Sequence record: PP496444.1
Direction: 5' to 3' (one strand)
DNA: 64,000 nt
Position numbers and translations under genes: made by a program. The notes below the pieces were generated by a model. That model was not told the origin of the DNA and did not search any database. It was given only the letters and a program-made list of their open reading frames with translations. Below, in pieces: positions 1 to 64,000 of the stretch (positions are counted from its first letter, which is position 1; each line of letters opens with the position of its first letter).

Positions 1-1017
1 TCGTACCGGTGTGATCTTGACGCGGGGCTTGAGTGTCCCGTATCTTGATTCGTTCCACTGGACCAGCTCGACCGTTGCCGTTGCCACCTCTGACATCAGT
101 GCGGACTTGAAGGCGAACTGATAGTCCGGGTTACCTGCGCTCGACGGAATACGACCCACCTTGGTCGTGGACACGATCACGCCGTCCATCTCGTATATCG
201 ACTTCTTGCGCCGGTCCAGCAGATACGTGGTCAGCTCATTGATGTCCAGCCGCAGCACCTTCTTGACCGTGGGGATCAGGAAGCCCATGGCCTTGAGTTT
301 GGCGAACTGCTTGTCCACGTCCATGGCAGGCTTGACGATCTGGTACATGACCACTTTGATCTTCTTGCCTTTGAATACTGGCGGAATGATCTTGCTGTTC
401 GCGGCACCGGCCACCAGATTGCGTGGGTTGGCAAAGTCATCCTTGAACTGCTCGAAGGTGGCCACCGGCATGATCAGCTCGCCCCTGCCTTGCCAGCCAT
501 TGGGAATCGGTGGCAGGTCCAGATAAGGCGCCACGTGGCTGATGTCCAAGCCTTGGTTACCATCGCCACGGGTGTACAGCCCCGGCTTCTTGGGATTGGC
601 TGTCCCTTTGATGCCGATGGAGATACCGTCCAACTTGTCCGACAGCACATAAGGGCCTGGGTTAGCCACGGCCCAGCGCTGGATGGACTTCTCATCCAGA
701 TACTTGTTCATGCTGCCCATACCGAACGGGAGCGATGTCTTGTTCAGCTCGTTGGACTGCGAACCCACCTGATACAGCTTCTTGTCCACGGTGAGGATTA
801 CGGTCTCGTACTTGTTGAACTCCTCATCCGTCACGACAGGCACACCGGCGTAGTAGGCGTCTTTCAACAATCCGTAGGCTTCAGCCAGTTGCTTCTTGGG
901 TACGGACTTCGCCGCTTCCACCTGCATGGCTTTATTAGCCGTGTGGATAATACCGAACACGAAGTCTTTCAGTTCTTGGCGACCTTTTTTGGTGCCTATG
1001 GTGAACTTGGTCGCCAT
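1..1017 (-). CDS. ligA: NAD-dependent DNA ligase, 5' part (runs off the window edge; absent from the ORF track)
   Basis: Manual translation from ATG at 1017 (AAGGA RBS): AYYAG..V.DEEF, SDKLDG (catalytic KxDG), YTRGDG, RGELIM, ANPRNLVAG, YEMDG, QFAFK, and the start of the OB fold (VQWNESRYGTLKP). Confidence 0.95.
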   Translation of the reverse strand, partial: MATKFTIGTKKGRQELKDFVFGIIHTANKAMQVEAAKSVPKKQLAEAYGLLKDAYYAGVPVVTDEEFNKYETVILTVDKKLYQVGSQSNELNKTSLPFGMGSMNKYLDEKSIQRWAVANPGPYVLSDKLDGISIGIKGTANPKKPGLYTRGDGNQGLDISHVAPYLDLPPIPNGWQGRGELIMPVATFEQFKDDFANPRNLVAGAANSKIIPPVFKGKKIKVVMYQIVKPAMDVDKQFAKLKAMGFLIPTVKKVLRLDINELTTYLLDRRKKSIYEMDGVIVSTTKVGRIPSSAGNPDYQFAFKSALMSEVATATVELVQWNESRYGTLKPRVKITPVR

Positions 1018-1028
1018 CTGGATCGTCC

Positions 1029-1622
1029 TTATATGGGAATGGTGTCTATGTCAGCGAATCGCTGCATGCACCACTTGACGTAGGGTTTAACCTGCTCTGG
1101 CCATCGCTTCGTATACCCACGGGCGTACAACTCTACCATGCCGGGCACAGCTTCATAGTAGTTGCCGAAGGGATAAACGTCGAAGTTCTTGAGTTTCAAG
1201 CCGAGCAGCTGCATCAGTAATTTACCGTTCTGGATAGTCGTGGCATACGCCGGATTATCGTAGGTAAACCCCTTACGCCATTCGTTGAACTTCGGGTCTT
1301 GCGGGTTCTGGCCGAGCAGGGATAGCAGCAGGTCACCACTACGCAGTTGTTGCAGTGTCGTTCCCTCTTTCTCCAGCAGCGCGTGCGTGCACTCATGCAG
1401 CAGAGTGGCCCATGCTTTCGGCTCGGTGAAGAAGGAGTCCCGGAGTAGGCAGGTGCCGCCGGTGAATGAAGCGGTAGGTTGGCCTTTGCCCGGAATCAAC
1501 GTGAAGGTGTGAGTCCGTGCATAGCCATAGACGGGCGCCCGCATGTTCTGCGGCATCTTGTCGATGATCTTCAGTAACGCCGAGTTGTCAACCTCATTCC
1601 CGCTTCGATCCACCGTCGTCAC
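1029..1622 (-). CDS. Putative zincin-like metallopeptidase
   Basis: LLHECTHALL (HExxH) motif; coupled to neighbouring genes. Confidence 0.45.
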   Translation of the reverse strand: MTTVDRSGNEVDNSALLKIIDKMPQNMRAPVYGYARTHTFTLIPGKGQPTASFTGGTCLLRDSFFTEPKAWATLLHECTHALLEKEGTTLQQLRSGDLLLSLLGQNPQDPKFNEWRKGFTYDNPAYATTIQNGKLLMQLLGLKLKNFDVYPFGNYYEAVPGMVELYARGYTKRWPEQVKPYVKWCMQRFADIDTIPI

Positions 1623-2185
1623 TTTGGGACTTCGGCAATCTCCATCAGGTGTGCCACTTCCGCGAACTTCTCCGCAGTAGCGAGAGCCGACATGCGTTCC
1701 CGGTACAGCTGAATCTCGATAGGTTCCTCCAGCTCTTTCAGGAACTTTTCCAGCTTGGTTTTGAACCGCTCGGTATACGGCTTCTGGATGGTGATGTGTG
1801 CCTTGTAGTCCGGGAACGTCGGCGCTGCACCAATGCCCAGCAGCTGGTTGTGCAGGTCAGTCAGTTCCTTGCAGTTGACCAGCAGCACCAGAGTGTCTTC
1901 TTTGGGACCGAACACATCGACGCCAGTAACCTCAGCGGTGTACTTGTGCGAAGGGTTGAGCACACCTCGTGCGGCCGCATCGTCAATGGTGGCCGAAGAG
2001 TACATCACGGTGCAATGCAGCTCAGACATCGGGAACACGCCGGGCTCGTTGTCATACCCAGACTTGCTCAGGGTCATCAACATCTTGGCGAGGGTCAGCT
2101 TGGAGTCAGGATGAATCTTGACGTCCACGTACGAACCCTCTTTGGTCAGTGACCGGGCCAGCTCCATGGTCTTAACTGTTTTCAT
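1619..2185 (-). CDS. acb1: 2H phosphoesterase, T4 gp57B/Acb1 (anti-CBASS nuclease)-like
   Basis: Two HxT motifs (LHCTVMYS, YKAHITI); TLVLLV and LGAAPTFPDY resemble T4 57B TLVLVL and LGATHDFDDY; start set at the ATG with GAGGGG RBS. Confidence 0.75.
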   Translation of the reverse strand: MKTVKTMELARSLTKEGSYVDVKIHPDSKLTLAKMLMTLSKSGYDNEPGVFPMSELHCTVMYSSATIDDAAARGVLNPSHKYTAEVTGVDVFGPKEDTLVLLVNCKELTDLHNQLLGIGAAPTFPDYKAHITIQKPYTERFKTKLEKFLKELEEPIEIQLYRERMSALATAEKFAEVAHLMEIAEVPK

Positions 2186-2678
2186 TGGTGAACCCCTCAA
2201 GTGGGTATAGCGTAGCCGTGGACTTGTCCGGGTTGATCTGAATGTTCTCCGGGTTGACTTTCAGGTACTGCTTCAAGATCTTTTCGATCCGCAGCAAGTC
2301 AACGTCCTCTCCTTCCTTACTCTCTACCCACGGCAGCATCACGTAGGAGTACAGAGCGGGGTTGATCAGGACCACGTTGAAGAACGCAGTGATGGCATGG
2401 ATCAAGGTGTTGCCATCGTGTTTGTTGCTGGTCGGATCTCCTTCCTTGCTGCGGAGGATCACCTTGGGCTGGATAGTGTCGTAGGTGATGATCACCCCGA
2501 AACTGTCCGCCAAATCTGCTGGCACATTAACGCCTGCCGGGGCGCCGCGAGTCCAGAACGTAACGCGTGACTTGGTTCCGTCTGGGCGGTGGATTGTTGC
2601 CTTGGTGCAGTAGTCCGAGGACGTCCATAGGACCGGGTAGGTCGGCAGGATGTCCACCTGGGGGATAGACTTTATCAT
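2172..2678 (-). CDS. Hypothetical protein
   Basis: Co-oriented, overlapping operon gene; GAGG RBS before ATG 2678. Confidence 0.7.
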   Translation of the reverse strand: MIKSIPQVDILPTYPVLWTSSDYCTKATIHRPDGTKSRVTFWTRGAPAGVNVPADLADSFGVIITYDTIQPKVILRSKEGDPTSNKHDGNTLIHAITAFFNVVLINPALYSYVMLPWVESKEGEDVDLLRIEKILKQYLKVNPENIQINPDKSTATLYPLEGFTNENS

Positions 2679-2722
2679 GTTAGCCTCTAAGCCAACGGGG
2701 CCGCAAGGCCCCGTGCCGTTAT

Positions 2723-3868
2723 TCACCGTGGAATCAGAGGGCTCAGTTTAGTCATGGTGTCCGACAGCTCTTTCAGGACGAACGCCCGCTTGTCCTCCGG
2801 CAACTTCTTCATACCGGATTGGAGCGAGGCGATCACTGCGATTGCCATCCCCAGTTCTTCCTGATACCGTCCCGTCCGGCCTTGGCGTGCGCCGGATGTT
2901 TCGGTTTCCCCTTCATCTTCGATCAGCTTGTAGCCGCAGCGTTTGCACCACCGGGCGTCTTCAGGGTTGTTCTCCCCGCACCGGTCGCACTCCACTTCGT
3001 CTTCAGCTGGCGGACCGTCCAAGTCATCGCCTTCTTCCTCGATTTCCTCATCGGTCATCTCTTCCGGCGGTTCCTCTTCTTCGGTGTCGCTGTCCGAGTC
3101 AGCCGCTTCATCTTCCTCCGGGGCGTCTTCTTCCTCGGCGTCCGCATCCGCATCGGTGTCGTCGGTCTCGGTGTCGGACTCAGGATCATCCTCTTCCATT
3201 TCCGACTCCGGGTCCTCTTCGGTGGACGCTTCGTCCTCATCCGGCACTTCCACTTCATCCTTCTTAGCCTGCTTATCCTTGGCTTTGGTCAGATTCTTGG
3301 AAGCTTCCTGCTCTTCATCCGTCGGGCGGAACGTAGGATCATCCGCGTCGTCGGTAAGGTCAGGAACGTCGGTGTCCATCTTGATAGGACGTTCAACGAA
3401 GAACGGGGAGTCCTCAGAGTTACCGTAGGCACGCCCGTACCATGGACTGGCCTCGTCGAGGATGTCCGGGATCAGCGCCAGCTCAATCTCACCGGTGCCT
3501 TTCAGGTTACCTCGTGCACGACCCACGATGCCCACACCAGACTTGGTAGGGCGGAAGCTCTGAACCGAACCAGTGTCGTCCATGACTACGGAAGTCAGGT
3601 CAGCTGCAACCCGGCTTACTGTGCCCAGGTAGAACTCCGGGTTCGCCCAAGACTTACCCATGTTGACCAGTACACGTTCGCCTTTGTTGTAGCGAATGTA
3701 ATAGCCAACCTCCATGTTGCGGATGGACGCAGCCAGTGTGTGCACCTTGGTCCAGAAGTCCTTGCGTTGCTTGACCGGTACCTTAACGGCAGCGACCACT
3801 TTGTATTGCGTCGAGACGCGATCCAGCGCTTGGCGGAAGGCCGCGTCCGTGGGATTGGCCAGAGTCAT
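2723..3868 (-). CDS. Hypothetical protein with long Asp/Glu-rich tract and double zinc ribbon
   Basis: Acidic low-complexity region followed by CDRCG...WCKRCG. Confidence 0.75.
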   Translation of the reverse strand: MTLANPTDAAFRQALDRVSTQYKVVAAVKVPVKQRKDFWTKVHTLAASIRNMEVGYYIRYNKGERVLVNMGKSWANPEFYLGTVSRVAADLTSVVMDDTGSVQSFRPTKSGVGIVGRARGNLKGTGEIELALIPDILDEASPWYGRAYGNSEDSPFFVERPIKMDTDVPDLTDDADDPTFRPTDEEQEASKNLTKAKDKQAKKDEVEVPDEDEASTEEDPESEMEEDDPESDTETDDTDADADAEEEDAPEEDEAADSDSDTEEEEPPEEMTDEEIEEEGDDLDGPPAEDEVECDRCGENNPEDARWCKRCGYKLIEDEGETETSGARQGRTGRYQEELGMAIAVIASLQSGMKKLPEDKRAFVLKELSDTMTKLSPLIPR

Positions 3869-3869
3869 A

Positions 3870-4700
3870 TCATGCCACCGTCTGTTCGCTCAGCTGGTTG
3901 TCCAGGTCCATGTAGAACTGGGGATTGGCCTTGCACAACTCGCTGTAGTATTCCACAACGTCGCCCGAGTTGTCTTCGACCGGCATCGCGACGTTGGACA
4001 GCGTGTCGGCGCCTGCCAGTTGCACGATGGAGATCAGCTGACCACGGTGCACGGACTCGGTCTGCATGGTGTCCGTGGAGTAGATCGTGTCGGCAGTGAC
4101 CACGTAGCCGTAGTTCACCGAATCGGTCTCGGTGGAGTAGAACGAGGCGTACACCGCGTTGCGTGGATCAGGCATCACGTCGAGCAGTGGCAGGACGTCG
4201 GCCACATGCTTGGCGCCACGGTCTTCAACCGATGCCATGCTGACCAGATCAGCCAGTTGGTGGTTGGCAGCGCGGGACAGAGTGTGCGCACCGGACTCAG
4301 CGATGGTCAGGTCCCACAAGCTGTGGTCTACGTTGTCCATCATCACGTTGCCCGCCATCTCGCGATAACGTGCAGTCTCGGCGTTGGTGCCGATGTCGCC
4401 TTTGTCGATGGAGCGAATCTCACGGTTCACGGCGAGGAAGCCGCTGACTTCGATAGCCGAAGAATGGGCACCGCGACCGATCACGGTGAAAGACTCGGTG
4501 ACCGGGCTGACGCGATTGTCGAAAGCCTTGGCGATGGCTACGCGAGCCTCTTCCACGGACTTCGGTGTCTTACTGAACTTGCCGACGACGCGGGCCGTCG
4601 AATCGTTGATCACCAGAGCGCTGGTCACGCTGAACACGGGGGCCATGCCAGTCCGCATCTTAACGTGATCAGTGACTTTATTCATATCAAGACGTGCCAT
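3870..4700 (-). CDS. Hypothetical protein, probably virion-associated
   Basis: Operon position in the structural block; no recognisable motif. Confidence 0.6.
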   Translation of the reverse strand: MARLDMNKVTDHVKMRTGMAPVFSVTSALVINDSTARVVGKFSKTPKSVEEARVAIAKAFDNRVSPVTESFTVIGRGAHSSAIEVSGFLAVNREIRSIDKGDIGTNAETARYREMAGNVMMDNVDHSLWDLTIAESGAHTLSRAANHQLADLVSMASVEDRGAKHVADVLPLLDVMPDPRNAVYASFYSTETDSVNYGYVVTADTIYSTDTMQTESVHRGQLISIVQLAGADTLSNVAMPVEDNSGDVVEYYSELCKANPQFYMDLDNQLSEQTVA

Positions 4701-4719
4701 TTGTGTATCTCCTAGGGAG

Positions 4720-5442
4720 TTATCGAGGGTAATTGTTCAGTCGGGAATCCAGAGCGCCCCAGTAGGAACTCAAGGGACCAGCGGATACACCGGTTGCGCC
4801 GGGCACATGCTTGCGCCGACCTTTACCGTTGCCACCCGCCTCACTACCGTCACCGTTGGTAATCCCTACCCGGTTCAAATAGGTCTTGATGCTCTCGACG
4901 TTCGCTTGAATGTAATCCATCACACTCTGATCCTGCGACTCGAGGTATTGCGTCATGTCCATGGTCAACTGGACCGCCGCGCCTTGGTAATCGAACTGGG
5001 TTCGACCTTCGTCCATGTACATCGTTCTCAGGGCGACGTGCTCCGCGTACTTGATCCACAGAGCATAGATGGCGCCTTGAGCGTTGATCATCGAGAACCC
5101 GGTAGGGATGACCGCACCGTTGAACATGTCCCGACCTGCTTTGAGGCAGTTCAGGTAGTCCTCATCCGTGAACGCCAAGTCATCCAGACGGAGCTTGCTG
5201 TTGATCCGATTGGTGAACTGTCGCAGCTCATCTATCGCCGTCAACATCGACGGATTGATCATATACAGCCTCTGTGTACTGTAATTAGTGCTGCCTTGCT
5301 GCTTGTACACCACCTGATAGGGCTCGAAGTTGGGCAGCAGGGTATTAGCGGGCAGCACGGCTGACACCTTCCCATTCGCTGCAACGTCGGCCACCAGTGA
5401 CGACCTCAGCAAGTTGTCGAAGTAAACCTCGATGTTGATCAT
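4720..5442 (-). CDS. Putative head-tail connector/neck protein
   Basis: Size, helical pattern (FTDEDYLNCLKAGRDMFN) and context; weak family recognition. Confidence 0.4.
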   Translation of the reverse strand: MINIEVYFDNLLRSSLVADVAANGKVSAVLPANTLLPNFEPYQVVYKQQGSTNYSTQRLYMINPSMLTAIDELRQFTNRINSKLRLDDLAFTDEDYLNCLKAGRDMFNGAVIPTGFSMINAQGAIYALWIKYAEHVALRTMYMDEGRTQFDYQGAAVQLTMDMTQYLESQDQSVMDYIQANVESIKTYLNRVGITNGDGSEAGGNGKGRRKHVPGATGVSAGPLSSYWGALDSRLNNYPR

Positions 5443-6596
5443 ACGGGAACCTCCGGAAGTGCCGTGGTCAGTTCAATCACCTTGACCGGGGTAAGCGGCT
5501 GCACCTCCTGACCAGTTGCCGGTGGGTTCTCAATCGTTACGTACGCTTCGGCGAAAGGTCCCAGCGGATACGCGGTGTAGTAGAGCGGAAGGGTGAACTC
5601 TGCGAGGGACGAACTGATCACCACGGAGAACATTCGATCCGTGAAGTCGATACCCGCATGCCCGGAGCCGTCTGGCGTATTGCGCAGCTGCACGCCCAGA
5701 GTATAGGGTTCAACCATCATATCTTGGCCTACGGAGTCCATCACCGTGACCTTGAGCACTTCATCACCGGGTGATACCTTACCGAAGGACAAGGACAAGT
5801 AACGTGGCACTTCTTCATCCTCATGTGGCGTTCGGGCAATCAGACGAGTGCGCTCATCCGGGATACCTGTACCGACGGGTGCCTTGAACGTGAGCATGGC
5901 GTGATCGACGATGCCACTGGTTGCAGGCGAACTGACGTCCACGTTCTGGCTTGGCAAAATCAAGGAGGCCGTGAGCTTGAACGCCGGGATGGTCACACTG
6001 CCTTGGATCGAGTCGATGTAGCCCGAATCTGCCGGGGCGTCACCGGCCACCACGGGCGGCAACTGTCTGGCCGTGTAGTTCAGCACCAGGTCCTTGGAAT
6101 AGAACTGAGACAGCGCCAGCGTCAACTGAAACGGTTGACCTCGAATGACTTCCTGCGTCGCCGGGGCAATCACTCGCAGAGTAGTCGTGCTGGCATCTTG
6201 CGCATCGGTGAACGCCAGTGTCGTGGACAGCTCCACGTCTTGATTGAACAGGGCCACCAGTACCGAAGATCCGCCTTGTTCAATGTCTACCGTGACATCA
6301 ATCTCCGTGGACCCGTCTTCATCGATGCCGACCAACTCATCCTTGAGGAAGAAGTCAATCGTCAGCGAGTCATAGCTGGTGTCTGGGATCACGACGTTAG
6401 CCGTAACCTTGACCCGGTAGCGATTCCCCGCTGGCAGCTTCTTGACGGACGTGACCAGTGCTGGTTCTTCACCGGCCAGCAGTGCACCGTCTTCATCGTT
6501 GACTGCGTAGTGCACGTGCAGGCTGTCGCTGGGTTGCTTGTCGATCAGGAAGGTGTAACTGAGTGGGACAGTATCACCTATGGTGTATGTCGTCAT
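5439..6596 (-). CDS. Beta-rich (Ig-like) putative virion protein
   Basis: Alternating hydrophobic beta-strand pattern, Thr/Val/Pro-rich; structural context. Confidence 0.4.
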   Translation of the reverse strand: MTTYTIGDTVPLSYTFLIDKQPSDSLHVHYAVNDEDGALLAGEEPALVTSVKKLPAGNRYRVKVTANVVIPDTSYDSLTIDFFLKDELVGIDEDGSTEIDVTVDIEQGGSSVLVALFNQDVELSTTLAFTDAQDASTTTLRVIAPATQEVIRGQPFQLTLALSQFYSKDLVLNYTARQLPPVVAGDAPADSGYIDSIQGSVTIPAFKLTASLILPSQNVDVSSPATSGIVDHAMLTFKAPVGTGIPDERTRLIARTPHEDEEVPRYLSLSFGKVSPGDEVLKVTVMDSVGQDMMVEPYTLGVQLRNTPDGSGHAGIDFTDRMFSVVISSSLAEFTLPLYYTAYPLGPFAEAYVTIENPPATGQEVQPLTPVKVIELTTALPEVPV

Positions 6597-7030
6597 TGGC
6601 CTGGCTCCGGTAATGCAAAGACAATGGGAACCTCATGTTCCTCGGCCAGATCATTCAACGAGTACCGCACCAGCTCCTTGAGCCAGCGATAGGTCTTGCC
6701 GTTGAAGTAGCGGTATCGGCCTTCGATCAGGGTTGGCGTGTAGTCGGAGTTCAGGTCAGCGATGATGGTGTCCGTCATGTCACCAGTGTCTTCCCGCACT
6801 TGGCGGACAAGGATGCTGTGAAGAACCCATACGTTGTTGCTGTTCTTGTTGTCACCCAGCAGGACTAACTCGTCTGTGGGCAGTGCCAGTCCCTGTGCCA
6901 GATAGGTGGACACCGGGGCATGCGTGGGTGACTTGGCAAACGTCAGGCCGGGTAACCCGAACGACAAGGTTGTCGTTAAACGCCTCAAGTACTGAGGGCG
7001 GGTCAACGGCTGCGGGGCGATCTTGATCAT
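6593..7030 (-). CDS. Hypothetical protein
   Basis: ATGA-type overlaps with both neighbours. Confidence 0.65.
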   Translation of the reverse strand: MIKIAPQPLTRPQYLRRLTTTLSFGLPGLTFAKSPTHAPVSTYLAQGLALPTDELVLLGDNKNSNNVWVLHSILVRQVREDTGDMTDTIIADLNSDYTPTLIEGRYRYFNGKTYRWLKELVRYSLNDLAEEHEVPIVFALPEPGQ

Positions 7031-7782
7031 ACTAAATCATACCTCGACAGTTGATGAACCACCGACGCACCGATGCTGTTCAGGTTGATCCGGTCGCCCG
7101 GATGGAAGGCCCCTGCGTGTGTATACGCGGGCAGCAGATTGAGCCATGCGTGGCCCATCTCCGGCACGTAAGTCAGGATCAGTACGACCTGATTGAACGT
7201 GTGTTGGCCGGATGCCTCTTCGGGAAAGTTGATCTGATAGAACATGGTGAAGCGCGTGTGGTTACGATTGTTCAGCAGGTGATCCACGCTGCCATCCACA
7301 CTGATCGAGGTGAAGTGCTGGTTCAGGTAGCCGAGGACTTCCTGATTCAACCTGTTCAGCTCGGCGTTTTCCTCGTTCAGCAGATTGGTGTAGCAGTCCG
7401 CGATGGTGTCGATGATGTTCTTGCGCGTTGCACGCAGTCCCTTCTCGATGGTGTCAACCACCTTGTCGTTGTCCAGCCCGGTATACACGGAGTTCTCGGG
7501 CAGATGCTTGCGAACGTGGTTGCGCAACTGGGTCAGCAGAGTGAACGCGGAAGTCATCGAGGCCAGCTGGATGAACGCGGCGTCCGTGTTCCGGGTGGGG
7601 CCTTCGGGCAGCGTGGAGTCAATCACCTGAGTGTTGTGCCCCGGTTCCTCCACGTATGCCTGCAGCAGCGGATTGATTACGTCTTTGGTGATCGGATACT
7701 TCAACAACCCCTCAACCACACCCACTGCTTCGGGCAAGGTACGGATGTTGCCGATGCTTTCCATATCTACATGCTTAGTCAT
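7027..7782 (-). CDS. Hypothetical protein
   Basis: Coupled operon gene, typical codon usage. Confidence 0.65.
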   Translation of the reverse strand: MTKHVDMESIGNIRTLPEAVGVVEGLLKYPITKDVINPLLQAYVEEPGHNTQVIDSTLPEGPTRNTDAAFIQLASMTSAFTLLTQLRNHVRKHLPENSVYTGLDNDKVVDTIEKGLRATRKNIIDTIADCYTNLLNEENAELNRLNQEVLGYLNQHFTSISVDGSVDHLLNNRNHTRFTMFYQINFPEEASGQHTFNQVVLILTYVPEMGHAWLNLLPAYTHAGAFHPGDRINLNSIGASVVHQLSRYDLV

Positions 7783-7783
7783 A

Positions 7784-8950
7784 TCACAGGATTCCGTTGA
7801 ACACTTCCTGAGGTTGGATCAGCCGGGCTGTCAGCTCGATGAAGATCACGGTATCCCCTTTGGAATTGAGCTGGGGTCGAGAGCTAGTAACGTACCACAC
7901 TCTGTTGTATTTGAAGTCCCGGATCAGCGAATGCTTACCGATGTTCGAGACGTAGGAGGGAACACTCACCTCGATGTCCGGGCTGTCGTCGCCGGTGAGA
8001 GACTTGCTAAACGTTGACACGTCCACCTGCGGGAAGTCGATACGGACCCGCACACCTTGGCAGTCGAAGTTGGACTCGAAGTGCGTGAACTCTTCCTTGC
8101 ACGTGACCCGAAGGATGTGAGGCACACCGTCTGCCAAGTCGGCCAGTGACGCCAGCGGGGTAGCCACGTCTTCCACCACGGTTGCCAGCGTGAAGTCCTT
8201 GACCTCTTCCGTGTTGTTCATCAGCCGGTAGGTGAACATCTTGCCACCCTTCGGCACGATCATCTTGAAGTCAACGTAACCGCCGTCAACGTCTAGGGAC
8301 TCCAGTGCGAAAGAGTAGGGGCTGGCAATGGTGTTGACGCGGAAGTCCGACATCGCTACCTGATCACCCACAGTCAGCAGCAGGTGATACCCGCGATAGA
8401 TCGAGTAACCTTTGATGTAGCCAGTACTCAGGCATACACCGCATGTATTGCCGCCAGATTCGAGGAAGTCATCACCCATGAACTCTTCACCGAACGACAA
8501 CTCATCCTCTTCGTCGATATCGGTTTCGTCTTCATCAGTGAGTGGATCGTCCACAACCATAGTCTGGTCGAAGTCAACGTCACCCGCACGGAACGACTTG
8601 CGCTTCTTCAGGTCGTTAGCGGAGCCCCGGCCAACGTGTTCCACCTCTTGGGCTTCTTCCTTGGCATCTTCTTCGTCCAGTTCATCCGGGTTGTTGAAGA
8701 AGTTGTTGAGCTGGGCAGTACTCAGGTTGCCGTTCTTGTCCAGCAGCGGCGCACCTGACTGGCATGTGCAGCGGCGCCCGGCGCGAATGAATGGATAGAG
8801 GATGGCATCAATGCCAGATACCTCGATGGCAATGTCTGTCTCCTTCCTTTTACGCTCTTCGTAGTAGGCCACGCCTTGTTCCACGGGTGTCCGTAATCGT
8901 TGATTTCGGGCAGTGGAGACTTGCCGGGGCGAGGGTGTGTATCTAGGCAT
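7784..8950 (-). CDS. Putative head-completion/neck protein with Cys motifs
   Basis: RRCTCQ...CGVCLSTGY split zinc-like motif with an acidic insert; first gene of the leftward structural operon. Confidence 0.35.
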   Translation of the reverse strand: MPRYTPSPRQVSTARNQRLRTPVEQGVAYYEERKRKETDIAIEVSGIDAILYPFIRAGRRCTCQSGAPLLDKNGNLSTAQLNNFFNNPDELDEEDAKEEAQEVEHVGRGSANDLKKRKSFRAGDVDFDQTMVVDDPLTDEDETDIDEEDELSFGEEFMGDDFLESGGNTCGVCLSTGYIKGYSIYRGYHLLLTVGDQVAMSDFRVNTIASPYSFALESLDVDGGYVDFKMIVPKGGKMFTYRLMNNTEEVKDFTLATVVEDVATPLASLADLADGVPHILRVTCKEEFTHFESNFDCQGVRVRIDFPQVDVSTFSKSLTGDDSPDIEVSVPSYVSNIGKHSLIRDFKYNRVWYVTSSRPQLNSKGDTVIFIELTARLIQPQEVFNGIL

Positions 8951-8991
8951 GAAAACCTCACACTAATTACAAACATACCGGAAAATCAACG

Positions 8992-8997
8992 GTAAAT
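8992..8997 (+). promoter_or_regulatory. GTAAAT candidate phage promoter element (one of about 14 copies, see findings)
   Basis: Lies in the divergent intergenic region upstream of the RuvC-like gene. Confidence 0.5.
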
Positions 8998-9075
8998 GAT
9001 GGGTATAACGTCATATTCCGAATTAGCATCTTTTGTCCGGTTTCCTTACTACTCCAAAATCTAGGAACGGCTAGC

Positions 9076-9816
9076 ATGCACAGTCAAATAACGGAGGTTT
9101 ATTCGCTAGGATTTGACCCCGGAAAGAACAACTTCGCTTGGACCTTCACGCTGACTACCAACGTCGGTGGCAAGCTGGTTCCGCAGATCCTTGAAATGGG
9201 CTACGTCCTCAGTCCTTTGCAGAACCTGACCGAAGACAACCTGATGGAAGGCACCGAGCATTTCTTCTTCGACATGCGCATCCTCCTGCTCATGCTCATG
9301 CAGAAGTATGGCCGTATCGATATCGTTGTAGCGGAACGGTTCCAGGCCCGTGGGCAGAAAACCGGGACTACCAGTGAGGTGGTCAGCATGATGATCGGCC
9401 TACTGATCCGCTGCATCCGAGAGTGTCACATCAGTCCAGATGTTCGGTTGGTCATTGCCAGCAGCTGGAAGAACAGTTACAACCGATGCCTAGATGACAA
9501 GGAAGCATTGCGTACCGCCTACAAGCTGTGCCGTGCCGAGGCGCATGAACTCGACGCCAGCTTGATCTCCCTGTACGGAGCCAACAAGGTGATACAGCGC
9601 TCGCTTGAGTTGTCTGGGTCCAAACGCATCAAAGCATCTACCGCCCCGAACGTGTTCAAGTATTTCATCAGTGAGGTAGCCCGCGACTTGTGGCTGCACA
9701 TCGTGGAATGCAAGACCGGGGGTCAATTGGTTAACCGAAAGGCCAAGCGCAAATATCACGCTGAGGCACCGAATGAGCAAAGCCGAAAGAAGGCCGCAAG
9801 CCATAGTCCAGCTTGA
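9076..9816 (+). CDS. ruvC: RuvC-like Holliday junction resolvase
   Basis: LGFDPGKNNFAW (first Asp), VVAERFQ (Glu), AHELDAS (C-terminal Asp) RNase H-fold catalytic set. Confidence 0.75.
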   Translation: MHSQITEVYSLGFDPGKNNFAWTFTLTTNVGGKLVPQILEMGYVLSPLQNLTEDNLMEGTEHFFFDMRILLLMLMQKYGRIDIVVAERFQARGQKTGTTSEVVSMMIGLLIRCIRECHISPDVRLVIASSWKNSYNRCLDDKEALRTAYKLCRAEAHELDASLISLYGANKVIQRSLELSGSKRIKASTAPNVFKYFISEVARDLWLHIVECKTGGQLVNRKAKRKYHAEAPNEQSRKKAASHSPA

Positions 9817-10207
9817 TCAGGAACATGCCGTCCGAGATAGCATCCCTGAGAAGCTCGCTGTACAACGCCGACTGGAAGGTGAATTCCGCATCACCCACAT
9901 CCTGATCCTTGACCGGTACCTGGAGTGGTTGAAGGACCGCAACCTTCCAGTGTACCCCGACGAAGAGTTACACCCACTGGACAGCCTGTTCAGCGAATAC
10001 CCGTTCGACGGTGGGCACTTCCCCCAGAACTACAGCCTATTAATCGCAGCGTTCAGTAGAGAGTACTGGCGCATGTTCGTAGCAGAAACCGACATCGAAG
10101 CTGACCTGACTTCGGTGCTGGGGATACCGCCGAGATTGTTTCAGCAACTCAGCACGCTCAGGTTACAGCTAGTCCGCAGATACCACACTCCGACTCACCG
10201 CAAATGA
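9773..10207 (+). CDS. Hypothetical protein
   Basis: Overlaps ruvC and the next gene. Confidence 0.6.
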   Translation: MSKAERRPQAIVQLDQEHAVRDSIPEKLAVQRRLEGEFRITHILILDRYLEWLKDRNLPVYPDEELHPLDSLFSEYPFDGGHFPQNYSLLIAAFSREYWRMFVAETDIEADLTSVLGIPPRLFQQLSTLRLQLVRRYHTPTHRK

Positions 10208-10896
10208 GGTTGACCATGAAATTTGTACCTAAAGCCATTGAACACCGCGACATCGATCCCACCGCACGAGAGTTGTGGGTGCTCAATACCACCAAGAAGC
10301 CAGCGTCAGGTGACGTGTTCTTCACCGTACCTCGTATCCGGGGTAATGGCATGGATGACGTTCAGGTTATCAAAAGCTGGGCTCCGCAGAACCTGTGTGA
10401 TCAAGCATCCGCCGGTCAGCTCATGGACTCCACCGAGTTCCGCAAGATGATAACCTACAGCAACATCATCGTCATCAGCCCGGAAGACGCGCAGAAGATC
10501 ATCAGCAAACGCCCCGCCGAGTTTCAGGAAGAGATGCGCCGTATCCTGAATCGTCGTCAGCGCCAGATCGACGTGCAAGACGCAGGGACCCGTGTAGCTG
10601 AGCCTGCGTACAGCAGCGGCCACGATCACATCAACGAACAAGCTGCCGACGACCTGGACATGAAAGTTCAGAGCCTGATGCAGCCGCTGGAAGAAGGCGG
10701 GACGATCAGCGCTGATGAAGAGTCGCGACTGATCAATACCCTGCGCACCATGGAAGAAGACGATGAGCTGGGTCCGGTTGAGACCAAGTTCATTCAGCGT
10801 ATCGCCAAGAAGACGGGCAAGAAGAAACTCCTGCGCTACATCAACGAAGTCATTCGTCAGAGCGTTGCTGACGACGACGAAGAAGACGAAGACTGA
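10204..10896 (+). CDS. Hypothetical protein with acidic C-terminus
   Basis: Strong codon bias; followed by a terminator. Confidence 0.7.
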   Translation: MRLTMKFVPKAIEHRDIDPTARELWVLNTTKKPASGDVFFTVPRIRGNGMDDVQVIKSWAPQNLCDQASAGQLMDSTEFRKMITYSNIIVISPEDAQKIISKRPAEFQEEMRRILNRRQRQIDVQDAGTRVAEPAYSSGHDHINEQAADDLDMKVQSLMQPLEEGGTISADEESRLINTLRTMEEDDELGPVETKFIQRIAKKTGKKKLLRYINEVIRQSVADDDEEDED

Positions 10897-10914
10897 TACA
10901 CAGCGGCAGTAAGC

Positions 10915-10945
10915 AAAAGCCCCGGCTCTTATGCTGGGGCTTTTT
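10915..10945. terminator. Bidirectional intrinsic terminator
   Basis: AAAAGCCCCGG-loop-CTGGGGCTTTTT. Confidence 0.85.
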
Positions 10946-11086
10946 CACCTCAGTACTCCGGGATTCCCGGCTAGGACCACGACCGCGTAGGAGCGTGCAG
11001 GCTGGATTTTACCCGGTAAGCCATACAAAGTCCCATCACTGGGACAATCGAAGCGCAGCAAGCCGCCTGCAGCGTTTGCTGGACAC

Positions 11087-11122
11087 AAAAAAGCCCCGAC
11101 TATACAAGCTCGGGGCTTTTTT
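11087..11122. terminator. Bidirectional intrinsic terminator ending the tail operon
   Basis: AAAAAAGCCCCGA-loop-TCGGGGCTTTTTT just downstream of the tail tube stop. Confidence 0.85.
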
Positions 11123-11143
11123 ACCTCGCTACCCTTTCATTTC

Positions 11144-11659
11144 TCAGAGTGGAGCTTCTGTGAATGTGTCAATAGAAAGAGTGAGCGTGGGCCGGACAAT
11201 ATCCGAGTTCTCACCGTCCAGCTGACCGCCTGCAGGATCGTAATCCTCCAAGAAGCAACCTTTGATGATGTACACGTACACCGGGATATCCTGACGGTTC
11301 TTACGAACCAGCTGGAAGATCGCCTTCACGTCTTGGTTACGCGCTTGAACACCGTTCTGGATGTTGAAGCACTGTTGACGCCACTGCGCCAGAGCTTGGA
11401 GCATACGGTAGTCCGCAGTCTCCGCGAAGCCCAGCGTCAGGTTCGGGCTTGCCGCCATGATGCCTGGCTGGCGGATACGAATACCGCGAATCCAAACATC
11501 AGTGGTCTGCCCGGCGTCGGTCTTCGGCACGTCGGTGGACAACATACGCGTGTTCAGGTCGGTAGGCATATCAACACCTACCGGGGCCTTCAGACACGTC
11601 ATGTCCCATTTGTGCATGGGGGCGAAGTCCCCCAGCGATACGATCTGTTCATATTGCAT
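11144..11659 (-). CDS. Tail tube protein (T4 gp19-like)
   Basis: 171 aa, directly downstream of the sheath gene; W..G..I.QPG, LGFAET, YIIKGCFLEDY, LTLSID pattern. Confidence 0.85.
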   Translation of the reverse strand: MQYEQIVSLGDFAPMHKWDMTCLKAPVGVDMPTDLNTRMLSTDVPKTDAGQTTDVWIRGIRIRQPGIMAASPNLTLGFAETADYRMLQALAQWRQQCFNIQNGVQARNQDVKAIFQLVRKNRQDIPVYVYIIKGCFLEDYDPAGGQLDGENSDIVRPTLTLSIDTFTEAPL

Positions 11660-11671
11660 GGTCAGCCCTCC

Positions 11672-14515
11672 TTACACGCGGCCGAAAGCATCGTCGAAAG
11701 ACATGCCGTAGCGGGTAACGACAGTCTTGAATCGGATGAACTCGGCATCGAGGGTTGGCTTGACGAACAGCCACACGTTGATGACCTGATTCTCGATATC
11801 GTTGTCGCCGTTGTTGGACGTGTCGCAGACGGTGTAGTAATCGTACACACCTTTCCGCGCTTTGATCCCGTCCATGTAATCGTCGATCAGGACCTTGATC
11901 TCGTTCCGCACTTCCGGCGTGTTCAGTTCAAACACGTAATCTTCGAGTGCTTCCTTGATTGCAGGTTCGATCACGATCAGCAACAGCCGAACGTTCAGAC
12001 TGCGAGTTGCGGATTGGGTTGGGGACAGAGTCCGTTGACCCCAGATCACGATGCCCTTCCCTTTGGCGAACCAAATCGGGTTGACCTCGATGTCGTAGAG
12101 GAAGTCCATCTCCCCTTCGGTGAAGCGGATCAGCGTGTCGAGGACGTTCAGAACGCCGCGACGGAAACCGGCTGGTGGATACCAGAGCTCGGAGTTCGCG
12201 CCAGTCTTGCTGATCACCGCACCGACGAAGCCATCCGGCGATACGAAGATGTCGCGGTTGTTGTACTTGTCAGTCACCTTGACGTGCGGCGCATACAGCG
12301 CAGCAAACGAGGTGTTCGCGTTCAGAACCGACTGGCGGTAGTTCGCGATCTGATTCAAGTAGTCCGCGGATGCCTCAGCAGCGTACGGGCAAGACAGGAT
12401 AGCTACGCAGTCCATGCGCTGCTCTGCCAGTGCGATCAGTGCCTTGGCATACGATGCCGTAGCGCGGCCACCATCCAGAAGGAGGGTGATTGGCAAGCCT
12501 TGCAGCTTGTCCAGTGCCTTGATCATCTCGGAGTCGGTCACCGCAGTACCGTCGTCACCACCACCTACGTAGATACCGTAAGGGGCCGACCCGTCGTCTT
12601 TGGTGATCAGGGAAGCATCACCTGCGTCCACGGTGAACGTGATGGTCACCTTAGATGCCGCAGCGGTTACTGTGTCGATGGTAGGTACACCATCGTACGT
12701 GGCAGCAGCGATCAGAGCAGCAACCTCGGCAGCGGTATCAGCGCTGTACGGGATGGTTACCTTGACGCCCGCCAGTTCAACGATCTCGTCGTTGCCGGAA
12801 GTGTTACCCGACAGAATCACGAAGGACTGTTGCTCTGCGACTGCATCCACGCCTGCCACGAAGCGGCGAACGATGGAGCAAGACGTGGTGCTGATGGTCG
12901 ATGGAACGGTCTTGACCGGCAAGTCCGCATCCTTGGCCGCAGTCTTGTAGGTCACCAGAACCTTGGCGCCGTCAGCAGCGACCGACGCGAAGTCTGCCAC
13001 GGTGGTGTAGTTGCTGTTCGCAATGGACGCAGCAACGTCTGCCAAGTTGGTGCTGGCAGCAGTGACCTGAGTGACCACACCGTTTAGAGTGAAGTCTTCG
13101 ATAGCGCCCGAGTTGTTGGCAGCGTTGACGTTGAACGACACGATCTTCGGCTTCTCAGCCTGTGGTGCCACATACGGCTGCGTTACAGCAGGTGCGCCGA
13201 AAGTGGTGGTGTTGCCACCTGGGTTGGTCAGGCTGGTCGCTGCGTTCTCAGCAGAAACTTTGTACGTCACCTGAACCGTGGTGTTGTTGATCACCGAGAC
13301 GCTTTGGATCAGCGTGTCTGCAGCGTACGAAGCCGAGGCAATCGCAGCAGCTACAGCGGCAGCAGTGGTCGCGGCCAGAGGCACGGTGACCGTGGTGCTA
13401 CCCAGAGTGAACTGTTCGTCCGCACCCGAGCTGTTGCCCGAGTTGACCAAGAAGGTCCACTTCTTGCCGACGCCAGTTACCGCAGCAGCGTAAGCCTGAA
13501 CGACGGTGAAGCCGCTGGTACGAACGCTCTCCGGCTTGCCGACGATAAAGGACGATGGCGAACCAGCGGCCTCTTTCATGGTCAGGGTGACCACGGCGCC
13601 CGACGCTTCCACCTTGTCCACTGCCGGAATGGTTGCCCACTCGGTAGATGTTGCGATAGCCGAAGCCAGCGCAGACGTGGTGGTAGCGTTAGCCGGGATG
13701 TTGATGTTGATGGTCTTGCCGACGCCCGTAACCTTCAGCTTCAACACCTGACCAGTGCTGTTGCCAGACTGAACGGTGAACGACTGTTGCTGAACGGTCG
13801 CAGCCTTGCTGGCTACGAAGTCGCGGGTTTGAGTCAGGTCGCCGAATGCCACGGTCGTAACCTTGGTGTTCTTCGGCAGCAGCTTCTCGTCCGCGATTGG
13901 GTTGGAGACCCAACGGATGTAAGCCGACGATGCCAGAGCGGTCTCGACGTACATCGATTGGCCCAGCCCGTTGACCGCGCCTTGCAGACGGGACACTTCA
14001 AACGACTCGACCAGCGCGCCGTAGAAGTACACACGAATGCGGAACGGGTTGTAAGCAGGGGTCTGCTTGGTGACACGGTCGATGATCACCGAGATGTTCG
14101 AGGACCATGCACCTGGGCTCGACGCGTAGATCAAACCAGCGTCATCCACGGTGAACGGGTAGTCCTCTGGGTCGGTCAGGTCTTGGCTCGGAACGCGAAC
14201 GTCCTGATCCGAAGTGGAGACCGGGATGAGCAAGCCACCTACCAGCGTCTGCGAACCGGCGCGGATTACCCAGAGCTTGTTGGAAGCCTGCAGGAATGTC
14301 GCGGCGGAATACATGGCCAGGTCGGCGCCGATACGGATACTGGAGTTCTCCGTATAATTCTGAATCAGATCCTGCTCGGAAGTCGTCAACTTCGCTTCTT
14401 CCTGCGACCCTCGCGGGGCACCTGGAAGTACGATTGCGCCGTATACACCCGGCGAACTTGCAACCGTAGTCGAGATGTTGATTTCCGAGAGGGTTACCTT
14501 TGCTGCACCACTCAT
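11672..14515 (-). CDS. Contractile tail sheath protein with four inserted ~95-aa repeats
   Basis: N-terminal PGVYG, ASSPGAWS; C-terminal SPDGFVG, WYPPAGFRRG, VNPI, GIVIWGQRTL, LNVRLLL, FELNT typical of sheath proteins. Confidence 0.95.
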   Translation of the reverse strand: MSGAAKVTLSEINISTTVASSPGVYGAIVLPGAPRGSQEEAKLTTSEQDLIQNYTENSSIRIGADLAMYSAATFLQASNKLWVIRAGSQTLVGGLLIPVSTSDQDVRVPSQDLTDPEDYPFTVDDAGLIYASSPGAWSSNISVIIDRVTKQTPAYNPFRIRVYFYGALVESFEVSRLQGAVNGLGQSMYVETALASSAYIRWVSNPIADEKLLPKNTKVTTVAFGDLTQTRDFVASKAATVQQQSFTVQSGNSTGQVLKLKVTGVGKTININIPANATTTSALASAIATSTEWATIPAVDKVEASGAVVTLTMKEAAGSPSSFIVGKPESVRTSGFTVVQAYAAAVTGVGKKWTFLVNSGNSSGADEQFTLGSTTVTVPLAATTAAAVAAAIASASYAADTLIQSVSVINNTTVQVTYKVSAENAATSLTNPGGNTTTFGAPAVTQPYVAPQAEKPKIVSFNVNAANNSGAIEDFTLNGVVTQVTAASTNLADVAASIANSNYTTVADFASVAADGAKVLVTYKTAAKDADLPVKTVPSTISTTSCSIVRRFVAGVDAVAEQQSFVILSGNTSGNDEIVELAGVKVTIPYSADTAAEVAALIAAATYDGVPTIDTVTAAASKVTITFTVDAGDASLITKDDGSAPYGIYVGGGDDGTAVTDSEMIKALDKLQGLPITLLLDGGRATASYAKALIALAEQRMDCVAILSCPYAAEASADYLNQIANYRQSVLNANTSFAALYAPHVKVTDKYNNRDIFVSPDGFVGAVISKTGANSELWYPPAGFRRGVLNVLDTLIRFTEGEMDFLYDIEVNPIWFAKGKGIVIWGQRTLSPTQSATRSLNVRLLLIVIEPAIKEALEDYVFELNTPEVRNEIKVLIDDYMDGIKARKGVYDYYTVCDTSNNGDNDIENQVINVWLFVKPTLDAEFIRFKTVVTRYGMSFDDAFGRV

Positions 14516-14536
14516 AGTGATTCCCTCGATGGAATG

Positions 14537-14725
14537 TTAGGCCTGGATTTGTTCGGTGACCTTACCCGGCAGCGGGTAGACCAACTGATCACGATCCAGA
14601 CGTTTCAGGACGCCGAGCGGCGGCAGGGTAACGGAATCTTTTCCTTCCGGCCCATAGGCCAGCTGGATAGGGTGCTTCGCCGTCGAATACAGGTTGACGT
14701 ACACTTTTTCTTGATCAGACATCAC
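14537..14725 (-). CDS. Small hypothetical protein
   Basis: AGGAGA RBS; fills the gap in the operon. Confidence 0.65.
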   Translation of the reverse strand: MMSDQEKVYVNLYSTAKHPIQLAYGPEGKDSVTLPPLGVLKRLDRDQLVYPLPGKVTEQIQA

Positions 14726-14740
14726 ATCTTCTCCTAACCG

Positions 14741-15433
14741 TTATGGCTTTGGCGTGGGCGTCAGGTCTATTTCCTTGCGGAACAACACCTCACCCTTACC
14801 GTTTTCACCTTCATCAAGCTGAGCAACGAAGATAATCTTCGAGCTGTTCTTGAGCTTCGTGTCGTACTTGCCACCGTCACTGGAGACGAAGCCGTGGACA
14901 GTAATGTCTACGTTGAACACGAACGCCGATACGTCCTGACCCGCCTTCGACTTGGGAGGCAATGTCAGGTCGCCACCGACTTGAGACTCAATAGTGAACT
15001 CGATACCTCGATACTCAAGCGTGAAATCCAGCAGGCTGAAATGCTGCATGAACTTCGCGTCACTGATGAATTTTAGCGCTCTCAGGTAATCGTCGGTAGC
15101 GAACTCCAGAACCATGCCCATCGTAACCGGGATGATACTGATTGCGTATTCTCGATCAGCGTCCTTGACAGCGAAGCGGTTAACAATGCCTCGCGCTGTC
15201 ACATTGGGGCGGTGTCGATTGGAATCGCCAACGGTGCCGTAAGTCAGGTAAGCGAAAGGAAACTCTGGTTTCTTTTCCTTGCTCTGAACGAAGACATCGT
15301 ATGCTTCTTCCCGAGTCCGGATCTTGACACTGTCTTTAGCGAGATCAAGTCCTTCTTCGACACGACGGCACAAACCCGCCAGTACGAATACCTCAATGGG
15401 CTTGATCCGGGTACTTGCTGAAGACTTAGCCAT
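14741..15433 (-). CDS. Putative tail completion/terminator protein
   Basis: Lies between capsid and sheath genes; PEFPFAYLTY pattern. Confidence 0.4.
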   Translation of the reverse strand: MAKSSASTRIKPIEVFVLAGLCRRVEEGLDLAKDSVKIRTREEAYDVFVQSKEKKPEFPFAYLTYGTVGDSNRHRPNVTARGIVNRFAVKDADREYAISIIPVTMGMVLEFATDDYLRALKFISDAKFMQHFSLLDFTLEYRGIEFTIESQVGGDLTLPPKSKAGQDVSAFVFNVDITVHGFVSSDGGKYDTKLKNSSKIIFVAQLDEGENGKGEVLFRKEIDLTPTPKP

Positions 15434-15444
15434 TTTCTACCTCG

Positions 15445-15480
15445 AAAAAAGGGTGGGTGGGCGGTAACACCCACCCACCC
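15445..15480 (-). terminator. Strong intrinsic terminator after the major capsid gene
   Basis: GGGTGGGTGGG-loop-CCCACCCACCC stem followed by a T6 tract on the minus strand. Confidence 0.9.
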
Positions 15481-15502
15481 TATATCACCTGACGTGCTGT
15501 GG

Positions 15503-16591
15503 TTACTGGCGGATAGCCTTGGTCACAGTGCGAGAGTTGATGATGGACATCGCGGTCAGCTGGCTCATGGTCCAACCACGACCTGGGAAGCGCTCGGTGG
15601 TCTCGTCGATTGGGCGAGCCTCGATGCCATCACGGTCGGAGTAAACACCATGGTTCTCTGGCGAGGAAACCACGTACATCTCGCCACGGCCCAACACCTT
15701 GTGTTGGGAATGACGGAACTGGTCAGTGATCACTTCCAGGCCGTACACGTTACCGATGTTGCCGGTTTGAATCAGCTCTTCGGCGTACGAGGTGGCGTTG
15801 AAAGTGTTGACCCAACTTTCTTCACTGATGATGTCGGTCAGGATGTCCGACGAGATCAGCCAGAATGCCGCTGGCAGGCCCCACTGGGTGATGTTACTCA
15901 CCATGTTGGCCAGAGCGCGAGTGGTCACCTGACCGGCGAGGATGGTCTGCTCGTTGGCTACGCCGACCGACGCATCGGCCAGACGTTTCCACAGACGGTC
16001 TTCGGCGACCATGAACGCTTCCAGCGTGGAGATGTACGTACGGTCGAGCAGGGTGGCCGGGCCGCGAGCCAGGTCTTTCTGTTCGATGTACGGACGCGCT
16101 TGGAGATAGAACTCTTGCGGGTAGTACACGTTGTCGCGAACCAGGTGGGTCGCAACTTGGGCAGGACCAGTCGAGAGGACCGCGACGGACTGCTTCATGT
16201 CCACGGTGACTTTCGGCTCTTGGCCTTGTTCCAGTTCCATGCGTTGCAGCAGACGGCGTGCGAAGCCGTCACGGTTGCCGGTCACTTGCATTTCGGCGGC
16301 GAACACTTCGCCCAGTGCAACCAGCTCTTCTTTGCTGGCGAATGCAGCTTCAACCATCTCGCGCTTGCGGGCGGCAGCAGCCGAAGCAGTTTCAACCTGC
16401 TTTTCGGTGGTCAGGACGTTGCCTTGCTGCGAAGCGCTGGCCAGTGCCTGGAGCATGCCAAACAGTTCTTTGTTCGACCCGGCGTTGAACTCGCCGTTCT
16501 GGCCAACCAGCTTACCGCCGCCTGCCATGGACAGTTCGGTGATGATGCTCGGACGGCTGACGGACAGCCCTTTAAGTTGCAATGCTTTCAT
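15503..16591 (-). CDS. Major capsid protein (HK97 fold, putative)
   Basis: 362 aa, strong codon bias, GFARRLL, GNIGNVYGLEVITD, own terminator, downstream of scaffold/decoration genes. Confidence 0.75.
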   Translation of the reverse strand: MKALQLKGLSVSRPSIITELSMAGGGKLVGQNGEFNAGSNKELFGMLQALASASQQGNVLTTEKQVETASAAAARKREMVEAAFASKEELVALGEVFAAEMQVTGNRDGFARRLLQRMELEQGQEPKVTVDMKQSVAVLSTGPAQVATHLVRDNVYYPQEFYLQARPYIEQKDLARGPATLLDRTYISTLEAFMVAEDRLWKRLADASVGVANEQTILAGQVTTRALANMVSNITQWGLPAAFWLISSDILTDIISEESWVNTFNATSYAEELIQTGNIGNVYGLEVITDQFRHSQHKVLGRGEMYVVSSPENHGVYSDRDGIEARPIDETTERFPGRGWTMSQLTAMSIINSRTVTKAIRQ

Positions 16592-16654
16592 GAGGTTTTA
16601 ATCCTGTGCAGGAAAATCAGAAGACCTTGTCTGTATGGATAAGGCTAACTAGCC

Positions 16655-17362
16655 TTACAGCAGGACCAGTTTCAGGAACGGATAGCCTTCATCCGGGGCT
16701 TTCAGAACAGCAACGCCTTGCAGCACGGTGCCGTTGCCGCCGCTGGTGAACAGGCCGTTCGCGCCGAGGGTGACAACGGTCTCTGGGGACCAGTCAACGT
16801 TGGTGTCGAATTCGGAAGTCGCCAGTTCGCCTTTGGTGATGGCGGTGGTAATCCCGAGGAAGGCAGCCGCGGTGCGACCGGCAGACTGTTCGCCTTGCAG
16901 CGAAGCAGCTTCTACGACGGTCGGCGTGTAGCGATAGCCAGCCTGAATCGCTTGGTCTTTCTGTGCAGCGTTCAGCGTGACGGTCTTGCCGTCCGACGCG
17001 AGGCTGAACTTGCCAGCGGTGGCAGCATCACCAACGGTCAGCGTGGTCTTGGTGCCGTTGGCAGCAGTAGCCACCAGGCGCAGCGAACCGGCATCGGCGA
17101 CAGCCTTGTCCAGCACCAGTGTAGTGCTGTTACGGTTGGCTTCGAAACCTTGCAGCTTCGGCAGGAAGTCCGGGAACTGGGTCTGGTTGATGTTGATACC
17201 GAAGAAGCGCTCACCGGTAACACCAGTGGAGGGCTTGACTGCCAACTCGCCGTCGGCGCCGGTAGTGATAACCAGAGCGCAACCTTCGTTGGTCAATTCG
17301 ATCCCTTCAGCCACTTGGACTGGTTGGGATTCACGCAGATGAACGACGTCAAAACTGAGCAT
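16655..17362 (-). CDS. Putative head decoration/cement protein
   Basis: Immediately upstream of MCP; AITKGELATSEFD, VTLGANGLF, GVAVLKAP pattern of decoration proteins. Confidence 0.5.
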   Translation of the reverse strand: MLSFDVVHLRESQPVQVAEGIELTNEGCALVITTGADGELAVKPSTGVTGERFFGININQTQFPDFLPKLQGFEANRNSTTLVLDKAVADAGSLRLVATAANGTKTTLTVGDAATAGKFSLASDGKTVTLNAAQKDQAIQAGYRYTPTVVEAASLQGEQSAGRTAAAFLGITTAITKGELATSEFDTNVDWSPETVVTLGANGLFTSGGNGTVLQGVAVLKAPDEGYPFLKLVLL

Positions 17363-17423
17363 GGTACGTTCCTCAAAGGAAGGATAGATAAAAACGGATG
17401 ATTGTCTTGGGTTAGATCAACCC

Positions 17424-18944
17424 TTAACTGATGCGGAACATGCCGCCCTTGGCGAGTTCACGCACACGCGAGTTACCTTGCTGAACGGGTTCATTCAGGA
17501 AAGACGCAGTGGTGACTTGACGCAGCGGGGTCTCGAGCTGGTTTTCCAACTGCGCAGTAGAAGCCTGACGGCCAGTGCTACGCTTTGAAGAACCTACTGG
17601 AGTGGTGGAAGCGATGGTTTCCGCCAGGTCATTCAAGCTGCTCGGGTCGCGAGCTGCCAGTGTCTGAGCCAGCGCGAGGACGTTTTGGTTATGTTCGTCT
17701 TCGGTATCCGCCAAAGCGCTCTCAACCATAGCTTGCGCGTTCTGAACACCGGCGGTGGTCAAATCGGCAATCAGGCGTTCCTTCACTTTGTGTGGGGTGT
17801 TGTGGAAGAACCCACGGGTCATACCAGCTGTTGCCAGCTGAAGGCCATGCAGCAGTCGTTCGGTCTTGTCACCAACAGTGTCGGCAACTTCGGCAGCAGC
17901 GACAGCCTTAGCCTTTTCTTGCACGAATGCCTTCGCCATCGCGGCGGGGGCCTGGAAGCTGTTGCGGCGGAAGCCGTAGCTGGCCAGAGTCGCGTCCAAA
18001 CCATCCTTGTTGAACGTCTGTGCGATTGCTTCCATGTACGCTGGTTCGCCGAAGATATCGGCGTTGGCGGTTTCCGCAGTCTTGTGCAGAACAGCCACGG
18101 TCTGATCGTTGACGTTAGCCAAGATCTTACCGTTCAGCGGGATGAACTCAGCAGTCGCGTCTTCACTCAGGCCAACCGAGGCCATCGCTTCGAGAACGTC
18201 GATGTTCATATCTTCGGGCTCGTCACATTGGTCGGGATTCTGCGTGGACTGGATGACTTCGGCCTCTTCAACATCATTGGCTTCGTCGTCCGACTCATCT
18301 TCCTCGTCGTCAGCGGCGGATGCAACCACCGGCTTCTGCTTCGGCATGATGATCATCGGATTGTCTTCGGCGGAAGCTTCTTCCGACTCATCGTCGTCAG
18401 CTTCGTTCGATTCGTCGTCTTCCAGTTCTTCGTCGTCGGCGCTGGTGTCGTCAGCATCTTCTTCCGAGTCGTCTTCCGAGTCGTCGTCAGCGCTGGCTTC
18501 TTCGGCGGGTTGATCGCCGTCCCAGGCCCAATCACCGTCGGCCTCTTCTTCGTCAGTCGCTGAATCATCTTCGGCGCCTGCGAGAGTGACGTTGGTGTTC
18601 AGTAGCATCCCCGTACCGCATTCAACACAGCAGATCTCTACGTGGCCTTCTTTGTTAACTGGCATTTGCGCCAGCTCTTCATCGAACATCACGTTAGCCA
18701 CGGTGCACTGACGGCACTGCGCACTGGTGAGGCTTGCTTCTTCTGTCTCGTGAAAGACGGAAGCAGTAATTGCCTCGGCGCGCTGTTTCGTGGCTGGACT
18801 GCCGCAGTGACCGCAGAACGGATCGCACCCCGCCAACGCAATCGTTTCCTCTTTGCAGTGACCGCACTGGTATGAAGCCAGTACAGCTTGCTTGAGGCTA
18901 CGCATGGTTGGGGCGTGAGAAGCGATCATGGTGAGCTTCGGCAT
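17424..18944 (-). CDS. Scaffold-like protein: Cys-rich N-terminus, acidic linker, helical C-terminus
   Basis: Start set at ATG 18944 (AGAGGAG RBS); position upstream of decoration/MCP; several CxxC motifs. Confidence 0.4.
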   Translation of the reverse strand: MPKLTMIASHAPTMRSLKQAVLASYQCGHCKEETIALAGCDPFCGHCGSPATKQRAEAITASVFHETEEASLTSAQCRQCTVANVMFDEELAQMPVNKEGHVEICCVECGTGMLLNTNVTLAGAEDDSATDEEEADGDWAWDGDQPAEEASADDDSEDDSEEDADDTSADDEELEDDESNEADDDESEEASAEDNPMIIMPKQKPVVASAADDEEDESDDEANDVEEAEVIQSTQNPDQCDEPEDMNIDVLEAMASVGLSEDATAEFIPLNGKILANVNDQTVAVLHKTAETANADIFGEPAYMEAIAQTFNKDGLDATLASYGFRRNSFQAPAAMAKAFVQEKAKAVAAAEVADTVGDKTERLLHGLQLATAGMTRGFFHNTPHKVKERLIADLTTAGVQNAQAMVESALADTEDEHNQNVLALAQTLAARDPSSLNDLAETIASTTPVGSSKRSTGRQASTAQLENQLETPLRQVTTASFLNEPVQQGNSRVRELAKGGMFRIS

Positions 18945-19271
18945 GCGAAGTGCTCCTCTTGCTGTCAATGGGCTGCTACACACTATAAGCATGAGCAGAT
19001 CTTCGAGCAGGCCACCTCGACGGCCCCTGCTACAGTAAACTCGGATTCACCCCTCCACGCGTATATAACGTTTTGGGAACAACTGAAATTACATACGACC
19101 AGAGTGCCATACTGCCCATACCTGCGTCAAAACGCCCATTTGCCACTATGTCGGGATAAGCCGTCCCAAGTGTGCGCTAAGTCATTGATTACCTTGACAA
19201 TTTATTGGGGAGTGGGTGGCCCCCTAATTCGTGGAAATTCAGGTATTTTGGCTATATCTGCGTCAAAGTGC

Positions 19272-19300
19272 TTGACAAACGGTTCCAGGCACCGTATACT
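19272..19300 (+). promoter_or_regulatory. Sigma70-type promoter
   Basis: TTGACA-17 nt-TATACT upstream of the SWIM gene. Confidence 0.8.
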
Positions 19301-19362
19301 GCGCATGCACGTTACTATTCCAGCGTGTACGTCCAGCGCCCACCGGGCATCAAGGAACCGAT

Positions 19363-19839
19363 ATGAAGAGTTTGATTCGACGCAAAGAAGGGTTTTACAC
19401 GGAGTTGTTGGCCGGTGCTAAAGACCCAGTGACCCTTTCCAAGACTGCATTCAACCGTGGACTGACCCGGATCGTTGCATCTATTACGAGCAGTGTGAAG
19501 CTGCGGTTCGTAGTAGATTCCGAAACCGGTGATGCGGAATACCGGGTGAGAGTGAAGTTCCAGAAAAGCCAGCTGACCCGCAAGGGAAGCCCGGCTATCA
19601 AGGTGGGGAGGGTACTGGTGCCCGTTGATCTTGACAGCATCGCAGTGCATTGCACATGTCAGGACTTTCGGTTCACCTGGTACACCTATTTGAAGAACGC
19701 GGGGCACGCTGCCGGTTGGTTCAAGCAGGTGGAGTTGAAAGGTTCTGGCCGCACTCGGGAAGCTGACCACGCAGGTTGCTGCAAGCACATCGCCGGTGTA
19801 CTGGCAATGGTTGAGCAGAACGTCATCGTCAAGCTGTGA
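19363..19839 (+). CDS. SWIM zinc-finger protein
   Basis: HCTCQDF...CCKHI (CxC...CxH) motif; AGGA RBS. Confidence 0.7.
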   Translation: MKSLIRRKEGFYTELLAGAKDPVTLSKTAFNRGLTRIVASITSSVKLRFVVDSETGDAEYRVRVKFQKSQLTRKGSPAIKVGRVLVPVDLDSIAVHCTCQDFRFTWYTYLKNAGHAAGWFKQVELKGSGRTREADHAGCCKHIAGVLAMVEQNVIVKL

Positions 19840-19874
19840 CCCAGATGCAGTGAGTAGTACATGATAGAGAAAAT

Positions 19875-19910
19875 AAAACCCCGCCGGATTCGCGCCGTGC
19901 GGGGTTTTTT
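19875..19910. terminator. Bidirectional terminator between convergent genes
   Basis: AAAACCCCGC-loop-GCGGGGTTTTTT. Confidence 0.85.
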
Positions 19911-19927
19911 GTGTCTGCGATTCAGTC

Positions 19928-22900
19928 TTAGGCAAAGTCTTTACGTACCAGCACCAGCGGGACACCTATCTTTCTTTCTGCTATCTCAGTGAATTCCTTT
20001 AAGTCTTCAACGGACAAGGGGGCGTCGGTCATCATCCCATCATGCTCTTGGGCTATCAGTATGTCTTGGTGCTTGGTATTGAACTCTATCATCACGGCTT
20101 GCTCCATGCCGCATAGGATAAAGTGCATGGCCTTCCCTCGCTCACTCCTGTTGATCCATGCCCCTAGGTGTTTGTCCTGATAGAAGTAAGCGCGCTGCCC
20201 TATGGCGTTGACTAGCATCACGGCATGAGCCTTATCTTTCCCTTCCTCCTTGGTCTTATCCAGTTTCTTTCGCATGCTTGAACTACGTCGAGCGATCAGG
20301 TCTATGTTTATAGGCATAGCAGGGTGATCACTTTCTTTCGTATCAGGGTGCCGAAGGAACATACGAGTAAGGCTATCCACACACTGAACCACGGGATCAG
20401 CCAGCTCTTTTGCACATCCCATCAGTAGGTAAGAGAATTCCACCACTTTACACAACATCGCCGTCTTGGCGTTGGGGTGCATGTAGGGGAACTTCTTATT
20501 TGATTCGAACCAGCCTTCATATAGATCGTTAACCAGCTGCTTGAACACCCTAGACATGCGCAGTGATCCCAAACTGGTAGAAAGGTTAGAACCATACAAG
20601 GTGGATATGAATACTTTCTTACACGCGGACTGTAGAGTAGACACTCCATCATACCCTTGCTTGTTTAGTCTGACAGCCGCCAACCATTTACTCTGTCTAA
20701 CTGGTTCTTTGTTGGCTACCCTCCATTCTTCTGTTTCAGGGCAGCGTTCCCATTCGGCTCCAAATCTTTCTGCATGAAAATCTTTATCGAACGTTGTAGG
20801 TTCCCAGACGTCTTCAAATCCCCTATAGTCTTCGCTATTTACGCTCTGATAAAAACCAAAGTTGGAGTGTCTAGGGTCGCAATCATCCTCATCCTCGAAG
20901 ACGGCACGACCGTCCACAATGCGAAAACCATCCCCGTATTCACTTGACAGCCAATCGTACAGACTACCCATTCCAGAGTTAGTGGAGAACTCCCCAGCGG
21001 TGAAGAACATATACTCCATTGATGTCAGGAGTCCGGGGTGTTTAATCTCAACTAGGTTCAGCAGGTTTTCTACCCACCTCTTATTCAAGTAGCTATTGAA
21101 TACCTTATCCGCCTTTGCGATAACTGATTCCTCTACGTAGTGGTTAAGTCGGTCCTTGTACCGAGTAACCAAAGAATGGACGATCAGAGGATGACAGGAG
21201 GCTATGTCATAGTTGTAATACCCAGAGTCCTTCATAATGGCTTGCTTTATGCTACTGGGCAAGGCACTGAATCCGTTGGGCTGATACAGCCTTGGCGATC
21301 TAACTCGAATGACACAATCAGACTGATGGCTTACCCGAAGCTGATCTGATCTGTCTAGACTAGACTGAGTGCACCTAAGATTTTCTGGATTGGTTATCTT
21401 GTTCAACAGGAACATAACACTGGATACTGCCTGTGTTGACGCTTGCCGTTGGTAAGCTAAGAATGCGTCGAACAAACTATTCAGGTCTACTTCAACTTGT
21501 TTCTGGGTCAGCAGGGTTGCATACTGCTTAAGGCTTGGCGGGACACTGAGCCTTCCAGACAAATCGATACCCTCCGCAATTTCAGCATACGCAGGCTTAG
21601 TGTACGGCAGTCGGTTGCATAGGGCCGCACGTCGCATTAATACCTTAGCAGGTACCGGATGATCCACGGAGTGATATGTCTTTATGTGTTTTAGTCTAGT
21701 CCCCCTAGACTGTACTGTCCCGTCAGGGAGTTCTGAGGAGAAAACCATACACACGTCTCCACTTAGGGAGAAGGCGTATATGCCGTTTGGGATAAGTGTA
21801 TTCTCACCCACAAGGTTGGACGGCAATTGGGTGATCGTCATTTTTTGACCTGACATTACTCGTTGAGTATGTTTCCGCCATAGCCGATCAACTCTTGTCC
21901 TAGCTTCACTTACGAAGGAACAGATTGATTCCCCCATGCGAAAAGTCTTTGTCTTTCCTCGAAAGATATCGTGTTCCGTAACCAGCTTCATAATGCCCAT
22001 CTGGTCTAGGCATTTTAAGACGTCAGGCCATGCGTAGGTTTTCTTGTCTGATTGATCCCAATAGAATAAGCCTTCGAACCTGCGTTCCCCTTCTCTAGTG
22101 CCTAGCCCCCAACCCTCCCCCATGGTTGACCAATCCATTGTGTCGAAGTATTCGCCGCTTAGGTATCCTCCGTTATTCTCCAAGTAGCAGGCGACATCGA
22201 TTTTCCCTTCACGAGACTGATCATCCACCTGTTTATCCTCTCTCCATCTATTCCACTCGTAAAAGGCTCTGGCCCCCTCCAAGGTTAGGGGTAAGGTTAA
22301 CTTCACTTTGTCATTTTCTGTTATCGGTATGCCTTTTGATTCCTTCTCCCTGCACATAGCATTAGAATAGTAACCTCCAGTCATCATCTCATACATGGAG
22401 TTAATGGCGTTATCCGTGGGGGAGTCATAGACGGCCTCCCTACCTTTGAAGTATCGATCTAGTAGCACGGGAAACAAGACTACTAGACGGGAGATTATCA
22501 TGGCTAGTCCGTAACAACAGTTCGATCTGGGGGTGTACCCTCTAGCCGCCATGCGAATAACCAGTTCCTCATACGCGTCTAGAATGTAGTATCCCAACTC
22601 GGGGGTGACGACGGTAGGAGATCCGATCACTTTTGTATCTAGCCAGCACTTCCCATTAGCCAGTAGATTCTCCGAAGCATCAAGCGAAGGTTTAATGACG
22701 TGGCTACGGATCAGGGGGACTGACGTCTGAACTAAGGGTAAGTCGTCAGTTACTGCTTTGGCTTCCGGGAAGTGGCGGATGTAGGTAGCCATCGAGTCTA
22801 ACAATGCCTGGCTGGGATACCCACGGCTGGGATATTTCACATCGGGAATCAGACCAGCTAATGCCTTTATAACTTGAGGATTTCGGTAACACGAGAATAC

Positions 22901-22960
22901 ATAATCAGGATTGCGCACCATATCAGCATGGGGCATATCGGATATATAGGAGTAGATCAT
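19928..22960 (-). CDS. Large protein with C-terminal family-A/TV-Pol-like nucleotide polymerase domain
   Basis: SPRLY..NGFSALP (motif 2-like), YNYDIASCHP (motif A), CKKVFISTLYG (motif B), QEHDG (motif C); visibly more AT-rich than flanks. Confidence 0.6.
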   Translation of the reverse strand: MIYSYISDMPHADMVRNPDYVFSCYRNPQVIKALAGLIPDVKYPSRGYPSQALLDSMATYIRHFPEAKAVTDDLPLVQTSVPLIRSHVIKPSLDASENLLANGKCWLDTKVIGSPTVVTPELGYYILDAYEELVIRMAARGYTPRSNCCYGLAMIISRLVVLFPVLLDRYFKGREAVYDSPTDNAINSMYEMMTGGYYSNAMCREKESKGIPITENDKVKLTLPLTLEGARAFYEWNRWREDKQVDDQSREGKIDVACYLENNGGYLSGEYFDTMDWSTMGEGWGLGTREGERRFEGLFYWDQSDKKTYAWPDVLKCLDQMGIMKLVTEHDIFRGKTKTFRMGESICSFVSEARTRVDRLWRKHTQRVMSGQKMTITQLPSNLVGENTLIPNGIYAFSLSGDVCMVFSSELPDGTVQSRGTRLKHIKTYHSVDHPVPAKVLMRRAALCNRLPYTKPAYAEIAEGIDLSGRLSVPPSLKQYATLLTQKQVEVDLNSLFDAFLAYQRQASTQAVSSVMFLLNKITNPENLRCTQSSLDRSDQLRVSHQSDCVIRVRSPRLYQPNGFSALPSSIKQAIMKDSGYYNYDIASCHPLIVHSLVTRYKDRLNHYVEESVIAKADKVFNSYLNKRWVENLLNLVEIKHPGLLTSMEYMFFTAGEFSTNSGMGSLYDWLSSEYGDGFRIVDGRAVFEDEDDCDPRHSNFGFYQSVNSEDYRGFEDVWEPTTFDKDFHAERFGAEWERCPETEEWRVANKEPVRQSKWLAAVRLNKQGYDGVSTLQSACKKVFISTLYGSNLSTSLGSLRMSRVFKQLVNDLYEGWFESNKKFPYMHPNAKTAMLCKVVEFSYLLMGCAKELADPVVQCVDSLTRMFLRHPDTKESDHPAMPINIDLIARRSSSMRKKLDKTKEEGKDKAHAVMLVNAIGQRAYFYQDKHLGAWINRSERGKAMHFILCGMEQAVMIEFNTKHQDILIAQEHDGMMTDAPLSVEDLKEFTEIAERKIGVPLVLVRKDFA

Positions 22961-23051
22961 GGTATAAATCCTATGGAATTCAACCCTATTTACAGAACTA
23001 CCTTTTGCAGAAAAGTCGGGAAAGTCCTAAAGGTCCCTATCTGTGTTAACT

Positions 23052-23099
23052 TAACGGATATAGAGGTGTATACCTACAATCCCTACCCTATATCCGTTA
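23052..23099. repeat. Perfect 12-bp inverted repeat (hairpin/cruciform)
   Basis: TAACGGATATAG (23052-23063) and CTATATCCGTTA (23088-23099), 24-nt spacer. Confidence 0.85.
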
Positions 23100-23203
23100 T
23101 TCAGTCCCTACTGGGATACCTCGAGCTGCGGTAACTCGATCCCACGGTGCGCCCCACCCGGTCCGATCGAGGCCATACCGCAGGTATCCTAGCTTACCTT
23201 TTA

Positions 23204-23359
23204 CTCCCCAGCTTCCTTTCCTTCCTTCATATGCTCCCCAGCTTCTACATAGGCAGTTAGTTCCTCCCATGCCTCTAGTCCTCCAGCTTCCTCATGCACT
23301 TATGCTCTGTAGTACTGATTCCCCACATGCCTGTGAGTTATGCTCTGTAGTCAGGATTC
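23204..23359. repeat. Iteron-like direct repeats in a non-coding region
   Basis: CTCCCCAGCTTC at 23204 and 23234, degenerate copy at 23264 (30-bp period); TTATGCTCTGTAGT at 23300 and 23338. Confidence 0.7.
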
Positions 23360-23574
23360 CAGCCTCCCAGGTGAAAAGGGTAGTCATGTACTGGGCATTC
23401 GTCCGGGGAATAGCGCCCGTGAATAGGGCTTCCAGGCGTGCGATATGGGGAGTTTTCCGGGTATGGATGAGTCAGTATGGCGGGGGATGGGGATCGAAGC
23501 GCCTGCGAGCTTGTAGGAGCCCGTGGTTATTGGCTGGATATGCGGGACTGGGGCGGGGGTTTCCTGCGGAGGTG

Positions 23575-23608
23575 AAAAAGCCCGCACGGCTTGGGACCGA
23601 TACGGGCT
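23575..23608 (-). terminator. Intrinsic terminator
   Basis: AGCCCG...CGGGCTTTTT on the minus strand after the 23615 gene. Confidence 0.7.
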
Positions 23609-23614
23609 CTGGTG

Positions 23615-24112
23615 TTACTTGCGCATCTCTATTGTTGGCTTCTTGGCATCGGGGTTCGGACGGGGTTTCGGTGCGTCCGTCTGCGTACTGCCCATCCGAT
23701 GGCTCAGGATGACCTCGTACAGCTCGCCGCCCGGCTTCAACGTGTCGGGGTTCTCAGTATGCAGCACCGCGATCAGATCCATGATGTCCGTGTTGTGTCC
23801 CAGCTCCGCCGACGGTATCATCTGGAATTCCTGATTCACGCCGGGGATCGGATCTTGCGGTCGGTACAGCGCCACCACCCTGCCTTTGCCCGGCTCGGCG
23901 CCCAGCTTGCTGTCGTCTCGCCCCACCCACATCTCACGTGCGCCCGGCACACTGGCTGGCACGTGTTCAATAGAACCTTTCGGGTAGTGCGCGGAGAAGG
24001 TGGCGGTGAACCACCGCAGACTGCCTTTGTAGCAGCGGAACGGTTTGACCTCTCTGGCGTGGCGGGTCAGCGGGTTATTCAACGGTGTAGAGTGTTCGAC
24101 GATCAGTGACAT
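23615..24112 (-). CDS. Hypothetical protein
   Basis: GAGGA RBS; last gene of an early operon. Confidence 0.7.
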   Translation of the reverse strand: MSLIVEHSTPLNNPLTRHAREVKPFRCYKGSLRWFTATFSAHYPKGSIEHVPASVPGAREMWVGRDDSKLGAEPGKGRVVALYRPQDPIPGVNQEFQMIPSAELGHNTDIMDLIAVLHTENPDTLKPGGELYEVILSHRMGSTQTDAPKPRPNPDAKKPTIEMRK

Positions 24113-24124
24113 GATGTGTTCCTC

Positions 24125-24661
24125 TTAGTATTTCTTGCTGGCTTGCCGCACGAACGTGAGTGGCTCGAAAGGTGGTCTCTCAAACCACGATACCGGATTT
24201 CCGCGCTGCAATCCCTGCGACCACCCGGCATAGAAGTCTTCCTTAACCGAGGACTGACGGCGGTTGGTGATCTCAATGCGTCCGGTTGTCATCAGCGTCT
24301 TGATGTCCACGAAACCCGCACGCTCAACCTCGATGTCAACTTTGCTCCAGTGCTCTTTCGTCTTGGCGAAGTCGGACACGGCTTTCGGCTTGAACAGTTT
24401 CTTGTCGGTGAAGTACACGGCGGGATTGTTGATCTTACCCAGCTTCCTGTCGGCTTTGCTGGTATGATACACGGCCTCTCTAACTACGCTGCCGATATCT
24501 GCGGCGCCGATACGTGCACCCAGACACTGCCATACGGTTGGGGAGAAGCACACGCGCAGCGTCTTGGCGCATTCCTCGTGATTCCTCCCGGATGGCACCT
24601 TGGCTTTCAGGGTGACGTGCTTGCCAATGTCTTTTTCAGACACGTGATAAAAGCGTGGCAT
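24125..24661 (-). CDS. Putative ADP-ribosyltransferase-fold protein
   Basis: FYHVS, RVCFSPT, D..KTKEHW: spacing resembling an H-S-E ART core. Confidence 0.4.
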   Translation of the reverse strand: MPRFYHVSEKDIGKHVTLKAKVPSGRNHEECAKTLRVCFSPTVWQCLGARIGAADIGSVVREAVYHTSKADRKLGKINNPAVYFTDKKLFKPKAVSDFAKTKEHWSKVDIEVERAGFVDIKTLMTTGRIEITNRRQSSVKEDFYAGWSQGLQRGNPVSWFERPPFEPLTFVRQASKKY

Positions 24662-24708
24662 GGTATTCCTCTTGGGATAGTGGTGCGCCGTCCGTGGCGC
24701 GTTGTCGC

Positions 24709-24870
24709 TTAGTTGATGGCCGGGAATTCGATCAGCAAATCCTTCACCTCTTGCACCGACAGCGGCAAGCCGGTGATGGGGTGGATGCGCTCGTCCCGGA
24801 TAATATCACGCAGCCGCTGGCGCTGCTCACGGGGCGTCTGTGGTTTGCTGGTGGGTTTGCATGATGGCAT
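24709..24870 (-). CDS. Small protein, 53 aa (MPSCKPTSKPQTPREQRQRLRDII...)
   Basis: Manual translation; first ORF after a sigma70 promoter; below the ORF-track cutoff. Confidence 0.55.
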   Translation of the reverse strand: MPSCKPTSKPQTPREQRQRLRDIIRDERIHPITGLPLSVQEVKDLLIEFPAIN

Positions 24871-24916
24871 GGTATGGCTTCCTATTGGACAGTGGGCGGC
24901 ATTGTGCCGCGTGGGT

Positions 24917-24946
24917 ATGATAGCAGATGGGAATCATTCGTGTCAA
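24917..24946 (-). promoter_or_regulatory. Sigma70-type early promoter
   Basis: TTGACA-18 nt-TATCAT on the minus strand. Confidence 0.7.
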
Positions 24947-24965
24947 CACCCGACCGGCACAGGTG

Positions 24966-24999
24966 AAAAAGCCCACGCAGCGGTTAGGCAGGTGGGCTT
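24966..24999 (-). terminator. Intrinsic terminator
   Basis: AAGCCCAC...GTGGGCTTTTT on the minus strand. Confidence 0.8.
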
Positions 25000-25003
25000 G
25001 AGA

Positions 25004-25276
25004 TCAAACGAGTTGCAGTGTCGGCGGTGGCTTCACACCTAAGTCAATGACGATGTGCAGTTCAAGATCTAGTGCCAGTCGAATCGAATCCGAGTATGGC
25101 TCTCTGGTCCACGCCCAGACATCGGGTAACGACGTGCGGTAGATATGAGCCACGGTTATCTTCCACCGCTCCGGTGCATTCTTATCTCCTACATGCTTTC
25201 GGAACTGCGGGGTGAGGAAGGCGATCAACGACTCGTACGTACCTTCCCACACCATAACCTGATTATTCCGGGACAT
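25004..25276 (-). CDS. Small hypothetical protein (paralog of 26233-26565)
   Basis: Shares W.G..ESL.AFLT and V..WTR motifs with the 26233 ORF. Confidence 0.7.
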   Translation of the reverse strand: MSRNNQVMVWEGTYESLIAFLTPQFRKHVGDKNAPERWKITVAHIYRTSLPDVWAWTREPYSDSIRLALDLELHIVIDLGVKPPPTLQLV

Positions 25277-25667
25277 GAGGACCCACCTTGTTGGTCAGTA
25301 CCCAGCCGATACTCAGGACCAGACGTGGCCCGTGGCAAAGAACTCGGTGACGGTTGATGTCGGGACGGAACAGATTGAAGCGCCCCTTGATCTTGGCTTC
25401 GGGACATTGGAACGCGGACGTTGATCCCTTGAGCACGATATTCAACCGCCAGTGCCTCTTGCCTTCCACCGGATCAACGTGCCACGCGATGCCTTGCTTG
25501 TCCATGTACCGGATCAGGTATAAGTCACCCGAGCGCCATTGGAACAGCAGCATCTTGTGGTACTGCCCTGCACGACCTTGAACCCACTTGGGCCAGTTCA
25601 TCAACGCTCTACCTGTACTGACTCGATGGCAATGATCTCGGCGCCGATGAGTAGGCTCTTCAGCCAT
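25263..25667 (-). CDS. Hypothetical protein (true start probably at MNWPKW)
   Basis: Co-oriented early-cluster ORF. Confidence 0.55.
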   Translation of the reverse strand: MAEEPTHRRRDHCHRVSTGRALMNWPKWVQGRAGQYHKMLLFQWRSGDLYLIRYMDKQGIAWHVDPVEGKRHWRLNIVLKGSTSAFQCPEAKIKGRFNLFRPDINRHRVLCHGPRLVLSIGWVLTNKVGPHVPE

Positions 25668-26227
25668 TCTTCCCCACGCTCGTCTCCGTCCTCGACCTTA
25701 GTGTCTCCCATCATAATGAATGGGCACTCGTTGTGCACCTCGAGCCGGTCGTAGACCATACCAACCGCAGAGTCGATGATATCCCAACCGGTGCAGTTGC
25801 CACCGATCTTAACTTCCATGACAGCACGGAGCAACCCGAATGCGAAGGTCAGCCGTACGGTCTGGAAGCAATTGCCCATCGTGTAGTACTTGCCCATCTG
25901 TTCGTGGTCATAGTTCAACAACCCAGAGGGTACTGGTTTAACCGTCGGCTCTTTGTAGGGTTTGATTTCCTTCTGAAGCAGGATACCTACCTCGGAGTCT
26001 TTCGAGTTCTTGTCTTTGATGGTGGCTCGGTACACTGTGTCTGTGTCCGTATTGTAAACACCCACCTTATCCCTCATCACTGTAATAGACGGCACAGTGG
26101 ACCAGATGTACTCTTTGCAATGAGCTTGATCTGGGAAAGCGATACCGACGGACTTACCTTCTACAATGACCAGCCATGGGCACGGACCGGGATGGGGAAA
26201 GCGAAGGGTCTTTTCATTAGTGGTCAT
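25601..26227 (-). CDS. Hypothetical protein
   Basis: GAGG RBS, co-oriented early cluster. Confidence 0.65.
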   Translation of the reverse strand: MTTNEKTLRFPHPGPCPWLVIVEGKSVGIAFPDQAHCKEYIWSTVPSITVMRDKVGVYNTDTDTVYRATIKDKNSKDSEVGILLQKEIKPYKEPTVKPVPSGLLNYDHEQMGKYYTMGNCFQTVRLTFAFGLLRAVMEVKIGGNCTGWDIIDSAVGMVYDRLEVHNECPFIMMGDTKVEDGDERGEEWLKSLLIGAEIIAIESVQVER

Positions 26228-26232
26228 GGTTC

Positions 26233-26565
26233 TTACCTCGATGGGACAGGATGGTTGATGGGGTTCACCAGTTTAAGACCGGGTGAACTGGCATTCAGAC
26301 GTGGTATCGGGTTGATGGTCATCTTGGTCAGTGGCTTCAACCCCAGCACGCGGACTACATCTTCCGGCAGCTCGGCACGGGTCCAGATAACCACGTTGTC
26401 CGACACCGTTGACCACACGTGAATCGGCAGATCGTTGATGGCACGCGCTTCCACCTTGTTCACGGTCTTCAACCGGTCCAGTGCTTCCTTGGTCAGAAAG
26501 GCGGTGAGTGATTCGACGTTGCCCAGCCAGGTCATGGTGGGAATGTTGCGGTTCGCAGTATTCAT
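26233..26565 (-). CDS. Small hypothetical protein (paralog of 25004-25276)
   Basis: See paralog. Confidence 0.7.
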   Translation of the reverse strand: MNTANRNIPTMTWLGNVESLTAFLTKEALDRLKTVNKVEARAINDLPIHVWSTVSDNVVIWTRAELPEDVVRVLGLKPLTKMTINPIPRLNASSPGLKLVNPINHPVPSR

Positions 26566-26864
26566 TGGTCAATCCCTTGATCGAGCGGCATGGAGAGGTG
26601 AGCTATGGCCGAGTTCAGCCAGATGATGCGGTTGTTGTAGCGCTGCTTGAGACGGCCGCTCGGTGGGTTATTACCTTGCAGCACCCCGCACATACGATTC
26701 AGCTCACAGCGGAGGGAAGCAATAGCCTGATCAACATGGATGTGCTCAGGATTAGAGTTCTCTTTGCTCATGTATCTTTCCTTTATTGCGGTTGGGTCAA
26801 TGCAGATTCGAGTTTCTTGTAGCAGGCTGCGACGATGCCTTTGGACATGCGGTCGGGCAACCAT
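26562..26864 (-). CDS. Small hypothetical protein (start uncertain)
   Basis: Co-oriented; likely start at MSKENS. Confidence 0.5.
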   Translation of the reverse strand: MVARPHVQRHRRSLLQETRICIDPTAIKERYMSKENSNPEHIHVDQAIASLRCELNRMCGVLQGNNPPSGRLKQRYNNRIIWLNSAIAHLSMPLDQGIDQ

Positions 26865-27151
26865 GAGTTCTGGAGCATCATATGACTGTAGTGGAACAGA
26901 TCACCTTGGAGCAACAAGTCGGACAGCTCCATACGATTGGCCAGATGGGTGGAGTATTGCTCATCATTAAGATCCACCATCTTCGGACCCCATGTGGCAA
27001 TCACGGCATTGAGATTGTCAGGAACGACGGCCAATGTCAGCACCGTCTCACCCTTCACGACACGCAACCCGGCCAGCGTCTTGCTCACATATCGTTCTAG
27101 AGTGACGCTCATGTGTCTTCCTTCCCTAGCTGGACATTCACACCTTGCCAC
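26783..27151 (-). CDS. Hypothetical protein (likely start MSVTLER)
   Basis: Co-oriented early cluster. Confidence 0.6.
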   Translation of the reverse strand: MARCECPAREGRHMSVTLERYVSKTLAGLRVVKGETVLTLAVVPDNLNAVIATWGPKMVDLNDEQYSTHLANRMELSDLLLQGDLFHYSHMMLQNSWLPDRMSKGIVAACYKKLESALTQPQ

Positions 27152-27462
27152 GTGGTCAGATCAACTGACTCACGGGATTTGTACTTCTTCACGAAGTCCG
27201 CCATCAGTTCATCCGCGTCCGCTGCGATCTGGCCACGAATCTCTTCGGGTAGCTGCTTGAAGATTTCCATGATCATCGGCGCGAACAACTCGGCACCCAG
27301 ATTGCTATTGGATACCTCGTAGTGCTTGGCAATCGCCATCATCATGCACGAATCTTCAAGCGGCCATGAAAAGGACACCACCCGAGATGGAGTTGGCAGT
27401 ACCCTTGTCTTGTGCGTGTTCAACTTGCGGAGTGCGCCCGCAATCATTTCACCTAACCCCAT
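27109..27462 (-). CDS. Hypothetical protein
   Basis: AGGAG RBS; overlap coupling. Confidence 0.6.
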   Translation of the reverse strand: MGLGEMIAGALRKLNTHKTRVLPTPSRVVSFSWPLEDSCMMMAIAKHYEVSNSNLGAELFAPMIMEIFKQLPEEIRGQIAADADELMADFVKKYKSRESVDLTTWQGVNVQLGKEDT

Positions 27463-27471
27463 GATGGCTCC

Positions 27472-28110
27472 TTAGATGTCAGCGATGATCTTCAGGATGA
27501 ACGACCGTGCTGCTTCGTTCAAGGTCTCAATACCTGCCAACGCTTTCTTCTTGGCTGGCTTGTACAACCCCAGACGGGATTCGTCAATACCCTCGATGGA
27601 CCCGTCATAGTTGAAGTCGATGAACTCTGCCGACAACAACCAATAGGCACACGCACGAGACGCAGCGAAGTGGAACGCCCAGAGCTCGGCAGGATATTCA
27701 CGCATGACGCCGCGACCTTCATCGTCATGGAGGCAGTACAGAGTATTGTAATCTTTGGGACCGCCAATGGTGAACTGGAAGGTGCGTTCCCCGATGTCCA
27801 TCTTTTCGAACTCAGCAAAGTCTGCTTCGTTGAACAGCCAACTAACTGCCTCGATGGATTGAACGACACCGCCGATGGTCCAGGTAGAAGTGATGACCGG
27901 AGATTCTCCCATGGTGCTGATGCCACCTTTGGAAACGGTCAGGACAGATACGTCGGGGTGCTGCATGGTCAGGAACAGGTTGTCGGTTTGAACGTGGAAC
28001 GGAACAAGTCCGATCTGCATGGACCGCTGGTATTCGTGGCGGCAGTCCAACCTGATGTGCAATTTCGGCTTGGGCGGGGTGACTCGGGACCGGGTGATCT
28101 TGGCTGGCAT
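27472..28110 (-). CDS. Hypothetical protein
   Basis: GAGGA RBS; first gene after the 28163-28191 promoter. Confidence 0.7.
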   Translation of the reverse strand: MPAKITRSRVTPPKPKLHIRLDCRHEYQRSMQIGLVPFHVQTDNLFLTMQHPDVSVLTVSKGGISTMGESPVITSTWTIGGVVQSIEAVSWLFNEADFAEFEKMDIGERTFQFTIGGPKDYNTLYCLHDDEGRGVMREYPAELWAFHFAASRACAYWLLSAEFIDFNYDGSIEGIDESRLGLYKPAKKKALAGIETLNEAARSFILKIIADI

Positions 28111-28162
28111 GTTATCTTCCTCGTTGGGTCAGTGGGCGGCTGCTTAGTGGCGCCGTGCTACC

Positions 28163-28191
28163 AGTATGGACTCATTTACCCAGTCTGTCAA
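28163..28191 (-). promoter_or_regulatory. Sigma70-type promoter with a GTAAAT motif inside its spacer
   Basis: TTGACA-17 nt-CATACT; GTAAAT at 28179-28174. Confidence 0.75.
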
Positions 28192-28199
28192 GCGCAACG

Positions 28200-28233
28200 A
28201 AAAAGCCCACCGCCGGTTAAGGTCAGTGGGCTT
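28200..28233 (-). terminator. Intrinsic terminator after rnhA
   Basis: AAGCCCAC...GTGGGCTTTT on the minus strand. Confidence 0.75.
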
Positions 28234-28236
28234 GGG

Positions 28237-28896
28237 TTAGAACAAACTCTTTTTCGGTATTCTTTGTGCGCTGGCTTGCAACTCGTCCAGAGTGATTTGG
28301 AACCACTCATACTCTCCGGACGCCAGTGCACCGGTGCGACCTTCCTTGACGTACGCCAGTATGGCCTTGCGCTGCTCCCCGGCCAGTACATCTGCCCGCT
28401 CATTCCCCACGTTGCCTTTGTGACCTCGTACCCACGACACCTTGGCATCGGTTTTCTCTTTCAACGCTTTGGCGCACAGCCATAGATCGAAGTTGGCGAC
28501 CGCCTCCCCATTGGCCTTGCGCCCACCCCGACGCATCCATCCATCCAGATGATGAGTGAACCCCTTCTGGACGTACTCGCTGTCGGTGATTACCTGAACG
28601 GGTCGTGGTACTTGACCGAAGATCTGACGGTGCAGCATGTTATAGCGGAAGGCGTCAGCCATGGCTGCGATAACACCTGACAGTTCCATACGCGAGATGG
28701 TGGTGTCGGTGTACCCAGCGGCACGGTGACTGACCTCCAGTACGTTGGTCAGGTCCTCGAACTGGGTACGTAACGGCAAGAACACCGGAGCATTAAGATC
28801 CACCATGCGGACAGCAGCCCAACCGCCGATACGATCTTTCGATCCACAAGATCCATCAGTGTAGTACGTCAACGGGATGTTCTTCTTGCCACGCAT
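28237..28896 (-). CDS. rnhA: Ribonuclease HI
   Basis: YTDGSC, RMEL, ITDSEY, ANFDLW, WVRGHKGNVGNERADVLA. Confidence 0.95.
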   Translation of the reverse strand: MRGKKNIPLTYYTDGSCGSKDRIGGWAAVRMVDLNAPVFLPLRTQFEDLTNVLEVSHRAAGYTDTTISRMELSGVIAAMADAFRYNMLHRQIFGQVPRPVQVITDSEYVQKGFTHHLDGWMRRGGRKANGEAVANFDLWLCAKALKEKTDAKVSWVRGHKGNVGNERADVLAGEQRKAILAYVKEGRTGALASGEYEWFQITLDELQASAQRIPKKSLF

Positions 28897-28905
28897 GGTA
28901 GGACC

Positions 28906-29640
28906 TTACTTGGTGATTATCTTGTAGGTGAACAGCGCATCAGACAGGATACGATGAAACCTTTCGGCTTTGCTTACGAACAGGTCAGCAAGCGCTTCCG
29001 CATTCAGCTTCCGGTCGATCTGCCGAACGGCGCCGTCACCCATCACGTAGCCTTGATCCTGATCGCGAGTGCGTTCCTTGTCTTTCAGGATCGACAGGGT
29101 GATCGTGCTGCCGTAGCGAAACATGATCTGAGCGCGTCCGTGCGTGGTGCTCTGGATACGATCAACGCTGTCCACTACCGTCTTCCCGTACGTCTGTGCA
29201 GCTTCCATGACGTGAGCAATCATCGGAGATGCATAACCGGGAGTGCACGCATAGCTAGAGCATTTCTGCCCCAAGGTATGCTTCAACGGGTTGAACAACT
29301 GGAAGGCTACTGCACTCGACAAAGAGTGCAGCCTGTTTTGGATATCGCCCTTGTCCGCCATGACGTGCCAATTACGCAGTAAGATTCGGGACTCACTACG
29401 CAGCAGGTTTGGTAACTTCAAGAGTTCCACCAGCTCATCTTCTTGCAGCAAATGGCAATCTACGATGAACGTACGGGCTTTATCTACCCACTGCCTGGGG
29501 TTGGTGTGGTAGCTCTGTTGAAACCCGAAAAGTCTAAAAGGATGTAGGCTCACACTCTTGGCTTGCAAGCTATCCAGATCGGTAAGGTTGTACAACGACT
29601 CGGGGTGATCATCGTTCGTGATTAAGGTAATATGATTCAT
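28906..29640 (-). CDS. Hypothetical protein
   Basis: Co-oriented long ORF. Confidence 0.65.
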   Translation of the reverse strand: MNHITLITNDDHPESLYNLTDLDSLQAKSVSLHPFRLFGFQQSYHTNPRQWVDKARTFIVDCHLLQEDELVELLKLPNLLRSESRILLRNWHVMADKGDIQNRLHSLSSAVAFQLFNPLKHTLGQKCSSYACTPGYASPMIAHVMEAAQTYGKTVVDSVDRIQSTTHGRAQIMFRYGSTITLSILKDKERTRDQDQGYVMGDGAVRQIDRKLNAEALADLFVSKAERFHRILSDALFTYKIITK

Positions 29641-29658
29641 GGTAGGGTACCTGGGTGC

Positions 29659-29967
29659 TTACAACTTCTGAGGACTGACGGTGACGACACGAATATCGGC
29701 CACGCCAGCACTGATCTGCAGCTCTACTTTTATGAACAGGCTCTTGTCCTCGTTGGTGTAGTAGAACACCCCGTTGGTTCGCTTGAGGAAGAACTTGCCT
29801 TTGTTCTCACTGCGGTACACAGTGAAATCTTCCATGTTGTCTTTCTTGAACCTGGTGTAGATCATTTCACTGGTCATCTTGGCGACGGCTTTCGTACCGA
29901 GGTCATCCAAGTCCCACTTGATGCCTACACCGGCGGACTGTTGCACGAAACTTGCGAGGGTAGTCAT
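29659..29967 (-). CDS. Hypothetical protein
   Basis: GGAG RBS, overlap coupling. Confidence 0.65.
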   Translation of the reverse strand: MTTLASFVQQSAGVGIKWDLDDLGTKAVAKMTSEMIYTRFKKDNMEDFTVYRSENKGKFFLKRTNGVFYYTNEDKSLFIKVELQISAGVADIRVVTVSPQKL

Positions 29968-30440
29968 TTGGTCTCCAACACCCGAATGAAATCGAGTGGG
30001 TCTTTAACGATGGGTAAGAAGCAGTGGCGGACACTTTCAAGTCCTGTCTGCGACGGATGCGGGTCATGGATGATCTCGCCGTCGTACATGACGACCATGT
30101 GCATACAGCCGCGCTTAGACATCCCACCGGCCAGATACAACGTCGGAAGCGCCACGTGCATGTCTCGCCGCCACAAGTGCATGCCCCGTGACTCGAACGC
30201 CTCTTCCAAGTTGCGCCAGAAGGCGTACGTGCGCTGTTCCTCGATCAGCTCCGGATCTTCGTGGCCCGGATAGAACCTACCGATCTGTTCAAGGGTGAGC
30301 CCGAACAAGGTGGCCACCGATGCTTCGGTACAGTTTCCTGCTCCGGGATTGCTGCTGTCGAAGAAGGTGGTCTGATTGACCCGACGCGCCATGGGCAGCA
30401 AAGCCACTGCGTCTTCCTTGCAATAGAAATCTACGCTCAT
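29964..30440 (-). CDS. Putative papain/C39-like peptidase-fold protein
   Basis: GNCTEASVA...HMVV...IIHDPHP (Cys-His-Asp order). Confidence 0.4.
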   Translation of the reverse strand: MSVDFYCKEDAVALLPMARRVNQTTFFDSSNPGAGNCTEASVATLFGLTLEQIGRFYPGHEDPELIEEQRTYAFWRNLEEAFESRGMHLWRRDMHVALPTLYLAGGMSKRGCMHMVVMYDGEIIHDPHPSQTGLESVRHCFLPIVKDPLDFIRVLETK

Positions 30441-30589
30441 CGTGCTAGCATCCAAAGGCAGGTGGAGAAACTGAAAGTCTCACGGCATTCAGACCAAGTG
30501 AAGTACTCCCAGGTGAATGCGCCGATAATGATCACGGCGATTGCGAGGAACGCCAGCTTAATATCTAGCGCCGTATCCTTCTTACTCAT
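30437..30589 (-). CDS. Small membrane protein, 50 aa
   Basis: Manual translation MSKKDTALDIKLAFLAIAVIIIGAFTW...; ATGA overlaps on both sides. Confidence 0.55.
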   Translation of the reverse strand: MSKKDTALDIKLAFLAIAVIIIGAFTWEYFTWSECRETFSFSTCLWMLAR

Positions 30590-30792
30590 GGTTGCCTCTC
30601 CACGCGCTGACTGAAGGTTACCTTACCTGTGTATTGAGCGGCGCTCCGTCCTCGACCCTTGACCATACGGTCCATCGCCTTGTCGATGGCTCGATTGAAC
30701 AACGCATAGGTGATACGCTGTTTCATCTCAGTCCGCAATTTTGAGGTGGCTCGTTGAGGTATAGTCAACGGATACCGGTCTACCTTCTTCAT
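30586..30792 (-). CDS. Small basic hypothetical protein
   Basis: ATGA overlap with the helicase stop (start MKKVDRY). Confidence 0.55.
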   Translation of the reverse strand: MKKVDRYPLTIPQRATSKLRTEMKQRITYALFNRAIDKAMDRMVKGRGRSAAQYTGKVTFSQRVERQP

Positions 30793-32402
30793 TTGTTCCA
30801 CTCCTTGCGAGCCTTCAACTGGGCTTCGGTAGGGGCCACCCGGAACCGTGTGTTCTGGGGTGACAAGTTCTTGAGCAATGTGGTGGTCACGCATTCGTGC
30901 GGCGTGATATGCAGCAGCAGGTCGCTGGCACGGGTGTACGAGACGTATTGAACGTGGGGCAGCTGCCCATCTTCACAGTCGAACCAGTCGTCGATGACCG
31001 CGACACGCTCGCTCTCCATCCCCTTCGCACCCCATGAGGTGTTAAGCTCCACACCTTTGCCGTGGTCGTTGGCAATGATCTTGGTGATGAACGTCTTCAC
31101 TTCGGCAGCACTGCCAAGGTCCCAGTTGGTGACGATGTACAGCGCAGCGTCTGCCGCATCCTTGATCAGTGGTTCCTTCGCCTCTTTGCGCAACTCATCC
31201 AAGGCCTTAACGAAGTCGAGAGTGGACTTGCGACCGCAACGCATGGCGACACCGATCACCTGCTCCAGCACTTTGGCCTTCTTGAAGGTAACCTCCAGTC
31301 CGCGATCCATGTACTCCAGCGCAATGCGGATCAGGTGCTTGTTACGGGCACTGACCACACGCTGCACGTCGAACTTGATCATGCTCTTGACGCGGTACGG
31401 GTCCTTCTTGGTGTGTGCCGTCAGCATCTTAACTTGTCCACCCTCAGCGAAGGCTTCCAGCGGCACGTTGGGGAACCTGCCTTTGACAAACTCAACGATC
31501 TTCGACTTGGACCGGTACGTGGTGGTCGATGGCAGGCGCTTGGCGTTGAACTCCTTGAACATCTCGGCCATACCCGCACTCAACCCACCCCGGAACGCAT
31601 AGATGGCCTGCCATGGATCACCGACGAAGACGAACAACATGCCGGGCTTCAGCCGACGGAACAGGCGCAACGTATCATGCTGCACAAGGTTGAAGTCTTG
31701 GAACTCATCGACGAACAACACGTCCGGCAGGATCTTCGCCAGCGTGGCGTACTGCGTGCGGATAAAGCTGTTGGACAGAACCATGCGGCTCATGTCGTTG
31801 AAGTCTACCGACGACGTGGTCTCATCGCTGGCTTCCAGCGCTTCGCAGATCTCAGGAAGCAGAGGCACCACCTTCTCATGCGGAATCAAGAAGCGATACT
31901 TGCCGGTGATCAACTCCTTGATCTTCTTCGGGTCGCTGTAGGGAATGCCCAATTCCCGAATACGCTCTCCGTGCCAGCGGATGTCCTTGTTCACCCGTGG
32001 CCCATCTTGCGGGAACAGTGCGTCCACCACCTGGAACCACTTGTCGAACATGACCGGCACCGCCTTAACTCCAGTCAAGGTCTTGAACAAGTCCAGGCCG
32101 TAGCTGTGCATGGTGGAGCTGGACACGGCTCTGTCCTTGATACGCTGATCGAACACCTTGGCGTTGTCCGTGTTGAACACGATGGCGCGCAGTGTCAGCC
32201 GTGGGCACTCTTTACGAAGACGGCGAATGGTCTCGATGATCAGGGTAGTCTTACCCGAGCCCGCACCGGCATCAATGCCCACTGCATCTTGGGGCTTGCC
32301 GGTGTACAAGTCTTTCGGCATCGACTTGGCTTTCTTCATGATCTCGTCGAAGATGTCATTCTGTTGCTTGGACCAAACTCTTTCAGTGGGTGACGTTGAC
32401 AT
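30789..32402 (-). CDS. UvrD/Rep-like superfamily 1 helicase
   Basis: AGAGSGKT, VDEFQD, VGDPWQAIYAFRG, TTYRS, AKGME, YVSYTRA. Confidence 0.9.
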   Translation of the reverse strand: MSTSPTERVWSKQQNDIFDEIMKKAKSMPKDLYTGKPQDAVGIDAGAGSGKTTLIIETIRRLRKECPRLTLRAIVFNTDNAKVFDQRIKDRAVSSSTMHSYGLDLFKTLTGVKAVPVMFDKWFQVVDALFPQDGPRVNKDIRWHGERIRELGIPYSDPKKIKELITGKYRFLIPHEKVVPLLPEICEALEASDETTSSVDFNDMSRMVLSNSFIRTQYATLAKILPDVLFVDEFQDFNLVQHDTLRLFRRLKPGMLFVFVGDPWQAIYAFRGGLSAGMAEMFKEFNAKRLPSTTTYRSKSKIVEFVKGRFPNVPLEAFAEGGQVKMLTAHTKKDPYRVKSMIKFDVQRVVSARNKHLIRIALEYMDRGLEVTFKKAKVLEQVIGVAMRCGRKSTLDFVKALDELRKEAKEPLIKDAADAALYIVTNWDLGSAAEVKTFITKIIANDHGKGVELNTSWGAKGMESERVAVIDDWFDCEDGQLPHVQYVSYTRASDLLLHITPHECVTTTLLKNLSPQNTRFRVAPTEAQLKARKEWNK

Positions 32403-32434
32403 GGGTTTACCTTAACACTTCACGGTTTCCACTC

Positions 32435-32466
32435 ATTTACCCGAGACGTACCCGCGTGGGGTAAAT
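32435..32466. promoter_or_regulatory. Back-to-back GTAAATG motifs at a divergent gene junction
   Basis: ATTTAC 32435-32440 (minus, toward the helicase) and GTAAAT 32461-32466 (plus, toward the ligase paralog). Confidence 0.6.
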
Positions 32467-32529
32467 GGGCGTATAGCAATCGAATGCGTGGAATTAGCCC
32501 TGAACGGCGTCCATACTAGCGGAGAACAC

Positions 32530-34008
32530 ATGAAATCTGTAGCCATTGATTACCAAAAGATAGCCAAGGAGTGCCAGTGCACAGAGCTGCCGCCACGGGT
32601 AAGAGTAACCCGTGCACGGGTCTATCCAAACCTGAGGACGTGCCTACTCTATCTCAAGTACGATGCCAAAGGTGAACTGGTGCAAGCCGAGATCACCGCG
32701 CCGTACGACACATCCACCGAGCCAAAGGTGCGTGTGCTCAAACACCCGGACAAGAAGTCGGAGTTCCTTTCATTATATAGGGCGCTGATCCGCCACCAGA
32801 TTATACCGGAGTCGATACCGAAGAAAGGTAACGGCATTGCCCCGACGCTGGAGGTCATCGGTACACTGGTCAGTCTGCTGCCGGGGCGTGACGTTGAAAC
32901 CTTCCGCACGCTGACCCCGGCCATCCAGACCGGTGGTGTCATATACGTGCCACTGGTTACCTCGCGTCCGATGCCGATGGTGCAACACTGGATACCTGTC
33001 AGCCAGCATTCAGAGCTGGGGATGATCGAACTCATTGACACCGACAGCAAGCCTCTACTGAACCAGTGGATCAACAGGTTGAGCAACACGGCCACCGGCT
33101 ATGTGATCTACACGCCGGACGGTTCGCATGCACAGGAACTCCTCTGCTTCCGCGTACCCAACGTGCAAGGTGAGGAACTGTGCGTAGTCAAGAAGGTGGA
33201 CTTCACGCTGACCGTGGCCCGCAGTCTCAAGCCAGTGCTGACCGTATCGACCAAGAGCACGCGTGCCGTGTCCCGCATCCCCCTGCCACATTACCTGATG
33301 CTGCGCAATCACCACATCAAGGTGGGTACCGTGATCTCGCTGCGCCGTAACGACCGGGGCGGGCTGGTGTACCATGAGACGGTAGCGGAGGAAGGCATGA
33401 CACCCTTGCCTCTCTGCCCCTACTGTCACAGCGGATCTGTGCTGCTTCCCGGCAACAACGACGTGTACTGCAAGAACGACTCCTGCCGTGGCCTTGCCAA
33501 CGTGCGCCTGCACTACGTCTTGAACAACAAGCTGGATGTCAAGTACCTGAGCAACACCAAGGTGACAGCGCTGATCAACGACAAGCAGGACCTGTTCACC
33601 CTGCTCAAGACACCGACTCACCTACTGCGACACAGACCGGGCTTCGGTGCACGTACGGTCGATGCACTGGAGAAGAAGCTGGACAGCATTGCAAGTCTTC
33701 CGCTGCATACGCTGGCCGAACTGTCCTGCGCCTTCTACAACGTGGGCGTGCCCCCACTGGATGAGATGGTGTTCAAGAAGATCTTTTCCATCATGTCACT
33801 CGACTACCTGAAAGCGCTGCCGTCCACTGGCAAGATGTACAGTCAGTTGCTCGACATCGAAGGTATCCGCAACAACCGCGCAGTGGCTTTCCTAGCGGGT
33901 TGGCCTGCCTTTCAACAGTGGATGCTAGACCTGGATGCTGCCCTACAATCTCGCAGCGCAGTCTCCACCACGGTAAATAGCCCAAAACAAATTCGAGGTG
34001 TGCAATGA
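32530..34008 (+). CDS. NAD-dependent ligase (LigA) paralog, predicted catalytically inactive
   Basis: LigA-like architecture: LKYDAKGELVQA, YTPDG, OB fold (LKPVL, IKVGT), CPYC..C.N..C zinc finger, HhH (GFGARTV, IEGIR); KxDG replaced by NLRT and TRGDG lost. Confidence 0.7.
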   Translation: MKSVAIDYQKIAKECQCTELPPRVRVTRARVYPNLRTCLLYLKYDAKGELVQAEITAPYDTSTEPKVRVLKHPDKKSEFLSLYRALIRHQIIPESIPKKGNGIAPTLEVIGTLVSLLPGRDVETFRTLTPAIQTGGVIYVPLVTSRPMPMVQHWIPVSQHSELGMIELIDTDSKPLLNQWINRLSNTATGYVIYTPDGSHAQELLCFRVPNVQGEELCVVKKVDFTLTVARSLKPVLTVSTKSTRAVSRIPLPHYLMLRNHHIKVGTVISLRRNDRGGLVYHETVAEEGMTPLPLCPYCHSGSVLLPGNNDVYCKNDSCRGLANVRLHYVLNNKLDVKYLSNTKVTALINDKQDLFTLLKTPTHLLRHRPGFGARTVDALEKKLDSIASLPLHTLAELSCAFYNVGVPPLDEMVFKKIFSIMSLDYLKALPSTGKMYSQLLDIEGIRNNRAVAFLAGWPAFQQWMLDLDAALQSRSAVSTTVNSPKQIRGVQ

Positions 34009-34829
34009 GCAAGAACAAAGGAACACGTACCGCCGTGCTGGTCGGTGGAGGTTTGGACTCCCACGCATACATGGTGTTGAACGCTGATCGAGCGCAGACA
34101 GACTTCATTCATGTGGACTACGGCCAGCGGGTTGCAGTGGCCGAGAGAAACGCCGTGCTGCACATGGCCGAGAAGCTGGGCATTGCCCGCAGTCGTGTGT
34201 ATACGTTGATCTGCGGCAAGACGAACCACATGCGCAAAGTCAACGAAGGCGTCGGCGTGTTGTTCGGCACTGGCCCGGTCGAGATGGACAACGCGTTCGT
34301 GAAAGGACGCAACCTGTTCCTGATTCAGAAGGCCATCGAACTGGGGCATGGTCACGTGCACTTGACGTTGACGCAAGAACGTGGCCGGATGTTCCCCGAT
34401 GCCGATCTGGGATTCGTCCAGCTGGTGGACAATCTGATGCACCGCAGCTACGACGTGAGAGTTACTGCGCCCTACATCATGGAAGACAAGCATCGGGTGA
34501 TGTTCAAGGCGTATCGCCACTGCCCCGAGTTCATCGACATGTCTTTCACGTGCTGGGTCGGCCCTCATGTAGAGTGCGGCATGTGCCCCCACTGCGTCAA
34601 GAAGGAAAAGATTAAAGCCGAGATGGTTATCCAGAAAGCTGAGTACGATCTCAACAAGGATACCCGAGAGGTGCAGTGGGAACAAGTCAAAGCAGGCTAC
34701 GGCAGTGCATTGAAACCAAGCAGTGTTCAAATCTGTGAAGGAATAGCTGCACGTACGGATGAGGCATTAGTTTCATCTCCTATCCGTAGCCCTGATCAGG
34801 CCATGATCAAATCGATCCGAGGTAATTGA
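34005..34829 (+). CDS. QueC-family PP-loop ATP pyrophosphatase, paralog 1
   Basis: VGGGLDS, DYGQR..E, FVKGRNL, FPD..GF, APY...K, TCW...CGMCPHC. Confidence 0.85.
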   Translation: MSKNKGTRTAVLVGGGLDSHAYMVLNADRAQTDFIHVDYGQRVAVAERNAVLHMAEKLGIARSRVYTLICGKTNHMRKVNEGVGVLFGTGPVEMDNAFVKGRNLFLIQKAIELGHGHVHLTLTQERGRMFPDADLGFVQLVDNLMHRSYDVRVTAPYIMEDKHRVMFKAYRHCPEFIDMSFTCWVGPHVECGMCPHCVKKEKIKAEMVIQKAEYDLNKDTREVQWEQVKAGYGSALKPSSVQICEGIAARTDEALVSSPIRSPDQAMIKSIRGN

Positions 34830-34830
34830 C

Positions 34831-35598
34831 ATGAAAAAGTTCGCCAGCTGGTTCAAGCGTCTGCTGAGTAAGAAGCCCAAGTCGATCACGATGACGATGA
34901 CAGACGCCGGTGGCAAGTTGATCACCATTCACATACCACAAGGTGCGGGTGTCGAATACACTCTGTCGAAGTCGGGTACCCACTTGAACGTCTCGGTCAA
35001 GGACGACATCTTCGTACTGAGCACGAACGGTGGTGGAGGTGGTGGGAGCGGCGGTGGTTCCAGGCCTGGTGTCAATGGTGGCCCCGGTCATACGCCCGTG
35101 TATCCGCGCCAAACCGCCCCAGTGGGTGCAGGCGCTCCGAACGCGGGTTGCGCTGGGGATGCACCGAGTGGAGCAGGTGTAACGCCACCAGTGGGCGGAC
35201 AAGCATCGTTTCCTATTGGCGCCCGAGTAACCGTATCAGGTGGTGGCCGGTGTAGTGGTCTGGCGGGTGACGGGCGTGAACGTAAAGAACTCGGGGGTGG
35301 CCCCGGTCCCGACGGAGACAGCTTCGTCGCATCCCCCATTCGCAGTAGTGACCGAGCCTACATGATCCGAGGCTTGTACTACGTCATCACGACCCGCAAG
35401 ATAACAGGCGAGGAATATCCGATCCACGAACTTCTGCACTGGGGCAAGAAGAGCATCGAACTCATGGGCAAGTTCCACACAGTTCGAGATGCTATCGACG
35501 AACTCAAGAAGCAGCTGGGTATCGTGTTAGACGATATTACGGACTATCAGGTTGAATCCATCCCCAAACGCATGTGCAAGCCCCCGCGTAAACCTTGA
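34831..35598 (+). CDS. Gly/Pro-rich hypothetical protein between the two QueC paralogs
   Basis: Basic amphipathic N-terminus, NGGGGGGSGGGS tract, shared VxSPIRSxDxA motif. Confidence 0.7.
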   Translation: MKKFASWFKRLLSKKPKSITMTMTDAGGKLITIHIPQGAGVEYTLSKSGTHLNVSVKDDIFVLSTNGGGGGGSGGGSRPGVNGGPGHTPVYPRQTAPVGAGAPNAGCAGDAPSGAGVTPPVGGQASFPIGARVTVSGGGRCSGLAGDGRERKELGGGPGPDGDSFVASPIRSSDRAYMIRGLYYVITTRKITGEEYPIHELLHWGKKSIELMGKFHTVRDAIDELKKQLGIVLDDITDYQVESIPKRMCKPPRKP

Positions 35599-35636
35599 GC
35601 GGGTAAATGGCTCGTAACTAATCCGGAGACATCAGC

Positions 35637-36455
35637 ATGAACGCTACACCGCCAAAGATCCTTATCGCATTCAGCGCTGGCACAGATTCAACGACAGCGG
35701 CCTACTACTACCGAGGTCTTGGGTATCAGGTAACGCTGGCTGTGTTTGACGATGGCCCCTGCAACGACCCGCAGAGCCCATTGTACGATCCGAGCAAGCC
35801 GGAAGACCTGACCAACTTCTCGGATGAGTTCTACGACTACGTGCGACTGCATCAGGATCACACTGCCCGGCACTTGCAGTTCGACTTCGTTGAGATGCGC
35901 TATCCGCAGCTTCCGTTGCTGGAAGCCAACAAGACGGCCAAGCCCGGTCGGGACAACGCAGCGGCAGCAGAGGCTGATGGCTTGGGGTTCTGGGTCGGCT
36001 TCAAAGGCCTGATGGCAATGATGCTGATGAGCCACGGTGCGGCCAACGGCTACGAGGCTGTGGTCTTCGGACACATGCCGTACAACAGCCATTACGAAGA
36101 TGAGCTGCCCCAGAACTTCGAGCTGCTGCGCCAGTACATGGTTACGGCCTACGGTAGCCGGGTAAACATCCCCCACATCTACCACCCGTTCTACCGCCCC
36201 AACTTCGATACCAAAGAAAAGGTTATCCAGCTGGCGTTGAACATCGGTGTGCCCCTGCGAGATACTTATTCGTGCCGCCGAGGTGAAGTGGAAACCCGAG
36301 GCGTTCTCCTGCCACTTCTTCGTGGTGGTAAATCCAGCTATGTGAATCCCACCTACCGCTGGAAGCATTGTGGTACTTGTGAGAACTGTGTCGAACGCAA
36401 GCGAGCCTTCGCGGCGCTGGGCATGAAAGACCCTGCCCCTTATATGGAACATTGA
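35637..36455 (+). CDS. QueC-family PP-loop ATP pyrophosphatase, paralog 2
   Basis: FSAGTDST, YED..PQNF, HPFY..TKEKVI, TYSC..HCGTCENCVERKRAF..G..DP..Y. Confidence 0.85.
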   Translation: MNATPPKILIAFSAGTDSTTAAYYYRGLGYQVTLAVFDDGPCNDPQSPLYDPSKPEDLTNFSDEFYDYVRLHQDHTARHLQFDFVEMRYPQLPLLEANKTAKPGRDNAAAAEADGLGFWVGFKGLMAMMLMSHGAANGYEAVVFGHMPYNSHYEDELPQNFELLRQYMVTAYGSRVNIPHIYHPFYRPNFDTKEKVIQLALNIGVPLRDTYSCRRGEVETRGVLLPLLRGGKSSYVNPTYRWKHCGTCENCVERKRAFAALGMKDPAPYMEH

Positions 36456-36456
36456 T

Positions 36457-37476
36457 ATGGCCCTTTCAATCTGGCCGCTGACCGAGGAAGAACTCGGTCA
36501 GAACCTAGTCAACGAACTGAATCGTACCAGCAAGGCGCTGGTTAACCGGCGTATGTGGTCTTTGCCACTGCTCCGGCGTTTGTTTTATCGGCGCACTGAG
36601 ATCGGTGTACCGGAACTGCTTCACGTCTGTTCCTCCAATTATCGGGGCCAGATTTACTTCTGCCTGCTTGTGAACTACCGAGACGTGGTGATGGGGAACC
36701 CTGAGCAATACGGCTGGGATCTCGCTGGCCGGTGGTTGTTCTACGACGTGGATCTGTTGGATACCCCGGAGTTTAAGAAGGTTAAGCACGCCATCGGACA
36801 AGCTGCCCCTGTGATTACTGATGTGTCTTATGGTCAAGCATTCGTCCCAGATGAAGGTGGTATGGGGGACGAGCACTGGATCAAGAAACTGAAAGGTAAC
36901 TACCGCCCTCACATTTTCGGCGAAAAGTCAAAACAGGTTATAGTCAGTCAGACCTGTGGTATGGCAGCTACTCATGTGCTGACTGAGGCGGTAATGTCAT
37001 TCGGTATCCAGCGCGCCGAAAGATTCATCGCGGAAGGTCAAGCGGATGTCATGCCAGAGTTGTACGACCTACCCATGCAGCTGGCCGGGCTAGGGTCTAT
37101 ACCTGGAACCCGGATCGGCACCGTTTCACTCACCTGCCGGGATACCCGTGCACTGATCGGAACCTTGTCGTTCTACGTTGTGGCAGGTTTGGGTCACAGC
37201 GACATCATGTACATGCACGAGATGCTGATCGATCCTGATCCGAAGTGGAAGCCTCTGTCGGTAGCGGTCAACTTGCACATCCAGGCAATCATGTACGTGC
37301 GACATCTCAACGACCGATCCAATCAGAGTGCTGACTTGGTGATCAACCTCGGATTCAACTTGGACGAGAAGTATAACACCTACAAAGAGGTGTTCCGTCC
37401 GAACAAGTCAGAGATGGAAATCTACACCGGCATGCACACCGAGCCGGGTATTCCACTGTCCTGTTTCAAGGGGTAA
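36457..37476 (+). CDS. Fem/BioF2-like GNAT acyl/aminoacyltransferase 1
   Basis: WIKKLKGNYR helix; C-terminal INLG...YKEVF signature. Confidence 0.5.
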   Translation: MALSIWPLTEEELGQNLVNELNRTSKALVNRRMWSLPLLRRLFYRRTEIGVPELLHVCSSNYRGQIYFCLLVNYRDVVMGNPEQYGWDLAGRWLFYDVDLLDTPEFKKVKHAIGQAAPVITDVSYGQAFVPDEGGMGDEHWIKKLKGNYRPHIFGEKSKQVIVSQTCGMAATHVLTEAVMSFGIQRAERFIAEGQADVMPELYDLPMQLAGLGSIPGTRIGTVSLTCRDTRALIGTLSFYVVAGLGHSDIMYMHEMLIDPDPKWKPLSVAVNLHIQAIMYVRHLNDRSNQSADLVINLGFNLDEKYNTYKEVFRPNKSEMEIYTGMHTEPGIPLSCFKG

Positions 37477-37479
37477 GAC

Positions 37480-38490
37480 ATGTACACTCCGTATTCCCAA
37501 AATAGCCTTATGCAGTCCATCCCGCTGGACGACAAAGGCACGTTCGCACATCCGCCGTACACCATGGAAGGGGAGTTCACCGACGTGTGGACAAACCCCA
37601 ATCTGTATGGGTTCACCAGCCTGCTGGACGGGCAGAGAAATAGCCGGACGTACCGGTACTGGATGACGTCTCACAACCTTCCCGCGTTGTTCATCGGCCC
37701 GCATCATGAAGACTCTTTCTGGTTTGAATTCAGCACGGGATTGGAACCCACCTGTATGCTGGATTACAACGATATCAATATCCAAGGTGGTATGAAAGAC
37801 TTCCTCGAACGGTTGACTGCATCTCGTCGGCGCGCACTACTCAAGGCAATGGAAACGGATACGGTCATCCACAAGGCAGGAACCGTAGCCAACTTCAATC
37901 TGTATTATCCGGTTGAAGGACGCCTGTACAGCCTGACATCCATTCACGAACGCCGGGTGCTAAAAGACATCTCCGAGTTTATCGAGTCTAAACTCTGGAG
38001 TATGAAGCAACAACCTACTGACCTCACGTACGGGGCTTTCACCACCTTGATGAATCATATCAGGTTGAAGCAACGTGAAGATACACCGCTGGGCCATAAG
38101 TTGCGCAACGTCCAGCTCTTGGTGATCCGAGATGAACGTTCCGGCTTTATCCTGTCGGTTCATCTGGTGGGGATACACACGCTGAAAGATGATAACATGA
38201 ATCCCACCAAGACGTACTTGCACTCCTTTGCGCGCATCACTGTTCTTCATGCACGGATTGCGTTGCTCACGCTGATCAAGGCAGTTCAAGAGTTAAACGT
38301 CACCAGTCAGTACGCATCCCGTGCACAGGAAAAGATCGACTACATCGACGTAAGCAACGTGGTGCTGTCCGAGCGAGAGCAGTACAAGTCGGACTTCTTC
38401 ACTGACCGGTCACAGGTACACGCATGGGCATCCCCGGCGTTGTTGGAACGGCAGTTACCTTTCATCCATCCCCGTGACATAACTCTGTAA
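37480..38490 (+). CDS. Fem/BioF2-like GNAT 2
   Basis: DFLERLTASRRRALLKA; C-terminal YIDV...QYKSDF. Confidence 0.55.
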   Translation: MYTPYSQNSLMQSIPLDDKGTFAHPPYTMEGEFTDVWTNPNLYGFTSLLDGQRNSRTYRYWMTSHNLPALFIGPHHEDSFWFEFSTGLEPTCMLDYNDINIQGGMKDFLERLTASRRRALLKAMETDTVIHKAGTVANFNLYYPVEGRLYSLTSIHERRVLKDISEFIESKLWSMKQQPTDLTYGAFTTLMNHIRLKQREDTPLGHKLRNVQLLVIRDERSGFILSVHLVGIHTLKDDNMNPTKTYLHSFARITVLHARIALLTLIKAVQELNVTSQYASRAQEKIDYIDVSNVVLSEREQYKSDFFTDRSQVHAWASPALLERQLPFIHPRDITL

Positions 38491-38536
38491 ATGATGGGAA
38501 CAGCCCCACCATCACTTTATCTATAGGGTAGTTCCC

Positions 38537-39586
38537 ATGCAAGACTATGACAAGACTTACATTAGCAGCTGTTTAGTTACCAATCTGGTGTACGCGGGTT
38601 TGAACAATCTTATCACGCCCCGTGCCATTGACCTGCTGATCGAACATCAGGCAGCTATGGAAAACATCTATGCCAATTTGGAAACGGCCTATCAGATTCC
38701 ACAACCTTACCCAAAGGAGTCATTCTACTTTCCGTCAGAGGGTACGCCGGTGTTGGTGTCCGATTACCTGAATTCCAGTCCTGCTATTCGTTGCGGAGAA
38801 CTGGCCGGGTTCGAGGCTAAGCCCAGTGCATTCTTCATGCCGACTGCTGGCATCTTCCCGGAACATCGCATCGACGTACGTGGCCTGTCTTTACGCGACT
38901 TCGATCATTATCTAGTCGAACGTGCGGAAGTATCGCGTATCACTACCAATCTGGTGGCCGACAAGTTCCGTTGCGAGACCCACGTGTACAAAGCGGATGA
39001 AGATCACGTCCTGATCCATGACGCCGAACGGCTGGGTATCAGTCAAGCGGACTTCCGCCGCATGTGGGTACAGACCCGCCGCCGGGAAATCGCTGACAAC
39101 TATCTGCAGCACATGCCCATCGAAGACTCCGCCAAGGATGATCAGGTGGTGCGACTGGTCAACGAAGACGTAGCACGGGTGTTCGCCCAGAACGTTGATT
39201 ATGACCGCATGGTTCCGCCTGAGATGATCTTCGACGGGCAGGGTAAGCCAGTGCTGACCGTGCTGAAAGATTGCAACGCCAAGGTGCTAGGGATCGGCGT
39301 ATACGTCATCTACAAGTCCGCTGACCCTGAACAAGACAGCGAGCTGCACTGGCGCGGTGCTTTCTACGACCACGAAGATCCACGCACGGCATCCATGGGC
39401 ATTGAACACGCTCTGGTCGCCAGCGCACTGCACACGGCGTACGCCTGCAATGCGGTCCTGTACTTGACCAAGGCACCGAAGTCCGTGTGTGACGCATGGA
39501 AGACGGAAGTGCACCAAGGTTACGGCCTGGTCCGTAATGCGATGCCGGAACTGTCTGACACCCCTTACATTCTGGCTATCCAGTAA
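38537..39586 (+). CDS. Fem/BioF2-like GNAT 3 (more divergent)
   Basis: DFRRMWVQTRRREI; LGIGVY...GAFYD..SMGIEHAL; C-terminal LYL...AWK. Confidence 0.4.
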   Translation: MQDYDKTYISSCLVTNLVYAGLNNLITPRAIDLLIEHQAAMENIYANLETAYQIPQPYPKESFYFPSEGTPVLVSDYLNSSPAIRCGELAGFEAKPSAFFMPTAGIFPEHRIDVRGLSLRDFDHYLVERAEVSRITTNLVADKFRCETHVYKADEDHVLIHDAERLGISQADFRRMWVQTRRREIADNYLQHMPIEDSAKDDQVVRLVNEDVARVFAQNVDYDRMVPPEMIFDGQGKPVLTVLKDCNAKVLGIGVYVIYKSADPEQDSELHWRGAFYDHEDPRTASMGIEHALVASALHTAYACNAVLYLTKAPKSVCDAWKTEVHQGYGLVRNAMPELSDTPYILAIQ

Positions 39587-39619
39587 ATAGCCGGTAACTC
39601 CATCCATTGAGGTACTTCC

Positions 39620-41704
39620 ATGAAATCCGTGAACCCCATCTTCAAGCACGTTCCCCAGTTCGACTGGCCTGTCATTCCGCGTGCACAGTGGGAAGAGATC
39701 ATCAAGGGCAAAGAGCACGTGATGTTCGACTCTTTCTCGCAACTCGCCCAGGTGCTGGCTATCCCGGCGAGCAGTTACCAGTTCTACTTTGAAGATGGGT
39801 CCACGTTGTTCGCTGGTCCCGAAGCAACCTTCACCGCCGCCCCGTATCCGTTGTATCAGGATCTGGAATTCGTGCTGACCCCCGACGAGACGTTGGTACC
39901 CGGTCTTGCACTGGATACCAAACCGTGGGGCCTGTACACCGATGAATGGGTGGACAAGTACGAAGGTGAGGACAAGGGAGACCTTGATCACAAGACCGGG
40001 TTTGAGTTCATCCCGTTGCCAGACGCCTTGAAACTGGTAACCCTCAACCCGGAGACCATGCAGCTCCAGTACACCGCCATCGAGAGCTTCACGTACGACG
40101 GCGTGACCTACGTATACCTGCTGGCTGATGGCGTGTGCTGGGTACTGGCGGGCAAGTCCGGTGGTCTGGTTGCCAGCGAGCAGGACAAAGGCGCAGCGTA
40201 CATCATGGTGTCTCATCCCGAGTTCGGCGGGTGCAGCGTAGACAACATGTACGCCAGCGAGTTCGGTGAAGAAGACGCGACGTTCTACGTCCAAGACGAG
40301 GAACACAACTACCTGGACGCGGCTAACCGTATCTTCGAGGAAGCCAAGGGGGTAGGTGCTGGTACGTTCCTGACCATCGAGACCGGTGATGGACTGCCGA
40401 CGGCACTGGCCTACAACCTGCGGCACAGTGATGTGTCCCATGTTAACCTGCCGATGCACAACATCCACCAGTTCACCGTGTTGCACGAGAAGCTGGGTGA
40501 GACTCCTAACTTCTCCGATGCGCCGGAAGCGTGCCGCATGAAAGAGGTGATGGAGTATCTGGCGGACCCTGAGTCCCCGGTAGACCATTACTGGTCGGCC
40601 ATCATGGTGCTGGAGAAGAACTTCCCCGGCTTCGCGGAAGCGTTGAAAGACTCCAGCGTCCCGACCCGCGACATCGTGCACTCCAAACAGGCATTCAGCT
40701 TGGAGATCGATCGTCAGTTCGGCAAGGAAGTGGCGAGCAAGATCGGTCTGAACACTGGCGTCTTCGCCCAAGTAAAAGACCGCGATGAGTGGCTGGCGAT
40801 CAAAGACAAGTTCCCTACGCCTTTTGTGGCCGTCAAGTACAACACCAAACACTTCATCGGTATCTTCGACAAGGAAGAGGTGGCGAAGTCCATCAATATG
40901 TGGCTGGCCGGTCAACCCGGAGAGTCGCTGATGATCGAAGAGTACTTCGGTGAAGGCAATCAGGAATTCAACCTGTGCTACGTGATCAACGAAGAGTTCG
41001 TGCAGCCGATGCTGTTCCTGTGCGAAGTCAACAAGATCCTCGGCAATGACACCGGTGGCAAAGGCGGCAACACACTGGCCTGCCATGATGCCCGCATCGA
41101 GAAGTACCCGGAGGCCTTCGAGCCGGTCAACGCTGCGCTGGCTCATCTGCATGAACACGTGGAAGGTGTGAAGGGCTGGGTTGATCTGAGCTTCATGGTC
41201 CGAGACGGCGTCCCGTACTTCACAGAGTGGTGCATCCGCATCGGCTGCTCCAACAACGCCACCATCGTGCGCCAGATGGAAACGCCGCTTAACATCCTGC
41301 TGACTAACCTGACCAACAAAGAATACACCGACGTGAGCTGGAAGCATTCGATGTCTGTTAGCGTGGACATCTACAGCATGCCGCTGTCCGCAGGCAACGA
41401 TGCCAACATGCAGTTCACAGACTCGCTGACCAACCCGGTGCAGATGGTGTCGCCACTCAATCTGGAACTGGCCGCTGAGAGTTTCTTCGACCCGATTGAC
41501 TCGGCCTGGAACGCGGTGTTCGATGGTTACATCGTCGAGGCTTACAACCGCTACGGCACCGTCTCGGGCTACTCCACCAACTGGCAGTTCGCCTGCAGCG
41601 CGGCTTATAACCACTTGAAAGATCAGTCGGTGTTGTACGGAGCGTACCGTGATGCGCCTGTTCACCACGACCCACTGACTCTGTTCCCTTTCCTCAAGGC
41701 GTAA
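39620..41704 (+). CDS. PurD(GARS)-like ATP-grasp ligase with a ~300-aa N-terminal extension
   Basis: LEIDRQFGKEV..KIGL, IEEYF.G.EF, NKILGNDTGGKGGN, GWVDLSFMV..G.PYFTEWCIRIG parallel PurD motifs. Confidence 0.7.
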   Translation: MKSVNPIFKHVPQFDWPVIPRAQWEEIIKGKEHVMFDSFSQLAQVLAIPASSYQFYFEDGSTLFAGPEATFTAAPYPLYQDLEFVLTPDETLVPGLALDTKPWGLYTDEWVDKYEGEDKGDLDHKTGFEFIPLPDALKLVTLNPETMQLQYTAIESFTYDGVTYVYLLADGVCWVLAGKSGGLVASEQDKGAAYIMVSHPEFGGCSVDNMYASEFGEEDATFYVQDEEHNYLDAANRIFEEAKGVGAGTFLTIETGDGLPTALAYNLRHSDVSHVNLPMHNIHQFTVLHEKLGETPNFSDAPEACRMKEVMEYLADPESPVDHYWSAIMVLEKNFPGFAEALKDSSVPTRDIVHSKQAFSLEIDRQFGKEVASKIGLNTGVFAQVKDRDEWLAIKDKFPTPFVAVKYNTKHFIGIFDKEEVAKSINMWLAGQPGESLMIEEYFGEGNQEFNLCYVINEEFVQPMLFLCEVNKILGNDTGGKGGNTLACHDARIEKYPEAFEPVNAALAHLHEHVEGVKGWVDLSFMVRDGVPYFTEWCIRIGCSNNATIVRQMETPLNILLTNLTNKEYTDVSWKHSMSVSVDIYSMPLSAGNDANMQFTDSLTNPVQMVSPLNLELAAESFFDPIDSAWNAVFDGYIVEAYNRYGTVSGYSTNWQFACSAAYNHLKDQSVLYGAYRDAPVHHDPLTLFPFLKA

Positions 41705-41707
41705 TCC

Positions 41708-42871
41708 ATGAGCACTCCATTCCAACAGTTCACCCTAGATGAGTGGATTCGCTACATGCGAGGCGAATCCACTATCTGGCGTATGTACGCCGACGATCAT
41801 CCCGACAGGGTTGAGTTCAGCCCGGTATGGCGTGACGAGATGTACCGGTTGATGGTGCAGTTCAAAGAACTGCTGCCGATGTCGTTCTCCAATCCGGTGT
41901 ACGGCTTCACCGAAGGCTTTTTTGAAGGGTTTGGACTCCAGCCCTTCTACGGCGATGATCCGTTCAATCCGATGGTTCAACCTCTAAGCCACCCTTTGGT
42001 GCACGTGGGCTTCCCGCTCACGCTGGACGAGATGGCATCAAGCATGAAGGACTGGCAGTCCCTGAGCGATCACCTGGGGCGTCCGCAGCTGGTCGATACA
42101 TTCGAGCCGGTTCCGTTGCTATCGCGCAACCTGTACGAGCCTAACGCGTTGCTGACCGTACGGAACAAGGAAGAGATCGTGATGAACGGAGGCTGGTCCA
42201 GTAGATACTTCCTCTGGCTGAACAGTCCGATCACCGAACTCAAAGGTAACTTCGACATTTATCTGGCCAGCCTGACCAAGAAGCGCCGCTACAAAGTGAA
42301 ACAGGCACTGGCGACGGTCGGCACTGAAGAAAACCCGGCTATCAGTGTCAGTACCGGCAAAGGTTTCGGTTACAGTGAGCTGGCAGATCAAGTAGACAGC
42401 ATCCTCGCGACATTTGAAGATCCAGTGGACATCGAGTGCATGCTTCTTCAGCTGCTGTTCGGCGTAGCAACCTGTCACACGCACCCTCATCTGGTCGATA
42501 TCGTTTATGCAGATGAGCAGTTGGGGATCTTCATCAAGCGCAACGGCCACACGATGAACTTCCTCTACAACCGCGACCCGGACAACCGCGCTGATTCAGG
42601 CATCAACCTGCTGACCCAGTACGTGCGCCACTTGCACGAGAACGGCCCGGCAGACATTGCCTACGTGGACCCGACATGTCGATATCGGCCTGACGAGGAC
42701 AGTATGAACACCTACAAGCGGGTGATCACCAACGAGAACCGGTATCACCCAATGCCATTCGTCTCGGCTGACCCTGCGCATATCGAAGGTGTGCTAACCC
42801 CGGCGTTCATTGCGGGTATCTGGCAGCTGGATGCGACCAACGGCCCGGCCAATCCTGAGATGATGGAGTAA
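41708..42871 (+). CDS. Fem/BioF2-like GNAT 4
   Basis: FDIYLASLTKKRRYKVKQA (Acetyltransf_6-type signature); C-terminal YVD...TYKRV. Confidence 0.6.
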   Translation: MSTPFQQFTLDEWIRYMRGESTIWRMYADDHPDRVEFSPVWRDEMYRLMVQFKELLPMSFSNPVYGFTEGFFEGFGLQPFYGDDPFNPMVQPLSHPLVHVGFPLTLDEMASSMKDWQSLSDHLGRPQLVDTFEPVPLLSRNLYEPNALLTVRNKEEIVMNGGWSSRYFLWLNSPITELKGNFDIYLASLTKKRRYKVKQALATVGTEENPAISVSTGKGFGYSELADQVDSILATFEDPVDIECMLLQLLFGVATCHTHPHLVDIVYADEQLGIFIKRNGHTMNFLYNRDPDNRADSGINLLTQYVRHLHENGPADIAYVDPTCRYRPDEDSMNTYKRVITNENRYHPMPFVSADPAHIEGVLTPAFIAGIWQLDATNGPANPEMME

Positions 42872-42873
42872 CC

Positions 42874-43821
42874 ATGGCAAAGCACAAAGTCAAGAGGTTG
42901 GAAATCAGCCACATCTACGACTTCTACCCGTTGTATCAGGTGATGTACGGGCGTGGCATGGAGACCAAAGCATTCGAGGTCTCCAAGTTCGCCAAGATGG
43001 TGCTGGACTTTGAAGCCTCAACCAGTACCCGCCGGAAGTGGGACGTGCTGGAGCCTTTTAGCGGTATCAGCGAGCACGAACACTTCTTCGCTGCGACCGG
43101 CCTGAACATCGAGCACTACACCGGCATGGACATCGTGGTTCCAGAGGGGGCCACGAACGTCATTCAAGGGGACATCATCACCACACCTCTGCCGTCGCAT
43201 GTCAACGCGGTGTTCGCCTTCTACTACAGTTTGCAGAATGTACGGGACGCCAAGACTGATATGCACACGCGGGCCAAGCTGGTTGAGTTCTTTGATAACG
43301 TTCTCGGTCACCTGCAAGTCAACGCGAACAAGAGTCGTATGCCCGCAGTGTTCGCGTTCCACCTTGACCAGCCTGAAGAACCTAATTACTATCTGACGTC
43401 CCGTGCCGACGTTGGAGGTGAGCAATCATGGATCGCACCCGCGTGTGGTCTGCTGGGTCAACATCTAGGGTGCAAGCCGACAGACACGCTGGAAGTGAAA
43501 TGCAATCTGGACACTTGGTACAACCGCATTCAGTGCACGGCGTACGATCAGGCAGAGGACATCCAGATTCTGGTAAATGGGCGAGTAACCGCTACCGTTG
43601 ACATCAAGAAGCCGTTCACCCATCGGGTCTGGACGGAGCATGAGGTCATCGATATCCTGCGGGGTCTGGACTACAAGCTGGATATCCGCATGTACAACGG
43701 CACCCTCTCCAATTACGACTTCGTGATGACCCGTCTGGATGACAAGCCCGTTCCCGGCGATGAAGAGGCTAATACTAATCAGATGACAACTGATATGCTG
43801 GTTGTCGTTAATCCGAGGTAA
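42874..43821 (+). CDS. Class I SAM-dependent methyltransferase 1
   Basis: VLEPFSG (motif I variant), YTGMDI, IQGDI, AVFAFYYSL. Confidence 0.7.
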   Translation: MAKHKVKRLEISHIYDFYPLYQVMYGRGMETKAFEVSKFAKMVLDFEASTSTRRKWDVLEPFSGISEHEHFFAATGLNIEHYTGMDIVVPEGATNVIQGDIITTPLPSHVNAVFAFYYSLQNVRDAKTDMHTRAKLVEFFDNVLGHLQVNANKSRMPAVFAFHLDQPEEPNYYLTSRADVGGEQSWIAPACGLLGQHLGCKPTDTLEVKCNLDTWYNRIQCTAYDQAEDIQILVNGRVTATVDIKKPFTHRVWTEHEVIDILRGLDYKLDIRMYNGTLSNYDFVMTRLDDKPVPGDEEANTNQMTTDMLVVVNPR

Positions 43822-43823
43822 GC

Positions 43824-44741
43824 ATGGCTAAGCCCAAAGTTCCAACCAGAACGGTCCCCACGTTGTACCAAGACTGGGGATTGTACAGCGCCATCTGCGA
43901 GCTGCCCGAGGTTACGATGCTGATGATGTCGCGCTTCGTGGCAGATCGGACCATCGAGCATGCTGAGCGCAACGATCTGGAAAGCGTGTCGATCATGGAG
44001 CCTTTCAGCGGCCCGATCCCGTACTACGAGCCAGACATCCGCAGCTTCCTGACTCGCGCTCGCGTTGATCTGGATACGTACGATCACGTCGAGTACCTGG
44101 ACCATGGTGAGCTGTCGGAAGATAACAGTATCATCATCGGTGACATCACCACCATCGACCTGAAACAGAAGTACGATGTCATCTACGGCAGTTACGGCAG
44201 CTTGGCCTGCTTGCTGCTGGATCAGACGCACAACAAAGCGTACGAGAAGTCGCATGCAGCGCTGGTCAACATCCGCGAGCACCTGAAACCCAACGGCATT
44301 TTCATCCTGAACGCCAACGGGTCCAGCGAAAGACTGTTGAACGATCTGCTGAACTCCGATGAGCCGGATCAGGAGATTCGTGTCCGTCCGGGGTCACAGC
44401 TGGGCAAGGCGTTCCGGCTCAAGCCAGACAGTAACGCGCTGCTTCGCTTCACCTATCAGGTGGACTACGACCGGTGCACCACCTGCACCATGTGCTACTA
44501 CAGCGATATGGTGCTGTCTGTAAATGGGGTTGACATCCAGCGCTGGGAGGTGGAATCCCCGACGTATCTTGCGCCGCTGGATGAACCCGAACTAATCCGA
44601 ATGGCAGGCATGGCGGGTTTCAATCTGGGCAGGACTGAGTTCTACGGATTGGACACCACCGGGTATCCTGCCTTCTTCAAGATGGATACGGTCTGCGACG
44701 GGGCATGGTCCCCCGCCGAATTCGTAGTCTTTCGCACCTAA
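43824..44741 (+). CDS. Class I SAM-dependent methyltransferase 2
   Basis: IMEPFSG, IIGDI, KYDVIY..YGSL, REHLKPNGIFIL. Confidence 0.8.
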   Translation: MAKPKVPTRTVPTLYQDWGLYSAICELPEVTMLMMSRFVADRTIEHAERNDLESVSIMEPFSGPIPYYEPDIRSFLTRARVDLDTYDHVEYLDHGELSEDNSIIIGDITTIDLKQKYDVIYGSYGSLACLLLDQTHNKAYEKSHAALVNIREHLKPNGIFILNANGSSERLLNDLLNSDEPDQEIRVRPGSQLGKAFRLKPDSNALLRFTYQVDYDRCTTCTMCYYSDMVLSVNGVDIQRWEVESPTYLAPLDEPELIRMAGMAGFNLGRTEFYGLDTTGYPAFFKMDTVCDGAWSPAEFVVFRT

Positions 44742-44751
44742 CGAGGTTCCT

Positions 44752-45987
44752 ATGAGCGTTATCATCCCCACCGTAGCGGCAGACAGTGGTCAGCACGACA
44801 TGATCATTCAAGGTTGTTCCACTGGTCGCGTCTCTATGGCTGAGCCTAACGAGGGCTCCAAACCCAAGTCGTCCAAGAAGCTGTACGAACGCGAAGACCT
44901 TATGGCGTACGACAGCGAGTCGGAACACTGGCAGAAGCAGTTGGCCCGCCGCTACGCCCACCACGGTGAGATGGCTGGCGTGCTGAACAACGTCGAGGTG
45001 GTGCCGGAAGCCACCTACCAGAACTTCGACATGAAGATCACCCCGTACACCGCGCAGTTGATGGACCAGAACGATCCCAACTGCCCGATCCGTCTGCAGT
45101 ACATGCCGACCAACAAAGAGCTAGAGTCGATTCAGCGCGAAGAGACCATGCACAACGAACTGGGCGAGGAAGAAGACACCATCCCCGGTACCTCGGTAGT
45201 GCATCGCTATCCGCGTCGTGTCTTGTTCCTGACCACTACCCAGTGCGCCAGCTTTTGCCGTTACTGCACCCGTGCACGTATCGTCTCCCATGGCGGCGAA
45301 GCAGCGATCACCAAGAAGCACCTGGATGCCAGCATCGACTACATCGCGGGCAACAAGGACATCGAAGACGTGCTGCTGTCCGGCGGTGACCCGTTCATCC
45401 TCCCAGACAACAAGCTTGACGAGATCCTCGGTCGTATCCGCGCCGAAGCACCTCACGTTCGCTTCCTGCGTATCGGTAGCCGACTGCCGGTCCAGATGCC
45501 AACCCGTATCACTCCAGAGCTGTGCGAGATTCTGGAACGCCACAACGTCAACATGGTCAACATCCATGTGAACCATCCGAAAGAGGTAACTCCTCTGCTG
45601 GCGTCCCGGTTGAAGATGCTGCGCAAAGCGGGCATCATGCTGGGCAATCAGGCCGTCATGCTGAAAGGTGTGAACGACTCCATCGAGGTGATGACCGAGC
45701 TGTGCTTGCGCATGGTCGAGATGGGCGTGCGTCCGTACTACGTCTACTCCAACGATCCGGTGGCACAGGCTGCACACTTCACCGTGTCGCTGAAAGAGAT
45801 GTTGGACATCAACGAAGGCATGCGTGGCTTCCTGTCTGGCCCGGCGATGCCCCTGTTTATCTGTGACGGAATCGGCGGCCTTGGAAAACTTCCTGTCCAG
45901 AACGACTACGTCAAGGTTAACGACTCCGGTGAAATCTGGGGCCGTAACTACGAGGGTTTGACTACCCGAATGAAGCATCTGGAATAA
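44752..45987 (+). CDS. kamA: Lysine 2,3-aminomutase (radical SAM, PLP-dependent)
   Basis: HRYP.RVL, CASFCRYCTR, LLSGGDP, SRLPV..P.RIT, HVNHPKE, NQAVMLKGVND, PYYVYSND, DGIGGLGK (PLP lysine). Confidence 0.93.
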   Translation: MSVIIPTVAADSGQHDMIIQGCSTGRVSMAEPNEGSKPKSSKKLYEREDLMAYDSESEHWQKQLARRYAHHGEMAGVLNNVEVVPEATYQNFDMKITPYTAQLMDQNDPNCPIRLQYMPTNKELESIQREETMHNELGEEEDTIPGTSVVHRYPRRVLFLTTTQCASFCRYCTRARIVSHGGEAAITKKHLDASIDYIAGNKDIEDVLLSGGDPFILPDNKLDEILGRIRAEAPHVRFLRIGSRLPVQMPTRITPELCEILERHNVNMVNIHVNHPKEVTPLLASRLKMLRKAGIMLGNQAVMLKGVNDSIEVMTELCLRMVEMGVRPYYVYSNDPVAQAAHFTVSLKEMLDINEGMRGFLSGPAMPLFICDGIGGLGKLPVQNDYVKVNDSGEIWGRNYEGLTTRMKHLE

Positions 45988-46138
45988 GCGTTCCCAGACA
46001 CTCCCTAGTTCCATTGTACAAGCGTCGAAAGCCCCATTTGCGCTAGGTCCTGTAAATGGGGTTGCTTATCAGCGTTGCACTGTGTTACGCTGGATTGGAC
46101 CCATATTATTCCGATAACCGAAACCCCGAGGTATCACC

Positions 46139-46576
46139 ATGAGCTTCTCCGTAACCGTAGCTGCACAGACCATCGCTGCTCCCGAGTCGCTGGGCAACCC
46201 GTCGAAAGGCGCAAGCGTCCTCGAAGCCAACGAAGGCTTTGCCGTGATCGAGTTCCAGCGTCCTCGCGCTTCAAAGCGTGACCAGATCGCCGTTCCTCGC
46301 GCCCAGATCCTTTCCCTGAGCCACGGCAGCGCCGACGGCGACAGCGGTTACCTGATCGCTCAAGGCATGGCCGGTGTGGCCGACGAATTTGAAGCCGCAA
46401 GCTTCACCATCGAAGGCAACGTTGCCACTTTCGTGACCGCTGAAGGCGCCACCATCGAAACCGACGCACGTCTGACCCGCATCCTCGCTTACGGTGTGGA
46501 AGAAGGCGAAAACAGCCTGCTGGGCGCGCCGAAGAAGAAAGCTGGCAAAGAAAAAGCAAGCACCAAGAAGAAGTAA
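46139..46576 (+). CDS. Highly expressed hypothetical protein with Lys-rich tail
   Basis: Strong codon bias, GAGG RBS, own terminator, KKKAGKEKASTKKK end. Confidence 0.75.
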   Translation: MSFSVTVAAQTIAAPESLGNPSKGASVLEANEGFAVIEFQRPRASKRDQIAVPRAQILSLSHGSADGDSGYLIAQGMAGVADEFEAASFTIEGNVATFVTAEGATIETDARLTRILAYGVEEGENSLLGAPKKKAGKEKASTKKK

Positions 46577-46605
46577 TCAACACGGCCCGCGCCGGTTGAG
46601 ATTGT

Positions 46606-46637
46606 AAAAAGCCCCTTCCGTTCGGTTGGGGCTTTTT
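46606..46637. terminator. Intrinsic terminator
   Basis: AAAAAGCCCC-loop-GGGGCTTTTT. Confidence 0.85.
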
Positions 46638-46656
46638 CGTTATACCGAGGTGTCCC

Positions 46657-46977
46657 ATGGCTAAAGACAGATTCCTGATCTACTCCAACAAATGCTTAGG
46701 GTGTAAACACCTCGTTGATGGAGCCAAGAAGACCTACACTGCTTGTCACTACAGTGAAGGCAACGAACGCTGCCCCGCGCAGTACGTCCAGATTGTTACG
46801 GGTGTGGATATCCATGCCTTGGCTACTGAGTTGGCGAACGCCATCAGGGCCAATGATTCCAAGAAGTACGATCGGGTGAATGCCAAGATCGGTAAATTGG
46901 ACACTGTGGTTGCCAGTAGTGTGAAGCTGGCCGCAGATAACCTAATAGCAGGGGCCGGTGATGGCGAAGGTAAATAG
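46657..46977 (+). CDS. Hypothetical protein with Cys/His cluster
   Basis: C..C.H...C....C pattern; GAGGT RBS. Confidence 0.65.
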   Translation: MAKDRFLIYSNKCLGCKHLVDGAKKTYTACHYSEGNERCPAQYVQIVTGVDIHALATELANAIRANDSKKYDRVNAKIGKLDTVVASSVKLAADNLIAGAGDGEGK

Positions 46978-48928
46978 TAAGCAGGAAGGTTACAGCGCAG
47001 ATAGTATTCGGGCGCTGTCCGGCCTAGAGATTATTGTCAACAACATTTCGATGTATGCGGGCTCCAGTGACTCGGACGCAATCTTTACGCTGTGCCGTGA
47101 ACCCGGCGACAACTGCGTGGATGAGGCACTGGCCGGTCGGAACGATGAAGTCTTGTACAAGATTCATGGCAAGTGGAAAGGATCTGCCTATTACCCTGAC
47201 CGCGTGATCGTGGTGGATAATGGTACAGGTATCCCTATCGAGAAGCCGAAGGGTGAGTCCCGTACTGCACTGGAGATCGTGACCAGCCACATTCACGGCG
47301 GCGGCAAGTTCAAGGACGCAGGCGCTTACGATCAGTCCCGAGGCACGCATGGCGTTGGCATCAAGCTGACTAACGCCTTGTCCTCCCTGTTCCAAGTGTT
47401 CACCTTCCGTAATGGCGCGTGGTGGACTATCCGTTATGAGAACGCCAAGCTGGTAGCCAACACCCGTAAGGCAACCCCGGCGGAAATGAAGGACGTCTTC
47501 ACGCAGTTCGGCTCGGTACGTAAGAAAGGTACCATTCTGGTGTTTACCCCGGAATACAGCCACTTCGACAAAGGCTCCAACCTGTCCATAGCCACGCTGC
47601 GCAACTGGTGTGAGCTAGGTGCTTATCTGAACTCCGGCGTGCGCTTCCAGATCGACTACAACAAGTCGGAAAAGTCCCACGAGGTACTTGAGTACTACCA
47701 CAAGGACGGTCTGACGGCGTATATGGAACGCCGGTTGGTTGATCTCAAGTGCGAAGTAATGACAGACACCCCCATGTTGTACCGGGGCAAGCACGTCGAC
47801 CTACTGCTCACTTTCACCGACGCCGAAGGGTGTAAGCTGGACAGCTACACCAACACGCTGTACAACTCTGTCGGAGGTAACCACCAGCGGTCTTTGTTCA
47901 CGTGGATTGCCGAAGCGCTGGAACCGTACGCAGGCAAGCACGACTTCCACAAGGACGACATCCGCGAAGGTGTTGTCGGCATGATCAACTTCAAGATCGA
48001 TACGCCGAAGTTCTCCGGCCAGACCAAGGAGCGACTGTCCGACCCCCGCTTTGAAGAACTGTGCACCGATGAAATCTTTGAAGCACTCCAAAAGTTCTTC
48101 AAGAAGAACAAGGAACTGGCCCAGCAACTCTGTGAGCGTGCAGCTCGACTTCGCAATCTCAAGGAACAGTTCAGCCTGACTAAGAAGGCAGCGGGTGCAC
48201 TCAAGAAAATGCGCACTGGCTCCAACCTCCTGCCCGGTAAGCTGACTGAGGTGAAGGAATGCCCAGTAGCTGAACGTGAACTATTCACAGTGGAAGGTGA
48301 CTCTGCTGCGGGTACTGCCAAGTCCGCCCGGATGAAGAGCCCGTATCGCTATCAGGAAACGCTGGCCCTCAAAGGTAAGATCCTGAACGTGATCAAGGAA
48401 GTCCAGAAAGGTAAGGGCGACGCCATCTGGGACTCCGTGGAAGTGCAGTGCATCTTGGTGTCCATGGGCTACAAGCCGGAATCCAAAGATCCACTCAAGG
48501 ACCTGCGCATCGGCAAGTTCATCATCATGGCAGACGCCGACGATGACGGTGCCCACATCGCTATGCTACAGATTGCACTGATTGCCAAGTTCTTGCCCGC
48601 CATGTTCGACATGGGCATGGTGTACATTGCTGACCTGCCGAAGCGTATGGTGACGATCAAGGAGAAGGGTCGGGACAAGATGTACTTCGGCAACACGGTC
48701 GATGAAATCCAAAAGCAGATCCCTCATATCAAGAACCCACCTATCGTGTATCTGAAAGGGCTGGGTGAAATGAGTGAAAACGCATTGCGTGAGACAGCGT
48801 TCGATCCGTCTACCCGCAAGCTGATCAAGATCATGCCCGCATCCGCCAGTGAACTGCTCGACATCGACCGACTCATGGGCGTAGATACAAGCGAGCGTAA
48901 GCGCTTGCTGGGCATCGAGTCGGAATAA
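46958..48928 (+). CDS. gyrB: Type IIA DNA topoisomerase, B (GyrB/ParE-like) subunit
   Basis: EPGDNCVDE, VDNGTGIP, HGGGKF, GTHGVG, F..QTKE, VEGDSAAG, LKGKILN, IMADADDDGAHI, YLKGLGEM. Confidence 0.95.
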   Translation: MMAKVNSKQEGYSADSIRALSGLEIIVNNISMYAGSSDSDAIFTLCREPGDNCVDEALAGRNDEVLYKIHGKWKGSAYYPDRVIVVDNGTGIPIEKPKGESRTALEIVTSHIHGGGKFKDAGAYDQSRGTHGVGIKLTNALSSLFQVFTFRNGAWWTIRYENAKLVANTRKATPAEMKDVFTQFGSVRKKGTILVFTPEYSHFDKGSNLSIATLRNWCELGAYLNSGVRFQIDYNKSEKSHEVLEYYHKDGLTAYMERRLVDLKCEVMTDTPMLYRGKHVDLLLTFTDAEGCKLDSYTNTLYNSVGGNHQRSLFTWIAEALEPYAGKHDFHKDDIREGVVGMINFKIDTPKFSGQTKERLSDPRFEELCTDEIFEALQKFFKKNKELAQQLCERAARLRNLKEQFSLTKKAAGALKKMRTGSNLLPGKLTEVKECPVAERELFTVEGDSAAGTAKSARMKSPYRYQETLALKGKILNVIKEVQKGKGDAIWDSVEVQCILVSMGYKPESKDPLKDLRIGKFIIMADADDDGAHIAMLQIALIAKFLPAMFDMGMVYIADLPKRMVTIKEKGRDKMYFGNTVDEIQKQIPHIKNPPIVYLKGLGEMSENALRETAFDPSTRKLIKIMPASASELLDIDRLMGVDTSERKRLLGIESE

Positions 48929-49013
48929 TCCGCCCCATTGCATACCCCGATCCGTTACGCCCCGCCTGGAGCGGTATACGCGGTCGGGTAAATGCTGGGT
49001 AGTGAGGTGAGTC

Positions 49014-49229
49014 ATGCGCAATACAATGATGAAGGCAATCAAGTGCACGACGTGCAAAGGTCAGGGCTTCACTGTGGATACGTCTCGGTCCAAAGGATCG
49101 ATGGACGAACAGATCGACAAGTGCTACAAGTGCAAAGGCGAAAAAGTAGTAATCGTCAAGATCGTTGACCCGTCCCCGGAAGATCAAGTCAATCAGTACG
49201 CTGCCCTATACGAACAGGATAAGAAGTAA
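49014..49229 (+). CDS. Mini DnaJ-type (CR) zinc-finger protein
   Basis: CTTCKGQG...CYKCKGE; GAGGTGA RBS. Confidence 0.65.
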   Translation: MRNTMMKAIKCTTCKGQGFTVDTSRSKGSMDEQIDKCYKCKGEKVVIVKIVDPSPEDQVNQYAALYEQDKK

Positions 49230-50737
49230 TGGCGAAGGTAATCAGCAAGACGAAACTGGCCAAGGCTAAGAGTGGTATTGCAGCGGACGTGAACATCCGG
49301 GAAGTGCCACTTCTGGAATGGTCCATCGATGCCTACATCGGCACGTACGCCACCATGACGTTGGCAGACCGAGCCATCCCGGACATGTACGATGGTCTGA
49401 TGCCGTCCGAGCGTCGAGCCATCTGGGCTGCTCACGTAGTAGGCGCCACCCCGGACAAGAAGTTCATGAAGTCGGCCCGTGTGGTAGGTGACATGATCGG
49501 TAAGTTCCACCCGCATGGTGATACCTCAGCATACGGCACCGTGGTCAAGAGCGTGAAGCACGTGAGCAATCCGTACTTCCTCGGTCAAGGTAACTGGGGT
49601 ACGTTTGAAGATCCGAAGGGTTTCGCAGCAATGCGATACACCGAGACGAAGTTGTCCAAATACGCCATGCAGGTGTTGCTGGACAGTGACTACCTAGCGG
49701 TCACTGAGATGATCCCCAACTATGACGGATCGCTGGAAGAACCCTTCATCCTGCCCGCACTGCTCCCCAACCTGTTGCTCAACGGTTCCTATGGGGTGGC
49801 AACGGGTGCCACCACCTACTGCCCGTCGTTTGAAGCGGAAGGTGTAATCACGCTGATCCAGAAGCTGTTGAAAGGTCGTAAGCTGAAAGCCCGCGACTGC
49901 ATGGCTAACCTGGTGTTCGACAACCCGTATGGTGGTTACGCGGTCATCGACGAAGATGACGAAGAGAGTACTGAGGAACTGGTAGCCCTTTTTGAAGGGG
50001 GGCAAGGGCGAGTCTACTACTCTTGTGATTACGAGCTGTTGGAAGATGAGCATGCCGCGTATATCCGAGGCTTCGTTCCCTACCAATCGATCCTCAAGGG
50101 TGTTGAGAAGATCGCGGAGGACGAACGAGTAGCCAGCATCATCGATGATTCAGATATCGATGATAACGGTAAGGGGTTCATCGCCTACAAAATAATCTTC
50201 AAGCGCAGCGTCAGCAAGATGATGTTGCAGGAAGTGGCTGACGACGTTCTGAGTGTCTTCGACAAGATGCAGAACTTCAAGATGAACGTCAACGAACGTG
50301 CCTGGAACGAGTACGAAGGAAAGGCCGACTGTAAATTCGGGATGATGGGCGTCGTCGGTATCCTTGAGAAGTGGGTGGCATGGCGACTGGCGCTGGAGCA
50401 ACGCTACCTCGAATACAAGACCGCCAAGCTGGAGCAACGCAACTGGTCGCTCAACACCCTGCTGCTGGCATGCAACGCGCTGGACATCATTGTAGCCGCC
50501 TTGAAGCGCGACGACACCGAAGCGTATCTGGCCAAGACGATGAAGATCACGCCGGAACAGGCAGAGTACATCCTTGACCGCCAAGTGCGCTCCCTGAAGA
50601 AGTTGAATCAGGACAAGATGAAGGCGGAACTCAAATCCAACCTGGACACCATCAAGCAGCACAAGGAATGGATCAAGACTCCAGAGATTCCTGTGGCGGC
50701 ACAACTCAAAGACTTCGCCAAGCTGTTGGCAGAGTAA
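49229..50737 (+). CDS. gyrA: Type IIA DNA topoisomerase, A (GyrA/ParC-like) subunit lacking the C-terminal beta-pinwheel
   Basis: RAIPD..DGL.P..RR, KSARVVGD.IGKFHPHGD, AAMRYTE (catalytic Tyr), P.LLLNG..G.A.G. Confidence 0.93.
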   Translation: MAKVISKTKLAKAKSGIAADVNIREVPLLEWSIDAYIGTYATMTLADRAIPDMYDGLMPSERRAIWAAHVVGATPDKKFMKSARVVGDMIGKFHPHGDTSAYGTVVKSVKHVSNPYFLGQGNWGTFEDPKGFAAMRYTETKLSKYAMQVLLDSDYLAVTEMIPNYDGSLEEPFILPALLPNLLLNGSYGVATGATTYCPSFEAEGVITLIQKLLKGRKLKARDCMANLVFDNPYGGYAVIDEDDEESTEELVALFEGGQGRVYYSCDYELLEDEHAAYIRGFVPYQSILKGVEKIAEDERVASIIDDSDIDDNGKGFIAYKIIFKRSVSKMMLQEVADDVLSVFDKMQNFKMNVNERAWNEYEGKADCKFGMMGVVGILEKWVAWRLALEQRYLEYKTAKLEQRNWSLNTLLLACNALDIIVAALKRDDTEAYLAKTMKITPEQAEYILDRQVRSLKKLNQDKMKAELKSNLDTIKQHKEWIKTPEIPVAAQLKDFAKLLAE

Positions 50738-50764
50738 CCCAATCCGAAACATGAGGCACATCCC

Positions 50765-51457
50765 ATGGCGAGCACGCTGGGCATTAAAGAAGCACAAGAC
50801 ATACTGGGACTGAAACCGGGCGCCGACCTCGCTGCCGTGAAGCAAGCGGTGCGCAAGCTGTGCCAGAAGTTTCACCCGGACAAGGAAGGCGGTGATCCTG
50901 AAATGTTCCGGCGTGCACGGGAAGCAGGTGAAGTGCTGGAGGAAGTTCTCGTTGACCACGACATCATCCCGGACGAAGAATACCTGGATGCACTCAACTA
51001 CGTCATCACCATGATCGGCCAGCGGTACGTGGCGGCTGAGATGGCGGGGCAAAACGAGAAGCGACGCCGTGCACTTCAGATGGACATGGACGTGTTCAGC
51101 TTCGCGAGTCTCGTGCAGGCAGCATCCGACCTTTCCCGGCCACCGAGTGCAGAATCGTTTGTGCTCAACGCGCTGGAGCAGGAGATCCTTGCCAACATCG
51201 ACGAGTTCCGAACCTCTATTGACCGCCACTCCGTTCAAGGTGCCGGGCTGCGTATGCTGGCCCGGAACATGAAGGCACCCAAGCTGGCGTACTCCGTGTG
51301 GCAAGATGCACGGGACTCGCTGGCGCAGGCCATCCGCCAACAGCGCAACAACATCCGCATGGCTAAGCTGCGCCTGAAAGCGATGGAAGAGTTTGAAGCC
51401 ATCCAGTTAAAGCGTAAGCAGGAAGCCATTCGTCTGGCTCACGGGGTGCGTTCATGA
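50765..51457 (+). CDS. J-domain (DnaJ-like) protein
   Basis: ILGL..GA....VKQA.RKL..KFHPDK.GG..E.F..AREA.EVL. Confidence 0.85.
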   Translation: MASTLGIKEAQDILGLKPGADLAAVKQAVRKLCQKFHPDKEGGDPEMFRRAREAGEVLEEVLVDHDIIPDEEYLDALNYVITMIGQRYVAAEMAGQNEKRRRALQMDMDVFSFASLVQAASDLSRPPSAESFVLNALEQEILANIDEFRTSIDRHSVQGAGLRMLARNMKAPKLAYSVWQDARDSLAQAIRQQRNNIRMAKLRLKAMEEFEAIQLKRKQEAIRLAHGVRS

Positions 51458-52065
51458 TCTCGGAACAAATGCTGTACTGGTTGAAGAGAGCCGCCCCGTG
51501 GAAGCCAATACTGATTGTGGACATCGACGGCGTGGTCTTGAACAACGAACATCGCCTGCATCACATCGTGCACACGGTGGATGGCGTTCAGGTGAATCGC
51601 ACCGATGCAGACTGGGTATCCTTTCACGCCAACGGTCATCTGGATACACCGGGGGCGGCAGCGGCATTCATTGAGGCGGCGTCCAACGCTTTCACTCCGG
51701 TCTTCGTTACGGCACGCGTGGCCTTCGGTGAGCAGCGTAAGCATGTGCACGATATGCTGGCAAAGACACTGCCCAAGGTAAAGGACTTCAACTGGCGCAG
51801 GGGTTGCCCGTCGAAAGATGAGATCTTCCCGTTGTTCATGCGGGCACCCAACGAGAACTGGGAGGCCAACAAGGTGAACGGCGGTGACGCCATCGTCCAT
51901 CACTCTGAATACAAGCGGGTGGCTATCCATTGGCTCCGGGCTCAAGGGATCAACCCCATGGCCGGTCTGGATGACTCACTGACCATTTGCAAGATGTTCG
52001 CGGAGGAAGGCCTCCTGAGCTTGCGGGTGCACAACCACGTAGCAGACGCGGCGCTGATGCGCTGA
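51454..52065 (+). CDS. HAD-superfamily phosphatase (polynucleotide 3'-phosphatase-like)
   Basis: IVDIDGV (motif I), FVTAR (motif II), LDDS (motif IV). Confidence 0.8.
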   Translation: MISEQMLYWLKRAAPWKPILIVDIDGVVLNNEHRLHHIVHTVDGVQVNRTDADWVSFHANGHLDTPGAAAAFIEAASNAFTPVFVTARVAFGEQRKHVHDMLAKTLPKVKDFNWRRGCPSKDEIFPLFMRAPNENWEANKVNGGDAIVHHSEYKRVAIHWLRAQGINPMAGLDDSLTICKMFAEEGLLSLRVHNHVADAALMR

Positions 52066-52075
52066 GGAGAAGAGC

Positions 52076-52456
52076 ATGAAGACTGAAAAAGAAATGCAGC
52101 GCGCCAAGGTTTCCCAATCGATGGCCGCGCTTCTTAACGATGCCGTCGGCGGATCGATTGGTCCTTCGTTGCGTGACCTGGGTAATGCGGTCATGGGTAA
52201 ACCTGACGCGGCTTACGAAGGTGGTATGTCCGCCGCCATGCGACAGGAGAAAGAGTCGCTGGAAAAGATGGGTGAGAACTATCTTACCATGATGAGCAAA
52301 CCGAAACACAAGCGAAAGGTGATGAACCGAGCGATCAAGCAGGTCAACGACATCGTCTCCAAGCACGGCCTGAATCCAAAAGTGCTGGCGCCGGTCCGCT
52401 TCGTGTCGTCCAAGAAGGACGTGTTCAAACTGGCGAAGGTCAAACCTAGCCGCTAA
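52076..52456 (+). CDS. Basic hypothetical protein
   Basis: GAGGA RBS. Confidence 0.65.
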   Translation: MKTEKEMQRAKVSQSMAALLNDAVGGSIGPSLRDLGNAVMGKPDAAYEGGMSAAMRQEKESLEKMGENYLTMMSKPKHKRKVMNRAIKQVNDIVSKHGLNPKVLAPVRFVSSKKDVFKLAKVKPSR

Positions 52457-52470
52457 CTGAGGTGACACCC

Positions 52471-52611
52471 ATGCAACACTATCCAGTGTATCCGTATCAC
52501 TCTGCACAGGCCGTTGACTTCCGTAAGACTTTCGCAGAAGCCCGTGCTGCTGGACTCTCAGAGTTCACGTGGGAAGGCAGACGCTACAACACCAAACTCG
52601 CAGGTGAGTAA
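52471..52611 (+). CDS. Mini-protein, 46 aa (MQHYPVYPYHSAQAVDFRKTFAEARAAGLSEFTWEGRRYNTKLAGE)
   Basis: Manual translation; GAGGTG RBS; below the ORF-track cutoff. Confidence 0.65.
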   Translation: MQHYPVYPYHSAQAVDFRKTFAEARAAGLSEFTWEGRRYNTKLAGE

Positions 52612-52649
52612 ACCCAATGCCCGGCCTAACCGTCGGGCATTGTCGCCTG

Positions 52650-52679
52650 TTGACAGCCCGCTTCGGTATGTGGCATACT
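52650..52679 (+). promoter_or_regulatory. Sigma70-type early promoter
   Basis: TTGACA-18 nt-CATACT. Confidence 0.65.
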
Positions 52680-52749
52680 GGCACCATGGGGCTACCATGG
52701 CCCCGGAAACGCTGGATCGACTCACCACTACCCCAAGAGGAATGCACCA

Positions 52750-53181
52750 ATGGCAAAGCCCGTACCCACCCTGTTCATGAAGGCCCCTTTTGAAATCATC
52801 TGGGGCAAACCGGAAGCTGACCACGAACTGCCGGGCTCTCCGTTTGACGGCATCAACGTCAAAGGCAATGACTACGCTTCCACCGCGTCCAATCTGCTGG
52901 AGCTGCATACGATGGTCGAAGACTGGGCCTTCATCCGGTTCACCGTGTTCGGCTTTGAACTTACTCTGGACCAGATGCTGATGCTTAGCTGGTGGGAGAG
53001 CAAACGTCCTGAGCATTGGTCGTTGGCAGAGCACGCTGACAACCCACGGATCAACACCATGTCTGCCCGTGAAGCCACGCTCGCGACTCGCTGCGGCCAG
53101 ATTCTTAGGGTTGCGCTGGGCAACATGCAAGGTGTGGTACTGGATGCCGAATCGGTGCCGTACAAGAATTTCAACAACTGA
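52750..53181 (+). CDS. Hypothetical early protein
   Basis: AGAGGA RBS, follows a promoter. Confidence 0.7.
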   Translation: MAKPVPTLFMKAPFEIIWGKPEADHELPGSPFDGINVKGNDYASTASNLLELHTMVEDWAFIRFTVFGFELTLDQMLMLSWWESKRPEHWSLAEHADNPRINTMSAREATLATRCGQILRVALGNMQGVVLDAESVPYKNFNN

Positions 53182-53235
53182 TCAACTGCGGACCTTTCAG
53201 GGTCCGTTCACTTCTGTCCCAAAGAGGAATGCAAC

Positions 53236-53580
53236 ATGAGCCGTGCACCGGTCCGCAACAAGGTCTACACTTATGGCGAAATCATCGACGATCTGTTCCT
53301 GCGTGACACACCGTGTCTGATGGTGTACGTCGGTGATGGCAGTAGCCCGATCAAGAGCTACTTCCCCGTCAACTATGAAGGCACCTACGAAGAGATGCGT
53401 AAGCTGCCGGGCTGGGAAGACAGCCGCTGGACGTTCACTCGTGAGACCAGCGAATGGATTCCAGTCTTCCACTGGGACAACGATCAAGGTAGTCCGCTGC
53501 AACTGGTGCAAGTGAACCGCAGCGAGTACTTCGATCTTGAGCACACGTCGATGGATCGTCTTATCGTAACCCCGAAATAG
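53236..53580 (+). CDS. Hypothetical early protein
   Basis: AGAGGA RBS. Confidence 0.7.
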   Translation: MSRAPVRNKVYTYGEIIDDLFLRDTPCLMVYVGDGSSPIKSYFPVNYEGTYEEMRKLPGWEDSRWTFTRETSEWIPVFHWDNDQGSPLQLVQVNRSEYFDLEHTSMDRLIVTPK

Positions 53581-53590
53581 GTGGCTTGAC

Positions 53591-54052
53591 ATGATTCAGA
53601 TGACACGTGACATCGACTTCTCCCTTCCGTACTCAAGCACCAACAAGGTGCTGTTCAAACTGAACATCGGCAATATCAAGAACGGCGAGCGCATGGTGGG
53701 GTTTGAAGGGTGCCTAACTCTGACTATCGAATCCGTTGATCTGACTAAGGATTTGATCAGGCTTCTTGCAGCCGCGTCCAACCTAGAACTCCCTACCGTT
53801 GAATGGGCGGGACTTGACTACCTGATCGAGCGCGTCCAGCGGAAGTATGACTACGCTGTGATCGAGAACAGCTTCTCTCGGTCTATCACTGGATCAGACA
53901 GCAAGGGATTAGGCATCCGCCGTAATAAGCAGGTGTCTGGTAACCGCGAGTACACCCTGAAAGAGTGGACCGCGTGCTTCCTCCGGGGCCAAGGTGCCTA
54001 TCCTGAGTACGAGCGGGAGTTCTTGTCGAGTCCCTGCCCACCCCACTTCTGA
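53591..54052 (+). CDS. Hypothetical protein
   Basis: Co-oriented ORF. Confidence 0.6.
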   Translation: MIQMTRDIDFSLPYSSTNKVLFKLNIGNIKNGERMVGFEGCLTLTIESVDLTKDLIRLLAAASNLELPTVEWAGLDYLIERVQRKYDYAVIENSFSRSITGSDSKGLGIRRNKQVSGNREYTLKEWTACFLRGQGAYPEYEREFLSSPCPPHF

Positions 54053-54104
54053 CATCAGCGCTGGAGAGGTTCGGCCAAGTAATTCCGATCACGAAAAATA
54101 AAGT

Positions 54105-54133
54105 TTGACAAGCGAAACGGGCTCTGTCATAAT
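54105..54133 (+). promoter_or_regulatory. Sigma70-type early promoter with A-rich UP element
   Basis: AAAAATAAAG then TTGACA-17 nt-CATAAT. Confidence 0.8.
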
Positions 54134-54186
54134 GTATGTGCCGCTGCGCTATGGCGGCACACTACCCGAAGTTGAAAGGAACCGAG

Positions 54187-55089
54187 ATGACCAAAACATT
54201 TGCGCTGGCTCCTATGGAGAAAGCAAACTTGATCCAAGACGCTGAGTTCGCCGCGTCTGCTGTCAAGGAACTGCTGGCCCTATTGCTGCAAGCCACTACC
54301 GAGATGAAGAAAGAGCACGAAGACCCAATGTCTGCGGCCAAAGCTCGGTGTGATGAGTTGAATAAGACGGTGACCAAGATTGTGTCATCGCACAACGCCA
54401 AGAACCCTGAATTCATGTTGGCTATCGAGGCTTCGACCCGTGTGACCAACCATACCGTCTCAATCATGGACTTGACCAAGCGTCGAGGATTGAGAGTCGG
54501 TAAACCCTATCTCCTAAGCTACAAGAAAGAGCTGGCCGACAAGCTGCTCCAACTCGTAGACTTTCATCAGTTCTCAAAAGGACTGCCCGTAAAAGGGACG
54601 AAAGACGCCTTGTCTGATACCGTGGTAGCACTCGCCGCCGATGCCGACAGCATCGATGCAAAGGTGAAGGCTAGCTCGGACAACTCCAAGAACCCCGTGT
54701 TCATGATGGAGATGAATATCGTCCCGCCGTTCAACTACTTCTACGTACAACCCCGCAAGTTCCTGCTGCACAAGCTCGCCTTCGACCGCATCGGCAAAGG
54801 TGACAACAGCGACTTCATCGTGTTGAAGAATCAAAAGGTTCTGGTGGTGGACAACGTCGCCGCCGAGAACTATAACATGGAGCCGCTGGAACTGGCCGCT
54901 ACTCTGATCGAAGCCATCAATCTGAAACGCCCCGCTGGCACATCAGAGCTGGCGATGGTGATGGAAGAACATGCGTCGCTCAAAGGCAGTTCTGGTTACA
55001 CGTTCTACTGGGTGGTTCCTCTGCCCACGCTTCACGTGCTGCAACCCATCATCGGCCAAGGTACCCTCGCTTGGGGCTTGGCAGTCTAA
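54187..55089 (+). CDS. Hypothetical protein
   Basis: AAGGA RBS before MTKTF. Confidence 0.7.
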   Translation: MTKTFALAPMEKANLIQDAEFAASAVKELLALLLQATTEMKKEHEDPMSAAKARCDELNKTVTKIVSSHNAKNPEFMLAIEASTRVTNHTVSIMDLTKRRGLRVGKPYLLSYKKELADKLLQLVDFHQFSKGLPVKGTKDALSDTVVALAADADSIDAKVKASSDNSKNPVFMMEMNIVPPFNYFYVQPRKFLLHKLAFDRIGKGDNSDFIVLKNQKVLVVDNVAAENYNMEPLELAATLIEAINLKRPAGTSELAMVMEEHASLKGSSGYTFYWVVPLPTLHVLQPIIGQGTLAWGLAV

Positions 55090-55119
55090 TCCGTTCACCC
55101 ACCATAAAGAGTAATTGAA

Positions 55120-55425
55120 ATGGCAAAAGGTAAAACCCCGCTGTATCTGAGCTACATTGACACCATCAATGGTCTGCTCGAATCCATCAAGTTCTCCGCA
55201 GAACTGCCGGTGCACAAGAAGTCCATCGACCGCTCGGGCCGTAACGTCGAGTGGTTGCGCAAGGGGATCAAACGTGGTAAGCTGACCATCCCCGGCGTCG
55301 ATACCGGCAACGAGTTCTGGAAGCTGGCTCAACTGCTCGAGGTGGAAGCACCGGCATACGGCACCGAGATTGTTCTCCCGGAGAATGCGGTGACCAAGAC
55401 GATCGACAAGTATGAAACCTGCTAA
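55120..55425 (+). CDS. Hypothetical protein
   Basis: Co-oriented, typical codon usage. Confidence 0.65.
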   Translation: MAKGKTPLYLSYIDTINGLLESIKFSAELPVHKKSIDRSGRNVEWLRKGIKRGKLTIPGVDTGNEFWKLAQLLEVEAPAYGTEIVLPENAVTKTIDKYETC

Positions 55426-55903
55426 CCTCAAAGCTCTTGGGATCGACACCAAACCCGGAGCGATGAACATTCCTGACGGAAGGTGCTGGGTGTGCCCGGC
55501 GGTAGCGGGGCTGGAAGACCATCACATCATCCCACGACACTGTGGGGGCGAGGATGGGCCACAAGTCAGATTGTGCGGTGTGTGCCATACGGCGATCCAC
55601 AATCTGGCCAACAACAAGAAAGTGCTGGCGCAAGAGATTGAACCGCTGGAGATCCATGAGTACAACAAGGCTTGGTCCGATGCGCTGATGCTGCGCAAAG
55701 GTCATGCACTGGCGTACGTCATTGCGAAGTCCAACAAGGTGACGAAGGGTGATGCCAACCGAAAGGTGAAGTTCGCCACCACGTTCGACGGACCTACCAG
55801 CCGACAACTGAAACAACTCAAGAAGAGCATGGGCTGCACTAGCCTAGACCAGACCATTGTTGCACTGATAAAACAGGCCCACGGGCGACTGTTTAGGGGA
55901 TAG
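55412..55903 (+). CDS. HNH endonuclease with possible C-terminal ribbon-helix-helix domain
   Basis: CWVC...EDHHIIPRHCGG...LCGVCHTAIH. Confidence 0.8.
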   Translation: MKPANLKALGIDTKPGAMNIPDGRCWVCPAVAGLEDHHIIPRHCGGEDGPQVRLCGVCHTAIHNLANNKKVLAQEIEPLEIHEYNKAWSDALMLRKGHALAYVIAKSNKVTKGDANRKVKFATTFDGPTSRQLKQLKKSMGCTSLDQTIVALIKQAHGRLFRG

Positions 55904-55905
55904 AG

Positions 55906-56829
55906 ATGACCAAAAGTACCGCAGCTAACCAGAAACAAGTGAAAGAAGTAGTTAGCTCACCGAAGCCGTTCAACACAAAGCTAGAGCTGTATGTAGAAGA
56001 TCATTTGTATTTCGACACGAAGAAACCGTCGATCAAGGCGTCTTTCTCCGAGCTGGGGTTGCAGCCATTCGCTAAGGCACCGTCCAAGGGGTTCATCCCC
56101 AATCTGTCTAAGCTGGCACGTTCCACCAATGGTCCCGAACTGTTCCAACACCTCGGTTCCCTTACTCAGAACCTAGACGCCAGCCAACTCCGGCTGCTGT
56201 CCGTGGTGTTCAACAACATGGCGAAGATGGAAGCCCATGGCTTGACGTTCGGCCAGAAGGTGTACGTCAACGTTTCAAGTCCGCGCATCGAGTTCATCGA
56301 GTGTTATGCCGAGGCCATTGTCATTGGCGTCGAGTCGGAACATCCAGAGTCCCCGGTGTTCCTGAGCGTAGCCTTCGACAAGATGGCGGCAGATGCTCCA
56401 ATGTGTTGGTCGATGCCCACCAGTTCGTTCCTGACAGAGCGTCAGTTCCGGCTGCTGCGCAAGAGGCTGCGTGCGGAAGGCAAGACCAATGTACCGGACA
56501 AGATCCGCAAGGAACACTTGTGCTGGGAACGTGAGAACTTCGGTAAGCCGTCGAACCGGCTGTCCGTTGATGAGACCGTTCAAACCATCGATACCGTCTC
56601 GGAGGATTGGCTGAACAGCAACGTCCTCTCCCTGCTCGATCCGTACGTGGACCCGGCAGCACTGGAAGAGACCGAAGTGGCCGATGTCGAAGTGGTTGAA
56701 GAGAAGAAGACACGTACCCGTGGCCCACGGAACCGTCGAGCAGAAGATAAGCAGACGCTAAGCCAAACTAAGGTCAAGTCGTCTGGTTCAGTGAAGATGA
56801 ATAACAACAGCATCTCCATCAATCACTGA
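55906..56829 (+). CDS. Hypothetical protein
   Basis: Long co-oriented ORF. Confidence 0.7.
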   Translation: MTKSTAANQKQVKEVVSSPKPFNTKLELYVEDHLYFDTKKPSIKASFSELGLQPFAKAPSKGFIPNLSKLARSTNGPELFQHLGSLTQNLDASQLRLLSVVFNNMAKMEAHGLTFGQKVYVNVSSPRIEFIECYAEAIVIGVESEHPESPVFLSVAFDKMAADAPMCWSMPTSSFLTERQFRLLRKRLRAEGKTNVPDKIRKEHLCWERENFGKPSNRLSVDETVQTIDTVSEDWLNSNVLSLLDPYVDPAALEETEVADVEVVEEKKTRTRGPRNRRAEDKQTLSQTKVKSSGSVKMNNNSISINH

Positions 56830-56876
56830 TACTGATCCGCTACATACCTTCAGTTTACTAACCGAGACTCTGATAC

Positions 56877-57956
56877 ATGAAGATTACAAATGTGCATTCC
56901 ACCCTACTCAACCTCGGAGTTAGCCGACCACTGCTGGAGCAAGCAGTTCAGGTTACGTTGAGTGCGTTGATGCGATTGATCTCAGTTGACGCGTACTGCA
57001 AGAAGATGAAGAAGGACTTCGGTATCGTGATGAACACCCAAGTGTTCAACGACACCTTCGACAACGGCTACTATCTGAAACACCTAAAGTTGTACCTGGC
57101 ATGGTGCATCGGCAAGAACTTGACGGACAGCATCGACATCCGCCGTGCAGGTCGCCAATTTGAACTCGATGCCAGAGACCGCCAGCTGGTCAAGCTGATG
57201 AAACCCGTGGACCGCAAGATGGTGCTGAGCAAGATCAACCCGGAAGTCGAACTGTACTCGTCACCCAAGGTGATGGACATCAAGATCGGTGCGGCCATTG
57301 ACTCGCTGACAGACCACATCGGCAAGTTCACCAACAAGAAGTTGACCTTCACCACGAAGGGCACGGGTCGGGACAAGGATGACGTGCACAGCGATCTGCG
57401 CATCGCCGCGATACGTGCCGCCTACAAGACCTACCCGTTCCAGTTGTGTGACTTGCATCTGATCAACTCGATGAAGTCTGCCATCCACAACGTCGGCATC
57501 AATCTGATCCAGTCGGCCACGACCAAGAGTCGTCAAGTGATGGTCAAGGAAGACGATGACTTCATCATGCTCCGTGAGAACTTCGACTTCTACGGCAGTC
57601 ACAACGACGTGGCGTCGGTGGTCAGTAGTTGCGGGCTGGACGGGGGCGCCGCAGGAGCCGAAGGCGGGTGTTCCACGACCGACAGCATCACATATCACCA
57701 GCTGCTGTCCCAAGTCAAAGGCCGGGCCGCACAGTTCCTTGTCATGCTGGCCGGTCACTACTCCGAAAGGTTCTCGGCGTACTTGCGACAGATCGGCATC
57801 AACAAAGACAACGATGAGTGGTCGCAATCAGTTCTCACCGGTCGGCGCACTTCGATCCAGCGCTACTGTGAGATCATTGCAGACTACTGTAAAGTCCCAC
57901 ACGACATCGCCAACAAACTGCTAGCAGGTTATCGCCAGCAGATGGCTGCAATGTAA
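56877..57956 (+). CDS. Putative sigma-factor-like transcription regulator
   Basis: DKDDVHSDLRIAAIRAAYK...SMKSAIHNVGINLI resembles sigma70 region 2; helical C-terminus could be an HTH. Confidence 0.4.
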   Translation: MKITNVHSTLLNLGVSRPLLEQAVQVTLSALMRLISVDAYCKKMKKDFGIVMNTQVFNDTFDNGYYLKHLKLYLAWCIGKNLTDSIDIRRAGRQFELDARDRQLVKLMKPVDRKMVLSKINPEVELYSSPKVMDIKIGAAIDSLTDHIGKFTNKKLTFTTKGTGRDKDDVHSDLRIAAIRAAYKTYPFQLCDLHLINSMKSAIHNVGINLIQSATTKSRQVMVKEDDDFIMLRENFDFYGSHNDVASVVSSCGLDGGAAGAEGGCSTTDSITYHQLLSQVKGRAAQFLVMLAGHYSERFSAYLRQIGINKDNDEWSQSVLTGRRTSIQRYCEIIADYCKVPHDIANKLLAGYRQQMAAM

Positions 57957-57967
57957 GGAGAGCTGTC

Positions 57968-58183
57968 ATGCCCCGTATTCAACTGTACAAAGCACAGAGT
58001 GACTGGTTCAACGGTCTGAAGTTCGCTGAGCGTCTTTACATCAGCGATGGCTATACGCTGGATGAGGTTGAGTCCCGCCTTGTCTCAGAACGAGTTCGCA
58101 TCCTGCGGAATGCAGAGTACCTACGGGGCGTTGACGACTATCTTGGATATGCCCGTGAGAAGCTCCGGGCTGTTCACCACTAA
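57968..58183 (+). CDS. Small hypothetical protein
   Basis: AAGGAG RBS. Confidence 0.65.
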   Translation: MPRIQLYKAQSDWFNGLKFAERLYISDGYTLDEVESRLVSERVRILRNAEYLRGVDDYLGYAREKLRAVHH

Positions 58184-58199
58184 TCAAGAGGAAATGACC

Positions 58200-58337
58200 A
58201 TGCGTCGAGCACAGCGTACCTCGCAAGGCTTTAAGAACGGCTCCCACAATCGCAAGATGAAGGATCACCGTAAACAACTCAACCAACCTCAGACCGACGT
58301 ACCAAAGGTTTGGGAAGCACTGGCAGAACTGGCATGA
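58200..58337 (+). CDS. Small basic hypothetical protein
   Basis: GAGGA RBS upstream; ATGA overlap with the kinase. Confidence 0.45.
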   Translation: MRRAQRTSQGFKNGSHNRKMKDHRKQLNQPQTDVPKVWEALAELA

Positions 58338-59023
58338 ACGACTACACACTGATCGTAATCTCGGGCACTCACCGCACCGGCAAGACCACGCTGATGGAGG
58401 AGTTCATCAAGCAGAACCCGGAGTTCCAGATGCTACCGTTCACCGTGACCAACGTCTGGCATGAAGTGTTCGGTAACCGTCCGTATACCATGGATCTTCC
58501 CGCGGCAGATCGCGTGCTGTTCCAATACGGGCTGCTCAACGCATGGACTCTCTGTGTGATGGACCACGTGGCTCAAGGCGGTAAGTGGATCATTGACCGA
58601 GGTCCACTCGACTTCGCCAGCTATATGCGTCTGACCCTGATCGACTGCATGAGCCACGAAGTCAACCTGCAAGCTGAGCACTTCGTAACTAACTGCATTC
58701 AGGCCACGGCCAGCCTTATCAGCTACGAGATCTTGGTCAGTCCTGCGCTGCACCGTATCAATGGTGAGATGGTAGAAGATGACATCACGAAGCTCACTGG
58801 CAAGGTGGGGCTGATGAACCAGACGGTGTTCCACTCCATCCTGCGTGACGTGGCGCAAGACACCCTTCGGTCCAGCATCTGCAGTGGCTACTCCGTCGGT
58901 CAACTGATCAACCTGCAGGAACTGCCGTCCAACATCCTTGATCTGCAGGATCGGGTCAACTGGCTGCGGGAGGTGATTGATGCCAAGTCAAAAGGAAAGG
59001 CCCGCCTACAGCCAACCGGCTAA
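58334..59023 (+). CDS. P-loop nucleotide (NMP/thymidylate) kinase-like protein
   Basis: IVISGTHRTGKTT, WIIDRGPLD. Confidence 0.75.
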   Translation: MNDYTLIVISGTHRTGKTTLMEEFIKQNPEFQMLPFTVTNVWHEVFGNRPYTMDLPAADRVLFQYGLLNAWTLCVMDHVAQGGKWIIDRGPLDFASYMRLTLIDCMSHEVNLQAEHFVTNCIQATASLISYEILVSPALHRINGEMVEDDITKLTGKVGLMNQTVFHSILRDVAQDTLRSSICSGYSVGQLINLQELPSNILDLQDRVNWLREVIDAKSKGKARLQPTG

Positions 59024-60593
59024 GGCTTTCTCCGTCGGCTTCCGGCTACTGGGACGCCCATGGTGGGAACCTGTCAACGCCAAGCATCGGTTCGCCACGG
59101 TCAATCTGCCGAACGCCGCGCTGACGCTGTACATGACAGACACCATGGGTGGCACCCAACTGAGCGTGACCACTCGTCTGAGTCGCCGCACTTCCAAACT
59201 AGAGAAGAAGCCCAAAGCTGCGTATATCAATCTGGGCCACTTCCTCGACTACCAACATGCCAGCAAGGCAGCGCTCGGGAAGCTCAAACAGTTTCTCGAC
59301 AATCACCCGGAGCACTGTGTCATGCCTGAAGTCAACACCGCAGCAAAGCTGAACATCACACTGGATCAGATGAAGTCGGTACTCGACGCTGCCGGGGTGA
59401 AAGAGCATACCGCTGATACTCTGTGCCGAGTGTTCCTGCCGGTCCCGATCAAAGGTGACCCGGACGATGGGAAGTCCAAACTCTCCATCGCGCTGGCTAA
59501 GCTGACCGACGACATCGATGCGATCTACGCGATGTTCGACGCCACCTTTCCTATTCATTTCACCGCCATGGACTTCTTTCAGGCGGACGTGGCCTTCCAG
59601 AAGTTGATGCGACTGATCAACTTGAAAGCCAGCGATCTCGAATCGGGCGGCGAAGAGATAAGCAAGTCAATCGAAAGGCTTGTCGTCAGCATGTGGCGAT
59701 TCAAGATTGACCCTGCACCCCATTTGCTGGCGCTGGGCATGGACCCCGACCAATCCACGGTGCTTGCCACCGGGAAGAAGTTGGAGGACGTGTACCAAGG
59801 TGATCCTGATTTCCTAAAGATGGATGACCAGCAAGAGCCTAGCCGGTCGGAGTCCTTTGCCCGGTACATGCGGGAGAGCATGAAGGAGAATGGCCGGATC
59901 AAGTGGGGTTCAACTGACCTTAAACGCTACCTTAAAGGTTTGGGGTTACATATCCGTATGATCTTTAGCGACCCTGACAAGACCCCCTACGTAAAACGAT
60001 CCGTGTTCGTATGTGATCTTACCCAAGTAAGTATCCCAGAATTGGTAGAGGCTGGCGTCCTGTACCCATCTGATGGCGCTCCGGTCTCCGCGTACCGAGC
60101 ATTCAACAGTGAGACGTGGAAATATCAGGGCCGAGGGAGTTCATACCTAGTAATCCAGAAAGACACATGGGACTTCCTCACTGCAAAGGGTCTACAGGCG
60201 CTGGGCATCGATCCCTCAGACATTCCATCCATGGGTGCTCCAACAAAAGAAGAGGGCAAAGCTGCCCACGTACTGGATGGGTATGTAACTCCAGAGAATG
60301 GAGAGTGGCCGGAAGCAGTTACCGAATACCTGATCGGCTTGGGGTTTGAAAAGAAGGGGTATGCACACGCCGGAACTGAATGCTATGTTATGCGTCAGCC
60401 ATCCGGGATGAGCAAGAACGAGTTCATCCGCAATCTGGTTGATTCCAACGTAATCCAGGTTACCGGTTCGGGGAACTATGCCAAGATACGTGCATTCACC
60501 GACGGTTTCAAATCTAAGGTGTATAAATCAGACTTCGATGAGTACCTGATCCTGTACGTGGACAACTGGCAGACGTCCTCCACGGCGAGCTGA
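58977..60593 (+). CDS. Hypothetical protein with a duplicated C-terminal domain
   Basis: Two copies of YL.GLG...LV...V...RAF...YL.I..D.W. Confidence 0.65.
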   Translation: MMPSQKERPAYSQPAKAFSVGFRLLGRPWWEPVNAKHRFATVNLPNAALTLYMTDTMGGTQLSVTTRLSRRTSKLEKKPKAAYINLGHFLDYQHASKAALGKLKQFLDNHPEHCVMPEVNTAAKLNITLDQMKSVLDAAGVKEHTADTLCRVFLPVPIKGDPDDGKSKLSIALAKLTDDIDAIYAMFDATFPIHFTAMDFFQADVAFQKLMRLINLKASDLESGGEEISKSIERLVVSMWRFKIDPAPHLLALGMDPDQSTVLATGKKLEDVYQGDPDFLKMDDQQEPSRSESFARYMRESMKENGRIKWGSTDLKRYLKGLGLHIRMIFSDPDKTPYVKRSVFVCDLTQVSIPELVEAGVLYPSDGAPVSAYRAFNSETWKYQGRGSSYLVIQKDTWDFLTAKGLQALGIDPSDIPSMGAPTKEEGKAAHVLDGYVTPENGEWPEAVTEYLIGLGFEKKGYAHAGTECYVMRQPSGMSKNEFIRNLVDSNVIQVTGSGNYAKIRAFTDGFKSKVYKSDFDEYLILYVDNWQTSSTAS

Positions 60594-60604
60594 CCGAGTA
60601 ACCA

Positions 60605-60634
60605 GAGCCCTGTGCCAGTATGGACGGGGCTTTT
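60605..60634 (+). terminator. Intrinsic terminator
   Basis: AGCCC...GGGGCTTTT. Confidence 0.6.
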
Positions 60635-60652
60635 CACATCTGAAAATAAAAG

Positions 60653-60682
60653 TTGCACGCCGTACTGCCCATGTGCTATACT
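60653..60682 (+). promoter_or_regulatory. Sigma70-type early promoter with UP element
   Basis: AAAATAAAAG then TTGCAC-18 nt-TATACT. Confidence 0.7.
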
Positions 60683-60728
60683 GGAATCACGGGAACTCCC
60701 CGCCACTATCCCACTGAGGAAACACGCC

Positions 60729-60989
60729 ATGACTACCCTCCAGATGACCGACACTCGCCCCGTCCAGTACAAGATCGCCGTGATCGCATTTATCCTGTGC
60801 ACTGCGGTCGGTGTCATTCTCGGGATGCACCATTTCTTCTGGCTGCTGACCATGTGGTTCACGCCGCCAGGTATCGTTGACTACTCGTCGCCGTTCGTCT
60901 TCGGGTATGCCAGCGTCACGGTTCCTGTGATGATCGTTGCCGCCATGCTCGCCACCTTCCTGTGGCAGCTGATCGACGTGGAGGCTTAA
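60729..60989 (+). CDS. Small two-TM membrane protein
   Basis: GAGGA RBS; two hydrophobic segments. Confidence 0.65.
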   Translation: MTTLQMTDTRPVQYKIAVIAFILCTAVGVILGMHHFFWLLTMWFTPPGIVDYSSPFVFGYASVTVPVMIVAAMLATFLWQLIDVEA

Positions 60990-60991
60990 TC

Positions 60992-61336
60992 ATGGGCCAT
61001 CGCAGCAAGTTCCCATCGCTGGACAAGCAGGCACGTGAACTGGAAGCCATGCGCAAGTATCTGGGCTTGGGTACATCGGTCGTCACGCCGTTGGTCGAAC
61101 AGAATCTGGTTCCGGTCACATCGGTCAAGCGGGCAGGCTGGAACGTGAGCATGTGGATCATGCCGAAAGATGGATACATCCCGGAGTATCTGGAAGTGTT
61201 CATCACCCTCATGGACAGACAGCTGGCATGGGACTCGGCGGTCCAGTCGATACCCAAGACACACAAGCTGCACTTCGTCGTTGACTGCATCTACGTTTAC
61301 GAAGTCAAGGAATGGCACCCGGAGTCATCGCGATGA
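60992..61336 (+). CDS. Hypothetical protein
   Basis: GGAGG RBS. Confidence 0.65.
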   Translation: MGHRSKFPSLDKQARELEAMRKYLGLGTSVVTPLVEQNLVPVTSVKRAGWNVSMWIMPKDGYIPEYLEVFITLMDRQLAWDSAVQSIPKTHKLHFVVDCIYVYEVKEWHPESSR

Positions 61337-61587
61337 ACGCTAAAGAAAGAGCAGCACCGAAGTTCGTGATCAAGAAAGATGGCAAGTATCACGCTGGTTC
61401 TTCCTACGCTACGGGGTACGGGTACAGCAACAGCTGGAGCAAGACGATAGAGGGTGCACGAATCTTCGTACCCGCCAATTTCCGCATTAACAGTGACGCC
61501 GGTGCGCTTGAGAACACAGCTGCCCGGCTCAAAGGTAAGATCATCCAAGTGATCCTGACACCAGCTAACCGATACATCGAGGTGTGA
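61333..61587 (+). CDS. Hypothetical protein
   Basis: ATGA overlap with the upstream gene. Confidence 0.6.
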   Translation: MNAKERAAPKFVIKKDGKYHAGSSYATGYGYSNSWSKTIEGARIFVPANFRINSDAGALENTAARLKGKIIQVILTPANRYIEV

Positions 61588-61588
61588 C

Positions 61589-62023
61589 ATGCAACTGACC
61601 CAACAGAAGGTAGCCAATCAGCAACTTACAGACCGTGAGCGGGAATACTGCGTCAACCGGCTCAAGGGATACCGCAACGAGATCAAAACGCTGCGGGTGT
61701 GGGAACGCAGCGACAAGATGAAGCGCCCAACCCGTGCCGCATCTCTTCGGGCACAACGTGCCAAAGACATTCAGCGTGCCATCTTCTACCGGGGCATCCT
61801 GCGCGGCACCGTCACACCGCCACGTGCCAATCTCGGTCAGAACCGCTTCATCGTTCCGGCCATCCCGGAAGGTTACACCATCAAGTGCACCCGCACTGGA
61901 GAGTGGAGTTGGGAATCCATCTTGGCTCCTGAGTCACACAGCAAGTCCGGCTTCGACATCTACTCGGAAGCGCTTAAAGATTGCGTCCGGGCACAGGGTG
62001 AAGAATACTCCGTCGCCTACTGA
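61589..62023 (+). CDS. Basic hypothetical protein
   Basis: GAGGT RBS; followed by a terminator. Confidence 0.65.
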   Translation: MQLTQQKVANQQLTDREREYCVNRLKGYRNEIKTLRVWERSDKMKRPTRAASLRAQRAKDIQRAIFYRGILRGTVTPPRANLGQNRFIVPAIPEGYTIKCTRTGEWSWESILAPESHSKSGFDIYSEALKDCVRAQGEEYSVAY

Positions 62024-62030
62024 GATACAC

Positions 62031-62063
62031 AAAGCCCATGCGGTTTCGGCCCATGGGCTTTTT
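62031..62063 (+). terminator. Intrinsic terminator
   Basis: AAAGCCCATG-loop-CATGGGCTTTTT. Confidence 0.85.
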
Positions 62064-62104
62064 CCTCTTTGTAAATAACCGTACAACCCAACGAGGTAAC
62101 TGCT

Positions 62105-62581
62105 ATGAACTCTCTAACCGAACTGCTGACTGCATCTCCGTGGTATCTCATGGTCCCCGCATGGGTGGTCGTTCTGGCCATTGGCTGGGTCGTCATGTGG
62201 ATCATCTGGAACGTGGTGCTTCGCTTCCTCAAGTGCTATGCCAGGGGATTCAGCTTGGGGCTGATGAAGGCCTATATAGCCGTAAGGTCGGGTGCGCCGA
62301 TCCAGTACGTCCTGTATTACGTCTTCATTGAAACCATCTTCGTCGGCCCGTTCCATTTTGTCCGTGAGGAAATGTTCTCTGGTGTTCATTACTCCAGCAT
62401 GACTCTGTCCTACGGCGGTACATGGTCCGGTATCTTCCAGTGGTACATCAGAAAAGGTATGACCCGCAACAGCTGGAACGAATGGGAGGCAGAGCGAGTG
62501 GCGAACAAAGCCAAACAAGCAGAGATGAATCGCCGCAACCGCGAAGAATATCTGCGTGATCCTGACAACTACGACTTGTGA
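62105..62581 (+). CDS. Membrane-anchored hypothetical protein
   Basis: N-terminal hydrophobic helix; GAGGT RBS. Confidence 0.65.
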   Translation: MNSLTELLTASPWYLMVPAWVVVLAIGWVVMWIIWNVVLRFLKCYARGFSLGLMKAYIAVRSGAPIQYVLYYVFIETIFVGPFHFVREEMFSGVHYSSMTLSYGGTWSGIFQWYIRKGMTRNSWNEWEAERVANKAKQAEMNRRNREEYLRDPDNYDL

Positions 62582-62590
62582 GACCGCCCC

Positions 62591-62941
62591 ATGAATATCT
62601 CCTACCGCACTATCAGCTTCTCAACCCGCTTCCCCGACAGCGGCGGGCCAATCAAGTTCTACTTCCTTGTGGTTGGCAAGGTCACCCGCGCTGACTTCAC
62701 TGTAAGGTTCACCTACGAGTGCAAGCGCAACCGTGTGCGCCCAACTCTGAAGTTCCATAACAGTGTGTTCCTCGGACTGGACGAGCAGGGATTACCTACG
62801 GGAGCCGAGCTAGATCCCGCTGAGGAACTGAGACTCCAGAACATGTTCACGGAGCTGGCGCGTGAGATCAAGCTGCAAGTCACCCAGCGACTCAAGCAAG
62901 AGCTGCTGGAACACGTCAACGCTATCGAGATCCCTGAGTGA
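62591..62941 (+). CDS. Hypothetical protein
   Basis: Co-oriented, overlaps the next gene. Confidence 0.6.
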   Translation: MNISYRTISFSTRFPDSGGPIKFYFLVVGKVTRADFTVRFTYECKRNRVRPTLKFHNSVFLGLDEQGLPTGAELDPAEELRLQNMFTELAREIKLQVTQRLKQELLEHVNAIEIPE

Positions 62942-63615
62942 ATATATTCTTCGTCCACGCTGATCCTGTTATTGCCGCAAGCATGCTCTGCGACCAGCAT
63001 GTGACCAAGATGATCACCGAGTCTATCCAGATGCTATGCACGGCGCACCACCACTTCGGCAACCACGAGGTACCGTACGAGCCGATGAATCCGAACCATC
63101 GGTGCAACATCTGGGTCCGGGAGTCCACTGAGAACTATCGGTGGCTATGGCGGCATGCCCATGCGCTGGCACTGGTGGCGGCGGGGCGCTATGGGGCTGT
63201 ACGCTCGCAGGCGGTGACTTTGCTGTCCCGGCTCATCGATGCCCCGGCTGGCGTCGAACGTGGCGCCTTGACGCTCCCAGCGGCTGCTATCAGTGAGCCG
63301 CCCGGTTCCCCAATCCCACCGGAGTACTTTCAAGCATGGCGGGAGAGTGTGGTATGCTTCGAGTCTGCTGTCCGTGCTTATCGCCAATTCTATGTTCAAC
63401 AGAAGTCGGTGTTCGCTCGCTGGTCTGGTTCGGCACCCGCATGGTACATCCAAGGTCTGAGGCAGTACAGACTGACGCATCGACTTCGTGAACGAGACCC
63501 TGAAAGACCGTGGCCCCGAGGAATGACCAAACCGGACACCTCCGTGCAGTTCAGGTCTCACCCTACCCTAAGTGATTGGAGGCACTTCCCTAACCAACAA
63601 GAGGACCTTGTATGA
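62938..63615 (+). CDS. Pyrimidine-dimer DNA glycosylase (DenV/endonuclease V family)-like protein
   Basis: MNIF....DP..AA..LCDQHV.KMITES.QMLCTAH, NH.C.IWVRES..NY.WL..H. Confidence 0.8.
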   Translation: MNIFFVHADPVIAASMLCDQHVTKMITESIQMLCTAHHHFGNHEVPYEPMNPNHRCNIWVRESTENYRWLWRHAHALALVAAGRYGAVRSQAVTLLSRLIDAPAGVERGALTLPAAAISEPPGSPIPPEYFQAWRESVVCFESAVRAYRQFYVQQKSVFARWSGSAPAWYIQGLRQYRLTHRLRERDPERPWPRGMTKPDTSVQFRSHPTLSDWRHFPNQQEDLV

Positions 63616-63887
63616 CTACCCCGTTGACTGACGCTGAACTCCAGATGCTGGTTACTGCTGCACGTGACCAGATGGCTGACGTGATCACCAGACATTTGCG
63701 CACCGTACTGATGCCCCAGCATACCGGAACTGAGAAGGAGCAAGCCCGCATCGTGGCAGATGACTGTGGTATCGATCTGATCCACATCGTGTTCCTGCTG
63801 GGTGGAGACTCGGCCAAGCTGTCCACGCACAAGCTGCTTGAGATAGCGATACGCATGCGACTGCGCCCCGTGTTCACCCTCACCTGA
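63612..63887 (+). CDS. Hypothetical protein
   Basis: GAGGA RBS; followed by a terminator. Confidence 0.65.
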   Translation: MTTPLTDAELQMLVTAARDQMADVITRHLRTVLMPQHTGTEKEQARIVADDCGIDLIHIVFLLGGDSAKLSTHKLLEIAIRMRLRPVFTLT

Positions 63888-63903
63888 TACACAGCGTCAC
63901 AAC

Positions 63904-63938
63904 AACCCCGCCCGGCCCTACGCTGCGCGGGGTTTTTT
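63904..63938 (+). terminator. Intrinsic terminator
   Basis: AACCCCGC-loop-GCGGGGTTTTTT. Confidence 0.8.
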
Positions 63939-64000
63939 CGTCTTCGTCATACGCTTTCACTCTGGTAAATAGCACGCATGAAAGTCCCCGTTTTTGAAGA

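Follow-up and report, generated by a model that had tools for sequence, protein, structure and literature searches.

A very likely catalytically dead, DNA-binding derivative of LigA encoded beside QueC-like genes in the jumbo Pseudomonas phage vB_PpuM-Peetri

The middle domain of the poxvirus A20 protein is an inactive DNA ligase, made up of a catalytic subdomain and an OB fold, that works as a scaffold (PMC11142717). Like A20 and A22, the monkeypox counterpart of vaccinia A20, the product of the phage gene Peetri_00182 (hereafter the pseudo-ligase) combines a ligase catalytic subdomain and an OB fold without the catalytic residues; the partners of A20 are the polymerase and uracil-DNA glycosylase, whereas those of the pseudo-ligase are partners that we infer. 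A20 is not known to have counterparts of the zinc-finger and helix-hairpin-helix (HhH) parts of the ligase clamp, which the phage protein keeps. Two A22 chains (8k8s_C and 8k8u_C) match the pseudo-ligase in structure at Z 8.1–8.7, mostly over the OB fold, and no sequence match to A20 or A22 was found. Another described relative is the PR1 heterodimeric (split) NAD+-ligase (9i5i, 9hu3), a phage LigA variant with rearranged domains that is matched both by profile and by structure. According to its entry titles, the PR1 ligase consists of two chains and was solved on nicked DNA, whereas the pseudo-ligase carries all the DNA-binding domains, and an apparently dead active site, on one chain. As for its genomic surroundings, Peetri resembles the phages with DpdA-dependent 7-deazaguanine systems (PMC6884629, PMC10516641) in its FolE, QueE-like and QueC-like genes, to which the related Vibrio phages add ArcS-core genes. 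Unlike in those systems, the 233 annotated features of Peetri include no DpdA, TGT or QueD, the QueC-like proteins fall far below the equivalog cut-off, and the cluster has ATP-grasp, KamA-like and possibly FemAB/GNAT-like enzymes in addition. In a text search, the word 'ligase' does not occur in either of the two papers on deazaguanine systems (PMC6884629, PMC10516641).

The window analysed here is a stretch of 64,000 nucleotides from the record of the jumbo Pseudomonas phage vB_PpuM-Peetri (PP496444.1), whose host, P. putida KT2440, is a laboratory strain. Peetri_00182, annotated as hypothetical, occupies positions 32530–34008 of the plus strand and encodes a LigA-derived protein of 492 amino acids. 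The open frame of 492 codons described in the first-pass annotation is real and corresponds to this gene, with an ATG at 32530, the start also given in the record, and a stop codon at 34006–34008. A GGAG Shine-Dalgarno sequence (32521–32524, plus strand), which lies 5 nt before the ATG, makes this start preferable to an upstream GTG at 32488. Searches of Pfam and PHROG with the protein return no significant match, the best in Pfam being ZBD (E 0.68).

Domain layout and active site

True LigAs are found by phmmer among 1.8 billion representatives at E-values of 1e-7 to 4e-4, collinear over residues 215–465 of the pseudo-ligase. When the profile of the pseudo-ligase family is aligned with that of LigA (hhalign), the match has a probability of 99.8% (E 1e-29) and places residues 1–463 on LigA columns 77–546; against PDB LigA chains, the family profile reaches an E-value of 7e-16. 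Significant sequence homology spans residues 137–463, the robust core of the alignment beginning at residue 137. A Foldseek comparison with LigA, which the first-pass annotation had proposed as a check, matches the Peetri_00182 model to LigA structures with E-values between 1e-17 and 1e-15, and VIA-align superposes model residues 212–472 on residues 316–580 of E. coli LigA on nicked DNA (2owo), with a Z of 18.3 and an rmsd of 3.8 Å over 250 residues.

The order of domains is that of LigA (adenylation-like, OB, Cys4 zinc finger, HhH), without domain Ia and BRCT. The degenerate adenylation (NTase)-like domain (residues 1–214; 32530–33171, plus strand) is short and very divergent. Over this domain hhalign reaches LigA columns 77–297; tested alone, the N-terminal part shows weak homology, with a P of about 0.01 in the correct register, and none of 120 column shuffles attains its score. 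An AF2 run on a 21-row alignment resolved the C-terminal half only, single-sequence AF2 being unusable (pLDDT 37), and the adenylation-like domain is predicted at pLDDT 30–59 even though that alignment contains LigA rows; because of those rows, the NTase-like shape of the N-terminal model is no independent evidence. Atlas feature matches for the N-terminal domain fall in DNA_ligase_aden clusters (score 0.80), a lead only.

The OB-fold domain (residues 215–290; 33172–33399, plus strand) is present, at pLDDT of about 80–86, and is followed by a Cys4 zinc finger (residues 296–319; 33415–33486, plus strand), the cysteines of which (C296, C299, C314 and C319) align with C408, C411, C426 and C432 of E. 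coli LigA and are invariant both in the pseudo-ligase family and in the LigAs compared. The HhH domain (residues 320–478; 33487–33963, plus strand) holds apparent counterparts of the four LigA HhH motifs. Its fold and the four segments can be seen, with the hairpin glycine at one position of the four, G373 (E. coli G489), and S341, D411 and R447 at those of E. coli G455, G521 and G553. Together with R333/T334, the last three glycines are positions that we take to be DNA contacts in E. coli LigA, and Peetri carries S, D and R in place of the glycines and V/A in place of R333/T334, differences that count against a LigA-like grip on DNA. The OB, zinc-finger and HhH modules of LigA encircle duplex DNA, and their retention in the phage protein, as claimed in the first-pass annotation, is supported by sequence and model. 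The lack of BRCT was also rightly noted, since the protein stops 14 residues past the HhH domain and nothing in it pairs with the BRCT columns of the LigA rows. Its description as full-length does not hold: besides the shortness and divergence of the adenylation-like domain, domain Ia is gone, the alignment opening at LigA column 77 with some 30 residues before the motif I remnant, and a Pfam search finding no Nlig-Ia match in Peetri_00182.

In the active site, the P-K-x-D-G of motif I is replaced by P33-N34-L35-R36-T37-C38 (32626–32643, plus strand), a reading already made from the sequence and borne out by three independent alignments (hhalign, MAFFT, and MAFFT with E. coli LigA), all of which place P33-N34-L35-R36-T37 under P-K-x-D-G. 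The reported loss of TRGDG is likewise seen, with ITAPYD aligned beneath it and T56 in place of its Arg. From E. coli to Peetri, the MAFFT alignment gives K115 to N34, D117 to R36, G118 to T37, R136 to T56, E173 to T112, D285 to T189 and K290 to Y194; relative to LigA, the pseudo-ligase hence replaces the Lys, Asp and Gly of motif I, the Arg of TRGDG, the Glu of motif III and the Asp and Lys of motif IV, and of these seven positions only K290 varies among the 11 LigAs compared. The motif I lysine is missing from every known member of the family, its four lineages carrying N, G, G and N there, and the motif III region is wholly deleted in three lineages.

The protein might still be an enzyme, either a ligase or nucleotidyl transferase working through a different lysine or the bearer of a new catalytic activity on DNA. 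The N-terminal domain is constrained like the rest of the protein (dN/dS 0.06), three lineages, those of the Vibrio and metagenomic members only, retain the motif V lysine, which is an Arg (R208) in Peetri, and one alignment displays an invariant Lys at position 174. Against this, seven catalytic or nucleotide-contacting positions are replaced together, the motif III region is deleted in three lineages, D60 and K174 are the only invariant polar residues of the N-terminal domain across the four lineages, with K174 placed inconsistently between alignments, and TIGR00575, the LigA equivalog model, scores 29.4 bits against a cut-off of 444. Domain Ia, which LigA needs in order to react with NAD+, is absent as well. 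We therefore regard retained enzymatic activity as highly improbable, and consider it very likely that Peetri_00182 is a catalytically dead, DNA-binding derivative of LigA.

The retained clamp architecture and the basic character of the protein (pI 9.3) would also be in keeping with a nick-binding protector that caps nicks or ends, or with an anti-defence decoy that occupies a host sensor responding to ligase, NAD or nicked DNA. With the NMN-binding domain Ia and the nucleotide-contacting residues lost, a decoy role based on NAD or NMN is unlikely. Nick termini in LigA are reportedly contacted largely by the adenylation domain, as the paper on the 2owo structure is said to describe, and it is this domain that is remodelled in Peetri_00182. 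Host prophages strongly restrict this phage group (10.1101/2024.03.26.586772), which speaks for a role in counter-defence; against it, PADLOC gives no match for the pseudo-ligase, and a stand-alone decoy has no evident reason for the linkage to QueC-like genes described below. Protection of nicks or deception of host sensors consequently appears improbable.

Ancestry and selection

Peetri also encodes a canonical NAD-dependent ligase, Peetri_00141. The normal ligA that the first-pass annotation placed at 1–1017 is indeed present (minus strand) with KLDG intact, the window holding only its first 339 codons before the gene, of 659 codons in full, runs off the end. Canonical LigA is kept as well in all 11 cultured genomes that carry the pseudo-ligase. 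The term paralog, applied earlier to Peetri_00182, is a loose one: BLASTP against the phage's own LigA gives an E-value of 0.02 only, and that LigA is without the zinc-finger cysteines. In a phylogenetic tree, the pseudo-ligases form one group (support 100/98) separate from the LigAs of the same phages, and the two groups have an identical branching order. A recent duplicate of the phage ligA is ruled out by the BLASTP result, the missing zinc finger and the separate groups in the tree. A split ligase completed by Peetri_00046, a 159-aa 'DNA ligase', was likewise rejected, Peetri_00046 having no Pfam domain.

Four lineages of the pseudo-ligase family are known, those of the P. putida phages, two Vibrio phages and one metagenomic contig, and they share only 22–25% identity. 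A tblastn search of 50,697 phage records finds the pseudo-ligase in just 11 genomes, and neither word-index searches nor IMG/VR scans return further members. As judged from the sequences, the family is a single old lineage, distinct from the active LigA of these phages, and its retention predates the split between the Pseudomonas and Vibrio phage lineages. The Vibrio phage copies carry the annotation 'ligA, DNA ligase', a label that is very probably wrong.

Across nine phages the frame is intact in every case, with a dN/dS of 0.06–0.07 at a dS of about 0.6. By domain, dN/dS amounts to 0.06 in the N-terminal domain, 0.009 in the OB fold, the strongest constraint in the protein, and 0.11 in the HhH domain, while the adjoining second QueC-like gene lies at 0.07–0.09. 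The dN/dS comparison advised in the first-pass annotation thus reveals strong purifying selection, the dead N-terminal domain included, and this excludes the neutral decay that the same annotation had raised. Given this constraint, the frame of 492 codons preserved in nine of nine phages and the homologues kept in Vibrio phages and a metagenomic contig, the probability of a decaying pseudogene or annotation artefact is negligible, even if the lack of a significant Pfam or PHROG match and the hypothetical label could be read in that way.

The neighbouring gene cluster and its transcription

The stop codon of the pseudo-ligase gene overlaps the start of the first QueC-like gene in an ATGA at 34005–34008 (plus strand), as first reported. 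The overlap is kept in nine P. putida phages, its 4 nt also being found in the annotations of eight of eight sister phages, and this arrangement of sequence is compatible with translational coupling of the two genes. Both QueC-like PP-loop ATPases (QueC-1, 34005–34829; QueC-2, 35637–36455; plus strand) lie far under the QueC equivalog cut-off, QueC-1 with 61.8 bits against 150.3. The pseudo-ligase gene is directly upstream of two QueC-like genes in four of four lineages; the linkage persists in the Vibrio phages, where a gene with DUF5591, the phage-type ArcS core domain (PMC10516641), comes between the pseudo-ligase gene and the QueC pair. The same strand of Peetri encodes a 694-aa protein with a PurD-like ATP-grasp domain (39620–41704), present in the same 11 cultured genomes as the pseudo-ligase, a 387-aa protein (41708–42871) with homologues in Vibrio phage GR11A and metagenomic clusters, and a KamA-like radical-SAM aminomutase (44752–45987). 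A FemAB/GNAT-like acyl or aminoacyl transferase is a possible identity for the 387-aa protein, offered as a lead only. Peetri also has FolE and QueE-like genes. Most of the dark cluster proteins have no Pfam or NCBIfam match, and profile searches of PDB sequences with four cluster protein families returned nothing.

A divergent UvrD-like helicase gene adjoins the pseudo-ligase gene, with RNase H and topoisomerase II close by, and synteny extends in these phages over the whole stretch from the helicase to topoisomerase II. An identical distribution over 11 genomes is seen for the pseudo-ligase, the 694-aa protein and the helicase. Co-occurrence with the QueC/KamA cluster, another check proposed at first pass, is hence real in that the genes are linked in all four lineages, but it is confounded by the helicase: with identical distributions, shared ancestry explains the co-occurrence as well as shared function does, and the common distribution and synteny imply that adjacency may be inherited rather than functional. 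A search for related cultured phages without the pseudo-ligase or the cluster found none, and the identically distributed helicase leaves no contrast of joint loss among cultured phages.

The divergent promoter-like element at 32434–32467 is built on a perfect 9-nt inverted repeat, with arms CATTTACCC (32434–32442) and GGGTAAATG (32459–32467) that direct one GTAAAT toward the helicase gene and one toward the pseudo-ligase gene. The GTAAAT motif originally assigned to the latter is real (32461–32466) and forms part of a recurrent promoter-like motif: GTAAAT occurs 23 times in the window, and 7 of these copies fall 26–44 nt upstream of the first ATG of a same-strand open reading frame of 100 aa or more, where chance would give about 0.8. 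The operon that the gene was earlier said to head has internal promoter-like copies of GTAAAT, before QueC-1 and QueC-2, which counts against a functional tie to these genes. No terminator-like sites were found on the plus strand between the pseudo-ligase and the following genes in Peetri. A look for public sequencing runs, as a source of expression evidence, found none listed.

These surroundings could also call to mind a replisome or repair scaffold resembling A20/A22 and unrelated to base modification. Such a scaffold would link proteins of replication or repair to one another on DNA, with the polymerase, the clamp, RNase H, the UvrD-like helicase and LigA as candidate partners, possibly taking hold of nicks or Okazaki junctions and passing them on. 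The gene sits at the junction of the replication block, with topoisomerase II and RNase H nearby and beside the helicase gene, which has the promoter-like motif in mirror copy; an inactive ligase scaffold is, moreover, documented in the A20 middle domain (PMC11142717), with A22 chains among the structural matches. The pseudo-ligase gene is, however, co-oriented with the QueC-like genes, which it overlaps or closely abuts, and divergent from the helicase; its linkage to the QueC pair survives the insertion of the ArcS-core gene in Vibrio phages, and the A22 matches cover mainly a common OB fold, by which homology is not established. A scaffold of this kind is the main rival to the explanation favoured below, though rather unlikely in our judgement.

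Proposed role and its implications

Of the roles first proposed for the pseudo-ligase, the delivery of modification enzymes to DNA fits the context best. The best explanation overall, which we hold tentatively and at slightly less than an even chance, is that the protein binds DNA without catalysis and acts as an adaptor, probably for a module that modifies DNA with 7-deazaguanines or amino acids. The link of the pseudo-ligase to DNA modification is one that we infer from these data; that the module is its partner is plausible, if somewhat doubtful, and DNA modification in Peetri is itself a candidate suggested by gene content.

In the adaptor model, an ancestral NAD-dependent DNA ligase would have lost catalysis long ago and been retained as a non-enzymatic DNA binder. 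The pseudo-ligase would clamp phage DNA, with or without a preference for nicks, while its remodelled N-terminal domain would serve as a protein-interaction surface. This surface may hold or position the products of the downstream genes, namely the two QueC-like PP-loop ATPases, the ArcS-core enzyme in Vibrio phages, the ATP-grasp ligase, the possible FemAB/GNAT-like transferase and the KamA-like aminomutase. Together with FolE and the QueE-like protein, the cluster enzymes could plausibly synthesise and then elaborate a base of the 7-deazaguanine type in DNA. In a more specific version of the model, which we deem unlikely in its full detail, the dead ligase would be the subunit that engages DNA in a hypermodification system of the 7-deazaguanine type without a recognisable DpdA. 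There it would present duplex to QueC-like and amino-acid-adding enzymes, and the product would be a base that bears an amino acid such as beta-lysine.

The pseudo-ligase family offers a case of a phage replication enzyme turned pseudoenzyme, stripped of its catalytic residues yet still equipped with the DNA clamp, and always encoded next to the same enzymes. If the pseudo-ligase does target base-modifying enzymes, it would fill a gap in deazaguanine-type modification without a recognisable DpdA, and the presentation of duplex by a clamp would constitute a new way of targeting such enzymes to DNA. A new hypermodified base would be a further implication of the link to modification, if true.

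LigA ancestry and active site of Peetri_00182

Peetri_00182, labelled a hypothetical protein in GenBank, is encoded by the 200-kb P. putida myovirus vB_PpuM-Peetri (Peetri below), a member of a published Estonian phage collection (10.1101/2024.03.26.586772), of which the window spans bases 124001–188000 (PP496444.1). Its frame of 492 codons runs on the plus strand from an ATG at 32530, preceded by GGAG at 32521–32524, to a stop at 34006–34008 that shares an ATGA with the start of QueC-1 (34005–34829), the overlap described in the first-pass annotation, and the product is basic (pI 9.3). The normal ligA reported elsewhere in the genome is also present: positions 1–1017, on the minus strand, encode the first 339 residues, with KLDG intact, of a 659-codon gene truncated by the window edge, in whose product Pfam detects only adenylation and OB domains.

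Peetri_00182 itself matches Pfam only through a ZBD at E 0.68 and has no match in PHROGs. Phmmer, run exhaustively against 1.8 billion representatives, returned 13 matches; all full-length matches scanned with Pfam are true LigAs (adenylation, OB, HhH, and BRCT), collinear with residues 215–465 at E 1e-7 to 4e-4. A profile of five family sequences aligned with one of 11 LigAs over residues 1–463 and LigA columns 77–546 (probability 99.8%, E 1e-29), with a robust core under changed match-state settings of 137–463 against LigA 205–549 (E 8e-27), and matched crystallised LigAs at E 7e-16. AlphaFold2, run on a 21-row alignment, modelled residues 215–478 confidently (pLDDT about 80–88) and residues 1–213 poorly. 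LigA structures rank first in Foldseek searches with this model (E 1e-17 to 1e-15), and VIA-align superimposes residues 212–472 on the OB, zinc finger, and HhH modules (316–580) of E. coli LigA bound to nicked DNA-adenylate (Z 18.3, rmsd 3.8 Å over 250 residues). Sequence and model both confirm that these modules have been kept, as first proposed, and all four zinc-finger cysteines are invariant across the family and the LigAs.

The active site was mapped by adding E. coli LigA (MG1655) to the alignment of the family with the 11 LigAs, among which every mapped position other than K290 is invariant. The motif I residues K115, D117, and G118 correspond to N34, R36, and T37 in Peetri, to G, L, and G in Vibrio phage vB_VcorM_GR11A, to G, S, and G in Vibrio phage GR7B, and to N, G, and G in a metagenomic contig. 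R136 of TRGDG becomes T56 (A in the three divergent members), E173 of motif III becomes T112 (deleted in all three), D285 and K290 of motif IV become T189 and Y194 (K and V in GR11A, K and A in GR7B, Y and F in the metagenome), and K314 of motif V becomes R208 (K in all three). K115 is the motif I lysine by sequence, consistent with the title of PDB 5tt5; the roles of D117, G118, R136, E173, D285, K290, and K314 follow the general LigA literature. The predicted loss of the motif I lysine and of TRGDG is thereby borne out, as is the absence of BRCT in both the profile and MAFFT alignments; domain Ia is missing as well. Together with a score of 29 bits against the 444 required by the NCBI LigA equivalog model, these losses therefore place this LigA-derived protein outside the ligases by sequence criteria.

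The reading of residues 1–214 as a degenerate adenylation domain is weaker, with support that is consistent between methods. The robust core, starting at residue 137, already takes in its motif IV and V part. The N-terminal part on its own aligns residues 1–53 with LigA columns 77–130, in the correct collinear position (P about 0.01; none of 120 column shuffles equalled the real score), and MAFFT independently reproduces this register. Language-model features place residues 1–215 among DNA_ligase_aden clusters (score 0.80, a lead only), and the NTase-like shape of the AlphaFold2 model is not independent evidence, because its alignment contained LigA rows.

Selection and ancestry of the pseudo-ligase family

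The 492-codon frame is intact in all nine P. putida phages of the Peetri group, and pairwise dN/dS between Peetri and the other eight is 0.06–0.07 at dS of about 0.6, ruling out the neutral decay of a dying gene that the first-pass annotation had put up for checking. By domain, dN/dS is 0.06 (N-terminal), 0.009 (OB), 0.04 (zinc finger), and 0.11 (HhH), with relaxation confined to the last 14 residues (0.6). The nearby QueC-2 gene (35637–36455) yields 0.07–0.09, and the dead domain is therefore as constrained as a neighbouring enzyme. This constraint operates within the lineage; between lineages the N-terminal domain retains almost no invariant polar residues.

Besides the nine near-identical phages, the family comprises three divergent members (GR11A, GR7B, and the metagenomic contig), 22–25% identical to the Peetri protein, and none of the searches made recovered more. 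A canonical LigA occupies a separate locus in all 11 cultured genomes. Those examined (Peetri, L010:2039–4018, numbered, like all L entries, within a sequence extract; GR11A and GR7B, L020:247–2160 and L021:250–2148) contain just one or two cysteines each and lack CxxC, and so lack a zinc finger; the pseudo-ligases retain theirs. In an unrooted OB-to-HhH tree the pseudo-ligases group together (100/98), apart from the LigAs of the phages themselves (100/99), and internal branching is identical in both groups, which places a single inactivation before the divergence of these phage lineages. Nor is the protein a recent duplicate of the ligA resident in the same genome, which narrows the earlier description of a paralog.

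GenBank labels the GR11A and GR7B pseudo-ligases "ligA, DNA ligase" (L011:10001–11314, L015:14001–15323) despite the lack of a motif I lysine, and both genomes hold a real LigA at another locus. A small ORF (147–161 aa, no match) overlaps the start of both genes and is absent in Peetri. Peetri_00046 (159 aa; PP496444.1 40598–41077, L017), outside the window, is annotated "DNA ligase", matches only a 67-position PHROG through residues 97–151, has no Pfam domain, and lies near DHFR and HD-domain deoxynucleotidase genes; elsewhere the genome encodes a long homologue of thymidylate synthase (365 aa) as well as a dUTPase_2-type pyrophosphohydrolase.

Gene neighbourhood

In all four lineages the pseudo-ligase is the first gene on its strand beyond a divergently oriented UvrD-like helicase and is followed by two QueC-like PP-loop ATPase genes; in the Vibrio and metagenomic copies a DHFR gene separates it from the helicase. 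The pseudo-ligase and the QueC-like pair are the constant core of a cluster that otherwise differs by lineage. The Vibrio phages interpose a gene for a protein with DUF5591, the domain that forms the catalytic core of phage-type ArcS (PMC10516641); Peetri encodes a PurD-like ATP-grasp protein and a KamA-like radical-SAM aminomutase further downstream. Outside the window, its genome carries genes for a QueE-like radical-SAM protein (192054–193025; L022:16655–17626) and for GTP cyclohydrolase I, a firm identification (194991–195731; L022:19592–20332), both close to the DNA polymerase and distant from the QueC-like pair; no DpdA/TGT or QueD is annotated among the 233 Peetri features, a negative at the level of annotation. 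Together these genes likely specify a 7-deazapurine pathway, and the amide-forming enzymes suggest further decoration. The proposed association with the QueC/KamA cluster holds as linkage to the QueC-like pair in every lineage; the pseudo-ligase, the 694-aa ATP-grasp protein of the cluster (39620–41704, plus strand), and the helicase occur in the same 11 genomes among 50,697 phage records, no related phage having one without the others, so that co-occurrence leaves function and ancestry inseparable.

A glycine-rich ORF without database match (34831–35598, plus strand; length varying from 711 to 768 nt among the nine sister phages) separates the QueC-like genes and has no equivalent at that position in the Vibrio or metagenomic clusters. 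A 387-aa cluster protein (41708–42871, plus strand; L013:9559–11851) has a D-P-T-C ... Y-K motif invariant in five homologues, is tandemly duplicated in the metagenomic contig, and shows FemAB/GNAT (Acetyltransf_6)-like language-model features (0.94, a lead).

GTAAAT, often (G)GTAAAT(A/G)G, occurs 23 times in the window (e.g., at 33973, 35603, 38487, 39583, 46052, 48988, and 62071), almost everywhere on the strand of local genes. Seven copies precede a first ATG by 26–44 nt, where chance alone would give about 0.8, and a perfect 9-nt inverted pair with GTAAAT lies between the divergent helicase and pseudo-ligase genes (32434–32467). The element is probably a phage promoter component.

A candidate adaptor built on a ligase clamp

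The sequence comparisons support a non-catalytic DNA-binding protein that uses the clamp parts of LigA, for which an adaptor is the most economical role. The clamp would hold DNA, and the remodelled N-terminal domain would hold partner proteins; the QueC-like or ArcS enzymes are the partners suggested by the close, co-oriented arrangement of the genes and by the ATGA overlap. The main rival reading is of a scaffold for the replisome or for repair, with no connection to base modification. In the poxvirus polymerase holoenzyme, the middle domain of A20 is an inactive DNA ligase with a scaffolding role (PMC11142717), a precedent for the adaptor that also supports this rival. No phage pseudo-ligase turned up in the literature searched, nor did any ligase-like component of deazaguanine systems. 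Ligase-derived scaffolds are already known as a kind, from which Peetri_00182 would differ in stemming from LigA and retaining the complete DNA clamp.
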